The notes below the pieces were generated by a model. It was not told the origin of the DNA and made no database searches. It saw only the letters and a list, made by a program, of their open reading frames with translations. This document shows, piece by piece, positions 1 to 64,000 of a DNA stretch of 64,000 bases. The translations under genes and the position numbers were made by a program. Source of the stretch: Antedon mediterranea (Eukaryota; Animalia; Echinodermata); assembly GCF_964355755.1 (NCBI RefSeq), contig NC_092678.1, positions 3,550,422-3,614,421 of the forward strand. The letters are read 5' to 3'. Position 1 is the first letter of the stretch. Every line of letters starts with the position of its first letter.

Positions 1-1162
1 CTAAAAAAATACAATTACATTTTACATTCAATATATTGAAGCCTACACTCCTTGTCTAACTGTTCAGTTATTTATGACTTTTAATTTCAAAACCCTTAAA
101 CCGAAATATACATCAATTCATATTTCAGACAAAATACTTGACAAACTTGAAAATAGTATGATAACAGGAAGGCACAATTAAATAAAATTGTTAATAATGA
201 TGAGTTAACAAAGGATAAATAAGATTTGGCAGGCACCAATGTCTTTGTACAATTTGACAATGACTTGGTCATTTTTAAGTCAATTGAATGTCTTTCGTCT
301 TCGTCTGACGAATTAAACAATAATATCATTGTTAAATTCAGATCTGTCGTTTTAAAACTTTGCCAAAACATGTTGATTTGTGCCAGAAAAGCGGTTATCA
401 AAAAAATAACCCAATACGTGGTTTTCCGTTAGATAAACCGATGTTTATCTTAAACGTTTTATAGACTAATTCGTTTTTATTATATGATATGTTCAGCTAA
501 AGATACATTTTTATCCTCAGACTTATCGATTCACAGAAGTCTGTTATCAGTAATCCTCTATGGGATTAACCCTTAAATTTGGATTAATTGCCTATCTATG
601 GTTGTTGTCTGAAACTATGAAATATAATAAATAACCATTTCTTCCAAATAGTTATAGTTATATATATAATTATATATTCTTAAATTTAATTTGACCCGTA
701 TTCGAATTGTCTATACTTGCAAATTGCAATAGGGATATTACGAACTCGTGTAATCACGTTAACATCATAATACCTGGCCTTTAATTAATTAATTAATTAA
801 TTAAAGTAAATTGTGTGTCGATAACAAGTAAGTACCAGTAGCCGTTGGATTAAAAAATAAAATAAAAAGGAAAGACAAGCGAAAGAAACAGAAACTAAAT
901 ATTTGTTACTATTCTACCTGTGTTATATGTTGACCAAAGGTCATTTAAAAAAAGACTTTCTCTTGTATGCAATAAATGCATTAAAGAATTAAACTTTCAT
1001 TATTAATTATACAATAAAGTATACAAAAATAAATCTAAATAAGTTAATGTGAAATGGGCCAGAGAACCTGTTTTATTGAAATAAAAGAAAGAATCGATTA
1101 AACTTTTTAAATAAGTTTTATAAATTCTAGCAGGTAGAACTAAGATTTAATCGTTTAGTTTT

Positions 1163-1239
1163 TAGTCACTCTGTCGGTTGGTCGGTTAACACTAACTTAA
1201 ATTTGCGCACGCGACTTCAGCCATGTATATGGCCTTGTT
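1163..1239 (+). mobile_element. Truncated copy of a HINE/Helentron-like short interspersed element
   Basis: Shares the GTCGGTTGGTCGG tract, GCACGCGAC and the terminal GCCATGTATATGGC hairpin with the copies at 17112 and 19707. Confidence 0.6.
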
Positions 1240-3520
1240 AAAAATCTACCAGCCTTTACATTGATAACTTTTTGTACCAAGTAATAGAACAACTGAGGTA
1301 TTTTAATTATCGATTAATTATTTACAAAGTTAGACTAAATCTAAAATATGTGAAGATAAAAGTAATAATATTTTAAGTATATAGATTTACATTTTACTAC
1401 TAAAAGTTTTCGCAAAGTTTAGGCAAATTAAAACATAAATATTATGCCTACTTTAAGTTATAAAAATATTAAATGTTAAAGTTTAAGATAAGCACGATTA
1501 AAAGCCATCCACTCCATGGTAATTAGCAATGGTTAATATCTGGAAGGCGATTGACACGGGCTTTCTTAATTACTGTATTCCAAGCTCCATCGAGTTAAGA
1601 ATCAACGTATGTAAAATTAAAAAATTAATAACATTCTGAGCTAAGACTTTGAAGCTATAAATAAAGGTTTATTTCAATTAATAATTATAATATAAAATTA
1701 ATAAGATAAAGTATTAAGATATAAAGTACTAAATATTTGCGTGTAAGCCTAATATTAATAATTAAATTTAATATTTGTTTCTCACCTTACTTCTTTATAC
1801 TGTTAGTTCACCGAGTTGCACCGATGTAATCCTGATGAGGAGTTTCAAGTTAGTACCCAATTTTAAGTTATCAGCACGCCTTTTAAAGTGAATTATTGTC
1901 GAGTGTAAGTCCGGCTTTGGGATTAACACATTACGTTGATTGCGGCTAGAAATAAGAAGATTTTCAGACTCCCCATAGGCCTACAGAACGCGTCATTCCC
2001 CATAGAGTTACAAGAGAAAGACAGGCCTAATCATTCATCATTAACACGTTTCCTTTGTCAGCTTGAAAAGCAATAGTTCTACAATATTCTAAATATGGAA
2101 TACGCCTTTAAGCATGTTTTGATAGTTCTTGGAGAGACATTTTACCACATACTAAATGTCCTGATCTGATTGGTTACAAGTAGGTTGGTGATGATTGGCT
2201 GAACACTCGATGTCGTCACTACGACTTTTTCTACGAATGCGATTGGTAAACGGAAAGCTGGCTTAAATAAGTTAGAGCAGTTATATTTTGATTTCGATAA
2301 TTACCAAATCGTTGTCTCTGATTTTGTTTAAAAATAGTAGCTTTTTTGTTTGCTTTGAAGATCACGTTCGACGTAGTTAAAAACAGTAACGTCTAAATTA
2401 CTGGAATAATGCAGTTGACCATGAGACAACAATGGTAGACATTTTCAGACTGACGTAATCGTCTGATACAGTGGCGGGTTCAAATATATCAAATATTTAT
2501 TAATAGAACAGTAAAGCTAACTGTGAAGTCATGTCTTTGTAGCTGACCCTTTTTCTTAGACTGTTTACTTTTACCTTTTGATTAAGTTTTTGCTTATTTA
2601 TTTGTTACTAACATGATACAATTTAACTAAGATTTTTGAATTTTACAACCAAACTATCCGCTAAATGATATCATTATTGTTTTCCCTTTTCAATCTGCCC
2701 AGGTCCTTCTCGAACGGGGTACTTACTTAATTATGGAGACCCAACTGGGAAAACTAAAACATATGAAACAAATAATTACCCAACGTAAATGTCGAACTCC
2801 CGACCTTAGGGCTGGTGCGTCTGGACCGCTACCGCTGCCGAAACGCAAGACAGGTATGGAACGTCAAAAAAAGAAATTTATAATGAGTTTATCCTGAAAA
2901 ATAATTGTTGTGTCAGATTTATTGTAATTGATATCAGAAGTAGACTTGTTTTGGTTCCAGTTTTAATGCAGTTTAACGTTTGAGATATAGTGGTAAAAGT
3001 ATGATTATGATGCATTGTGGTATATATATATATATATAAATTGTGTTTAAGAGCAATTTTCTGTGTCCTATCGTTACTATTATTGTTTTGGTTACTATAC
3101 ATTTTAATTTTTTTATTTGTATTTGTCTAAATCTAATCATCAGTTTTATTTTGTTATGGAATAATTGGTAAAACAATTAGTAGATTTCCTTAAACGTCAG
3201 AAAAAAATTTCCCCTTGGATTGGACATTGACGTCAATTACTAGAAACTATTGCTTTTTATAGAAGAATGTTCTAATCCAAAAGTAATAGAAGTAACAAAT
3301 TGATCCTAGCCCTCACGTTTAATAAGACATCGTCTACTGGCCTTGGGTGAGTCCGTGTCAATATACTCCGCCCAGTCTAGTTAATCTCAGAATTCTCATA
3401 GGCCTACAGTACTATTATTAACATCAACAATATCGCAACCAAAGGAAATGTTACGGGAATGCGTAAAACCATTATCAATATGTGTACGTCGATTTAAAAG
3501 GTGTGTGGGTGGGGCGGGCG

Positions 3521-3847
3521 GCGATTTTTTTTTTCGTACATAAGTTGTGGACCCCATGTGAAAGATAGCCGAACTACATCCTAAATATAACTAAACCTAA
3601 CCCTCTAAATAATCTCTCTCACTACTACTATAAAGTAAAAGAAGTAGCTCATGGGAGTCGAACCCCATGCATCGACATGTAAAGTCCATAGTCTTATCCA
3701 CTCGACTACACAGACGGCTCGATAGAAATCGTTTGCATTAGCGAATTGTAGTTAGCTGAATTCTTACGTCACACCTTATGAATATTCATGTTTATTTTGT
3801 GACGTTTCACGAGGGGTCCCCAACTTATTTACGAAAAGAAATATCGC
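3521..3847. mobile_element. Non-autonomous TIR element, Mutator-like (9-bp TSD), carrying a tRNA-derived segment
   Basis: Imperfect TIRs of about 35 bp (GCGATTTTTTTTTTCGTACATAAGTTGTGGACCCC / GGGGTCCCCAACTTATTTACGAAAAGAAATATCGC). Flanks are GGGCGGGCG (3512-3520) and GGCCGGGCG (3848-3856). Confidence 0.65.
3647..3718 (-). pseudogene. Degenerate tRNA-like sequence (Pol III A and B boxes) inside the TIR element
   Basis: Minus strand has an A-box-like TAGTCGAGTGG and a B-box GGTTCGACTCC at tRNA spacing. The anticodon stem does not pair. Confidence 0.55.
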
Positions 3848-4728
3848 GGCCGGGCGCTATGATAGATAGCAAATCATACTAAAACAAGTAAGTAGTTCTA
3901 GTCGTATTTTTTCATCCCTAATTTCACAGTCATAGTCACGTACGCTACTGTCTGTCGGTCACAATATTTTTTTTTAGTTCAGAATTTTAAAATAATAAAA
4001 TAATCATTGTGGATGTGCGCGTTTCCTGTCTGACAACTTTACAGATTTGTCGATGTCGAGCCACTGGATATAGGTCCATATTTGTTTTCATTATTTGCTT
4101 CTAGTATGTCACGTTTCCATGTAGGGTTGTACTGGAAGGCGTGGAAACAAAATCAAAATTATTAATATGTGGTGTCACACATTTGCATTATAATACCATA
4201 AGCATTGTTTTGTTTATGGGCGAATGTCATCAACACCAGTCCGAAAACGTTGACCTTATGTCAAATGTTATCAGCAACAAATGGACATCTATCTTCTCCA
4301 CATCAACCAAACAGTTAAATAAAAAAGAAAGATAACATCTTCATCTTGGGTTTAATTTTTAATCGAAAATTGCATAGTATTATATATATATCTTTAAATG
4401 TATCCTTTCGTAATTTTATTATTTTCACATTTAAAGATAAAGAGTTAAAGGTAACATTACCACTATATATCATTTAGTCATCACAGAAATACAAGATAGG
4501 CCTAATACATTGGTCGTTATCTTCTGATAGTTATCTTCAGTCAATATAGGATCGGAAGCTTATTACGTTTTTTTTACCATCCAACTGTTCAGCTGAATAG
4601 TGCTTCAGCTTTACAATTGGTAGACTTTGGTTGTTGTCAGAAGACATGATATTGCAGGATGTTTTTGTCACTTGACCTAATACAGTACGAGAATGGGCTG
4701 CATTTTCAATCTCATTGAAGATTTTTGT

Positions 4729-6259
4729 TTAGGGAAAATTAGGTTGTTGAATGGCCGTTGTTGCTGTAAACAGAAAGAAAACAATAAACTAATTAATTAT
4801 TAATATTATTATGAATTAGGTTAAATTGAAAGAATTAGCCTATATCAATCAGTTACAAAGGATAAGTAAATTACTATGAATTTAGAAAAATAATTTAATT
4901 CCAAAACTTACTTGTACAAAATCCATTTGCAACAAATTGTAAGTTGAGTTTGGATGGTAAAGTAGCATACCGTTGCAGGACACAAAAAGAAGGATAATTC
5001 AGGCCATCACTTCCACAAACAGGGCTAAGTTCTAATGGACAATCTGCTCCACAATCAACAGGTGGTACTCCAGCCGCCTCTGGTGTTTCTCCATCTGGAT
5101 TAACATTTTCTACAAAATGACAAAGAATATTAGTAACCTACTTGGTGATTGCTGAATTATGTATTTTTAACAATGTTGAAACACTTACCTGGAAATACTC
5201 CTTCTACTGGTTCTGGCTCTTCTGGTTCTTCTGGCTCCTCTTCCTCTCCAGCCTGTTGTCCATTTGGACTTGGTTCTTCAGGTTCCTCCTCTTCCTCCTC
5301 CTCCTCCTCCTCCTCTTCTTCTTCAGCAGCTTGTGGTTCTTCTGGTTCCTCTTCTTCACCTTGCTGTTCATTTGGATTTACGGCTTCTGGTTCTTCTGGT
5401 GCTTCTGGCAAATCCAGCTCACTTCCTCCTGCTGCTAGCTGTGCATTTGGCTCTTGTGCATCTATTTCTTCTTCTGGGGCCTCGGGTTCTGGGTTTTCTA
5501 TGTTTCCCTCTTGTGCTTCGGGTTCCTCTACGTCTTCTTCGTCTTCTTCCTCATCCTCTTCATCTTCTTCTTCGTCAGGATCTTGTGCGTTCTGTTGAGC
5601 AGGAGAGTTCAGTTGAGCATTATTGTTGCATTTGCCTTCGTTTCTTACTTCAATTGCAGTTCCACGAAGACAGTTTCTTTTAATGATGATACATTCTGAT
5701 CCATACGGTCTTCCATCAGTACCACAGACTCGGTCACTCCTTCTGGGCTTCGGACATTTTCCACAATCTACAGTAAGACAATATTTCGTAGTTAGGGTAA
5801 TACACAAAATCAATCTCTACATACAACTAACTATCAAAATACTAGTTTTCACAATTGAAATTTACAGCAACGTACTGTAACAATAATTATATTGTAATAC
5901 TAAAAAGTATGTATCACAATAGTTACTCTTTATTATGTCAGACCGAGTAAGTAATCCTACTTATTCCTGATTAAAGTTGTATTCAAAGCATTTCATCATA
6001 ACACATTTCTGGTGGAGAGGTGCGCATTACAAACATTTGTTTTTATTGTTTAAAAGTAGTACGATTCATGAATGCACATCTTGTCTATGTATGTTGGTCC
6101 TGTCATGTAGCACAAACATCACGCATGATGGGAGGCAATGCTAAATTATATTTATATAATGCTTACATTTTTTATTAGATAATTATACTTACTGTGTCTT
6201 GCAGCATCAACTGCTACAAGCACGACAAGAAGTCCTAGTGCTACAATGTAACCTCTCAT
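4729..6259 (-). CDS. Secreted protein: signal peptide, Kazal domain, long Glu/Pro-rich acidic linker, second Kazal domain (about 292 aa)
   Basis: Exons 6259-6193 (MRGYIVALGLLVVLVAVDAARH), 5767-5189 (CGKCPKPRRSDRVCGTDGRPYGSECIIIKRNC...EGKC then poly-E), 5109-4912 (CGADCPLELSPVCGSDGLNYPSFC...NGFC) and 4763-4729 (TAA). All introns are GT-AG, phase 1, with a continuous frame. Confidence 0.9.
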
Positions 6260-6772
6260 ATTGTCTGTAAAATATAGATTTTGTTTCTTAATAAGAGTTT
6301 TGGCATTGAAACTCAACTCCAGCGTATTGTCTTATTTTCCCTCATTAAAAAATATTATTTATTTAATAACTTCCTTTTCCCATCTACGGTTCTATTAATT
6401 ATCCTTAAGCATCGTTTATGGCGAAATAATGTTTAACACAAAAATGTTTATAAAATCATTAACTACAAAAGAAGATATTAAAGAGCACACTAATAAAGAG
6501 ATTATTTCTGTGTTAAGTTTCAAGATAAGATTAACTAAGACCAACTGAAGCTTGTTTTACATCTAATACATTATTTTTTTCCTTAATTCCTCATTTAATG
6601 AACATATTAATTTCCATTTATAAAAGAACAATTACTGAAAAATATAATTAAGAGGACGATCATTTGTCCTAAGTTAGAGTATAGTAGGGCAAACATCTAA
6701 CCAATAAGAAGACGATAATTTACAAATATACTAAACTAAAATACAAAGGATGGAAAAGAATATAGTACTTAC

Positions 6773-6833
6773 CAACTTTGATGAAGTGAGTTTAAAAATA
6801 AGTGAGTTGGTTAACGGAAATGGTTTCCTTATA
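6773..6833 (-). promoter_or_regulatory. Probable TATA box, Inr and short non-coding first exon of the 2xKazal gene
   Basis: Minus-strand TATAA at 6833-6829, Inr-like TCACT at 6805-6801, donor GTAAGT after 6773, and an acceptor 5 nt upstream of the ATG at 6259. Confidence 0.55.
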
Positions 6834-8454
6834 TTTCAGCTCACCGTCCTTCGAAAAGTATAGAGATGAATAATACTGCCCTGGATGGCGTACAATAATC
6901 ATCATTATTACACAAAAAATACGACGTCACTCAATACCTCCTCCACAAACAATTATTACTTGACCTTGTTAGAATGAATTTATTTTTAGTAAAAGCGGTA
7001 TCTTTTTATGGTCAAGGTGCTTTTCTTTATTTTAGGTTAAAAAATTCGAAATGACCATATACCTTTCGAAAACACTACATTGATATACGCGTACATTTAT
7101 TATCGTTATTTATTCATTCAGTATCGTCAAAAGCGCTCGTAATGGCACTTAATGAAAATTCAAACGATCGTTTGCAATCATAAACACTGTAACTTATTTA
7201 AAATATAAATGAATTTTTTGACAATATGACATTTATTAAACAATGGTTCAAACATAATTTTCCTGAAGCGGTAATTGAAAATCTTCAGTTGATTCATACC
7301 AAAACTATTATTAAACAGTCATAGGCCTATATAATCTAATAACTCCTACGCAAGTAAAACTTCACATAAATCGATTGTAGAGAACATACCAAAAATATGA
7401 TGCGTAAAAAAAAAATATTATTATGTTATACAAATGAAATATCTGACTTTTGCTCCAATTAGGTGTTTCCTTCACTAGTTCATATGACACAACGTTTACA
7501 CGCGCGTTCTAAAGTAAATAGAACGCGCGCGTTTGACGTTTGAACGCGCGCGTACTAAAGTTGATATAGCATTATTAACAAGTTGTACAGTATGTGAACA
7601 CATTCCATATTCAATGCGTTTAACGGGTTAAAACGTGACGAAAAGTGTGGAGTTGTTTCATCAATGCAACGCCTACGAGTAAGGTTGAGGAAGTTATACT
7701 GGGGATAGAGTTTCTTTTGTCACACACCTTGAACAAAGTGACATTCAGGTCAAGATCTAAACATTACTCATTCTTTTCAATCGAAACTTAAATCATTAGA
7801 AACTATGAACAATGTACTAAAATGCAGAACATACGGGCACTAGTCTAAGGGACCGATTATAATAATGTTCTAGAAGTCACATAGTGAAGTAAAGTATTGT
7901 CAGATGAACTCAATTTGTAGCTCGTGATTCCTAATAAACTAAGTCCATTGTTTTATTGTCTTTGTTTATTTGAGTTTAGGTTGTGTAGATGATAGTTAAA
8001 ACACCTAATATCCCTCCAATTAACCAACAATGTGTTAATAATACTTAGGTTCTATATTCCCTTTTTAAAGTAAAATGGTGCGCCTGATATTTCTCTGCAT
8101 GTTGATCCATTTTGTAAGTGCATTTATTTCATTCGGGTGTAGTGTGTGTAAATACAACAGAAAGTAAATGGTCAATAATTCTGGCACCATATATCTTTCA
8201 CCTGTTGTCTCATGCTTGAGCCAACTTTATGAAGATGAGAAACCAAATTGTCATTGTCACCTGTGAATGTCGCATTGTTTCATGATTTGATTAAAAGGAC
8301 CACAATCCCATGTGAAAAATTGTTTCAGACTTTCTTAGTTTAGTACTTTCCTTATACAGAGAGCATGTTCTTCAGTGTAGCGTAGTGGCAAATTACTATA
8401 TGCAACTACCTTATTGTGTTACATTGTTACTCATGAACAAAAGCAATTATGGTA

Positions 8455-8501
8455 GGCAAAGCATGGAGTAATAATTAGTTATTATTACTCCATGGGCAAA
8501 G
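8455..8501. mobile_element. 33-bp CATG...CATG palindrome flanked by a 7-bp direct repeat (P-element-like footprint or mini-element)
   Basis: GGCAAAG-CATGGAGTAATAATTAGTTATTATTACTCCATG-GGCAAAG. Confidence 0.6.
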
Positions 8502-8608
8502 TAATGATATACCAAAAATATATATTTTGGCTACTCGACTCAGGCTTCAGGTCGATTAGCAGTATTTAAATGAAAATATCCACTGCTTTACCTGCATGAT
8601 ATAAAATG

Positions 8609-9080
8609 ACTTAATAATTTTTACTGATATAAATATTGTTTCAAATTTGATATTCATTTTTACTTGCATTACACGACACAAAAAATATACAGTAATTTAA
8701 TTAATTTTACATTTATTAAAATTAATATATATTAATAAAATCACACATCATGTTGTCCTTAAATTTTGGTTTAAATCTTTCCAAGTTTTTGGTTACCCTT
8801 CGTATATTTAATTTGTGTATAGATAAACAATTGACCACTTAATCATTGTTACTGTATAAATATTGTTTTACATTTGATATTCATTTTCACTTGCATTACA
8901 CGACATAAAAAGATACAGTGTTTTAATTCATGTTACATTTATTAAAATGAATATATAGGCCTACGGTAATTATTAATATCTGACAACATTTTGTTTTGTT
9001 TTAAATCTTAAAAATAAAATAAAAATGTTTGGTTACATACGTTTCGTATATTTCATTTGTATATAAATAGACAATAGGCC
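8609..9080. repeat. Diverged tandem duplication, unit about 230 bp
   Basis: TATAAATATTGTTT...TTTGATATTCATTTT.ACTTGCATTACACGACA occurs at about 8628 and about 8855. Confidence 0.75.
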
Positions 9081-9096
9081 ATTATGGCTGTGGTTA

Positions 9097-9275
9097 AGCT
9101 TGGTTCCCACTAGAACGTAACGCAAGGACATAAACGCAGCGCAAGCGTTTTAACCAATGACAAGCGAAGTTATAGACAGTTAGCAATCACAAGCGAATAA
9201 GCCATCACTTGTGATTGGTCAATTCACTTGCGTTGTGTTACGTCCTTGTGTTGCGTCGCTAGTGGGAACCACGCT
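9097..9275. mobile_element. MITE, PIF/Harbinger-like, copy 1
   Basis: TIR AGCTTGGTTCCCACTAG / CTAGTGGGAACCACGCT with TTA on both sides. A near-identical copy lies at 38259-38437. Confidence 0.85.
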
Positions 9276-10236
9276 TTATACTACATGTATTACTAATACG
9301 AATGGATACAAACACTAACGTTGCCTTGTAGTAACAATAGTCATTTCAGGTACCGGCAAATAGTAAGTTATATCTAATAAATTAATACCCCGGCCACTTG
9401 TTTGTGATTCAGCACTACATTTTTTTTCTAATAAAATCATTAGATAAGCTTTGAATATATTTATCAAGGTCACATTATAGTCTTAACCTAGTTTTACAGC
9501 AACAATGCAAATTCATATTAATGTCAACAGACAAATACATTAACATCTAAATATTAAATAATTATATTATTTTTTTAAAGTTCAATGACTTTAGTCATTA
9601 CAATATTACATCATTATAATAGTACTGTAATACTTGATACGCTGTCACAATGTTCTAAATTTGTTCTCTATTTTCAGTGCTTCCTTAATATTCTTTTGGT
9701 ATGGAACGCTACTAGATCGATAGTACTCAACTACTAACTCGTCATGTTAAAGCTTTAATCAGAGTAAGTACACTATAACAATATATTTTACAACTTTTCT
9801 TCATCTGTAGAGGTCGCTAACTACATTTGTAAATGTTTTTTGTTTTGTATCCATATTACGCCTCTTTCTTGTTTCCAATGACGTCATTATTACGTGTACA
9901 GTATATCGGAAGTTTCAAAACTTTAGAGGTCGCTAACTTAACTTTAGAGAACTTGATGTTTGGATATTTCATATCCATCGTCGCACACAACAACAACGCT
10001 ACTTCTGTAGAATTCTTATATATCAAGATAACAACGTTGGAAACGTCCTTTTTTACAAAGTTTTCGTATTAAATATGTCTTTATTTTGGTTCCTTCAACA
10101 AAATAACTTAAAAATGATCAACCGACCAAATTTCAATGTTTTCAAAGTGTTATACTGCGGTATGTTTTATTTAGTTCATATAGGCCTCAGCAACAAAATA
10201 ACTTAATTTACCAAAATGTTTTTAAGTTGCCAGTTT

Positions 10237-13200
10237 TCAAAGTCTTGACATTTTATACTGCAGTATATCATTTTTAATACTAAATTCGATGATAGCCTGA
10301 GCTTGGTACTTCTCAGCATACATACCAGTGGCATGGTCTATATTTTTTGCCCAAGCTCGGCATTTTATACGAAAGTTAAAATTGAGTTTCCTTGGTACGA
10401 TGCGTACTAAGACTGCAGGTGACAAATATTGACGCTGGTAAGGCCATCGTTCCGTCTCCATGTAAGGAAAATGGTGGAAACCGAATCCGTTTTTCGGATA
10501 TATTTTGGTACTATTTAACCGTCTTTTTCGATCCACCTTTAAGAAAAGAATAATATAGAATGATTGTCAGTGAATATTTTATATTTTCAAGATTACATTT
10601 TTATTTCATTACTTTGTTCTTTCACCAATTCTATAATGTTTCTGTGGACAGATAGTTAGTTAATTTCCTCCATAATACACACAGAAAGTTACAATTAGAC
10701 GCCGCCGCAGACTTTCTGTGGGTTTTTGTCCGCAATTAGTCCAGACGTTAAACCATCTTCATCGTCACAGTCTTTTACTTTGGTCGTAAAAAAAAACTTT
10801 CTAGTTATCAAAAAATATTTCTACAAACTTACGATTTCGTTACAAGTGACCGTAATATAGTTTGTACGATGGTGTCTGGCAATTTTCTTTGGTGGCTTTT
10901 TGTTATAGTTCATTGGTATCCATTTCGAAACCTAAATAAAAGATATAAATAAATAATAACTTTACTGAATAAGATAATATTATACAGGAGATCGTTCACA
11001 TCGATATATGCCATACATTATTGACAGTAGGGGTTGGTCAAATGCAAATTGCTAATTCTTCTATTTTGCATTTGGCGTAACTTTGTCAAACTTGAATTGA
11101 ACTGATGTGTTGGCTGAGGGAAATAATTAGTGCAATTTGTAGGCCTACTATACCTTGGTTAGTTGCAGCATAATACACGGTTGTCCACTTGCATATCCAA
11201 ACGAATTGGCTGGAGAACACCAACTACCAAACTGGCGTTGCTTGAATTTGCATAATCGGCCAAATTGTTTCTGTTGCGTAGAACCTTCGGCACAGTTTTT
11301 ATACACTCCTTTTTGTCTGATTGGCATATAATCTAAAATTCAATAGGCAATTGATACGTTTAGTAGTCGATATTGTCTTGTGGCGACATGCATTCATAAA
11401 ACGATAATGTATTTCGATTATGTTTCAATAAATGTTCATAGAGAAAATTTTAGAAATGAATTTTCATTTTCAGCGTTTGAACTTACCGTCATACAGTTGC
11501 ATAAGTTGACTTAGGTACGGTGCGTATGACGTCACATCGTTAACGTCATAATCTATGACGTTTCCACATGTTAAAGGATAGGATTGTAAACCTGTAATAA
11601 ATGAATTTAAAATGAAATGATAAAAATGACGTTTTTTTTAAACTACCCATTTTCTATCTCTAAGCAGTGAGATGAGTTGCCTTAATCTGAACAGTTTGTT
11701 TAAAGCTACAATGGGCGTGGCTAGAGTGGATGTGGTCAGCATATAATACTGAGTGAGGTCTACTCCTCCCTCTTTCCCCACTATTAATACATAACATTAC
11801 CTTGTAAGGCAAACCTGTCATCACAGTTGCCTTGTTTAATGATAAGTATACCGAGTGACCGCTGCATATATAAACATTCAATTTCGCATTTTGATCGGAA
11901 TGTAATTTCTTGTGTGCCGACGAGTGCGCACACTGGTGCGTATAGTTGTAAAGGGCAGCAGTCTGTGTCACTTAATTCAGCCACTATTGCGTCACCAAGT
12001 CCAGACTCACTTGTGATACCTGTTGTGAAATACGAATAAGAAAATTGTTATTCACAGATTGCAGAACCACTGTGTAAAGTTTATTCTGTACGGTATGATG
12101 ATTTTAAGTTAAGCTGCTCCTGTTGACTGGAGAAAAGTTTTGTAAGGAATGTATATTCTTAACCAGCTACAGTCATACCTTCTGATAGTGTTGTAGGGGG
12201 AACTCTGCTTTTGCAATGCCCTTTATAGGCAGTTCTTAGATTAGAGTTCCCGTCAGGTTGACAAGCCGCAAGCTCCAGAAAACATGCCGAAACGTAGGTA
12301 ATTCCATCAGTTCCACATACCTCCTCCATGCCACTTATAGGACAGTAGTGAGGACAGATATTGCCTGGATCATTCATGTCTATTAGATAAGAAACAACGT
12401 TACATTAAATGAATGAGAGTTGGGCCAAACCCAGAAAGAGGCTAAGCTATAGCTCCACTTGCAGACACCAAAACCGTCACGGGAACTGGTATAAGGAAAC
12501 CCTATTCTATCTTTTGAATGATTTATAAATGCGTACTTATCAAATAACGCTGCTGTTGTGAATAAGGACTGCATCCCATCGTCTGCTTCATCACGTGTTT
12601 CACTTCGATCACACACCATAATGTGAATTGGAGTTAAGCTAGCTCCACTTGCAGACACCAAAACCGTCACGGGAATTGGTGTAAGGAAAACCTATTCTAT
12701 CTTTTGAATGATTTATAAATGCGTACCAACCTTTATCAAATGGCGCTACTGTTGTGAATAAGGACTGCATACCATCGTCTGCTTCATCACGTGTTTCACT
12801 TCGATCACCATAATGTGAAGCACTATGACCAAACTGACTGGAATCTGAAGATGTTCGTTCGTTAGCCAATTCTGAGCTATCCTCATCGTCCTCATCTTCG
12901 TCGTCATCGTCTTCTTCATGGTACCATCGGTAGCCTGGTCGGCATTTTCCACGATGCCTAAGCTGTAGCATAGGGTCAGCTTCCATACAAGCAGTTATTC
13001 TGAGAAAACACGCTGATAAATAGGTATTTCCATCGGTTCCACAAACTGGAACTGCATCTAAGGTATGGATGTTGCACAGTTTACATCTGTCTCGGATAGA
13101 AGTGTCATGGCGAGAATCTAAAAACATAAAGAAACAAATGAATAAAAAAGCATTAATTTAATAGTTCAGATGATTAACTGTATTGTTTGTTTGAATGCTG

Positions 13201-13446
13201 TTCATTTATGTTAGGCTATCGAATACGGAATAAAACAAATATGGGTGCTCATCTTACGACGATGGTTCCAATCTGGTTATAATAAATTTATTTATTTAAC
13301 GTAAAACTTTGTAGACATATTTTGACAGCCCTATAGACAAGTAATTGCAACTTACAATCTCGATGTCTCCTTATTGGTGCCCGTGATGCCACCATGGTCA
13401 TAGATACAGCTAAACAGACGAATAACACGCTCTTCTTTGACCACAT
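10237..13446 (-). CDS. Secreted 3xKazal + Na+/K+-ATPase beta-subunit-like ectodomain fusion protein (about 526 aa, no TM helix)
   Basis: Exons: 13446-13356 (signal peptide MWSKKSVLFVCLAVSMTMVAS), 13117-12731 (Kazal 1 + D/E tract), 12379-12179 (Kazal 2), 12019-11801 (Kazal 3), 11591-11487 (GLQSYP...IDYDVNDVTSYAPYLSQL), 11332-11154 (NC...LCKF...WCSPANSFGYASGQPCIMLQLTK), 10931-10833 (VSKWIP...ITVTC), 10536-10237 (IYPKNGFGFHHFPY...YLSPAVLV...IKCRAWAKNI). All introns are GT-AG; 1581 nt in one frame. Confidence 0.85.
12451..12819. repeat. Tandem duplication (period 190 bp) spanning the exon 2/intron 2 junction of the fusion gene
   Basis: 12451-12627 is nearly identical to 12641-12819. Both translate as DRSETRDEADDGMQSLFTT on the minus strand. 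Confidence 0.9.
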
Positions 13447-16400
13447 TTTTTCAACCGGAAACTACGAACCACCGCAATACCTAAACCTAGAGAGAAATGA
13501 ATCAAATCTTGCATGAATTTTGTACAACATGTCTGCTGACTCATTTAACTTATTTTTCTGCTGAAATTATTTTTGTCTCTAGACCTTGAGTTTGTCAGTA
13601 GCGCCAATTACAAACTTATTAAGATTAAACATTGATTTGAGGAAGATAACCCGTGTTCTGAAAACTTTACATATAAACAGAATGTATTATAAGTCAAGGG
13701 TAATTTTGAATATAGAAATTGTGTTTTCTCACGAAGACAATAGGGTATCAGGTTGATTCAGTTTACAGGTCACCTGAATATACTCTGTGAAAATGCATCC
13801 GTAGCGTACCATGTAAATGAACATTTCGTTCAAGACGCGGCACTGAATATTACGCAGCTATCGAGTAATTCTGCGCATGCGTATTATGCTTCTGAGCTTC
13901 CTAATATTGTTGCCTTTTATGTTCCGTTTGTTTATGACATGGTAGAATATAGACATAAATTATATAAATAATTAATTAGCGGATTCACACGTAGTACTGA
14001 AATGTCTTTTGGAATTGAGGAGGAAATTGGCAGAGACTTTGCTAGGCCCTGGTATTGATATTTACAGGAAACACGAAGCAGACGACATGTGGTGTGAATA
14101 GATAATTTTTTCCTGGGGAGAAGAGTCTAAGGAAATCACAGTAAACAACCCACCCTATTGGACATTGCTGTCCCATGAGTGAGAAGCTGTAATACTCTGT
14201 TTTTACTTAATTTGTTTTGGATCGGAACTAGAGATTCCGCATTTCATTTTAATATCATTCATAACATTTGCAGAAATATTTTTTTGACGAGACAAATCGA
14301 CGAAAATCTCAGTAAACCCAAACCACTTGTTGCCTCTTGAAAGCTTTCTTCGGGGCTTTCTTGAATTTATAATAACATTTAAAAACGTTTTGAAGCATTC
14401 TGTTGGGATTTTTGCTTTTGTTTTGTTGCCAATGTATTTGTGAAAAGTACAGCTATTTATTGTTTTGATTATTAAGATAAATGGTTTAATTTTTAAATAA
14501 AAAGTGGATTAAATTAGAATTCACATACAAATATTCTCAAAGGCTTTTTCGAATATCAAATTAAACTTTCAATATTGTTGTTATGAGAAGCAACATTGTT
14601 GTTTCTTTTTTAATGTATTTACCTTCCGCACAGATAAAACAGTTAAATCGACAAGTTTTACATACAAGTACAACTTTACATACTATTATTGGATCGCCTA
14701 AGGACATTTGAATAAACTATTTTAGTATTATCACAGTTTTCAATAATAGTTGAGATATATTTCACTGTGAGTTGACAAGTTTAATGGAGAGTTTTACGAT
14801 AGTGTGTCAACAGGTGGCCTAATGGCTGTCCTTACAGCAATTATTCTATCTTAAAGGTAATTTATTGGCTCAGAAATACAAATTGCTGTTAATTTGCGGT
14901 TTATACACATGATACATAAAACTATAGTTACACGTCAAATGCCATGCATAAAGGTCAAAGGTCGTGACGTATATAGAAAACAACGAGAAGAAACAAATCA
15001 CATTGTTATATCGATGCAATGGTTGATATAAAAAATACATTTAAACTTTTCCTAGCAATTTTAAATTTCCTCTTACAGTACTTTAATTTTAACAGTAGTA
15101 AATTATGAAATTGATACAAGAATATAGTAATATTTGTCTTATGCCTACCTGTATTTCTATTTGGTGTCTAAACCACTATGATGTATCCGTCAGAGACTGT
15201 AAGCAACCATTCACATATCTGAAACATCAATCAGTTTGAAATAAGAATTTTCCAACGATGAGCAAAACATTATGTTTCGGTGGTTGACTGTATAAGCGGT
15301 TCCATGCGCAGGTCATATTGAAAGGGAATCAACGCATTTCCGTTGTGGTTTTCGGTTGCAAATGTAGAATAGTAGGTCTACTAGACAATTGTATCCGTTA
15401 ATGACGATGTATTGTTTTATTTAATGTTTCGCCATTAAGGATATTATTAATAGTATTCTTAGATAACATTTATATGACTCTATTAATCGATTAAACGTTG
15501 AAATCTAAGCTTTTCATCGAAAAGAAAAACTTATGTAGACCTATTTTTAGCTTTGCCTTTGCTAAATATTAATTGTTTCTTTCCATATAAAACCTTTGCA
15601 AATCATCATCATACATTGTATATATTTAGAATTGTGTATACTGTATAACGTTTGTTTATACGATCTAGATCTTAAATACACGTACACATCGCCAGGGCTA
15701 TGTACTCTGTTGACACAAGTATTAAATGCCGATATTACGCGTACGTAGCGCATTGTTACTAGGCAAGCAATATTCAAATATTATTTACGGTATTGACCTT
15801 ATTTAATCACAACGTACTAGGCCTAATTTCAACTAAGATAATATCGTAATGCTTTTTCTATACTTCACGAGACCTACTGTACTACTTAAATAGCCCATTA
15901 GAGTATTATTAGCTACGCGTTAGTATTACTTACTTGCACTGTAGTACTACTCTTAAGATCCTAGAAGATTACATCCATTAGTTCATACCTATTTGCATTA
16001 GGCCTACTTGATGAATTTTGCTTGATTGGAGTTTGAAGACAGTATACAACCCCTAAGGAAACCCATATAATCTTATCCGTCCGCTGGTCGAGTCAAAACC
16101 TCAAATTATCAATGAAAATAACCACTCGAAACTTTCCAATAACTTAATGTATAATAATTCCATCCGTCAGTCTATAGCACCTATCATCATGACATTATGA
16201 TTAATCTTTATAAAAATTGTAGGAATATCTAAGACGTCTGCGGTGCTCTCTGATTGGTCAATACATTATAGTAACCGACCAAAACTTATAGATTGATGTT
16301 TTAATAGGATTGCAAACAATTGAGAGGTTTTGAATTTTTTTTTATTTGTTCGAATCCAATCTTAAAAACGTTGATGTTCACATATGCTAATTTAAAATTT

Positions 16401-17111
16401 CAGGGATAAAAAAATGTCTGCACACACAAACTTAAAAATATGAGTTTGAGTGGAAATGTACTAATTATTGAGAACATTTTCACCTTGCAATTAAATATGT
16501 ACTTGTACTGGTCGGGCAAAATATTTTGGAGATTGAGGAGCTTGCTCACAAGATGAATAAGCCTATTGATTAATTTAAAATCAAAAGTGAAGAATTTTTG
16601 AAGAATTGTTTGCCCTTTGTTCGCCTTTTAAACTTAAGAAAAGTTTAATGTCAAACGACTTCGACTAATTAGGGTACTCAAGATGTTAATGCTGTACTTG
16701 ACCCTAGAGACAACATTGTAATACGTGAAATGACCCCAATGAAACCCCCAGTTGTTACTCCTGTCTGTCGGTCAGACGTGTCTGACCCAGTAACTAACTT
16801 GTGTCAAACGACATAAACACTCAAGTAGGCCTACTTCATATTATATTATCCGGTCACTTCCACTTAATAATCGCATCGTGATGATACCATACTCATCGAA
16901 TATGTTACAATACATCAATGTTTTAGCCTCGGGATAAAAAAAACGTTTGTCATCCGGTAGGAAATTGAATTTAATTAAGTATCCGTACTATAAAACTCGG
17001 GTTCACATAAAGTTAATGCCCCGTCGATCTTGAATTATGTGCAGAATAGTGCGGCAAGCTCCGGTTCGAATCATGCATTGTTCCAATCGTGGTATACAGC
17101 ACCTCATTTAT

Positions 17112-17226
17112 TAGTCGCGTGCAACGCGACTCTACATCTCACTATGTCGGTCTATTGGTCGGTCGGTCGGTCGGTCGGTAAACACTTACTTGAGCACGCG
17201 ACTGCAGCCATGTACATGGCCTTATT
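17112..17226 (+). mobile_element. HINE/Helentron-like short element
   Basis: Subterminal inverted repeat GTCGCGTGC...GCACGCGAC, a (GGTC)n microsatellite, a 3' hairpin GCCATGTACATGGC and T-rich flanks. Confidence 0.7.
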
Positions 17227-19466
17227 TTTACATAAATCTAAATTCTAAATCTGTCATTTACAGGAATTTATGGATAATTCTAAGTGTATTTCATAACTAA
17301 TTATTTTTGCAAAATTTGTTTTGTGATCTTGTTCACTGAACTGGACAACTCAATATTTATTTGTACCATAATGTTGTTGTGGAAGGAATTATTCCGTAAA
17401 GATTATTTTAATTTAAAAGAAAAGTAAACATTATTAACAAGAAAAAGAAAGTTGACTTACCTAGCACAGTGTTACCAGCGATTCCACTTTGGCTTGCGTA
17501 AATATTGCGATGATGTTATAGTCTGTTAGAGACAAGTATCTTGTGACAGATCTTCTGACAGTCTTCAGGTATGGAGCAGGGAAGATTTAAATTTGTAGTA
17601 ATAGGACACACATGACCCTTCTTATGCCTTACACATGTACGTTAGCCTGCATCGTAGTGTATTAACTAGAAACCGATGTTCCTGAAATCGTATTAACTTA
17701 GATTTGCGAGGAAATGAAATTTAGTTTTACATTTTGATCTCAAATTATGAATAGAAATAAGCATTCTGTTTTGTGTTTTGTTTGATAAGCGTTTGACAAT
17801 TCGCTATCGCGTTCGTCGACATGTGGTCGTGCACTTTTTTCTACTGAATTACACGTTCGGACAAATTCAAATTTTGCAGTCAAATATGTTTCTTTCCTGT
17901 TACATTCTTAATTTATATTCCATTATAGTGTATACCACTGTGTGATGTACTTTTTTCTAATGTTTGGTTGGCCTTATAGACGTAGTAGTCATAAGGTACT
18001 TAATTGGAAGCCAAAAGATTTTTGCAGCCTGCATAGTTAGGTTATGAGTTCATTAAAATTAGAAATGTAACCCTACTTTCCTCATTACCTCCGTGAAATA
18101 CATTTTTTCTTGAGCCCACTTGATTCAATCTAGTTCCTTTTAGCATCTTGGTAACTTTTGCTGTCTTGTTTCCGTCACATACATTCCACATTATATCTCT
18201 TTCGATATCGAACATAATAATTCCATTTCTCCTTTCACTCAATGATTAGCCTATTGAGCTGGATTCAACAACCGTTATCTCTCGGAGTCTATAGTTATAT
18301 TACTTATAGGCAAGCTTGTTATTTTCTTATAATACAATGATCACCGGTTTTTTGGCTGTTTGCCTGCAAGAATAAAAAAAAACGTGTTTATCAATATAAT
18401 CTAGAAGCAAACTTGGACGAAGGATAGATATTGTTTGTTCTATGTAAAAGGTTCTAAACCTAGGATCCGAAATTGTCTTGTAAAGGTCTATCTAGTCTGT
18501 AGTGTATCAAATTACAAAGCATTTTACGATGTTGTGTTGTGTACATTATTAGTTTCTAACAACTCTATTAATAAGTATGTTTTTCTGGTTTGTACGATGT
18601 CGACATTACAAAGTTGTTTTTATTTTAAGTGTTCTTCCACTGCTCGACCCGGCACGTTTTGTTAGCACTCTCATCGAACCTTATACTATGTACAGTCCCG
18701 ATGGTTCGACCTCATATAGGCAAGGGTTCCTAAAATTATACTATTATGAGTGGAGGCATAAGCGATTGTCCAATAATGTCTATTTCACATTTTGCCAACA
18801 TGAATAAGGTAAGTTGTAGGCCTAGGTGTGATGGTGCAGACGCTCTTCTGATTATGTGATTTATGATGAGTATTCCCAAACGATGGGAATTTCATTGTGA
18901 CCTGAAGTAATGTTATAAAACGACCCAATTCTTCATCCAAAGATTTGAATCTCAAAGTCATCATTTCTAAATGATTCTAATGGGATTTCATAGTTCATTT
19001 TAACGTACCTGTAAAATAATGTCATGTTTAGGCTCATTGATATGACAAGGTTAGGTCACACGAAAAAAAAATAATTGTTTTTTTCTCAAGTTCAATGCTA
19101 GATTAGTGTTATTTTCGGTTTTAGTAATGTTCATTCCACGAAATGTAATTGTTATAGGGACCCAAATTCCAATCCTACGACTCCCTCGAGTGTGCAACTC
19201 AAAATTAAGAATCGTTTGTCGAGCTTCTTATACTTACGGTAGGCTTACATAGATGCAGGATCAGAAAATGCCAGGTCTTTTTTTGTTACAGAAACCACAT
19301 TTAGTACCATTCTTGGATATTCAGTACTAATACTGATTAACATTAAACATTTTTTTTGTGGTTGTTGATGATAACATCATAATTTATAGTTACAGTAAGT
19401 TGTACAGTAGAACTTTTTTTTTCATTCAACTTCATGTATCGAAAAGGGTTTAATTTATCTTAATTA

Positions 19467-19596
19467 CCGTATTTATTCGAATAAACACCTCGTTTTGAAT
19501 AAACGCCTTCCTCAAATAAACGCTCCCATAGAACATCACGAATAAACGATCCCCTTCGAATAAATGCCCCCAGGTCCTTTATTCTTATAAATACGG
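19467..19596. mobile_element. Small pogo/Tc1-mariner-like MITE
   Basis: TA|CCGTATTTATT...ATAAATACGG|TA, with internal repeats of AATAAACGCC-like units. Confidence 0.7.
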
Positions 19597-19706
19597 TAAC
19601 CTTCTAGATTGGTTAACTGTCTTTAGTCACAAAATATTATTAAGGACGAGGAAATAGATGGAGGGATACTGCCAGAATCACCGAGAATAATTATTTACCC
19701 AATTTG

Positions 19707-19822
19707 TAGTCGCGTGCAACGCGACTCTACAGCTCACTATGTCGGTCGGTTGGTCGGATGGTCATCGGTAAACACTAACTCAAATTTGAGCACGCGACTG
19801 CAGCCATGTATATTGCCTTGTT
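19707..19822 (+). mobile_element. HINE/Helentron-like short element, second full copy
   Basis: Near-identical to 17112-17226. Confidence 0.7.
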
Positions 19823-21649
19823 AAACTACCAACTCATCAAAACAAATGTTATTATAGATCAACTAGGCTAAAATACTGACCTGAATGAGTACATTAAAAT
19901 ACAACCGACCTAACATTTTCCCCAGTGTCCTAATCATTTGTTTAATCCATCAAAAACAACATGGCAACCTTTAGGGAGTATTAATATATCGTTCAAGCGA
20001 AATCTCCAATATTGTTAAGTTTAAAGATGACAGGCTAGGTCACACAAACTTTGTCACTTCACAATAGGTTACCTATTATTACTGCTCCCGTTATGAGTCT
20101 TTCTCTTTTAATAATCAAATTAGGTTAAGAAATTGAAATCTGAAAGTATATTTCTTTGGATGATGTTGTTTCTGATTAAGTGCGGTAAGGGAACATGCTT
20201 TCATCATTAAATTCACACTTTCACATTCTCGTCCATAAAGAAGTGTTTAATATCTGTTTTCATTGTTCTAAAAGTTTCTAAAACATCATGGTACCAACGA
20301 ACTCAGTATATCGGTAACGTGGAGTAGGCATTGATTCCAACTTGAAGTTGTTGTTTTTTGCTCAGCTAAAGAATTTGAAGTTTATAGATGATATACATCT
20401 AGGTCTAAAATTAGAAAGTTTACACTTAATTTACATATGCTCCTCTGGAAAATCTGATTGGTCAGAAATGTGAACGAGGTGAGCACGAAAGATGATCTTT
20501 TTTTAAATGATTAAAATAGTGGTTTCTAGTTGTCGGGATTTTCTTGCATAAACCTTTTTCAAATAACATTCCCTCTATAGGCCTAATGTTATCAAAGAAT
20601 TTTCTGCAACTTCTGCTTTACGAGGTCCCTGAAACCGGTAATTTGTATAAATGAATTTACAAATTCTTATTTCTGATTGGCATGATGCAAGTGAATTACT
20701 TGCGTTTGTACATGGAAAAGCTTGATATGGTGGTCATCGGGGTCGAATCGTTTCACGTGAGGCTGTCAAAAACTAAATGTGATATTTTTAGTTACCCATC
20801 TTAATAACACTATGTTAAGATCGCGAACTTATTTGAAATTAAGTGACAAAACTTTCCTTATTGATTCTAATATAATATAATATAACAAAATGTACTTGTT
20901 TGAATGTGTGAACAATACAATGTTCAAAAACAGTTAACATTTTCCAATTGTTTTTATTGTTATAACCAAACTTTGTCCAAATGAAATTATATAAGTTTCA
21001 AATCAAATAGAAAGAAAAATTACAATATCTAATTCAACAAACATTTTAAAATTCTCTTATTTAATTTATACCAGGGAAGATTGAAATTACTAATTTAAGA
21101 ATTTACAGGTTTAACTTAAGTACTATAGGCCTACTGGTGGTAGCTGTAGTTGATCGAAAGACGGCAATGATATAAATGTAAAGCCTCTGTTACCCATTTA
21201 AAGTTAATCCAGTCACACCCCGTCAAACTGCATTTCCTGTTAAAAACGAAATTATCCACTCTCTTTTGAATCATTGGGAACCTGTCAATGTTTGAATGAA
21301 TAGGTAAGTTACACCATATGTTTATGGATAACATTAATAGCAAATTGTTATTGTTTCTGGCCCCGATTCAAATACACCTGTTGTGTGGATAAAAAGCAAT
21401 TGCATTTTATATGTTTCAAACAGGCTAATGTCATTTTATTACACCGGGAATTTTACATACACAATTTGGTTTAAATTTGTTTGTTTCTTTTCTTATCTAG
21501 AATGTATAAAAGTTAATTTGAAGCATATGTAATAATTTATAGTGTTTTATTAGTTAGTAACCAAACGTATGTTCTGATGAAAGGCGGCCTAGCTAAAGTA
21601 AGTTTTATATTCTATGTTCATCTCCAGGAATTTGTTATCACTAGTATGT

Positions 21650-21817
21650 CATTAGGTAGCTTTCGATTTGACGGTCGCCGACTGACAACCAGCCTAACCT
21701 AGGTCAGGTCGACCAATGAAGAGGAGCAAGGACAAACGTTCCATAAATCCCGCAATGCATGCGCAAACTGAACTAACATGACGTAGTTTGGTCGTTGAAA
21801 TCGAAAGCTCCCTAATG
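21650..21817. mobile_element. MITE-like inverted-repeat element
   Basis: CATTAGGTAGCTTTCGATTT ... AAATCGAAAGCTCCCTAATG terminal inverted repeat. Confidence 0.6.
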
Positions 21818-22155
21818 TATATGCTTGTGACATCTTTATTATTGTATAGAACAAACTATAGTTTAACATTGTCAATCATTTATTATGCTTAACAGTTTTC
21901 TTTTAGCCGGTGTAGATGTACAGTATTTAACTTCTTTCCAGTGTAATCCAATGTCTTCTTCAGACTGTAAAATTAGATTCTGCTTATGTTAAACCAGAGA
22001 TGATTTCCTCCTGGTTAGAGATTAAGCTTTATAAGCCTGATTTAGGCCGCTCTAGGCTTGAATAATTATCATTTATTGTTATGGAGTGAGCAACAGAGCA
22101 CTCGTACAACTTTTCTGATGGGGAAATTTTTATTTGGTTTGACTACAAAATTGAG

Positions 22156-23338
22156 TTAGGCCTGGATGTTAGATTTAGATCTGTATGCCATGTACCATAC
22201 AACTAGACTTGCTGCTGTTACTATCACTTCTGTTCTCACCCAAACACCAGTATTAACACCCTAAAAAAAGAAAAGGTAGATTTATTTAGTATTGAATACT
22301 TTTATTCTTATTTTGCTAAATGACTTTTGTTTTAAAAAACTTGTTTCTTCAATTATCAAAGTGTTTTACCTTGTGTACAACTGGGATTGTAATAAGAGGT
22401 TTAGAATCGGTTTTACCATCACGTTGCGCCTATAGGAAAGACAAAAATAATTTATGCAAATTACTATGCAAATATATTATTTTTACAATTTTAATCGAAA
22501 GTTTATTGTTACGTTTGATATCTACCTTTCTCATAGCACTAAATCCTTCTTCATCATAAATTTTGACATTATATTCACCGGCTTTGGCTGCATCATGTTC
22601 TTCAACCCAACTTACCTAAAAACAAATCAAAATTTATTTATTAAATATGTATCACTTTAGTTTCACAGATCAAGAATTTAATTGTAAATAAATACACAAA
22701 TGACTTACTTGGTACTGATTATCCCCAGTTCTACCAACCGGCATTTGATTACCATTTATATCAGCATTCAAAAATAAATTCTACAAATAATAAAATAAAA
22801 TTATGTTTAAATTAAATATTGAATTGTTTTATTTATTATTTGATTGTTTATAAACAAACGTTTGTACCATAGCATAGAGTATTAAACAACCATGAATCAG
22901 TGTACAAATATTACCTTAACTTTATTTTTACAATCCAATGTAAATTCAACAGTGAATACGGTTTTTGTTGATGTTATCCCATCTGTTGTTGTATAAAATT
23001 TATTTTTTATTTTTGCACCTTCACATTTTTGCCCTTTAAAAATAAAATAAAAATTTGATTAATAGGCTAAAAAAATTAACGTGAATAACATTTTTCTCGG
23101 CTAGGCCTAGATGGCACCAACTTTGATCGCCGGTCGGGAGGCCTATCTCCCGTGTGCGGTATGAGTCGAAACATCGTCCTTTGTCGCTGTCATTCTTTTC
23201 TATTTTTGACATAATTAGTCAAGTTATGGTGTGTGTTAAATGCAACTATGATATTACAATATAATAAATAAATGTAATCATACCTGATACTAGAAAAGGG
23301 ATAACAAGAAGGATGCTAAATATAACTAATTTTGCCAT
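22156..23338 (-). CDS. SSR4: Translocon-associated protein subunit delta (TRAP-delta), 166 aa
   Basis: Exons 23338-23284, 23033-22915, 22780-22709, 22615-22526, 22429-22370 and 22260-22156. Motifs: signal peptide, FYTTTDG...TVFTVEFTLDCKN, YQVSW, YDEEGFSAMRKAQR, WVRTEV, TM helix, KSNIQA stop. Not in the supplied ORF track because the exons are short. Confidence 0.95.
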
Positions 23339-23405
23339 ACTGATCTGGTAAAAAAAAACACCAAAAAGACGTGAAAACCGAAAGGACACGTCGCATCATT
23401 CTAAA

Positions 23406-23837
23406 CGATGAGGGCGCTAATTTGTTAAAATTACAATTTTTACATAAAAATGCCTAATAATATCCATATTCTTAAGCGAATAAATTTATTGAAATACAAA
23501 TTTAATATTTTTAATTTTTTTATAATTTTAAAGGATTATAAAATGCACAGTTTTTTAGCCTTTTGGAATGTATTATATTATAGTTTTAGTTGAGACTGTT
23601 ATTGTTAAATAATGGCTGCCCCCATGGCATGGGTCGGTAGCGATGAGGGCGCTAATTTGTTTGTTAAAATTAAATTTTGTACATACAAATTTTTAACAAT
23701 ATCCATATTATTAATCGAATACATTTATTGAAATACAAAGTTGACATTTAAATTTTATTCACTGTTTTTTAGCATTTTAGGGTGTATTTATTATAGTTTT
23801 AGTTGAGACTGTTGTTATAAAATCATAGCTGCCCCCC
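23406..23837. repeat. Tandem duplication (about 235 bp) inside the SSR4/GPKOW bidirectional promoter
   Basis: CGATGAGGGCGCTAATTTGTT...TATAGTTTTAGTTGAGACTGTT...GCTGCCCCC is present twice (23406 and 23641). Confidence 0.85.
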
Positions 23838-24028
23838 TAGGTCTAGGAGGAGGCCTAGGCCTAGCTAGGTTGGTAGCATAGTCCGAACAACGCGACGTTC
23901 CCTGTACGTTTGCACACAAACAAGACGTCGAAGGAGTACAATGTTTGCCTGAAGTTCTTGGGTTATTCTAATATAACTGACGGTATATACAGTGTATATT
24001 TTTAATACCACTATATATACACTTTACT

Positions 24029-27000
24029 ATGGCTTCCGATGATAATAAAAAACCTCTTTCATTTGGATTTTCAAAGAAAAAGAAGGAGACAAAGATTCTT
24101 GAACAAAAAAATGGTCTAGGCCTAGGCCTAGAAAGCAGTCTTGGGACTACAGGTAGTGCGAATGAGCATGACTTAATTACATCTCTGGAAGGCAAAAGGG
24201 TTGTAAGGTAAACAATGGAAACATTTTACTGTAGCTAGTCTAGGCTAGACTAGACCGTATCATCAATAGTTAAGTTAGTAAGTAGTAGTGTTGGCCCACC
24301 CAGGGAGTTTACAACTCTCTAATAAGACTCCCTGTGTAGGCCTATCTCAGCTAGGAAAGTAGTAGTAGTGTAGATATAATAATGAAATAGGCTTATCCTA
24401 GTACTATTACTACTAGGCCTAAGAAAAAAATGTAAATAAGATAAACAATAGAATAGGCTGAACTGTTTATTGTTTATATATTTTATACGTAAATGCATAA
24501 CTTTACTAATAATATTAAATTTCCACTTGTAGTGCTGTTCCCAGAGAAGAACCTAAGGAGTTGGTGATACCATTATTAAAAAGAAACACTTGGTCAATTG
24601 GTTCAAGATCATTGAAAAAGCCAAAGTTAAATGACAATGCAAATCCTGAAGAAACAAATGACTCGGTACCCAATTCATCTACTAATGAGAAAATAAAGCT
24701 AGAAGAGGCTGCTGTTCAGGAAATAATATCTGGTGTGTGTTGTCGTCCTACCATGAATTTATTATAAACATGATAATAATATTACATTACTGTATAAAGT
24801 AGACAATAAAATTAAATGTTATGCTTCTATTCTTTTTTTAACTTTAGATACAGCAAAACAGAATTTGGAATGGGAAGATAGGGGTAATGAAGATATGGGG
24901 ATGTCCATCCCTCTACTGATGCGGAACAAAGTACCAGATGGATTTGAGACTGATGAGAAGTTAGATGTCTCCATACGACCTGATGAGGTATCGAAATCAA
25001 CATCAGTGTCATTTGATCATTACCTGTGTTATCCGTTAATCCTAATTATTTTTAATCTGTTTTAAGATCATTTTTAACTCTTCAAATATTTAAATAAAGT
25101 GCTTATGCAAATAATTTTTTTGTTATGTTATTAGGCAACCGATGCTAATTATGATGAGGTTCCTATCACTCAGTTTGGATTAGCGATGCTACGAGGAATG
25201 GGATGGAAAGAAGGTGAAGGTATTGGAAAAAAAACAGAGTGAGTAATTAGGGAGGACAAAGTCTGTTCTAAAGTACCTTAAAAAGTTCATGGAAAAAAGT
25301 TTAATTTAAAAATGTTTTCTTCTTTGTTTCAGAGTAGTGAAAATGTTAGAACCTAAACCTAGGCCTAAAGGTCAAGGGTTAGGAGCAGCCCCTAAACCTC
25401 CTGAGTTATCAGGAAAAAGAAAAAGACCTCTGAAACCAGGAGAGAAGAGGCCAGAAGAAGCACCACCAGTAGGATATGCTAAAGGTGTTGGTGTTATAGT
25501 AACCAAAGGTCCGCACAAGAATATGTATGGTAGAGTAAGTGTATTTAAAAAATTATGTTTACCGTTTTACAGTTAGTCTTTTATTTTTAAATGAAATTTA
25601 CTCATTCCTTTTACTTTTTTTTAAAGATTGAAGGAGTAGATGAGGACAATGCACAACTTATATTAAAACTTGCAATTGGTGGCCAGACAGTAACAGTTAG
25701 CCAATATGTAGCGAATATTGTTGATGATCATGAATACAAGAAATATGCCAAAGACTTAAGTAAGTCGTTTTTTAAAAAGTGTAAGGCTACAGCAGTAACT
25801 TCAATTATTAAATGCTTCCTTCCTGTGATGATTTTATTATATTCATAACAAATATTTGATGACTTTCTTATTTTGTCAAATTCATTAGTTTAAGTCTGAG
25901 GAAGTTTTAAGCACACTGGAATATGCTTTGAAATTTTAATTATTTTTATTTTTTATCCTGTATTTAGCTATGTATTACTAGCTTTTTTCTAATTCTTTTT
26001 AAAGGTAGATTAAGTAAACCAAAAGATAAAGAACAAGATAAAGATTCAAGAAATGAAGACGTGTCAAAGATAAGAAAAAGAAGGGAAGAAGAAAAGTCTA
26101 CTGAAGAAAAAACACAAAGACATCAAAACCAAGATGATGATTATGAAAGAAGACAAAAGCATAAAGAAAAATATAAAGAATCCAAACACAGAGATGATAA
26201 AAATAAAGACAAATATAGAGATAGTAAATACAAAGAAGAATATAGGGACAGTAAAGTAGAAAGTAGACACCCTAACAAAGATAGAGAAAGCATGCATAGA
26301 AGAGATTACTTTGATGAAGACACACATAAAAGTAAAACAAAAGAAAGGTGTTGTTATAATTATTAATTTTTCAAAAAAGTAATTAAAAATTGTGTTTAAA
26401 ATTCCAACTACTGTATATAAATTCGTTTTGTTAATGTTACCATATAAATGATATTGTAATATTCTTTGTAGATCTAGTAAATCTTCACATTGGTTACAAG
26501 CAGATCTAAGAGTGCGATTTATAGACAAGGTGTACAAGAAGGGTAAATATTACATGTCAAAGGTCAACATAGAAGATGTTGTAACTCCAGATCAGTGTAC
26601 GTGTAAAACTGATGACGGTTACCTTATATATGGTACGTATTGGGTAATTAGTCGTGTTGTCTGACTGCAAAATCCTGTCAACTTGACTTTATAATCTTCA
26701 GGAAATACAGTAGCTACTGTATAACAAATTAAAATATTGATAGTTATTTGCTGTTTATAATATGCTTGCTTTTATCTTTATAAAGATGTTTTGGAATCGA
26801 TGTTAGAAACTGTTATTCCAAAAAGTGATCCTGGACATATAATGATTGTACTTGGAAAACATAAAGGAAAGGTACAGTAGTTATACATACATGCTATATC
26901 TCTGGCATCTAACTAAATTACTAGGCTATATAATGTACAGTAATCAATTTTTTCATGGACAATGAAAACTTTTCATATACGCCTACATATTTTTTTCTTT

Positions 27001-27144
27001 TAGCTTGGTATAGTCATAAAAAAGCACAAAGATCGACAAAAAGTGGATATCCAGCTCCTCCAAGACCGAGATAAAATTGTGCATTTAAATTATGAAGAAA
27101 TATGTCAATATGCTGGCGATATACACAACAACGAAGACTTTTAG
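24029..27144 (+). CDS. GPKOW: G-patch and KOW motifs-containing protein (Spp2/MOS2 family splicing factor)
   Basis: About 10 exons. Motifs: SFGF N-terminus, ELVIPL, IPLLMRNKVPDGFETDEKLDVSIRPDE, G-patch YDEVPITQFGLAMLRGMGWKEGEGIGK, RPKGQGLGA, KOW motifs, WLQADLRVRFIDK, LETVIPK. Stop TAG at 27142-27144. Confidence 0.95.
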
Positions 27145-27418
27145 CAGTATACACATTTTTGCAGAATTATGACCTCTAAAGTCAAATTTATAGTTTTATA
27201 TGTACATGTGTATGTGAATAAATTATATGTAATTACTGTATTGTACTGTATCATTGGTTTGGTTTTTTTGTAAACGCGTAGAGCAATGTTCAATTGAGAA
27301 GTACAGTATATACTGTATATATATTTTTATACACAGTTTACCTAATTGTATTCACAAGGATAAATAAATAAAAACTGAGTGAATGAAATGTTTGGCAATG
27401 ATCAACCATGGGATTTGG

Positions 27419-27457
27419 GTTGAACCAGAGAGAATTCAATCTTCTCTATGTTTGAAC
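27419..27457. mobile_element. Imperfect CA...TG palindrome with a 7-bp direct repeat (P-element-like footprint)
   Basis: GTTGAAC-CAGAGAGAATTCAATCTTCTCTATG-TTTGAAC. Confidence 0.45.
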
Positions 27458-29000
27458 GCCACTTTTTTTGTTTACGAACACGCCCAGTCTGCTGTAGCGC
27501 TGCCTAAAAACAGAGTAACAAGTTATTAACAAAACAAAGACAATGCGTGAAATTCTTTTGTTTTCTTTATTTTACATTGAAAAGGGCCACTTATGAGTCA
27601 GTGTTGTAATTGTTAAGGGTCTTCTTTTTGTTTTGCCATTTTGTTAGGAATACCTTTCTTGGTACAGTAAAAGCTGACTCTTGACATTATTCAATCATAA
27701 TATTATTGTACAGTAATAACATGGTAGACCTCCATGATAGTACTGTACTGTATATTGAAATGATATAATAGTGGTACAAGCAATAATCTTGTACAATAAT
27801 ATTTATAGTCAAAATTTGAAAGAAATATCACCTCAGTAAAGGTATATATAATCATATATATGAGTATAATTCTCAAATATATTATTCGCCTTATACTCAT
27901 CATCGGTGACTTTAAAAAATAACAAACACACAAAACAAACATGCAAATGGTAAGAGGAGCACTTATTCAGTTTGAAAACTTTGGTTCACATGTTCTCAAA
28001 TTGGAGAAGAGATTCGATACCAAAAAATGTCGTCAAAAATGCTACAACTCAAACCAAAACGATTTACACGACAAAACGAACACACGAAAATAAAAATAAA
28101 CTAATAACAATAAATTTCAATAAAGAAAATAATCAGACAACACACACACACGTCCACTCTCTGTCATGCCTTAAAAAAAAGTGAATGCGATTGTAAACAA
28201 GCTTAACCTTTGACATTTTCTCACAAAATATTGTTTATAAATCTAAACAAACACACTATAAAATATAACTTTGATAATAAATGTTTGTTTAATAAATAAG
28301 TGTTGTCGATTAGTAATTTTATTTGGGAACCAATTATTTCAAAATAATATTATCAATTTTTAAATTTATAATATTAAACATTTTTTATAAATCATCAATA
28401 AGCGATATCGGCGGCCTAGCGCGATTGCCAAGGCAGAATGTAAAACAGTATTTGTGCGAACCAAACACACACGTGTGTTATTGGTAAGTTTCCGGGCTGA
28501 AATCTCATTTTTTGTAGTTTTTACTTTACCAATACATATTTTTAAAGTAATTAAGATAATTCAAATAAGTATAAGTTGTATTCTTGTTAGGATGGACTTG
28601 AAATAAGTCGGCTAGGCATGCAAGTATTACTTCTAGGCCTACTACTAATATCCCGGCCTCTAGCTAGCTAGCTAGGCTATCTGGCCTACTAACTAGGCCG
28701 GGAGGGCTAAAATCTAAAGCCTTTTTACCGTGAGTGTCTCTCCGTCCGTGTCAGTTAGCAGGCATACAGTACTAAAGTACACTACTACTAGCCTAGAAGC
28801 CCAGGTCTACTAAGTCTTAGTAGGTTAGCCTAATTTTAATCCATATTCCATAATTAATAGGCCTACTGTAACCCCTAACTAAACTAACTACTGAAATAGT
28901 AATAATTAATAGTAATATTAATAAGGACATTTCTCTGATGGAATAAACAATTTTCTAATATATTATCTCATCTTTATTTTGTGGTATAGTACTAGAAGAG

Positions 29001-29952
29001 ATGGCAAAGAGTATCAGAAGTAAGAGGAAAAGAAAGTTAAGGAATATTAAAAGAGTTAGAAATGCGCCAAAAGAACTACAAAGACTTAAAAAATGCCTCA
29101 ACATGGCAGGTGCAGATACCGAGCCAAAAAGATATGATTGTAAGTTTATGCTCATAGTGACATATTATGATTTCTTGTTTACTTTTTGTTTACATCATAC
29201 ATCAGAGCAATTAATTATTGAAGTAAAGTTATAAACTGTATGGTTTTGTCTTTTTTTGTCAACTGATGATGAACTTGAACCAAGTAACAAGAAATTTGAG
29301 CTTCTTGCTCACCTATATAAATGACTACTTTCTTTATTTATTTTGTTTAGTTGCGGACATACGAGAATTAATCAAAAAGGAGGAAGTAAACCAAGCTACA
29401 GGTTCTCGTTATAATCTTAGTAAAATCCAAGGTTACAATTATTTTGGAATGGAGGTACAGGAAAGTATCGAGGCTGCACCAATACCTTCTGTGGCGAAAG
29501 GAAAAAAACCAAGGCGTAAGAAAAATAGTATGGATGTGGATGAGAATAAAGATGGAGGTAGGTTGTGTAAACATTTACAAAGCACACCCAGTACTGTAAT
29601 AGGATCTGGGGGATTAGAGGGGTTGGGGAATTGGGAAGTTCAGCAATTAAAATTCACAATTGTTAGTTCCTCAGCCCCTATTTCAAAATCATTAATCTGT
29701 CACTGAATCATCGCTGGTACTATTTCATTATAACTACTGTGTACACTACATGTTTCTACAGATGATGATAATGAAGATGATGATAACGCAAACATGGAGA
29801 TTGACTCAAAACGAAACGTAAAAACTTTGAAGAATGAACACGGAAACTATCCAAAATGGATGAACCACAGACAAGTAAAGAAAATGAGAGCAAAAAATGC
29901 ACATGGTAAAGTGAAAAAGAAAAAAACAAACAAGAAAAAGATTGCTTGGTAA
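29001..29952 (+). CDS. LLPH: Protein LLP homolog (LAPS18 family)
   Basis: Exons 29001-29139, 29351-29557 and 29762-29952. Starts MAKSIRSKRKRKLR...APKELQRLKK and ends TLKNEHGNYPKWMNHRQ...KKKIAW stop. Confidence 0.93.
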
Positions 29953-30605
29953 ATTTGTTCTGTCCGGTGAATTAAGAAAGAGTCTCTATAATAACTATAA
30001 TGTACTGGTGGTTTTAATCTATTTGTTGAACCAATGTGTTGCTTTAAATGCTTAAGTTTGTGATGTTGTCTTGTACATTTAAGAGTAAGAAACAAATTAG
30101 GTGTCGGCTTTTTCCAGTAAGTAAATAAATAAACCTTCAATACATCAATCAATCATCCAATTATACACAATTACAATTTATCTTTGGAATGTTTATCGTT
30201 TTACACACACTTTGCACTTTACAATTTCTTTGGCATTTATCATTTAAATCATTTGTATTCAAAATTAATATTTAAAACTAATCAAATAAGCAATATAAAA
30301 ATACAGAACTTAGAGAAGACAATCAACACTTAACAAGGAAAGTGAGAATAAGTGATTGATCCAGATTCTGCACACTGCCTTAGTTTAACTATAGATAGGT
30401 ATGATAAAATCTTAACATTTAGCATAAAATAAATAGTTAATTACATTTATACATTGTATTTATTTATATATACAATAAATATGTGTAGACCACCAAAGTC
30501 TATACATTATATAATTGCTAAGCCATATTATTTGTGTTAAGTATTGTTTTCGATGTATTCCTTATGAAGAATACTGAAATTGTGTAGAAGATGCCTGTTG
30601 ATGAC

Positions 30606-33600
30606 TTAACGTTGAGATAATATGCTTGAACCTTTCTTGGATGATAGAATTCTTGGAAGACTACTGTAAAAATAATAACGATAATAAATGTCATCAATAT
30701 TATGTGTCATTTTTTCTGTCAATATGATTCTGCAAAAATTATTCCTTCTTTAAGATAACAGTTAAAGGCATGAAGGAATTAGTTTAGGCTGAACTAATTT
30801 CTTCATTTTTTAAGCATATAATATTATTATGTTTTACCGTGTCGGTGTCAGTGATTCGCGTTTTAACAAGTCTCCGTTCTCAATGAAAGATTTGATTGGT
30901 TTTGATGGTTGTTTCTTTTCATAAGCTTCAATGAACTCTCGCCTTAGTGGTAGCCCAAGAGGATTCATGTCGCGCTGCTGACTGTTATCATTTTTCTGCG
31001 TATATTTTTCTTCCATGTTCAATGGATTATCGATTATGTTTTCATGCATCGACAGAAATAAAGGTATATATGCCATGTAGTCTATGAAAGATATCTGAAA
31101 AATAAACGAAAAGAGGATATTTAAATGCTGAATTAAAATGCAGAATTGATAATTGTCATTGAAACATGAAACATTCCCCTATCGACATGTGTTCGTTGGT
31201 AGGTACAATTATAATGCAACTTACGTCACTGTATTCATTTGGTTTCATTAATTTCATGACGTATTGCTCCTGTGCTCTATTTAACCCGCCAGCTCTCAGT
31301 TCAATTTGTAATGATTCGGAAGTGATATGGTTGTCACTTCGTTCAGAATTCACGTTACAATAAAACATCGCCTGCAAAAGTAGTAGAATGATAAAGATCA
31401 AATAAGTTAAAACTGCCTCAATATAGATTTATTTTAACGACATGTTTTGGGCATAGCCCCCATCATCAGGTGAAAAGAATTGTAACAAAGGATAACATAT
31501 ATAGAATGGTAATATACTAAGTCAGGAATAATAGGCATTATTAACTTAGAAATAGTGATTTCATTTTAGTTTACATTATCTTATTAGGGAAATGGACTGT
31601 AGATAATACATGATATATATAGTCATATATTAAGTACAGTATTGGCTTTAAAGAATCATAGGCCTACTGCTGTATTTTGTAATATGGTTCTTGTCTTTTA
31701 AACACTGCAATACTACGTACCTTGTATAGTTCCATTTTACGTTCTATATCCATCAAATCAGATATGTCAATTAAATGTTGACTGATCGGGCTGTAAGTAA
31801 AAAAAAAATTAACCAAAAAGTTAAGCATGTATAACGTTGGCAATTAAATTATGTACAAGTATTGTGGCGTAAAGTTATGCCAACTCACTCCATTGTGCAC
31901 ATTCTTTCTCCAAGTGCAGCCATAACTGAAAACATTTTGAATGTAATCATTGAATGTTCGTCGATATTCAATACCTAGAAAATAAAAACGGTTACATTAT
32001 AATAACACTTTGAACATGTTTCAGTCTGCCTTTCCATATTACAAACTTAAGATCATAGTCATCTTGGTCCACGTCTTTGTATCGTCAAGTTTGTTGTTTG
32101 TTTATTTTTATTTACCTTGAGGGCGTATGCAAGTTGTTTGGGTTTAAGTGTCTGTAAAGTTGGTATCCCTTCGATTGCTCCCTTAAGCTCCTGTAAAATA
32201 AAACAATTGGCATTTATGTTCCTAATTGAATCAATTACTATCGTAGGAATGATTAGTAAAGGTGATAGCATTTGAAAATGAAATACGCACATTTAAATTG
32301 ATGACGCAATTGAAATCGTCATCCTCAACAACAAATGCTTTGCCGTACGGATCAAGCTTTCTTTTTGCCACAAGTCTAAAATGCGATATGTAATCTATGG
32401 AACTATCTGTAGGAGGAGAAAAAAAACCAATTATTAATTTGTTTTACAGACATTAGAATGATAAAAAGTCGATGGACGTGCAGGCGAGATATATCGTGGA
32501 TGTGACATATTCTAAGAAAAGATGAAGATGAACCAGAAAAGGTAGGCTTTGACCGTTACCTCTTTCATCAATAAATATCGCTCTTTTGTCCCCTCGTTGT
32601 TTGTAGTCGTTCAGTTCTTCCGCTGTTGTCAGTACATCATCCAAATGTTTTTGGAGAACTTCACCATTTTTGCGAAAGGCATGCAGTACTTTCTTGATTC
32701 CAGTAACTGGAAAAAAATCACACCATTGAGAAGGAAATATTATTGAGAATGATAATAAATGTACGTTTTCTTATTATAACTACTGTACCTTGCCAATAAG
32801 ACTACTAGGCCTACTTACATTTTACTCGGCCACCTTCAGTTGGCGTCTTTGGCGGCGGTGGTGTTGGTTGAAAACCTCCCCACGATTCATTTTCCAATAT
32901 GATAGTCTTGGGATTAATCAGTAACGTTGGTTGTGAGACCAGTTTCCCATCCTCGTCAATAATTACTGATTCGGCGTCATCATCATCATCTGCCGCCACT
33001 GTTCCATCCATCTTTAGACGAATTTTACCAACGAATTTGCCTGCGGCGCGCATGCTCTGTGGGATTTTCACTCGAATTCTGGTACCATCTGGAGCGGTTA
33101 GTTCCAGCATTTCACCTATGATAAATAGGATAACAGTTCGAAAATTGTTACGCTATTATTGTAACTGTGAGACGGCCATGCTTTTCTTATCTTATTACTT
33201 AATAATCTCAAACTAAAATTGTAATGTTGCTAACATAGTGTTCATTTACGCTTGCGAGTATTGAAATGTTATTTATAATCATCTCCAAATGACTCACTTT
33301 TGGCTTTGTCTTTTTTGCTTTTTCCCTTGCGAGGTTTGTCTTTATTTCCAAACCTGTAAATGCAAAAGTACATACAAATTTACATTTATTCAGTTACTTT
33401 TTTCCAGTGTATGATGCTTAAAATTCAGTGAATGTTTTACTTACACTCCATCGTCCGAACTGTCATCGGATTCGTCACCTTTTCCTTTTCTACCACCTTT
33501 CTTCTTTTTGCCTTCTTTTAATTTCTTGATTACTTTTTTAATTTCTTCGTCTCCCATTTCGTCAATATCTACTTCATCTTCTTCACTATCAGACCCGTGT

Positions 33601-36600
33601 CCTGCCTTTCCTCTATTATAGAGAATATTAGAATAAATGATTGACATACAATAATATGGAGTTTGCATCATTACATTATAATTCATCATCCACATTTTGA
33701 CAAAATACTGATTTAACAATTACCTTTTATCTTTTAATCGGATTTTTGCTTTCAGAATATTCTTTGATAATTGTCTCTCGTCCTTTAATTTCTTTTTCTT
33801 CTTCTCTTTGACTCTCTTCTTTTCTCCTTCACTTAGATCACTGTCTATACCACTAATTTCGTCGCTGTTGACACTTTCGATTGAACTAGCGGAGCTCATT
33901 CGTTCCATCTCCTTTTTCAGTTCAACCACACGCCTATGAAAACGAATAAGTGTCATCGTTACATAATGTATTATATAATTTCTAATTATTCAATTAATTC
34001 TCAGCTCTCGTACCTTATTTGAGTTTGAACCAAAGCAGCTGTACCCAACCTCTTCAACTTTATTAACTTATTTTCAAGCAATGTTTTTATTCATACCTCC
34101 GTTTTTCTTTTTCCTTCTTTTTGGCTTTCCATTCTTCTTTCTTCTTCTCAGTTTTCTCCTCAAATCTCTTCGCTTTCTTTGCTTCCCTTTTCTGTAATTT
34201 CTTTTCTGCTATTAAAACTTTCCTCTCCTCATCTCCTAAGTTACTGTCTACGTCAGAAATGTCGTCACTACCTACACTGCTGACGTCACCAACGCTACTT
34301 ACCGGGCTCATCTTGCCTCTATTTCTATCAAAGTATTAACATAATTTGTTGATTACAAATATTGAATCTAAGAAAGTTATTTATTTGTTTATAATTTAAA
34401 GTAATAAAATTAGAACCTACTTTCGTCTTTGTTTTTTTTTCTCTTCTTTCTTTTTCTTTTTCTCCTTAATCTTCTCTTGTTTTTCAATTCTTTTTGTTTC
34501 CCTCTTTTCTTCTCGATCTTTCTTTCTTACTCCTTCCTTTTGTTCTTGCTTTTCCGCCTGTTTCTCTTGTTTTTTCTTTTCCTTCTTTTCTTGTTTCAGT
34601 CGTTTCAATTCCTCTTTTGTATAGTCGCCTTCAATACTTGATAGATCACTACTATCAACACTACTAACGCTACTGGCACTGCTAACAGCCGAGCTACTCG
34701 AAGGGCTGTACATTGATGAACTGTAATATAATAAACAGAAAACTTTATTGATATAATTGTCCTTGTTTATTTTATCATAGACCTATTTTAGTTTCGGCAA
34801 AACGCAATCGTCACAGAATGAAGGTTTGGAAAATCTGTCGCCTGCGTTGCGCGTATATCTTGCGATGCAATTTCTTCTTAGTATGAACAATGAGTTTCTC
34901 TGTTTACGGCTTTTAAAGTTATAAATTGTATATTATGTTAAAAGTTGATTGTTTGTTAAATATTAAAACTTACCCGTCGGAACTGGACTCATAAGAAGAG
35001 TCGCTGTCATATCCCCCAGAACCTATGAAATAAAAGTATATAACGTTTTATTTAATTCTTATAGATAATTTATTCGATGACTTGAATAGTTGATTTAATA
35101 TGTAGATGAAATAATAATTGTATGGTTACAAATCTGGAAGAAGACTCGGTATTATAATAGTTTAAATTAATTAACAACAAGTTTGATAGAAGATAAAGAA
35201 AGCAATAGACAAACAAAGTGTACTACGTGTCCAAAAGTGTGTCAAACCATACAACCACCATGTGCAAAAACCATCTATTTGTGCGGTGTGTACCATCTAT
35301 ACCTGACATACCGTGAAAGCGAAGCTTTTTGCTTGAAACAGTGTGTTGTGCTTTTGACTTATCCGAAGGTTTGGTGATGGATAAAGAATCGCTAGAAAGG
35401 GAATTATTATCCCCGTCATCTGCATTACGACGTCGACCCCACTTTTTATGGCGTCGACGTTTTCCGTGATTACCATGTGATATAGTTGAGTCTTCTGACG
35501 TATTAATTTCGTCACCGGTCTTTTGCGCTCGTTTTCCTTTACGACCTTTTTTCTTCCGTCGCTTTTTAGGTTTACCGTCTGAGTCAAGAGATTTTTCGCT
35601 GCTGTCTGTGTTGGAGGAAGAAGACTCATCATTCGTTTCATGTTTCCGGTGTCGACGGCGCCTTCGTTTTGGTTTGCCGTCTTCGTCTAGTTCACCTTCC
35701 TCATCCTACGTAGATGGGGATATAACAGTAGCAAGATTGTTGTCAATGTATGTTCAGTTGTGATATTGTTTGTGTGTGAAAGTTAACTATTAGATAAAGA
35801 GAATCATTTGCCAGAAACAGAAATTAGAAAGCTTACTGAATACGATGCTGATTGGTCCGATCCGTCATTATCGCTATGTTGTGATTTTCTTCCTTTTCGT
35901 CTCCTTCTCTTTTTACTTCTGTCTTTTCCCCCATCATGTTCGTCTTCATTCGACAACGTTGAGTAATCACTAGAATGACTACAGTCTCGACTTCTCTGAT
36001 TCCTGCGACGTTTCCTACGTTCGCCGTCCTCGCCAACTTCAGATACACTACCAGAACTGTAACTACCGTCGTCGTCTCGATGGCCACCGTCCCTTTTGTG
36101 CCTTCGGTTTCTTCTACCACGCCCTTATTTAAGTATTAAACATGATAATGTTCCCGTACTTCCACAAGTGGGAAGAAGCATTAAGGCAGTGACAACGTGT
36201 TATTACAACTTGTGCAATCAGAAAATAATTAATTGTGAAGAAATGATTTTATCACAATCAGTTACAAAATACAAACCATCCGAAAAAGGTAAAGCGGCGA
36301 CAAATCTGAAGGATGTTTAGTAAAAACAGTTTCATATAACTGTATGATTTATGTATTTTTTATAATTTTTTTTGGCATGGTTGGTATTTTGGTAACCAAG
36401 AAAGTTTAGCTTTAAAGCTAAAGTAGTTATGACGTCAGAGCCGTCATCTGTGTGTGAATACTTAATAGTGCATCATTAAACTTACTTGAATCTGTACTGT
36501 CGTAACTACTTTCATCTGAATATGACTTAGAGTGGTCGTTCGAATGGCGTCTTCGGTGCCGTCGACGACGACGTCGATGATGACTCCCATCTGTTTCATC

Positions 36601-39600
36601 ACTTCCACTAACACTTCTTTGCGATCTGGAATAATATAGATTAAAGAAGTAAAATGATATTCAGTTGTATTTGATTGAAAGGAAAATGCCGTTTTTAACT
36701 AAACTAAAAAACAGTAATTTAAAAAAAAAATGCATACCCACTTCGCCGTCGTCTTCGTCTGCGCCGCCTATTACCATTTCTTGATTGTTCTGAACCACTC
36801 GAATTATCACTGTAACTCCGGCGTCGTCGACGTCTATTCCTACGTTTGTTTCCTCCACTACTATCATTATCATCATCACTGTAATCACTAGATTGGCTTC
36901 TTCGTCGTCTGTGACCGTGCTTACCATGACGTCGATGACGTCGGTGTTTGTTGACCTCTCCGTCTTCATTGTCGCTTTCACTGTAACTGCTAGAGTGTGA
37001 CCGACGCCGCCTTCGTCGGGTTTTTCCATCTAAAAAATAAATAAAATTCAAATACTATTCACACATAAGCCTACATCGAAAACACCATAAAAACATTGTT
37101 AGTAAATTAACACTGTAAGCAGTGAATGCAGCAAAAAAAATGTATTAGCTTACCATCTCTACTCTTACGACGCCGTCTACGAGTCTTTTTGACGTGTGTT
37201 GTTCCTCCGGCACTGACGTATGACTCTTCTGAAAATGAGGAACTTCGATCACGACGACGGTGTCGCCGACGACGACGGCGTCTACTTCCGCCTCCAACGC
37301 TTCCAACACCGCTTTCATTGTCACTATCGTCTCCTCCTTTCCCATCCCTGAAGTTTAGAAAAATCGATTTTTTTAATAGTTTGTTTGTATATTTATTGAT
37401 TTTTAGTTGTAGTGATAACATGAAATTAGAACGAGAAACCATCATTTTGAAAAGTCAGACATCATGTGTTATTAAAAAGTCCTAAATTAACGCACAATAT
37501 AATCATATATCAGGCTACTATATCGTCACACAAACTCTGGTTCCTTTCATCGTGAAATGTAATTACCTTCTTCTGTGTCTACGTCGTCTGCCTCCTTTCC
37601 CGCCGACAACTTGACCTTGCCTGACACTCTCTAAACTCTCTTGGTATGCACTGTCGTTTCGAATTTTATGAACTGTTGAAAAATAATTAATTAACTGTAA
37701 AAATTCAAGTTTCATTTGCCATTTGGCATCAAATGCGAATGTTGTTTCAATATCGAGGCTTGTCTCTATAGTTTATTTCATTCCCTACGGACTAGCAATT
37801 GAATGTGGCTACTTTAAAAAGTTGTGCTATTCTATAACCAATACAAATAATACTCTGTACCTTCGACATATGCACCATCTTCGTTCACAACATATTTCTT
37901 CTTTGAGCTAACAAAATCTTCAAGTTTCTGGTCAGCGCTGAGACCTAGTATTCGCCTGGCTGCTACGTCATCTGTCTTCATTTCTTGGTACTCGTTCTCT
38001 GTTACGTACACGTACTGTTTGATTAATTTCCCGCTCTTTGTTCGTACGTACGTCTTCACTTTCCTTTTTTCTACAAGTATAAGAATTTTAATTATCAGTT
38101 CGTTTAAGATCATTTTTAAAGTAATGATTAACTAGTTGATCAGTAAACTGTAACAATAATATTGACCGTAGTAACACGTTAATATTAGTATTATTTCAGT
38201 GTAAATAGACCTTTCAATATTTTTAATCTATATTTATATATATATATAATTTGAGATAAGCTTGGTTCCCACTAGCGACGCAACACAAGGACGTAACGCA
38301 ACGCAAGCGTTTTAACCAATGACAAGCGAAGTTATAGACAGGTAGCAATCACAAGCGAATAAGCCATCGCTTGTGATTGGTCAATTCACTTGCATTGCGT
38401 TACGTCCTTGCGTTGCGTCGCTAGTGGGAACCACGCTTAAGGGAAAAGGGGTTTGCTATTGTAAAACTCGTTGGTGAACTGATGACAAAAAATGCCAAAA
38501 TGTGTGTAATACGTGTAGTTCCATTTTAAAGCGTTTTATAATACTGGCAGTGGCCCAATTTTATTTCGTATGAAATGTAATCTTACGTTGTGTTGCTCGA
38601 AGGAACGTCTTGTGTTCTTCTTCCTCTCTTAGTTTTGCTAGCCTTTTTGCTGTCACAACCGCTTGTTGTTTCGATTTCTAAAAGCAAAAAATATATAGCC
38701 TTAAACTTCGGTTTAAAAATACAAAGGGATTTGCACTTTATAAGACTATCTCATAAGTGCTTCCGACACAGCGTGTAAATGATTGTATTGATTTAGTATC
38801 TCCTTAAATCAATATTAATGTCACATAATTAACTTGGCTTCTATTCGTGTCCAAGGCTCGTGAATTAAATGTATTCAAATATTTAAATACATTAATATTA
38901 AATGTTGAATTGTAAATCAAATACTTACATCTTCGATGACATCTAAGATTTGTTTAATATACGAAAAACTGTGTCTGAATCCACCTCCAACACGCACAAA
39001 TTTATGCTAGAAGAAAAAACAAAACAATACGTTTAGTTTACAAATTTGGACTAAACATACCACGTGTTACCGTTGCAATAAGTAATATTAAATATAAAAT
39101 AAAATGGTACGATGTGCTCTTCCCAAAACAAGTTAAGCCTAGATATTGTTGTAATCCAGGCCGGTTAATATCGATTAAAATAACAATTTACGGAGGACAT
39201 ACAAATTAGGCTAGTCAGTAGACCTAGACCTATTAAGATGAAATAAAGCGCGTGGCTGTTGTCATAGTGTTGACCTTGCTAAAACAATTATGTACCACTC
39301 ATATCTGATTGTTATCCCAACATAATTACCAAATGTCAAAACTTAATAAAAAATTAAAAAACGACTGTATTTGTTTGATTCGAATGTAATTAGAGAAGTC
39401 CCTGGGCAGGTAACTACCAATCAGATTGCACATGCAAAACTCTCCCTGTGGGCCAAGTACTCTTTATCTTAATATCCGTAATACTTGTTTACGAGTTGAA
39501 AAACATGAATAAATCTGGGGCACTAATTCCCAAAATCGCCACTGTGTACATAACCGATGTTCGGATGAAAAAGAACAATAGAAATGATAGACAATATAAT

Positions 39601-42600
39601 TTACTTAAGCAGTAAATGTCAATACTATCTTAATGTAAGCAAATACTGTATACATCATTTTTGTTAAGACAAACTTTTTTAATGGTTAAAGCTTATTTTA
39701 CTGAGTAGATCCACATGTACACGTTTCAAGCTATGGTTTGGAGAATATTAAATGACTATTCTTTCGCGTTTGAAATTGTGTTAAAATGCTGATAATGAAC
39801 ATTGATGTAATACATTGTCTATTTATCCTTAACCATTTATAACATTTTATCTATTCACCCTTTCGCACGCTGAATGATCAGTTTTGAGTTGGCATCGGAA
39901 ACAGTCGTCTGGACCAAGGCTCTGTTGGAAAAAAAGTTTGAGTGTAAATAGAGATGGCTGTAGAACCAGGGAAGAGTTAACTCTTCCCTGGTAGAACACA
40001 ATGATTAGATCGATTCTAGCTGATATTGATTTATATTCTGTAACATTGACAATACATGTTACTCGTCGTCGTGTCTATATTACAATGTATAACCTATGGC
40101 TTTGTCGATATCGTCAAAAAAAATATACAAATGGCGTTCTCGTCTTGTTTCTTGACGCCGCCAGTCCCATCGCCGCCGTTGTTCGGATACATTCGTGTTC
40201 ACATAGCTAGTCGCAGTAGTCTGTTCATTTTCATATTGTTCATATTTATACGAATTGTGAATTACACAAACAAAATATCCTTACACTCTTTTTCTTTTCA
40301 AAACGTGGTCTGTCTCTTGGCGCTCTTGTTTCTATTGGTGGAGACGACACAAAGCTAATATAGCGTGTTACCTGTTCCCCACGAGAACTCTAAAATATCA
40401 ATAAAGAAATGAAAACAACTATAAGCAACATTATATTTCTTAGCATGATTATAAATTTAAAAAGTATTCACAGTGACTGTAAACATAAGCACAGTGAAGT
40501 TTCTTTTAAATGTATTATTGTTATTAACTTGTTGCAAAAATTCCTAAATTTATAGCGAGCTAATATATCATTAATACTATATATGCATTTTAGTTAGGCC
40601 TATGTAAACATTGTGCATTGGTGTATTTACTTTTATGTGATCGTCACTACAATAGGAGGTAATCTTTCACACTCGTGGTCCCCGAGAGGAATCATTACAG
40701 GTCAAGGAAAATGACCCCCACGTTTTGTCATGACGACCAAATAATGTCAACAGGTAGATGTTAACATGAATGTGTCACATGTGTTAACATTAATATAACA
40801 CACTCGAACATGTAAACAATACATTATGATAGATTGAGAACAGGTGAAACGATACCACCATAAATATATATAACTTCCTCTGTGTCGTCTAACCATTAGG
40901 CCCTTACATCTTTGTTATTATCAGTAAATTTTATAATGATGATAATATTTATTTGTACACTCCATTTACACCGTGGCACTCAACACCTTACAATGTACTA
41001 AAAACTATGAGGATATAAGAACTAAACAGATATGTGGGACATCCTCGAAAGGACAAATGTAGATATACAGGGTCTTGGGATTTTTGCGATGAAATAATGT
41101 TAATCTCTTTTATTCAATTTTTATTCAAGCGTTTTTATTGTAGGAGCCTGTTTCTAAAAAAAAAAAAAAGTGCCGTTTTCGGTGAAAACGGTTTATAAAA
41201 ATAAAAAAATTGCTCCATGGAAACCGTTTTAAAAACTGATGTTTAATGATCGAGACTGGAATCAATCGTGTTTTTTAAACCGTATCTAAAAATTGGTTCT
41301 TTTTTATAAGGACCCGTTTCTGCTGACAAGAGTCTTTCAAAATACGGTATTTTAAATCCATAATCAGGCCTGGGAATAACTTGTAGCGTTGCCAATTGTT
41401 ACGTTGTAGACAAACAAAGGCGACACGACTTTCTATTTGCAGGTTGACCTTTAATGTTTGGTTAACAAAAGGTTAAGTTTTAATCTAATTAGCACAGTTT
41501 TTAATTGCATGCTTAGTGTACAATGTTGCAAGACGCTACTTCGTTGTAAATATTGTAGGCTAAGCCTTCAGTAATTGTATTTTGTAGCTTCGGTAGGCCT
41601 CATCTTAATAACATTTCGTAGTTTGGAGTTTTAAGATTTTTAGTTTTCCGGGAATTTTTTTCCAAAATCCTAATATTCACAAATGAAAAATGAAAGGTTT
41701 TCGAACTTTGTACTCACCGTTACAGAGGGATGGATTGCTGGAAGTCGTTCTACGTCATCAAGTGACGTTCGACAAATCATCTCGGCTATATCAAGTCTTG
41801 AAACTCCGATGTTCATTACATCTGGAAGATTAAATACTCAAATTATTATATCGCTTTGAACTATAAATGAACTCACATTAGGAATTTTGTGAAATCGCGG
41901 TAAAATTTAGATAGAATTAAAAATAGAGTCGATTCTATTTTGATATAAATTCAAAGTAAACATTTTTTTTTGTTTTCTTTCCATACTGGCGTTTCCAATT
42001 ATAGAACACTTATTAATCTTAACTGTCCGGTCAATAATTGTGGTTCAAACATAAGTTACAAAACCAATGAAAGCACTAATGAATATTCGAAATAGTCGTT
42101 AATAACAACATTTTATATTTACTTTAATAGTGCTTTAATTAATTTGATTAAACAGCAGTTTAAATAAATAAAGACATCTGGTTCATTTCCTATCGCAACC
42201 ACAGTTTATTTATTTATTGTTGGTCAAAGAGAGTTGTAGAATCGTAAGGTAACGGATTCTCCTCCTGTGTGATAGCATTGTTGCTGAACTATGACAAATA
42301 TATTCTTGCTGTTTTAGTAAGAAATTGATTGTAATAGAGATTTAAAAAATTGCTCGGAGAGCCATGCATCCAAGAAAGTATTCACACATGGCAGTCTTAT
42401 AGAATTTTTTCTTTAAAATGTTAAATTAACATTATTTTTTAATAGTTTTACGTACCGAATACATCGGGTAATTCCGGTGCGCATTCTAACATTTCTGGTT
42501 GAAGTAGCATCGCCGAGGAATTTGAAATACTTCCTCCTCCCATTCCATTAGTTCCCCCTCCTATTCCATTACTTCCACTTCCCATTCCATTACTTCCTCC

Positions 42601-42669
42601 TCCTAGTCCTTTACTTCCTCCTCCTATTCCATTCTTGTTGCCAAGAGGTGGAAACATCTGATCACCCAT
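30606..42669 (-). CDS. Large uncharacterised protein: Gly-rich N-terminus, VRTKSGK motif, long Arg/Ser/Asp low-complexity and Lys/Glu coiled-coil region, C-terminal EF-hand-like domain
   Basis: More than 20 GT-AG exons. 5' exons: 42669-42456, 41821-41718, 40389-40372, 39921-39859, 39006-38929. C-terminal exons give FVVEDDDFNCVINLNELKGAI, ITFKMFSVMAAL and ISFIDYMAYIPLFLSMHENIIDNPL. Stop TAA at 30606-30608. Internal boundaries were not all verified. Confidence 0.8.
38259..38437. mobile_element. MITE, PIF/Harbinger-like, copy 2 (intronic)
   Basis: Same TIRs and internal sequence as 9097-9275. Confidence 0.85.
39960..39997. mobile_element. Perfect 24-bp CAGGG...CCCTG palindrome with a 7-bp direct repeat (P-element-like footprint)
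   Basis: GTAGAAC-CAGGGAAGAGTTAACTCTTCCCTG-GTAGAAC. Confidence 0.6.
41143..41370. mobile_element. Internally deleted, decayed relative of the 50475-51304 element
   Basis: Shares GCCTGTTTCTA, AAATTGCTCC, GATCGAGAC, GACCC.TTTCTGCTG and the CAGGCC end. Confidence 0.65.
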
Positions 42670-43469
42670 AGTTTCCAAATTAAATAAAAATCCCCCTAAA
42701 GATATATCATTTCGAATTTAATTTACAGCCGACGAAAGCATCGTAAAAATCGATGTTTAAATCTTTCCGAGCATTGTCAGGCGTAATAATGATATGATAA
42801 AACTTCTGACATTCTCAGACCTAGTGCGTGTATCTACTGTCTATGAATGCGTGAGTTTGTTTCCTTAGGCCTATTTCAAATCCCTACAGTATCGGCTATT
42901 TTGCGTGACAATTGGCTGGCTCCTTGTTTGATTAACTTGTTGTTTTGTTGTCAATGCGGATGATTTAAACTACGCTGCTAATCTTCTGTCTTTTGTTGTT
43001 AGTGATTACTGACCTTCGTGTATCTTTTCATCTGGTAAATGATGGCGCTTTTTAAAATAATGTTTGTCTACTTTTGCAAACTTCGCAAGACAATAGACAT
43101 AGTGCATTCTCGACGTCTAGATTTGTCTATCTATGAATTTCCTATTAATTATATTCATATATATTTTTGTCATTTTGTTTTGTAATTGTTATAAGGAATC
43201 GTCATAACTTCTATTGCGTATTAAAAATGTTCAAATAAAGTTTACAGTCAAAGCCCATAAATATAAAATGGACCTATGTATAGGTCCATGGATACAGTAT
43301 ACAGTACTTTACAAAATAGATCTACTATACAAAATCTTAGACTGTAGAGGGGGGGAATTTTATTTTATTTTTTAATACTGAGAATTAGCATTACAGTACT
43401 CTGTACTGTAATTCTTTGTGTAAATCATTAATTATTTTTCTAAAATAAATGATACAAATTAAATATTCG

Positions 43470-43518
43470 TTTTCCGTGCCCATCACTGGGCACGGAAAAA
43501 CACATTGCTTCGGCTAGT
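43470..43518 (+). mobile_element. Helitron-like 3' end (perfect hairpin followed by CTAG|T)
   Basis: TTTTCCGTGCCCA-TCAC-TGGGCACGGAAAA, then CTAGT about 14 nt downstream. The 5' end was not identified. Confidence 0.5.
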
Positions 43519-44671
43519 GTATTGATTGATTGAGTCACTCGTAAAATGTACTACAGAACTAAAAGTAATATCCGAGGTATGAATTGATGACTAGGAAATT
43601 ATTTCTAATTTGCTGATAATTTTTGTTGCAGGAGATAAAAAACATGGAGTTATTACCTACACATGCCTAACTTGTTTACAAGAAGTCCATCTACTTGATG
43701 GTCAGCTGATGAATTAATGCACCTACTTTTCCGCTAATTAATTAATTACTTATTAGGGCCACTGATAAAATACAATCAACGCCGCTGGCCATACAATCTC
43801 CGTTACTTTTGATTCCAACCTCACAAACAACTTTCAGTAATTCTAAACATATGTCAATTGTAAATTCAAATGATTGAGATGTTTACTTGCAGGCACCGGT
43901 AGCAGTAAACTTTTTTAATTTAATCAGAGAGACGTTTCATTTGTCATAAATGATTAATACTAAGTTTAAACGGTTTAAATACAAAGAACACTCGGGCAAT
44001 AACCGAAACTTTAATCAGTTTAATACATCAGACTGAATTGAAAATGATAAAATAACTGACTTGCCCCTGTGAATAAATTAGTTATTTTCTTGACATCACG
44101 AAGGGAATTGTTATATCTTATTCTGGGACTACGTACATCATTAAACCATACAGATTACCGATAAACATTGAAACGGCTTACTAATGTATCATACTTTTAG
44201 GCTACACTAAAGTATTTATTTTAAATGATAACGTAAAAATAAGAATACTTAGGCCTAGGTCAGCTAACCTAAAAGGGTAGGCCTACATTTCATCCCATTA
44301 TCACTGTATATAAATGTTGTTAATTTGAAGGGACTGTACAATTTGCTAAATAAATATATAAATTAAATTAGCCAATAAACGATTATTATCGTAAATGAAA
44401 TTATCCACGTGTTTTTAGCAGTAAACATTAATTTATAATAATATTTATTTTAAAACTATTTCACGTCATATCCGGCTTCTGCTATCGTTGCACCGGAAGT
44501 ATATTTTACTGTACACGGTTCATTGCACAAATAATGAATATTCAACAATGTATGCAACGTAAGCCAATAAAGTGTTACATTATTGGTCGGATATCGATGC
44601 AGCGCGCGGGGACTGTGGTTTTGGAGAAGAGAAAGCACATGTTTTGGAACTAGCCACGAGTATAGTAAACA

Positions 44672-47600
44672 ATGTCGGGGTCTGTTGAAAACACGGGATC
44701 TCAGTCTTCAGTAAGGATCAAGCCAGAATTAGGACTTTTCAGTGGAATATGTGTGAATGTTGGAGTCATTATTGGATCTGGTATTTTCCTTTCACCAAAG
44801 GGAATTCTGGATAGTATTGGTTCGGTTGGTATGTCGCTGATCATATGGGTGCTGTGTGGTCTCTTTTCCACGATGGGAGCCCTGTGTTTTGCAGAGCTGG
44901 GCCTAGCAATCCCACGATACGGTGGAACATATGTTTATATTCGCGAAGCGTTTGGAGACGTTTTAGCTTTTCTTTTTCAGTGGACAATGATCGTAATTAA
45001 TATACCTACTTCTATAGCTATTATTGCGCTAACTTTCGCAGAATACGTTTTGGAACCTTTCTTTTTAAATGTGTGTCCAATACCATCAGTTTGTATTCGA
45101 TTGTTAGCCCTCGTCGGTGTCAGTAAGTTTTTTTTTTCTTTTGTTATGTTTTGATTGGTGAAACTCCACTTTATTAAAAGCTAACATTTACTTTGTTTGT
45201 CTAGGAATACCAATATCCAAAATTCCATATGGAAAACACATTGACTGTCCTGGAGGAAAAAGGGAAAAGCATGATTAAATCTTAGACTATAATTGCTTCC
45301 TCCTGACGTGTGCATATGAACATGTACATTCAAGTTAAGATTATCAATAAACGACAGCCGAGGCAATCAAAACAAATATTAATCAATAAAATTGTTTATT
45401 TAGGGCATGTTTGTTTGATATGTCTGTATATGTGTAATAAAATTCTGATTAGAAGAGAGACAGGTCTATACAATAATTTAATTTTACAATAATTTGTTTC
45501 CTGTGTTTAAAGTTTTTAAACTATAAACCTCTTATTGTGCATAAAAGCATATACAGTAAAAGAACTTTACAGTAAAGAATAATTGAATTGAGTAATTGAA
45601 GAATAAATCACATTTAAATTACAAATAATAAGCCAGACGTCACGTGTGATGATCTACAGTACATGTTTTGGGAAGTCGTCCATATAATTATAATGAATAA
45701 ATATATTATAATAAATAATTATTTTCACATTGTATGATATTATTGAATTTTTATATTGATACAGTATGTTATTTTGTTTGTTTGAGAAATGAATAAAATA
45801 TTTTACTTTGTTCAGAAATACTAGAGTAAGCATCTGTTTAAAAATTGACCAAACACAGGTTGTTTGAGAATGTCCAGACAAATTGTCTGACCTTCATCAG
45901 AGAGATACTGATCAAACAAGATTGTATTATATTGATTATATACATGAAATACTGTATGGTATTTCCCCATAAAAATAAAACACTTCTACGCTTACAGTTA
46001 GTATATTAATGTTTTTGCCAGTATACTTAAAAAAAAAAAATTATGTTTTTATACTAATTTTTTTTTACTATTTTCTTATTCAATACATTTTCTGAAAAAT
46101 ATATTTAAAATTATTAATATTTAATTAATAATGTAAATATAAATAATTGTACTATTTGTATTATAATATAAACTTTTATTTTCTTAGTGTCAATGACCTA
46201 CGTAAACTGTGTGAGTGTTCGTTCCGCAACTCGAATACAAGATTCTTTGACAGTAGCTAAAGTTCTTGCGCTCATTATAATCATCATAACAGGTTTTGTA
46301 GGCCTATTCAAACGTAAGTTACAGTAACATATTATTTTAAAGTCTTTGTAATGTAAGCAAGAAATAGAACATCCAGACTTTATTATAATAATAATGATAA
46401 TAATAAACCCACTTGTCATGATTTTTTCTCATGGGAAAAAAAAACTTAACTCAACTCTGAATATCTAACTTGTCACCATAAAAACTACTGTCAGTGTGCA
46501 GTATATATCTCTGTATACTATAAAATTGCACGTATGATCGATTAAAAAAGTTATTTAATTGATGAAAAAAACAGTACTGCAGACATTAATTCCCATAAAT
46601 AATTGCAACAAACACCTTTACTGAATATCTAATTTGCCATGCCATAATTTCCATTGATGCCCGTGGGTATATTTGGTCAAATTTTAGACTTAGTTCTGTT
46701 TCCTTTTCATTGTGCCATATTGCCACTCAGGTTTAAGGACGAACTGTAGTTTTGAATTTTGGTTTCCAACCATGCAGACATTTTTAATACTTTACAGAAT
46801 ACAGTACTGTAGTTTTAAATGATGCGTCACAAATTTGACCTAAAACTCAAGTTTATAATAATCCATTCCATTAGTTAAGCTGGCGGATCCATTATGATAA
46901 TTTTTATGGTTTAAATATTTTAAACATAGTTTGTTAAAAACAAGAATTTTTTATATAATAATTCTAAAACTTTTAGGTTCAATTGAGTTATATATTACAA
47001 TTTAGTATTGAAACTAGATGGAATATAGATTATGATATTTTTTGTTTCCAATCAACCAAATATTTTTAATTATTAATTTACGGTTAATTTCAGTTACAAT
47101 ATGGTTTGAAAATAAAGAATTTTTATATAATAATTCTAAAACTTTTAAGTTCAAGTGAGTTATTTATTACCATTTAGTATTGAAACTGGATGGAATATAG
47201 ATTATGATAATTTTTGTTTCCAATCAACCAAATATTTTTAATTATTAATTTACGGTTAATTTCAGTTACAATATAGTTTGAAATGGTGCATGAAGAAAAT
47301 CTATAAAATGAATTCCATCAGTTAAAGGTTGAAAGAACTAAGAATGATTTGTTTTACTGGAGGGAATTAATCAGAACAATTGGTTTTAAAATATATTGAT
47401 AATGTACTATTGCAAAGGTTTATAAATTTGGTCTCAGCTGGGTCCTACAGTAATTCATTTCTGTCAAGATTATGATAATCATTCTTAAGAATTATTAAAC
47501 ATTTTAATAAATTCTGATAGATTTATTAAGAAATATTGTCATGGAGAAAGTGCTTTAAACTGATGACCCTTCCAGGAAGATTTTGAAATTATTTGATGTA

Positions 47601-50600
47601 TGATTGAACTTCTTTTGGGAATTAGAATTGAGTAATAATGATATTACTGTATCTTATGCACTTCACCATCAGATTATTAACAAGATATTTTTGTAAAATC
47701 TGTTAAATGCATCACATTATAAGTTTAAAAGGACCATTAAGCCCCTTTCTCACAGAGCTGAGTGCCAGGAATATTGCGGGAATATACCATTACCATGCCG
47801 GTATGGTTTTCTGTGAGAACGGGTCGTCTTGGCATCATGCCGGCACCATGCCGGCATCGACATGACCTGCTTTAGACCTAGTAATATTCTAGGGATATTC
47901 CCCGCAATGCCAGACGGGCATTCTGTGAGAACGTAACGCCGTTATATTCCGGGGTTCCCTGTCGAGGCTTCAGACACCTTGCGCGGTCAAGTGTATCACT
48001 TTGGCGCCGATTCAATTCAATTGACAATAATAATGTCGAACTGGAGGGATAATGAGATAAGAGAGCTGCTTAAAATAAGGGGACAAGAAGAAATTTGTAG
48101 CATAATCTAGACTATAGCAGGCCTAGTAGGCCATATAGGCCTACCTGGTCCTAGCTCTTTTTGTTGGTGCCTAACTAGCCTGACCCTTCGTCGCCTTGTA
48201 AATTGTACAGCCTTCTAAGGTGTTTTACAGATTGCCGATGACGGCTAATTAATTGCTGTACCTGTATAATATATGCACAATATACTGTACATAGCATGTA
48301 TTGCATAAATATGCTATAAAGGAAGATAATAATCTAGTGTAACTTAACATTCGCCGCCATATTATATCCCTAGACAAAAATAATAACAATAAAGGACGCC
48401 CTCAATAATTATTTTGTCAGAGACTTTTTATTGGCCGAATATGCCCGACTCCTTTCTCACAGAAAGCCGGTATATACCGGTTATATTTCCGGCACGATAG
48501 TCCGATGAGAATGGGTATATGCCGGTAACGATACCGGCACGACGCCAGCACTGTACCGGTATATTGCAGACACATCTGTGAGAAAGGGGCTTTATTGAAT
48601 TATGTACACACAGGCAAATTTTGTTTTGTTGCAGCAGGGAAGGTTTACTGTACTGGTTAATATATATTATAATAATTCCTGTAGGTCTATTTCTAAAGTC
48701 TTATCATAAACCCCCTGCCACATTGAAACTACATGGCTTATTCCATATTTTGTTAAACCAAATAGTATCAAGCCTCAAATATGTAATAAAAACAGTTAAC
48801 ATAAATACAATTTTTTTGTTGGCTGGCATATAACCTATATCTTTAGTTTACGAAATTGCATACAGAAAGTATGAACATTTATCTTTGTCGTGATGTGGTT
48901 TCCCGATTAATCGTACGATCAAAACAGTACTGGGTATGATCAACTAGCGTTCGTGTTCCCACCGAATCATCCATTCATAGAAGTACTGATGAAGATATCA
49001 ATCTGTGGCGACAATAGAATGGACCCGAGACCTGGCTATCTTCGACTTTTAAATAATAGAAAGTTTAGAAAAATGTTTTTGTTAAACTAGAAATGTACGT
49101 TGTATGTATATGTGTTTTTTATAATATTTCTGAAAGTTCCTTGAACTGTAGATTGTCAATTCTAATATGAAAGGTTTTATTCCCAAACTTATTGTTTTAT
49201 ACACTACAGTAACTACTGTAGTAAAGATGATTAATTACAATATTTGAAACCCTTTTAAAACATTTCTTGACGTTAGTACATTTTATTTAGTCGGTAGAGA
49301 TTCAATGCCTTTTCAACAAAGGCTGATATTTTGTGAAATTAAAAGTTTTTTTATTCAAACCCTAAAATGATTTACAATACACTGTATTCAATCTTTGAAA
49401 GTCTATGATATTAAGGTGAAACTGTCTAGCAATTTATTGATTTAATGTACGCCAGCTTGAAGATTTACAATTAATGTGAATCTACCAACTTTTAACAAGT
49501 TTAAACTCAACAAGTCAAAGTATAGTTTGACAACATTTTTGGTTGTTTAATGTTACATTGCTACAGTACATTAAAAGTATGTTGTCCTAATTTATAACTA
49601 ATCACCTTTTGAAGGCCAAGTTCAAACAGCATGAACCTATTGCGATTTGTATAAAATTACTTATTTAGTGTTCAATTTCAGAGCAATGTGTTCAGCAGAA
49701 TTCAATTTATCATAATTTTTCAAGAATGTTTGTGATTAAACTATTGATGACACACTGAATCTTCAAAATATAAATTTTGTATTCCTTGTTGACCTTAATG
49801 TAGTGTTAATATATTGATATGTAAGTGTGACATAGTGTGTTTAGCCAAATTTCTAAATCATTAACGGTATGATACATGTTAGTACTATACACGAGAAATT
49901 AATTCAAACTCCATAATTATGACAATGCGTGTGGACATAAAGTTAGTTTTTCTTAATGTTGCATTTTTGCCCCTTTAAATTTTATTTCAATTTCAAGTAT
50001 TTCAGTAAATGAAATATAATTAATATAAAACAAAAGATGATGTATACTGTATAAAAGGTAAATGTAAGTTGATAGGCTTTGAATTTGAACCGCCCTAATA
50101 AAAAAAACATATAAAACAGAAACCTTGATTTTTAAACAAAGTTTAATTAATATAAACAAATACAAAATTGAAAAGAAATAATGAAAATTTCTTAACATCA
50201 TCTTTTCCAATACCAATTATGGTACAAGTACGTAACTTCCCAATGTTTATTAATTGAATTTTAATTATTTTGTTTTTCAGATGGTGGAGTGGGATCATTT
50301 GATAATTCTTTTACCAACATCCAGTGGACAGGTTTAGGAGCAGCATTCTACTCTGGACTCTGGTCTTACTCAGGATGGTTAGTCATCCCAGTCATGGGTT
50401 CAAATCTGAATCATGTCAGATGTCATGTCAAAAACTCCATTCCAAAAGACTTCTTATAAAACTTAGTTCATTAAGGGCCTGTTTCTATTGAAAAATAAAA
50501 AAAGAACGGTTTTTTGGAAACCGGTTTCGGCTGTTGTTTATAAATAAAGATCGCGTTGCAGCTCAATTTTTACTCCAATAAAACCGGTTCCGTCCATGTG

Positions 50601-53600
50601 CGTTCGTTATGAATGACGTCATTATATACACCACAATGCAGTTCGTTAGGCGGAAGCGCGATTTGATCGAGGTCATGTTTACTTTTTTTCGCATAGCGCG
50701 ATCCCCAAGAAATAGCATCCATTTCATCATAGAAGGGGAATTATTACCTGAAACGTTATTGTGGTCCTTGGTTAAAGTATAGGTACGTCGCACCCTCTGA
50801 TATTGTCAAGTTGAACTCGTCTATTTTTCACACGCTTTACAATATTCTTAAAAACATGTAGGCCTATACGTGAGTCTTTCTTCCGACTCCCGACAAGTCT
50901 TCTTTCCTTCACATATTTTTTACGAACCTCGTAATGGCATCGGTCAACATTTTTTAGTTAAATAAAATACTCACTATCTAGAGAAATAAAAATGACTTAG
51001 GCCTAGGTCCTATCGCGCGAGTTTGACTGCGAGATGACCGCAATCATCCCAGTGCAGCAGACTGCAGAGTTCAGTTTTTGGGGTCAAATTGAGACCGCGA
51101 TTGTGTTGCAGCTAAAAATTGCTCCGCGGAAACCGGTTTCAGAACGGTTCTTTGCGATCGAGACCGCAATCAATTGGGGTTTTTGAAACCGTTTTTAAGA
51201 TCGGTTCTTTTTTGTGGGGACCCATTTCTGCTGGCAAGGAAAAAAACGGTTCTTGAAAAGAACGGTATTCGAAACCGTATTCTCTGCTCTATAGAAACAG
51301 GCCCGTAGAGAATCTTGTGTGTGTGTGCTGTCTAGTTTGCCACGTTTGAGAAGCACTTTAAATGACCTCGTAAATTATGACAATTCTTGGCAATTTGCCT
51401 AACTGGAGAATGAATGAATTTTTTAGAGTCTACTACATACCACACTGTATCAGAACCTGTATATACATATTAGTGGGAGTGAAGTTGTTTCTCATAAAAT
51501 ATCCCTGCAGACAATATTTGAACCTACAACCCTGAAACCAATATACAACTCCACAGTGTCAATAAAAAGTTGGTAGGCAGTTTAGTACACAGACACACAC
51601 AGTACATGATGGTTGCTATTAAATGCGTTAGGAAAGCTTTTACTATTGTCCCATGGTGTCAACAGTGAGATTTGATTAAATGTAATTTGCATGTGAAAAC
51701 AATTCTCTGTATCATATTCAAATCCTACGGCATGTTGAAGCATGCTGATCGACCATTTGATCTCAATTAATTTTATGGAATTTATTCCGTTTACTTTGTT
51801 TGTATGTACTAAAGTAGTGAATATTGAATTTTAGAAAATCCAGCATTGTCCATTACTTTGTCTGCAATACTACTGTACAGTAACAAAATTTTTTTATTAA
51901 CCTGCTACTACAATAAAGGACAATACAAAGTTAATTATTATTAAACAAATCTGCAGGTACTGATAATCTATGACAGATTAAATATTACTGTAACAGTACT
52001 GTTTATAACCATAAAAACAAATACAGAATATATTAATAAATTATAATTCAGGACCTTGAAGCAGTGGAATATAAATATGATATTTATTATCAAATATATA
52101 ATATTTACCAACTGTTGTTTAGTGATATTGCTCCATATGGAACTGATTGATTGGTTTCAACAATAATCTAATAACAAACAATAGAAAATGCATATAACCC
52201 GTAGAATAGCACAATATTTCAGACTACCAAACCTGCAGTTAATTCCAAATTAAAAATTCCTTATGTAGAGAAACTTTAAGATACTCTCAGTAATATCAGA
52301 GGCATAGAAGCAACTTATGGGTACCCCACCTGACTAATCTTCTCTATGTTTCTTATATCAATGTATTTTAAATGTATTTATTACGGAAATGTATCTTTTT
52401 GTTATAGGAACTGCTTAAACTTTATGACAGAAGAAATGAAAAATCCCAAAAGGTTTGTAAAACAATTTAAAAATATTTCTATTTTCTTCTTTAATTATTA
52501 AAATATAATTTGAAAAAATCAATCAATTTAGAGGTACAGTATGAGTGCCTTTTCTGTACTTAGTATTAATAACTTGACAGTACTTATTTTTTATAACAGA
52601 GACTTGCCGAAAGCAATTGTTGCTGGATTGTTCCTTTGTGTCGTAATCTATGTGTTAACAAATGTCGCTTATTTCTCTATCCTCACAACTGATGAAATAA
52701 TGATATCAAATGCTGTGGCTGTGGTAAGAAGGCATTGAAAAACATTTTTTTCTTTAGAATAAAAAAAAAATTACACCCGAAATTTTTTTAAAATATACTA
52801 GATAATTAAAATAATGTTAATGCAGAAATGTATTGTACCATTAACTTCCAATTTGTATTTACTTGTTTTGTTTTATATGATAGACATTTGGTGAGAAAGC
52901 GCTTGGAAAGTTTGCTTGGATCATTCCAGTGTCTGTGGCTCTATCGACCCTTGGCTCCATCAATGGTAGTCTATTGGCCATCTCCAGGTATATATCATTC
53001 CAATTGGTGGAATCTAGGTTCTCCGTAAGGATTACTTAACTTCGCTTAACTTAAGTGTTATTAGATCTATATTTTTTGATAGGTTGTATCTTTTTGTAAG
53101 GCCTTGAGATCCAAAATTGTGTATGACACATTTTGTTTAAGGAATTTTTTTAATCTATAGTACATAACTTTAATTGTAGAATGTAATATTTTTTTTACTT
53201 CTGTGCTCTGTTCTGGGTTGACCAACTGGGTTCAGCACCTGTTTAGTCTTTCCTTGCCTTTTTGTCTTTCCTTGCTGTTCTGGGTTGACCAACTAGCATA
53301 GGTGTTTAGCACCTGTTTGGTCTTTTCTTGTCTTTTATATTTGTTTTGTCTTTGTATTGTATATGGCAGAAAATTGAATGAATAAATAAATAACAACGCT
53401 ACTGGTTCAATGTGCTCTCCAAATAAATTAAAACTTCAAAAAGCAATATGGTACTATATGAATGATTAATTATTATCTAAACAAACTATGGTTTAATGAT
53501 TACACTACAATAGTTTAATTTAGCACAGATTGTACGTTAGCCAATCACAGCATTCTGGATGATTTCATTTCCAACAGAATACAGTATTATAATTGCCATT

Positions 53601-55559
53601 CTTTGTTGTTGCCAACCTTTAGGCTATTATTACTAGGTTGAATGTTATGAGAGTTTGTGCGGGAAAATCAATAGAGTAGGTTCACAGGAAATTAAACCCT
53701 AGAAGTGATAAAGGCATATATTATTAAGTATGAAAAGATGAAAAAAAATATGTGAGATGGAAAACAGTTATCCAAACAAGATTTTAAAGATGTATTGTCC
53801 CTTTGTCAAATTCCAAAAAAATAAAAATAAAAAGATTTTCGAAAAAAAGTGGGTCATTTTGAAGTATCATAATAGTTATTAACTTTCATCAAAAATTAGT
53901 CGAAAAAAAAATCATTTAACTGAAATACAGACGTTTTTTGGTTAAAAAAATAACTTTGACTTCCAGTCAAAGTTTTCGATCAAAACATATCTTATAATGC
54001 AATGCGCTTATTTGGCTACTCTGTATGCATAATCCTAAAACTTCCTCGCGATCTGTGTGAAAACACCTTCTCAACCATGACGAGTTGTAAACAATCCTAA
54101 TTAGCATCATGCATAATGTGTACTCATGTTTGAAATCTTTGTTTACTTTCGCTCGCGACTATTTTCCAGACGAAATGTAATCAAATTAATTTAGCTGTTA
54201 ATTACGTAAAATTGTTGTTTTTGGCTCGAATTTTCGACTTAAAGTGAATAACTTTAATATTACTTTGATATGGCCAATTAAAATTTAGTATATTTTGACC
54301 TTCATGTTTCAAGGGACAATACATCTTTATATTATTATAATTATAATTTAGATTTTTGTTATTATTTGTCTGTTTGAAAATGTACAGACAAATTCTTAAC
54401 CCGCCTGGTTATAATTTATTTAAATTTGTTTTGAACTGAAGATAAAAAGAAGTTCTCTTTTTAATGGTAATTTTCATCATCAATATCTTGTTTAGGGGCA
54501 TCCAGTTTTGTACAGTAATGTCAAGTTTTTTTTTTCAGATTATATTTTGCTGGTGCCAGAGATGGTATGCTTCCTAGTATAATTGCAATGGTGAACCTAA
54601 GATTCAAGACCCCTCTTCCATCTCTCCTAATCACGGTACATATTGTATATTGAAGGATGTTTTTTATTTAATCCTTTTGAAAGTAGTCTGAGCATTTATC
54701 GCGACTTCTACAGTACCATTCATTATGTACATGTTTCATTTCTCTACAGTGTGTTACCACCCTAATCTACGTTTTTGTTGATGATGTTTGGATGTTGATA
54801 AACTTCTTCAGTTTTGTTGAATGGAGTGCCAGTGGTTTGGCCGTTGCATCCCTTTTGTACCTTAGATGGAAACGTCCTGATATTGCTAAGCCTTACACAG
54901 TAGGTTACAATTCACTTATACAAAGACACTTGTAGATATGCATACAGTAGAACAGTAACACTGTAACAGTAACAGGATCTGGCTGTTAGTAACTATTTGA
55001 GGACATGTTGGGTTCCGAAGGTATCCCCTTTGTAGGGGATCTACTGAATATATAGTTTATGATAATATATGCCTGTAATTTTAAGGATACTTCCATCAAA
55101 CAAAGTTGCAATGTGTTATATATTTTCAGATCAACTTGGCTATACCAATCATTTTTGTTTTGGCATCTATCGGCTTGCTTATACTCGGAACAATATCAGA
55201 TCCATTGGACACATTAATTGGGGTCATTATTACATTGAGTGGATTGCCTATCTACTATCTCACAATCTACAGAAAACCACGCATTGAATGCATCTCAAAT
55301 TTATCTAGTAAGTTTTGGATATTCCTTGTTTTATAGTAATGTATATTGTAAGACCAAACATGATTTTAGTAATTTTTCTCTGGGGTGGGTTTATATAACA
55401 TAACAATCTCATGTTTTTCCAGGAACACAATTTGGAAATAAACATCAATTTATCTTTGTTATTTTAGAGAAAACAACTCATTTCTTGCAAAAACTTCTTC
55501 GGGTAGTTGGGGAAGATTCTGTAGTGAAAAATGGAGAAGAAGATGAAAAGAGGATCTGA
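44672..55559 (+). CDS. SLC7-family L-type amino-acid transporter light chain (LAT/y+LAT/b0,+AT-like)
   Basis: Exons 44672-45122, 46188-46313, 50281-50377, 52408-52452, 52600-52723, 52884-52987, 54539-54635, 54750-54899, 55130-55307 and 55468-55559. Motifs: [64 protein letters not shown]. The Cys in [11 protein letters not shown] matches the heavy-chain disulfide loop. Confidence 0.95.
46942..47283. repeat. Recent intronic tandem duplication, unit about 172 bp
   Basis: AAGAATTTTT...GATGGAATATAGATTATGATA...CAGTTACAATAT occurs twice with few differences. Confidence 0.9.
47740..48591 (+). mobile_element. Non-autonomous PIF/Harbinger element with a Myb/SANT-like ORF remnant
   Basis: TTA|AGCCCCTTTCTCACAGA...TCTGTGAGAAAGGGGCT|TTA. 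48033-48110 encodes [22 protein letters not shown]. Confidence 0.85.
50475..51304. mobile_element. Non-autonomous TIR element, Harbinger-like
   Basis: TIR GGGCCTGTTTCTAT / ATAGAAACAGGCCC with subterminal AACCG/CGGTT repeats. The TSD is imperfect. Confidence 0.75.
53209..53335. repeat. Short tandem duplication (about 66 bp)
   Basis: TGTTCTGGGTTGACCAACT...AGCACCTGTTT occurs twice. Confidence 0.75.
53788..54326. mobile_element. Kolobok-like non-autonomous element, copy 1
   Basis: TTAA|AGATGTATTGTCCC...GGGACAATACATCT|TTAT. Confidence 0.75.
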
Positions 55560-56642
55560 TAGGAGTGCATACTTAAAAGTACAAAAGTACTACAAAAACC
55601 GGGTCTTGTAATTATACTGTATTGTTTTCTCTGTATGTACTTTTTTTTTTGGTTAAACAGTATTCTGACTTGCCTTTAGAACTCATTGTTATTTAGTCTA
55701 ATGAACTTAAAAAACGCTTCAAATATACATGCTCAGTACAAAATATATTTACAACTCAATTTGTGCTGAGATTATAAATTATTACCTAATGTATTTTATA
55801 TTTAAAACTGTGTGCTTATGTTATCTGGAGGACTACCATAAAAAGTCCAGATAAAAAATTCTTGATGTACACCGATTGATGGTTGCAGTTTGGGAGAGAG
55901 AGGAGTCAGAAACTTGAGAACTAACCCTCCTCCTTTCCCTTGTCTTAAACGAAAGGCCATACCCATAAACATGTCCTGATGTTTTGTTTGTTTATATTAG
56001 GCCTACAGAACTTAACCACTTGAACATAAAGCTCTCCTTAATACCGTATATAAACATATTGTCTGAATATTTGCCAAATTTAACTAGCTCCTGTGTGAAA
56101 ACTTTCAGTACTTAGGTATTTGAAAATTTACTTAAGGGATAAATTTTAAAAGTAGGTCAGTGATAAATAGCTGCACATTTTAACTGATTTAAGAACAAAC
56201 TGTTCGATGTGTATTTTATGGTTTTATTCTTGCCAAAGTTAAAAAAAAAATGTTAACTTCAAGCAATTCTTTTATTAAAACTGTACTAATTGAGTATAAA
56301 AAATTGTTTTCTTTTTTTGAATAAGCTTAATTGCTGCCAACTAAAGTATAATTAAGTACAAGACCTTAATATTGGGTACAAGGCAGAAGCAGAACCATTT
56401 AACAGGGGGAAAATAGCGCAATGAATAAAAAATATTATATAACTCATAATTCAATATATCTAATAATTAATATCTAGTGTAGTGTATATTCCTATTTGAT
56501 GGTGTTTTGTGTTTTATTATTACATTTATTGTTGATTTTAATATTTTTTTTCATTCAGAATACATATTTTGTCTTCATTTTTACCCTTTATTTCTTGTTT
56601 ATCCGAACTCAAATATAAACATATTTTTTTCATTTTATTTAA

Positions 56643-56958
56643 AGATGTATTGTCCCCCAAAAACATCAAAAATGAATATTAATTAAATCAGACTTTAAAT
56701 ATGTTATTTTGTAGTTTTAATCAAGTTAATCACTTCCATAGAAAATAAAATGAAAAAGAAAAATATTTTCACTTAAATTCAACCAAAAATGGCAGCGAAT
56801 TTGACCATTTTTTGCTTTAAATTTTGTCAGGTAAATCCATCAAATTTTTGGTCAAACTATTATCAGGGTGGTTACTACTCCCTGCTATTAATTATTATTA
56901 TTAAATATAAAAAAATGTTTTACTTTTAGAATTATTTTTTTAGTGGGGAAATACATCT
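56643..56958. mobile_element. Kolobok-like non-autonomous element, copy 2 (same TIR, different interior)
   Basis: TTAA|AGATGTATTGTCCCC...GGGGAAATACATCT|TTAA. Confidence 0.75.
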
Positions 56959-58089
56959 TTAATTTAATTATGTGCAAATATGGAGAATAAAAAGGAAATA
57001 GTGAGCAAAATATATCCAAAAGCGAAACACAAACCAAATTTGAATTTCTAACAAATTTTAATCAGTACTTTACTGTATTTTTTGTTTTGTCCATTTCAAT
57101 TTAAATTGAATGCAACATACGATGGTCACTTTTGGATGCGCACAAAGATCGGTTTGCTTTCTCTGCGCATCATTTAAATATTGAGGGCGCTATGTTTGTA
57201 AATAACAAAACACAACAAACAAATGAAGAGAGGAGAGCCTGCCAGAGATTTCTTTCAAGTACGTACGTAAATATTTGTTTAAAATTGTTTCCTAATAATT
57301 ATAACTAAACATATAAAATAACCAACTAAAGCTAGGCTAGGCCTTGCGTATGAATAGTAGTACTAGGCCTAGGAGGCCTAAATAAATGATGTGTAGGCCT
57401 ATTTACCAAAATCATACAGCTAAGGCCTCCCACACTGCACAGCCGATAAAGGATGAGGCACGAGCAGGTCCTCCCAGGTACATACATGCGCATGGTCTGT
57501 CTCGGCCTACAACAAGCCTTGCTCTAGTAAGACCTAGGCCTAGCTATGTAGTACGTAGAGGCCTAGTCTTATTTATTAGGCCTAGAAAGGTAGGCCCGGC
57601 TAGCTATCTGGTGAACTAGCTGTAATAGCGAAGTAGAAAAGAAGAGAATGTCAGCTGATTGTTCGGGTAAAACAAAATTGGTCATGCATGTACGTAAATT
57701 TTGGAGAAATAAAACACAACGTTTAGGACTGGTTCGTTTGATCAACTTGTTGGCGTAATGATGTGGTTAGGAAGCTAAGGGTTGTGGTTCGATTCTTGTA
57801 TTTAAAAAAAGGATGACTTCGGTGCAGCTATGTAAATTTAAAAAACCTCAATATTGTCAATAAATTTAAAAGTTGTGGGTTGTTATTATTTCAAATTACC
57901 TACAGTATATACCTATTTTCTCCTAATTTTATCTCCTATTCTAAAAGTAGGCCCTATGCCAGTGCTATTTCTTTCACTATATTGATCCATTTTAGAAGTT
58001 GCAACTGCTTTGAGAACCAAGTATCACTACTTTCTAATCTCTCTATTCTACTCTTTCTCTTCCTGCAGATTTCATAGCAATTTCACATT

Positions 58090-60216
58090 ATGGTTAATCC
58101 GGTGATTCTTCCGAATTCAGTTAGCAGTAAAGACTGGTCAGTTGCTGAAGAAAACCTAGACATTGTACTTATTCAGTTTTATCGCTGTAAATTATGCAAT
58201 AACAAGTTTAGCTCATTAAGTCGGTCTGTTGTAATTGCTCATATGATTGGAGTTCATGAATCGGAGTGGAAGGCAGCTTGTGTGAAGGTCAAAGATTCGA
58301 AAAATAACAAAGGGCTGGTAGATAATACAAGCAGTAAACAACAAGAAGTCATCAAAAATATATCAAGGGAACAGCAAGAAGTTATCGAGAATCTATGCAA
58401 ACAGTATTCTCCAACAAAAACTAATTTATCGTCTCCACCAAAAAGTTTACACACACGGATTATACTTGACAGTGATATGGTACCTCGTCCCACAAGTGCC
58501 AAGAAAACATGGAAAAGGTCTGCAGAACCCACATCAGAAAATGAACCACAGAATAAAAAGATTGATATAACAAAATCATACATTAGCAAAAGTAGTGCTA
58601 CAGACAAAACAACGGTGGACTCTTTATCAGTTAGTACTGGTTCTGTAGGACCATTGTTTAGCAATACAACTATGCCGCGGGCTATTTTGAGTGTTCAAAA
58701 TGGTGTTACCTATGTGACACATATTAACCAGCCTACTGTCACTTTAGAACAACCTGTTGTCACTATTGGACAACCTGCTGTTACCCTTGGGCAACCTGCA
58801 ATCACACTTGGGCAACCTGCAGTCACGCTTGGGCAGTCTGCAGTAGTGCTTGGGCAACCTGGCATTACTCAGGAACAACCTTGCCTCACTCTTGAACAAC
58901 CTGTGATTAATTTGAAATTAGTTTCTACAGATGGCAAAAACTTAGAACTACCTCAAGACTGTTCACCAGCAAAAGATAAGGAGATCTGTTGTAAGCAGTG
59001 TGGCTTTAAGTGTTCAAGCTGGAATGAACACTGGTCTCACTCGCACGAGCATCTACCAACCACTGAAAAAATACGATATCAATGCCAGACATGCAAAGTC
59101 AGCTTTGCTAGATATGGTAAGCTACATCAGCATCAGGAATCAACACCAGAATGTCGGGTACCACAGGGAAATGGAGTCTCACTAACAATTAGTTGTGCAC
59201 TCTGCAATTTCACAACAAACACCAGACATTCTTTAAATATCCATATAGGGATGCAGCACAAAGAGAAACCAAAAGAAATAAAGATTGTGTATTGTACTGG
59301 TTGTAATGCCAGATTTAATTCAAACAAATCACTACGCAGACATCACAAGAATGGAAGATGTGGCAAAAAAAGAGGTCGTCCAAAGGGAGTTAAATCAAAA
59401 ACTCCTTACAAAAGAAAATCTTGTCCACCACCAACATCACAACCAGAAATTGTCTGTGACCTTTGCAACAAAATGTTCAGAAAAAAATCGGTATATCGCG
59501 ACCATTATACCTCTCACTTTGAGGAACGAAAACAAAAATGTAAGGAGTGTGACAAAGCTTTCAAAACAAAGAGATCACTTCGGCAACATATGGTGGTGCA
59601 CAAAGGAATAAAACATTCCTGCGACCTCTGCGATTTTGACTCTTTCTGGATTGATAGTATTAAAAAACATAAAGAACTGAAACATTTCAGTGAAAATCTA
59701 CCATACCATACATGTTCAATTTGTCCATACAAAACGAAAGATTCACAAGCTTTAAAGGCTCATGTTAAGTATACTCATCTTGAGACAAAGAACTATATTT
59801 GTGAGACTTGTGGCAAATCATTTAAGTTGGCATCGGCATTGAAGTGCCATCAGGAGACCCACAACAAAGACATACCGTACCCATGCGATAAGTGCGACTA
59901 TGTAGGACACACACGATTCAGTCTGTACAGTCATAAGAAGGTGCATATCACTAAAGATGAGATGAAATATAAATGCAATCAGTGCTCTTGGACTGGCCGT
60001 CGGAGCAATGAGCTTGCGCGACATAAACAGAAGCATTCGGATGACAAACTTTTCTGTTGTCACCATTGTGGGTTAAGCTACAAACATAAACATGGGCTCA
60101 CCAGACATCTTAAAGAAAAACATGTCGGGCACAACTTTACAACTGTTGAAATATCGGAGCCAGAGGAAAGTATATACACAGATGATATTATAGTAGCACA
60201 AGTATTTGAAGTTTAA
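58090..60216 (+). CDS. Multi-C2H2 zinc-finger protein with an AT-hook, 708 aa, single coding exon
   Basis: Uninterrupted ORF with about 13 CxxC...H/H fingers and KKRGRPKG at 59365-59388. Acceptor CTGCAG at 58063-58068 just upstream of the ATG; AATAAA at 60541. Confidence 0.93.
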   Translation: MVNPVILPNSVSSKDWSVAEENLDIVLIQFYRCKLCNNKFSSLSRSVVIAHMIGVHESEWKAACVKVKDSKNNKGLVDNTSSKQQEVIKNISREQQEVIENLCKQYSPTKTNLSSPPKSLHTRIILDSDMVPRPTSAKKTWKRSAEPTSENEPQNKKIDITKSYISKSSATDKTTVDSLSVSTGSVGPLFSNTTMPRAILSVQNGVTYVTHINQPTVTLEQPVVTIGQPAVTLGQPAITLGQPAVTLGQSAVVLGQPGITQEQPCLTLEQPVINLKLVSTDGKNLELPQDCSPAKDKEICCKQCGFKCSSWNEHWSHSHEHLPTTEKIRYQCQTCKVSFARYGKLHQHQESTPECRVPQGNGVSLTISCALCNFTTNTRHSLNIHIGMQHKEKPKEIKIVYCTGCNARFNSNKSLRRHHKNGRCGKKRGRPKGVKSKTPYKRKSCPPPTSQPEIVCDLCNKMFRKKSVYRDHYTSHFEERKQKCKECDKAFKTKRSLRQHMVVHKGIKHSCDLCDFDSFWIDSIKKHKELKHFSENLPYHTCSICPYKTKDSQALKAHVKYTHLETKNYICETCGKSFKLASALKCHQETHNKDIPYPCDKCDYVGHTRFSLYSHKKVHITKDEMKYKCNQCSWTGRRSNELARHKQKHSDDKLFCCHHCGLSYKHKHGLTRHLKEKHVGHNFTTVEISEPEESIYTDDIIVAQVFEV

Positions 60217-60669
60217 AGAAAAGGTTTCTATATCGAATATAAAATGCTTGGCTTGTTGATGCAACTAGTTTGAGCAGTTAGTGACCTTTCATGTTCGTGG
60301 CACGTCACTAGACTAAAGGGGCTTACGTCGAAACAGAACTCAACAAGAAGTTTAAGCGTTATGTGCATGCGCAACAGATTATGAGTTCAAAAAGTAGAAC
60401 GAAACAAATTGTTACAGTTAAATAGTTATTAATTTTATTTGCAATATTAAAATTGTTTCAGAAAACTACTGTTTTTGTAAGCTTTGTGTGACCAATCTCT
60501 ATAGACATGCATACTAAAACAATTTACAAATTACGGGAGCAATAAATATTTTACAGAGTACAGGTACTGGACTTTATTAAGTTGAAAACATTTTAAAGTT
60601 TTTACTACCTGTCATATTATAAATACCGATCACAATCATTTTCCAACTTTTTAAATTACAAAATATCTG

Positions 60670-61904
60670 TTAATTGTTTTTTGACATTGATGACCCCAAT
60701 CTGTAGGTCGTCACCGTCTGTCCATCTCCCTGTACTTGCATTGTTTTCTCAACATTTCGATTTGGAAGCTTATTGACGATCGTTAAACCGTGCTTAAAAC
60801 TTAAAGTAGGAAAAGTTGTTTCTTGTTTAGGAATAGATTTATATACTGGCTGCGGAACACTCGTCACATTTTTAGCTTTATTACAGGCTTCGTTCAAAGC
60901 AGATTTTAAGATTTTCTTTTTTTTACTTTGTTGTTTAGTTTGTAGGTTTGATGAACATTGGGCTTTATACCACATATTTGGATGAGATTCTTTCATGTGT
61001 GTAATCATGTCTGGCTGACTCATTGTGCCAAACTTGTTACATAACTTGCAGCAATATAACTGTACAAGATACACGTTGACGTTCGCCGCTGCAGTTGTCC
61101 AATCGTCCGCACTTGCACCTTTCGGTAAAATTTTTGGTAGAGGTTTCGTTGATTTTGTTGATTCAGGCAAATTTAAGTCTGAAAATAATAAAGAATGTTG
61201 TATTTTATTGTAATAATATTTGCATATTCAGGTGTAGGTGTAAAACAAAATTAGGATGGGAGACATGATCTTTGTTTACCTGAACTTCTACCTGCACGCA
61301 TTTTTTTATTACTGATAATTTCTATTTCTTCAGACTCCCTCGTCCTTTTATCAATTTCCGCAACCTCAACCAATTGTTCCAATGCTGACGCTTCAATCCA
61401 TGTTCCTTCGTTATCTTTCTCTATGTCATCTGTACCAACAGATACCAACTCGACGTCGCTTGTTGCGCCATCGTCTTCATTATCAGATGATGAAGCAGTC
61501 CTTTTTCGTGGCATGTATTTTTGTATTGTTTTGCTTTCAGTGTTTTGTTTAATATGGCCACAGAACACGTTTGGAACATAGTCCGGGTTTTTAGGGTCGT
61601 AAGATGCCTTGCCTGTGAAAATATATAAACAAATATTATTAGCATTGATAATCTAGGAATGTAGTGCGTTCATAGACTTTACCATTTATAGATTGGGGTA
61701 TTGCGGCAGTGACTTACCAGAAATGAAATGTTGACTACAGACTCTAACACGTGCAAGACTTGCTATTGGCAGGTCATTCACCTTCAGAGCATCTATCCAT
61801 AACTTTCTACGTTGTTTTTCGACTGGAATCCGATAATAGCTCACATTTTGTCCACCCTTGCCTCCTCTATTTTGGCACCCAACAACCTTACAAGTGTATG
61901 GCAT
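60670..61904 (-). CDS. THAP-domain protein with a C-terminal atypical C2H2 domain (about 342 aa)
   Basis: Exons 61904-61718, 61612-61280 and 61178-60670, with phase-1 introns. THAP signature MPYTCKVVGC...YYRIP...RRKLW...RVCSQHFISGK...PDYVPNVF. Minus-strand AATAAA at 60578-60573. Confidence 0.9.
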
Positions 61905-63037
61905 TTCTGTTTTTTAATTTTTTCTGCTGAGAAATAGAAATAAAATAAGCAGATAGGTTACTTCAAGTATGCACATCAGATGTAAGCTAAATAATATTAT
62001 AAAATTACTAAACTCGCCCAGGCAGAAGGAAAGCAGCTGTTTGTCTTTACACGACAAGCACACGTCGCTGGGCCGAGCCAATCTACTCGGCTAGGTAATT
62101 TTGTTTAAAGCAGCATAGCTAGCTAGGTAGTGGCCTAGCTAGGCCTCGATTATTGTATACATTTATTCTTATTTTACAAATAAATTATACGTTAAATTAC
62201 ATTGATCATTTCTGTGTGTATTTCCTTGAAGGTTCCCCTCATTATTTAATCAAAATAGCTTTAAATAAGTGGTAAATTAACCAACAAAAATACAAATTAA
62301 CAACAATACTTACGACGTACACTACGGATTTGTTGATGTAGAACGCCCTCAATTTACGGGGAAAACAGATTCAAGTTACATACATTAAAGGGTGGTTCCG
62401 GGTTTAATATTTCTAATGTTTTAATTATTATGAACTCTTACAATTAAATTGTTTATTATAATATATGATTCACATTTTACAAATTTCAGAAGTGTACATT
62501 GTTATTAATGTGCCTATCCTAGATTAGAACAAGAATATTTCTTACAAAAAACGCTGCTCGCTTATTGTTATTGCTAAGGTCAAGTCTGGGGGTCACTTCA
62601 TCACGCCTAGATACTTCAAGTATCCTATTACAAACAAAAACTTCAATGGACTGTTTTGATAATAATTCAATGATTATCTGACAGCGAATTATATCATGGG
62701 ACTCATTTAAATACCAGAATGCTTTGGGATTTGTCGTTAGACTCTTTTCTCAGCCGTTTTTGGATTCAACAGGTGGTACCAATAAATTATAGTGGAGTTT
62801 CCATTTTAACAAAAATGTCAAAGTGTAGTACTATAAAGCTGCTTGATTTCATCTAATGAATGAGTCATCTCGTGTGACGTAGCGGGCTAGAGCAGCAGCG
62901 TGAAAAAAATACAATTGAATGCAATTCATTTTCTGTACTGTAATTATTTTAAATAATAAATACATTTATTTGTAATGTATAGACCTAAAATAGCCTATAG
63001 TGTGTATACAGTATTTATTGCATAAGTTGCATCCCGA

Positions 63038-63963
63038 CTAGCTAACTATGAAACTTAATGATATTAACAAAATACATTTTAGTATCGATGACGTCAGTGT
63101 ATTTCCAATTGAGGATGGTGTAGTGCTGATTGTTGTCTTTAGCCACGGGTTGTAATTTATCCAAACTTTCTCGTGTAAGCCGACTGTTTCCAGAACCTAA
63201 TGAACAAAGATGTAAACATTGTAATATGTGCAATTTGTTCCAGAAGATGTTCGAAATTGTATCAAAATTGGTGGACAATTTACCTTTTGTTGCCTGTAGC
63301 CTGTTTGTGGTATACTAAAGACGTAACCATCTTTGCATGAGCTGTCTCTGTATGGGCCAACCTCATCACTGATAATCCACTCATCGCGATCCGTGGTGCT
63401 CTGACAAGCGTACGGGAGTTCGGTTTCACAATATTCTGGTGTGAACCACCTTCCGACAGAAGTGCTAGATTTTAAAAAAAATTGAAAACTACATTAATTT
63501 CTATAAAAGCTAGTCTTATTTGCCTAAATATACAGTCCTATAGTTTTAACCCCTTTGACCTTTCTAAAAAACACATGCAACCATAATACTTGTCATTAAC
63601 CACTTGTCGTATTGGAAAATATGGGTTGTGTTTTACTTACTTTAGATAGACACATGCTCCTTCCGTAAGTGGCCGACTTGGTTGCCCACTTGCCCATGTG
63701 AATACAGCAGTTGCCATTACCTGGGGCGTTATTGGATCGACGGCTGGAAACTGGATTCGGCATTTGACGAACTCCGACAAATCTAGCGTCGTACCGACTT
63801 GTGTAGGTCCATCGTAAGCTATTCTGTATTCAAATTAGATAAAATATATTCACTAATGGTCCCTTAATTATTTACCCAGGAAAGTTGGTCTCATGTGCCC
63901 AATTATCGCAACTTTGATGGTGGTGAGTAGAAACTGACTTACCTGGATCCGAGATGAAAAAGC
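63038..63963 (-). CDS. 3' part of a probable PLC-like phosphodiesterase-family protein with a C-type-lectin-like C-terminal domain and a GPI-signal-like tail (5' part outside the window)
   Basis: Exons 63963-63943, 63823-63641, 63464-63284 and 63196-63038 give YDGP...AVFTWASGQP...ACVYL...GRW...C...LPYAC...W...CKDGYVFSIPQTGY...VWINYNPW, then an S/T-rich spacer and a hydrophobic end. The gene structure is solid; the family call is from recall. Confidence 0.65.
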
Positions 63964-64000
63964 CTACAAATGTGATTAAATTATTTTACAATGGAAGTAA

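Follow-up and report, generated by a model that had tools for sequence, protein, structure and literature searches.

An anchorless Na,K-ATPase beta-type ectodomain joined to three Kazal domains in a crinoid gene

Introduction

The beta subunits of the X,K-ATPases are regarded as obligatory membrane partners of the pump, the alpha subunit being ordinarily occupied by an anchored beta; their second role, adhesion, for which AMOG is an example, has been hard to separate from pumping. Follistatin domains, for their part, carry an additional Cys-rich part before the Kazal unit.

Kazal and beta domains are both well known, and so is the co-option of a beta subunit, for which BetaM (ATP1B4) is the precedent. 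According to excerpts of the source paper, in eutherians this beta gave up its pump role and acquired a new N-terminal region, being a type II protein of the inner nuclear membrane that acts through its new, long and Glu-rich nucleoplasmic N-terminus (PMC4778017). An engineered soluble beta1 ectodomain remains adhesive, as described in excerpts of another study (PMC6770782), so that a beta domain can work unanchored. Furthermore, Kazal-domain proteins have been found in echinoderm skeletal proteomes, both in brittle star and in urchin (PMC4336488, main text).

Here we describe a gene of the crinoid Antedon mediterranea, hereafter the chimera, which joins a predicted signal peptide and three Kazal domains to a complete beta-type ectodomain. 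The initial annotation knew of no description of this architecture; likewise, we found no characterised family or paper in the open-access literature, and subscription journals and supplements could list the gene.

Gene structure and transcript support

The window, i.e., the whole stretch of DNA analysed, comprises 64,000 nucleotides. Its DNA is of animal type, with about 33% G+C.

Eight coding exons on the minus strand, which the initial annotation had proposed as an in-frame series encoding three Kazal domains and a beta ectodomain, do join into a single frame of 1581 nt and 526 amino acids with one terminal stop. The seven introns between them, all GT-AG, measure 154-351 bp and have phases 1, 1, 1, 1, 1, 0 and 0. 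The exon-joined model is letter-identical to the stored protein P0001 (Antedon mediterranea XP_071961563/4, an "uncharacterised protein" of RefSeq), i.e., an automatic gene model without a functional name already exists there. The features are given below with the evidence for each, X1 being a sequencing run presumed to be RNA.

15149..15180, minus strand: 3' end of a non-coding 5' exon, 5' extent unmapped (end of the X1 contig; donor read from the sequence)
13356..13486, minus strand: exon 1, with a short untranslated part holding a TAG at 13464-13462, the ATG at 13446, the coding part 13446-13356 and RRHR at aa 26-29 (sequence, X1 contig)
within 13356..13486, minus strand: predicted signal peptide of exon 1, about aa 1-21 (hydropathy only)
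12731..13117, minus strand: exon 2 (phase 1-1), with Kazal 1, acidic run and low-complexity linker (Kazal_2, E 4.5e-09; X1 splice joints)
13085-12942, minus strand: Kazal 1, aa 42-89, in exon 2
12917-12879, minus strand: acidic run, aa 98-110, in exon 2
12179..12379, minus strand: exon 3 (phase 1-1), with Kazal 2, aa 168-215 (Kazal_2, E 7e-12; X1 contig)
11801..12019, minus strand: exon 4 (phase 1-1), with a divergent Kazal 3, aa 247-292, and DDRFALQ (Kazal_1, 21.8 bits)
11487..11591, minus strand: exon 5 (phase 1-1), with the start of the ectodomain, an extra Cys308, first strand and helix (alignment, structure match, X1)
11154..11332, minus strand: exon 6 (phase 1-0), with Cys 348, 362, 373 and 387, FGYASGQPCI, and LTK replacing LN[RK] (PF00287, E 5.3e-07 for the exon alone)
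10833..10931, minus strand: exon 7 (phase 0-0), with W398-x-P400 and Cys424 (sequence, X1, alignment)
10237..10536, minus strand: coding part of exon 8, with RKRR (aa 430-433), N435, FPY, YLSP, CRAWAKNI and the stop (PF00287, E 1.4e-10 for the exon alone)
9676..10236, minus strand: 3' untranslated region, covered by the same X1 contig (record 2 spans 9676-10534)

A single X1 contig of 3165 letters skips all seven introns (296, 222, 154, 209, 159, 351 and 238 letters, each bounded by GT-AG when read on the minus strand), the 209-letter skip being the joint of exons 4 and 5, where the Kazal and beta parts meet. The contig spans the 11801/11591 junction, for which the initial annotation had asked for RNA-seq or long reads, and there the Kazal and beta exons are joined with no transmembrane exon. 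Moreover, it continues into the non-coding 5' exon, where its end at 13488 matches 15151-15180 exactly, the intron in question (15148-13487) being also GT-AG. Two of the five runs covering the stretch were aligned to the gene, X1 and X2, none of the five being recorded as RNA; X2 runs unbroken across 9500-12479, and the transcript evidence is that of one run (X1) of one study, whose contig is an assembly and not a single molecule. Between the X1 contig and the window there are 11 coding differences, 10 of them silent (p ~2e-5 under the assumption that a random change affects the residue in 72% of cases); judged by its sequence, the gene is under purifying selection.

The same architecture exists in a second crinoid genus. 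Anneissia japonica carries a full-length orthologue (LOC117114442) with 66% identity, unevenly distributed: the ectodomain reaches 78%, the Kazal domains 67-76% and the linkers 41-55%. This species has in addition a separate anchored beta (P0022, beta-1-like), and the chimera is therefore, at least there, an additional copy and not a replacement.

A predicted secreted protein without membrane anchor

An in-frame TAG lies five codons upstream of the chimera ATG in the same exon; the N-terminus is therefore fixed, and no extension by an upstream exon is possible. It presents a basic n-region, a hydrophobic core at residues 7-20 and small residues at 19-21, and by eye the orthologue is similar. 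The strongest hydrophobic 19-mer covers residues 7-25 (Kyte-Doolittle 1.84), the maximum after residue 30 is 1.18, and the C-terminus is polar. When scored against a membrane-region profile of beta subunits, the chimera reaches 1.4 bits over its first 110 residues and about -2 over Kazal 3 plus stalk; across the window, the same profile finds nothing credible, with a best score of 10.8 bits vs 27-94 for five anchored betas.

Both the cytoplasmic N-terminus and the membrane helix that define type II topology are thus missing from the chimera. The initial annotation had announced a protein with a signal peptide and without cytoplasmic tail or transmembrane helix; on the latter point hydropathy, the start of the Pfam match, the membrane profile and the X1 contig agree, while the signal peptide, a prediction, fits sequence pattern and hydropathy. 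With this putative signal peptide and no anchor, the chimera is predicted to be secreted. Two further ideas on a membrane exon were rejected: for a hidden upstream membrane exon, the best tblastn match has E 0.078 and contains a stop, and for Kazal 3 as a remodelled membrane exon, the domain ranks 212-454 of 727 segments on the membrane-region profile. The basic stretches RRHR (26-29) and RKRR (430-433), conserved in both crinoids, fit the furin-type consensus and are putative cleavage sites.

The Kazal domains and the acidic tract

Pfam finds Kazal_1 in three stretches of the chimera, and each Kazal exon alone exceeds a Pfam cut-off, the third barely (21.8 bits vs 21). In our own Kazal profile, the three domains reach iE 5.5e-17, 2.8e-18 and 7.5e-07, Kazal 3 scoring 16.5 bits vs 49-53 for the two others, and the six-Cys pattern is present. 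None of the three has the seven residues between CysII and CysIII that characterise the canonical inhibitor loop: the spacing is 10, 8 and 8 in both crinoids, whereas it is 7 in 714 of the 893 Kazal domains counted. It should be kept in mind that the remaining 179 of those 893 domains also deviate from this spacing, and that loop length alone does not exclude inhibition. Furthermore, the presumed P1 region differs between the orthologues (PIS vs SLA in Kazal 2, QL vs DL in Kazal 3), and of the solved structures it is follistatin and agrin that match the Kazal side best, with ovomucoid and rhodniin coming after them.

As for the acidic tract reported in the initial annotation, it does exist in Antedon as a run of 13 residues (aa 98-110), but it is missing from the Anneissia orthologue and is not a conserved element of the design. 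The mature N-terminal half as a whole is acidic in both crinoids, with 48 and 43 Asp/Glu vs 23 and 28 Lys/Arg, respectively.

A secreted, very acidic gene with two Kazal domains is found 3.4 kb past the 3' end of the chimera. Its role as a donor of the Kazal exons is unsupported, its domains ranking 366-870 of 914 in a set that is biased toward the chimera's best matches.

The beta ectodomain

The C-terminal half fits the beta-subunit family at the levels of both profile and predicted fold, in agreement with the initial annotation. PF00287 covers aa 294-496 (E 5.9e-29; 101.5 bits for a cut-off of 23.3; profile positions 69-272 of 284). The six canonical cysteines (348, 362, 373, 387, 424 and 486), which the initial annotation had listed together with FGY.SGQPCI, FPY, YLSP and CRAWAKNI, were all located in the translation, the cysteines in invariant alignment columns and the first motif as FGYASGQPCI. 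A seventh, C308, is extra to these six and conserved in both crinoids, whose mature chains have 25 cysteines each. N435, in exon 8, is the sole N-glycosylation sequon.

Compared with solved chains, the match begins at residue 292, aligned to human beta1 from residue 68, and DRFALQGLQSYP of the chimera stands against DRVAPPGLTQIP of human beta1, just outside the membrane helix. DDRFALQ, at the end of exon 4, aligns with the beta1 stalk QDRVAPP, and G300, which starts the ectodomain in exon 5, corresponds to beta1 G76. A model of the ectodomain built on a 26-row alignment (pLDDT 87, pTM 0.85) has only beta chains among its best Foldseek matches (E 8.9e-18). The best superposition with a beta chain gives Z 22.6 and an rmsd of 2.3 A over 209 residues (beta residues 76-303), and that with human beta1 residues 76-303 gives Z 21.6, unrelated rows remaining at Z 5.9 or less. 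The model indicates compatibility with the Ig-like beta-sandwich fold and is not an independent structure, because beta homologues were its input. A full-length model was disregarded (mean pLDDT 55, with 295 residues below 50), and its helix at 264-289 most likely arose because Kazal 3 was aligned with membrane helices in the other rows.

The surface of this domain has changed its sign. Its net charge is +21 and +22 in the two crinoids vs -21 to +2 in 24 other beta ectodomains, none of them from a vertebrate, and at 30 of its 35 Lys/Arg positions the orthologue also has a basic residue; the ectodomain of the anchored Anneissia beta has net -8. A high net charge alone names no ligand.

The main alpha-contact segments of beta1 are Tyr69-Tyr83 and Asn182-Ile185, according to excerpts of PMC6770782. 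The former maps to aa 292-307 of the chimera and is partly kept (DR.A..GL...P). The Asn of the LN[RK] motif, present in 20 of 22 other rows (the exceptions being P0127 and the divergent P0097), is found in none of the four signal-peptide forms and is Thr in both crinoids. The stretch at the Kazal/beta junction, in which aa 292-307 lie, is the best conserved between them, with 18 of 19 residues identical, although the difference from the 78% average is not significant (p 0.057); such conservation would be equally compatible with a pump contact that has been kept and with the packing of the stretch against Kazal 3. In sum, the chimera is a clear descendant of beta subunits, and it is not a functional member of that family because the defining anchor is absent.

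Distribution and origin

A search of 1.84 billion cluster representatives returned 1310 matches. Among the best 150 of these 1310, 127 cover the Kazal part only, 22 the beta part only and one both, the Anneissia protein; any other protein with three Kazal domains and a beta domain should rank among the best matches, and no sea urchin or sea star Kazal-beta protein appears in these 150. The closest beta-only match, in the same set, is the anchored Anneissia beta-1-like protein (33%). Other searches were less informative: a beta-profile scan for fusions of 558-2000 aa, which left out 400-557 aa, scored none of 2891 candidates and is weak evidence; word-based searches recovered only the two crinoid proteins, out of 16 candidates in one case and 81 in the other, and are insensitive because canonical betas were missed too; in metagenome contigs none of 17 pattern matches was confirmed; and an Atlas feature search gave no usable match for the crinoid protein.

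Two of the 22 beta-only matches among the best 150 are anchorless and uncharacterised proteins of acorn worms, known from database gene models alone: Glandiceps talaboti XP_077987584 and Ptychodera flava XP_070539165. They present, in this order, a hydrophobic signal-like segment, a Cys motif (C..C..CAYTFL..C), a likely coiled coil, whose heptad bias is clear in one protein and weak in the other, and a complete beta ectodomain. Their N-termini are 31% identical to each other (E 9e-12), and the membrane-region profile gives 0.2 and -1.7 bits vs 27-94 for five anchored betas. Like the crinoid chimera, they combine a signal-like N-terminus with a full ectodomain, no membrane helix and the loss of the LN[RK] Asn; unlike it, they have the Cys motif and coiled coil in place of Kazal domains, and their ectodomains are acidic (net -10 and -21). 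The CAYTFL motif may resemble the angiopoietin N-terminus. P0127 may be a third case, either a similar anchorless form or a truncated model.

A tree was built from 26 ectodomains without vertebrate rows, leaving out the isoform P0003 and replacing P0079 by the full-length P0154. The two crinoid chimeras group with five echinoderm anchored betas (98/95), with which they share in the alignment a C-terminal G[LM][YF] insert and an N[AS]T motif, and the two acorn worm forms group with a hemichordate anchored beta (84/87). The branch leading to the chimera is long, with 1.51 changes per column. Forcing the four anchorless forms into one clade costs 12.7 log-likelihood units, at a p-AU of 0.072 that does not reject it; a crinoid-only clade has p-AU 0.243, and the duplication may be specific to crinoids or older. 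The tree thus favours separate origins of the crinoid and acorn worm forms, which are probable also because their N-termini differ and their charges are opposite.

These data suggest a sequence of events for the crinoid gene. An echinoderm-type beta gene would have been duplicated, with the pump role staying with the normal anchored beta. From the other copy the exons encoding the cytoplasmic tail and the membrane helix would have disappeared; it would have acquired instead an exon for a signal peptide and three Kazal exons of phase 1-1, the fusion point being the stalk just beyond the former membrane helix. With the first five introns all in phase 1, the Kazal exons form symmetrical units of the type that shuffles. 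Vertebrate beta genes carry introns at what would be the same places (the Gly of PPGL, behind LN[RK] and behind the fifth Cys), in which case the duplication took place at the DNA level. The inference of the initial annotation, an ectodomain released from the pump and reused, gains from the conservation of the chimera in a second crinoid genus and from the anchored beta that Anneissia keeps.

Possible functions

That the gene exists and has this architecture is far more certain than any function proposed for it. To the reading that the chimera would be an extracellular adaptor for polyanionic molecules of the matrix or of cell surfaces, no longer serving the pump, we give a probability of about 0.5. 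With its strongly basic charge, the freed Ig-like domain would attach to acidic proteins or sulfated glycans; the Kazal domains would be follistatin- or agrin-like spacers or protein-binding modules and not canonical inhibitors; and C308, the odd 25th cysteine, would allow a disulfide to a second copy or to a partner.

The chimera could instead be a soluble ligand or decoy of the pump, whose ectodomain docks on the outer loop of alpha or, in trans, on an anchored beta, and which modulates pumping or beta-beta adhesion, its basic domain pairing with the acidic normal beta. Such docking accords with the full predicted fold and the six canonical cysteines, with a conserved, partly kept alpha-contacting stalk, with the acidic ectodomain of the anchored beta in Anneissia and, as excerpts of PMC6770782 describe, with the ability of soluble beta1 ectodomain to pull down beta1. 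It is nevertheless unlikely, given the Thr that replaces the LN[RK] Asn in both crinoids, the long branch, the fusion of Kazal 3 at the stalk, where membrane and alpha would be, and an alpha usually already paired with an anchored beta. A targeted protease inhibitor, with Kazal domains acting on serine proteases and a basic beta domain tethering them to mucus, matrix or skeleton, would make sense of three Pfam-level Kazal domains conserved at 67-76% and of the Kazal proteins of echinoderm skeletal proteomes (PMC4336488, main text); three reactive loops of non-canonical length, a presumed P1 region that varies between orthologues, and solved matches led by follistatin and agrin make it quite improbable.

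Still more doubtful is a biomineral matrix protein, incorporated into the stereom through an acidic N-half that binds calcium carbonate. That half is acidic in both crinoids, an acidic secreted two-Kazal gene lies nearby, and brittle star and urchin skeletons contain Kazal proteins (PMC4336488, main text); however, the poly-acid run is absent in Anneissia, all echinoderms make stereom and yet no urchin or sea star Kazal-beta protein is among the best 150 matches, and the word "ATPase" does not occur in the main text of the brittle star skeletal proteome paper (PMC4336488). Finally, the joints are backed by one run, with assembled contigs and not single molecules, as would befit a decaying copy or two adjacent genes fused by annotation or by read-through. 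This is scarcely credible for a 526-aa architecture that recurs in a second genus with near identity across the junction, whose beta half lacks a start, a signal and an anchor of its own, with no credible membrane region in the window, and whose variation is nearly all silent. The initial annotation had left several functions side by side; the evidence leans away from a pump ligand and from a protease inhibitor.

Beyond the adaptor reading, we propose tentatively, at somewhat less than even odds, that the beta ectodomain is a mobile module for binding outside the cell, which ambulacrarians released from the membrane on at least two occasions, in crinoids and in acorn worms. In the former it would stand behind three Kazal domains with its surface reversed to basic; in the latter it would tip a coiled coil, at the place where angiopoietin-like proteins carry their receptor-binding head. 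If this is true, the anchorless forms would be natural secreted ligands derived from a pump subunit, signalling to beta-mediated adhesion or blocking it.

In any case, a conserved ectodomain-only gene beside a normal beta points to a selectable job of this domain outside the membrane, and an anchorless ectodomain under selection, probably invented twice, would surprise pump specialists, narrow as its distribution is. The crinoid and hemichordate proteins constitute natural soluble versions with which to probe ectodomain binding and the residues needed for alpha contact only, one candidate being the Asn that all four anchorless forms lack. The chimera is, moreover, a clean example of exons shuffled next to a membrane helix by way of a phase-1 intron. 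What is new comprises the basic ectodomain, the lost LN[RK] Asn, the extra cysteine, the non-canonical Kazal loops and the anchorless form of hemichordates.

Comparison with known systems

With the X,K-ATPase beta subunits (PF00287; ATP1B1-3, ATP4B, AMOG/beta2), the chimera has in common the ectodomain sequence, the six cysteines and the predicted fold. Unlike them, it has no tail or membrane helix and carries a predicted signal peptide and three Kazal domains; its net charge is reversed, a single N-glycosylation sequon remains, the LN[RK] Asn is lost and Cys308 is added.

Among Kazal proteins, follistatin, agrin and SPARC/SMOC/testican are likewise secreted (as predicted for the chimera) with tandem Kazal-like modules, and follistatin/agrin/SPARC-type proteins are its weak Atlas neighbours. 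The chimera lacks the additional Cys-rich part found ahead of the Kazal unit in follistatin domains, and none of the Kazal-protein Atlas rows or solved chains listed has a beta ectodomain.

The engineered sec-beta1 is an anchorless ectodomain as well and, in the excerpts of its description, folds and binds (PMC6770782); it is a laboratory construct, whereas the chimera is a natural gene with added domains. BetaM, as far as excerpts of PMC4778017 describe it, resembles the chimera as a beta gene off pump duty with a new N-terminal region. It keeps its anchor, however, whereas the chimera has no such membrane helix, is predicted to be secreted and counts the ectodomain itself among its best conserved parts.

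A tandem duplication within the Kazal-beta gene

Intron 2 of the Kazal-beta gene carries a near-perfect tandem copy of sequence from the exon-intron boundary that precedes it:

about 12628-12450, intron 2: tandem copy of about 185 bp, derived from the 3′-terminal part of exon 2 and the beginning of intron 2

In this copy, a 6-bp loss has altered the original donor, and the spliced contig of run X1, which joins all coding exons of the gene, makes no use of it.

Beta-type proteins outside the window

The anchorless beta proteins of two acorn worms, P0070 (Glandiceps talaboti) and P0109 (Ptychodera flava), present a signal-like N-terminus, a Cys motif and a likely coiled coil in addition to the beta ectodomain. 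Since P0070 and the anchored Glandiceps beta subunit P0068 are each recorded on a contig with the same length of 25,030,103, these two genes may be linked in the genome.

Two unnamed proteins of 238 aa, P0127 and P0166, fall on the tree's lophotrochozoan branch. Both lack the Asn of the LN[RK] alpha-contact motif, and in both a 17-residue hydrophobic start immediately precedes the beta stalk. They could possibly constitute a third secreted form, or else correspond to a truncated gene call.

Other coding sequences in the window

Beyond the Kazal-beta gene, sequence reading gave the following frames and gene model:

32400-38200, minus: several long frames with Arg, Ser, Lys and Asp repeats (e.g., 37454-37110, 35705-35226 and 34782-34420)
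44669-45151, plus: frame with a 14-residue motif
58078-60213, plus, and 61652-60673, minus: pair of convergent frames whose Cys/His motifs resemble each other (Y.C..C......M..H)
6259 to about 4730, minus: neighbouring gene model of secreted type, four exons, 292 aa

The repeat-rich frames are apparently exons of a single large low-complexity protein, and the convergent ones are possibly a pair of zinc-finger genes. Judging the family by its motif, we take the frame at 44669-45151 to resemble the start of an amino-acid transporter.

In the neighbouring model, a signal-like N-terminus is followed by two Kazal domains that flank a long Glu/Pro-rich tract (81 Asp/Glu and 34 Pro residues); the fifth Cys is absent from the second of these domains. 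The predicted product resembles acidic biomineral matrix proteins.
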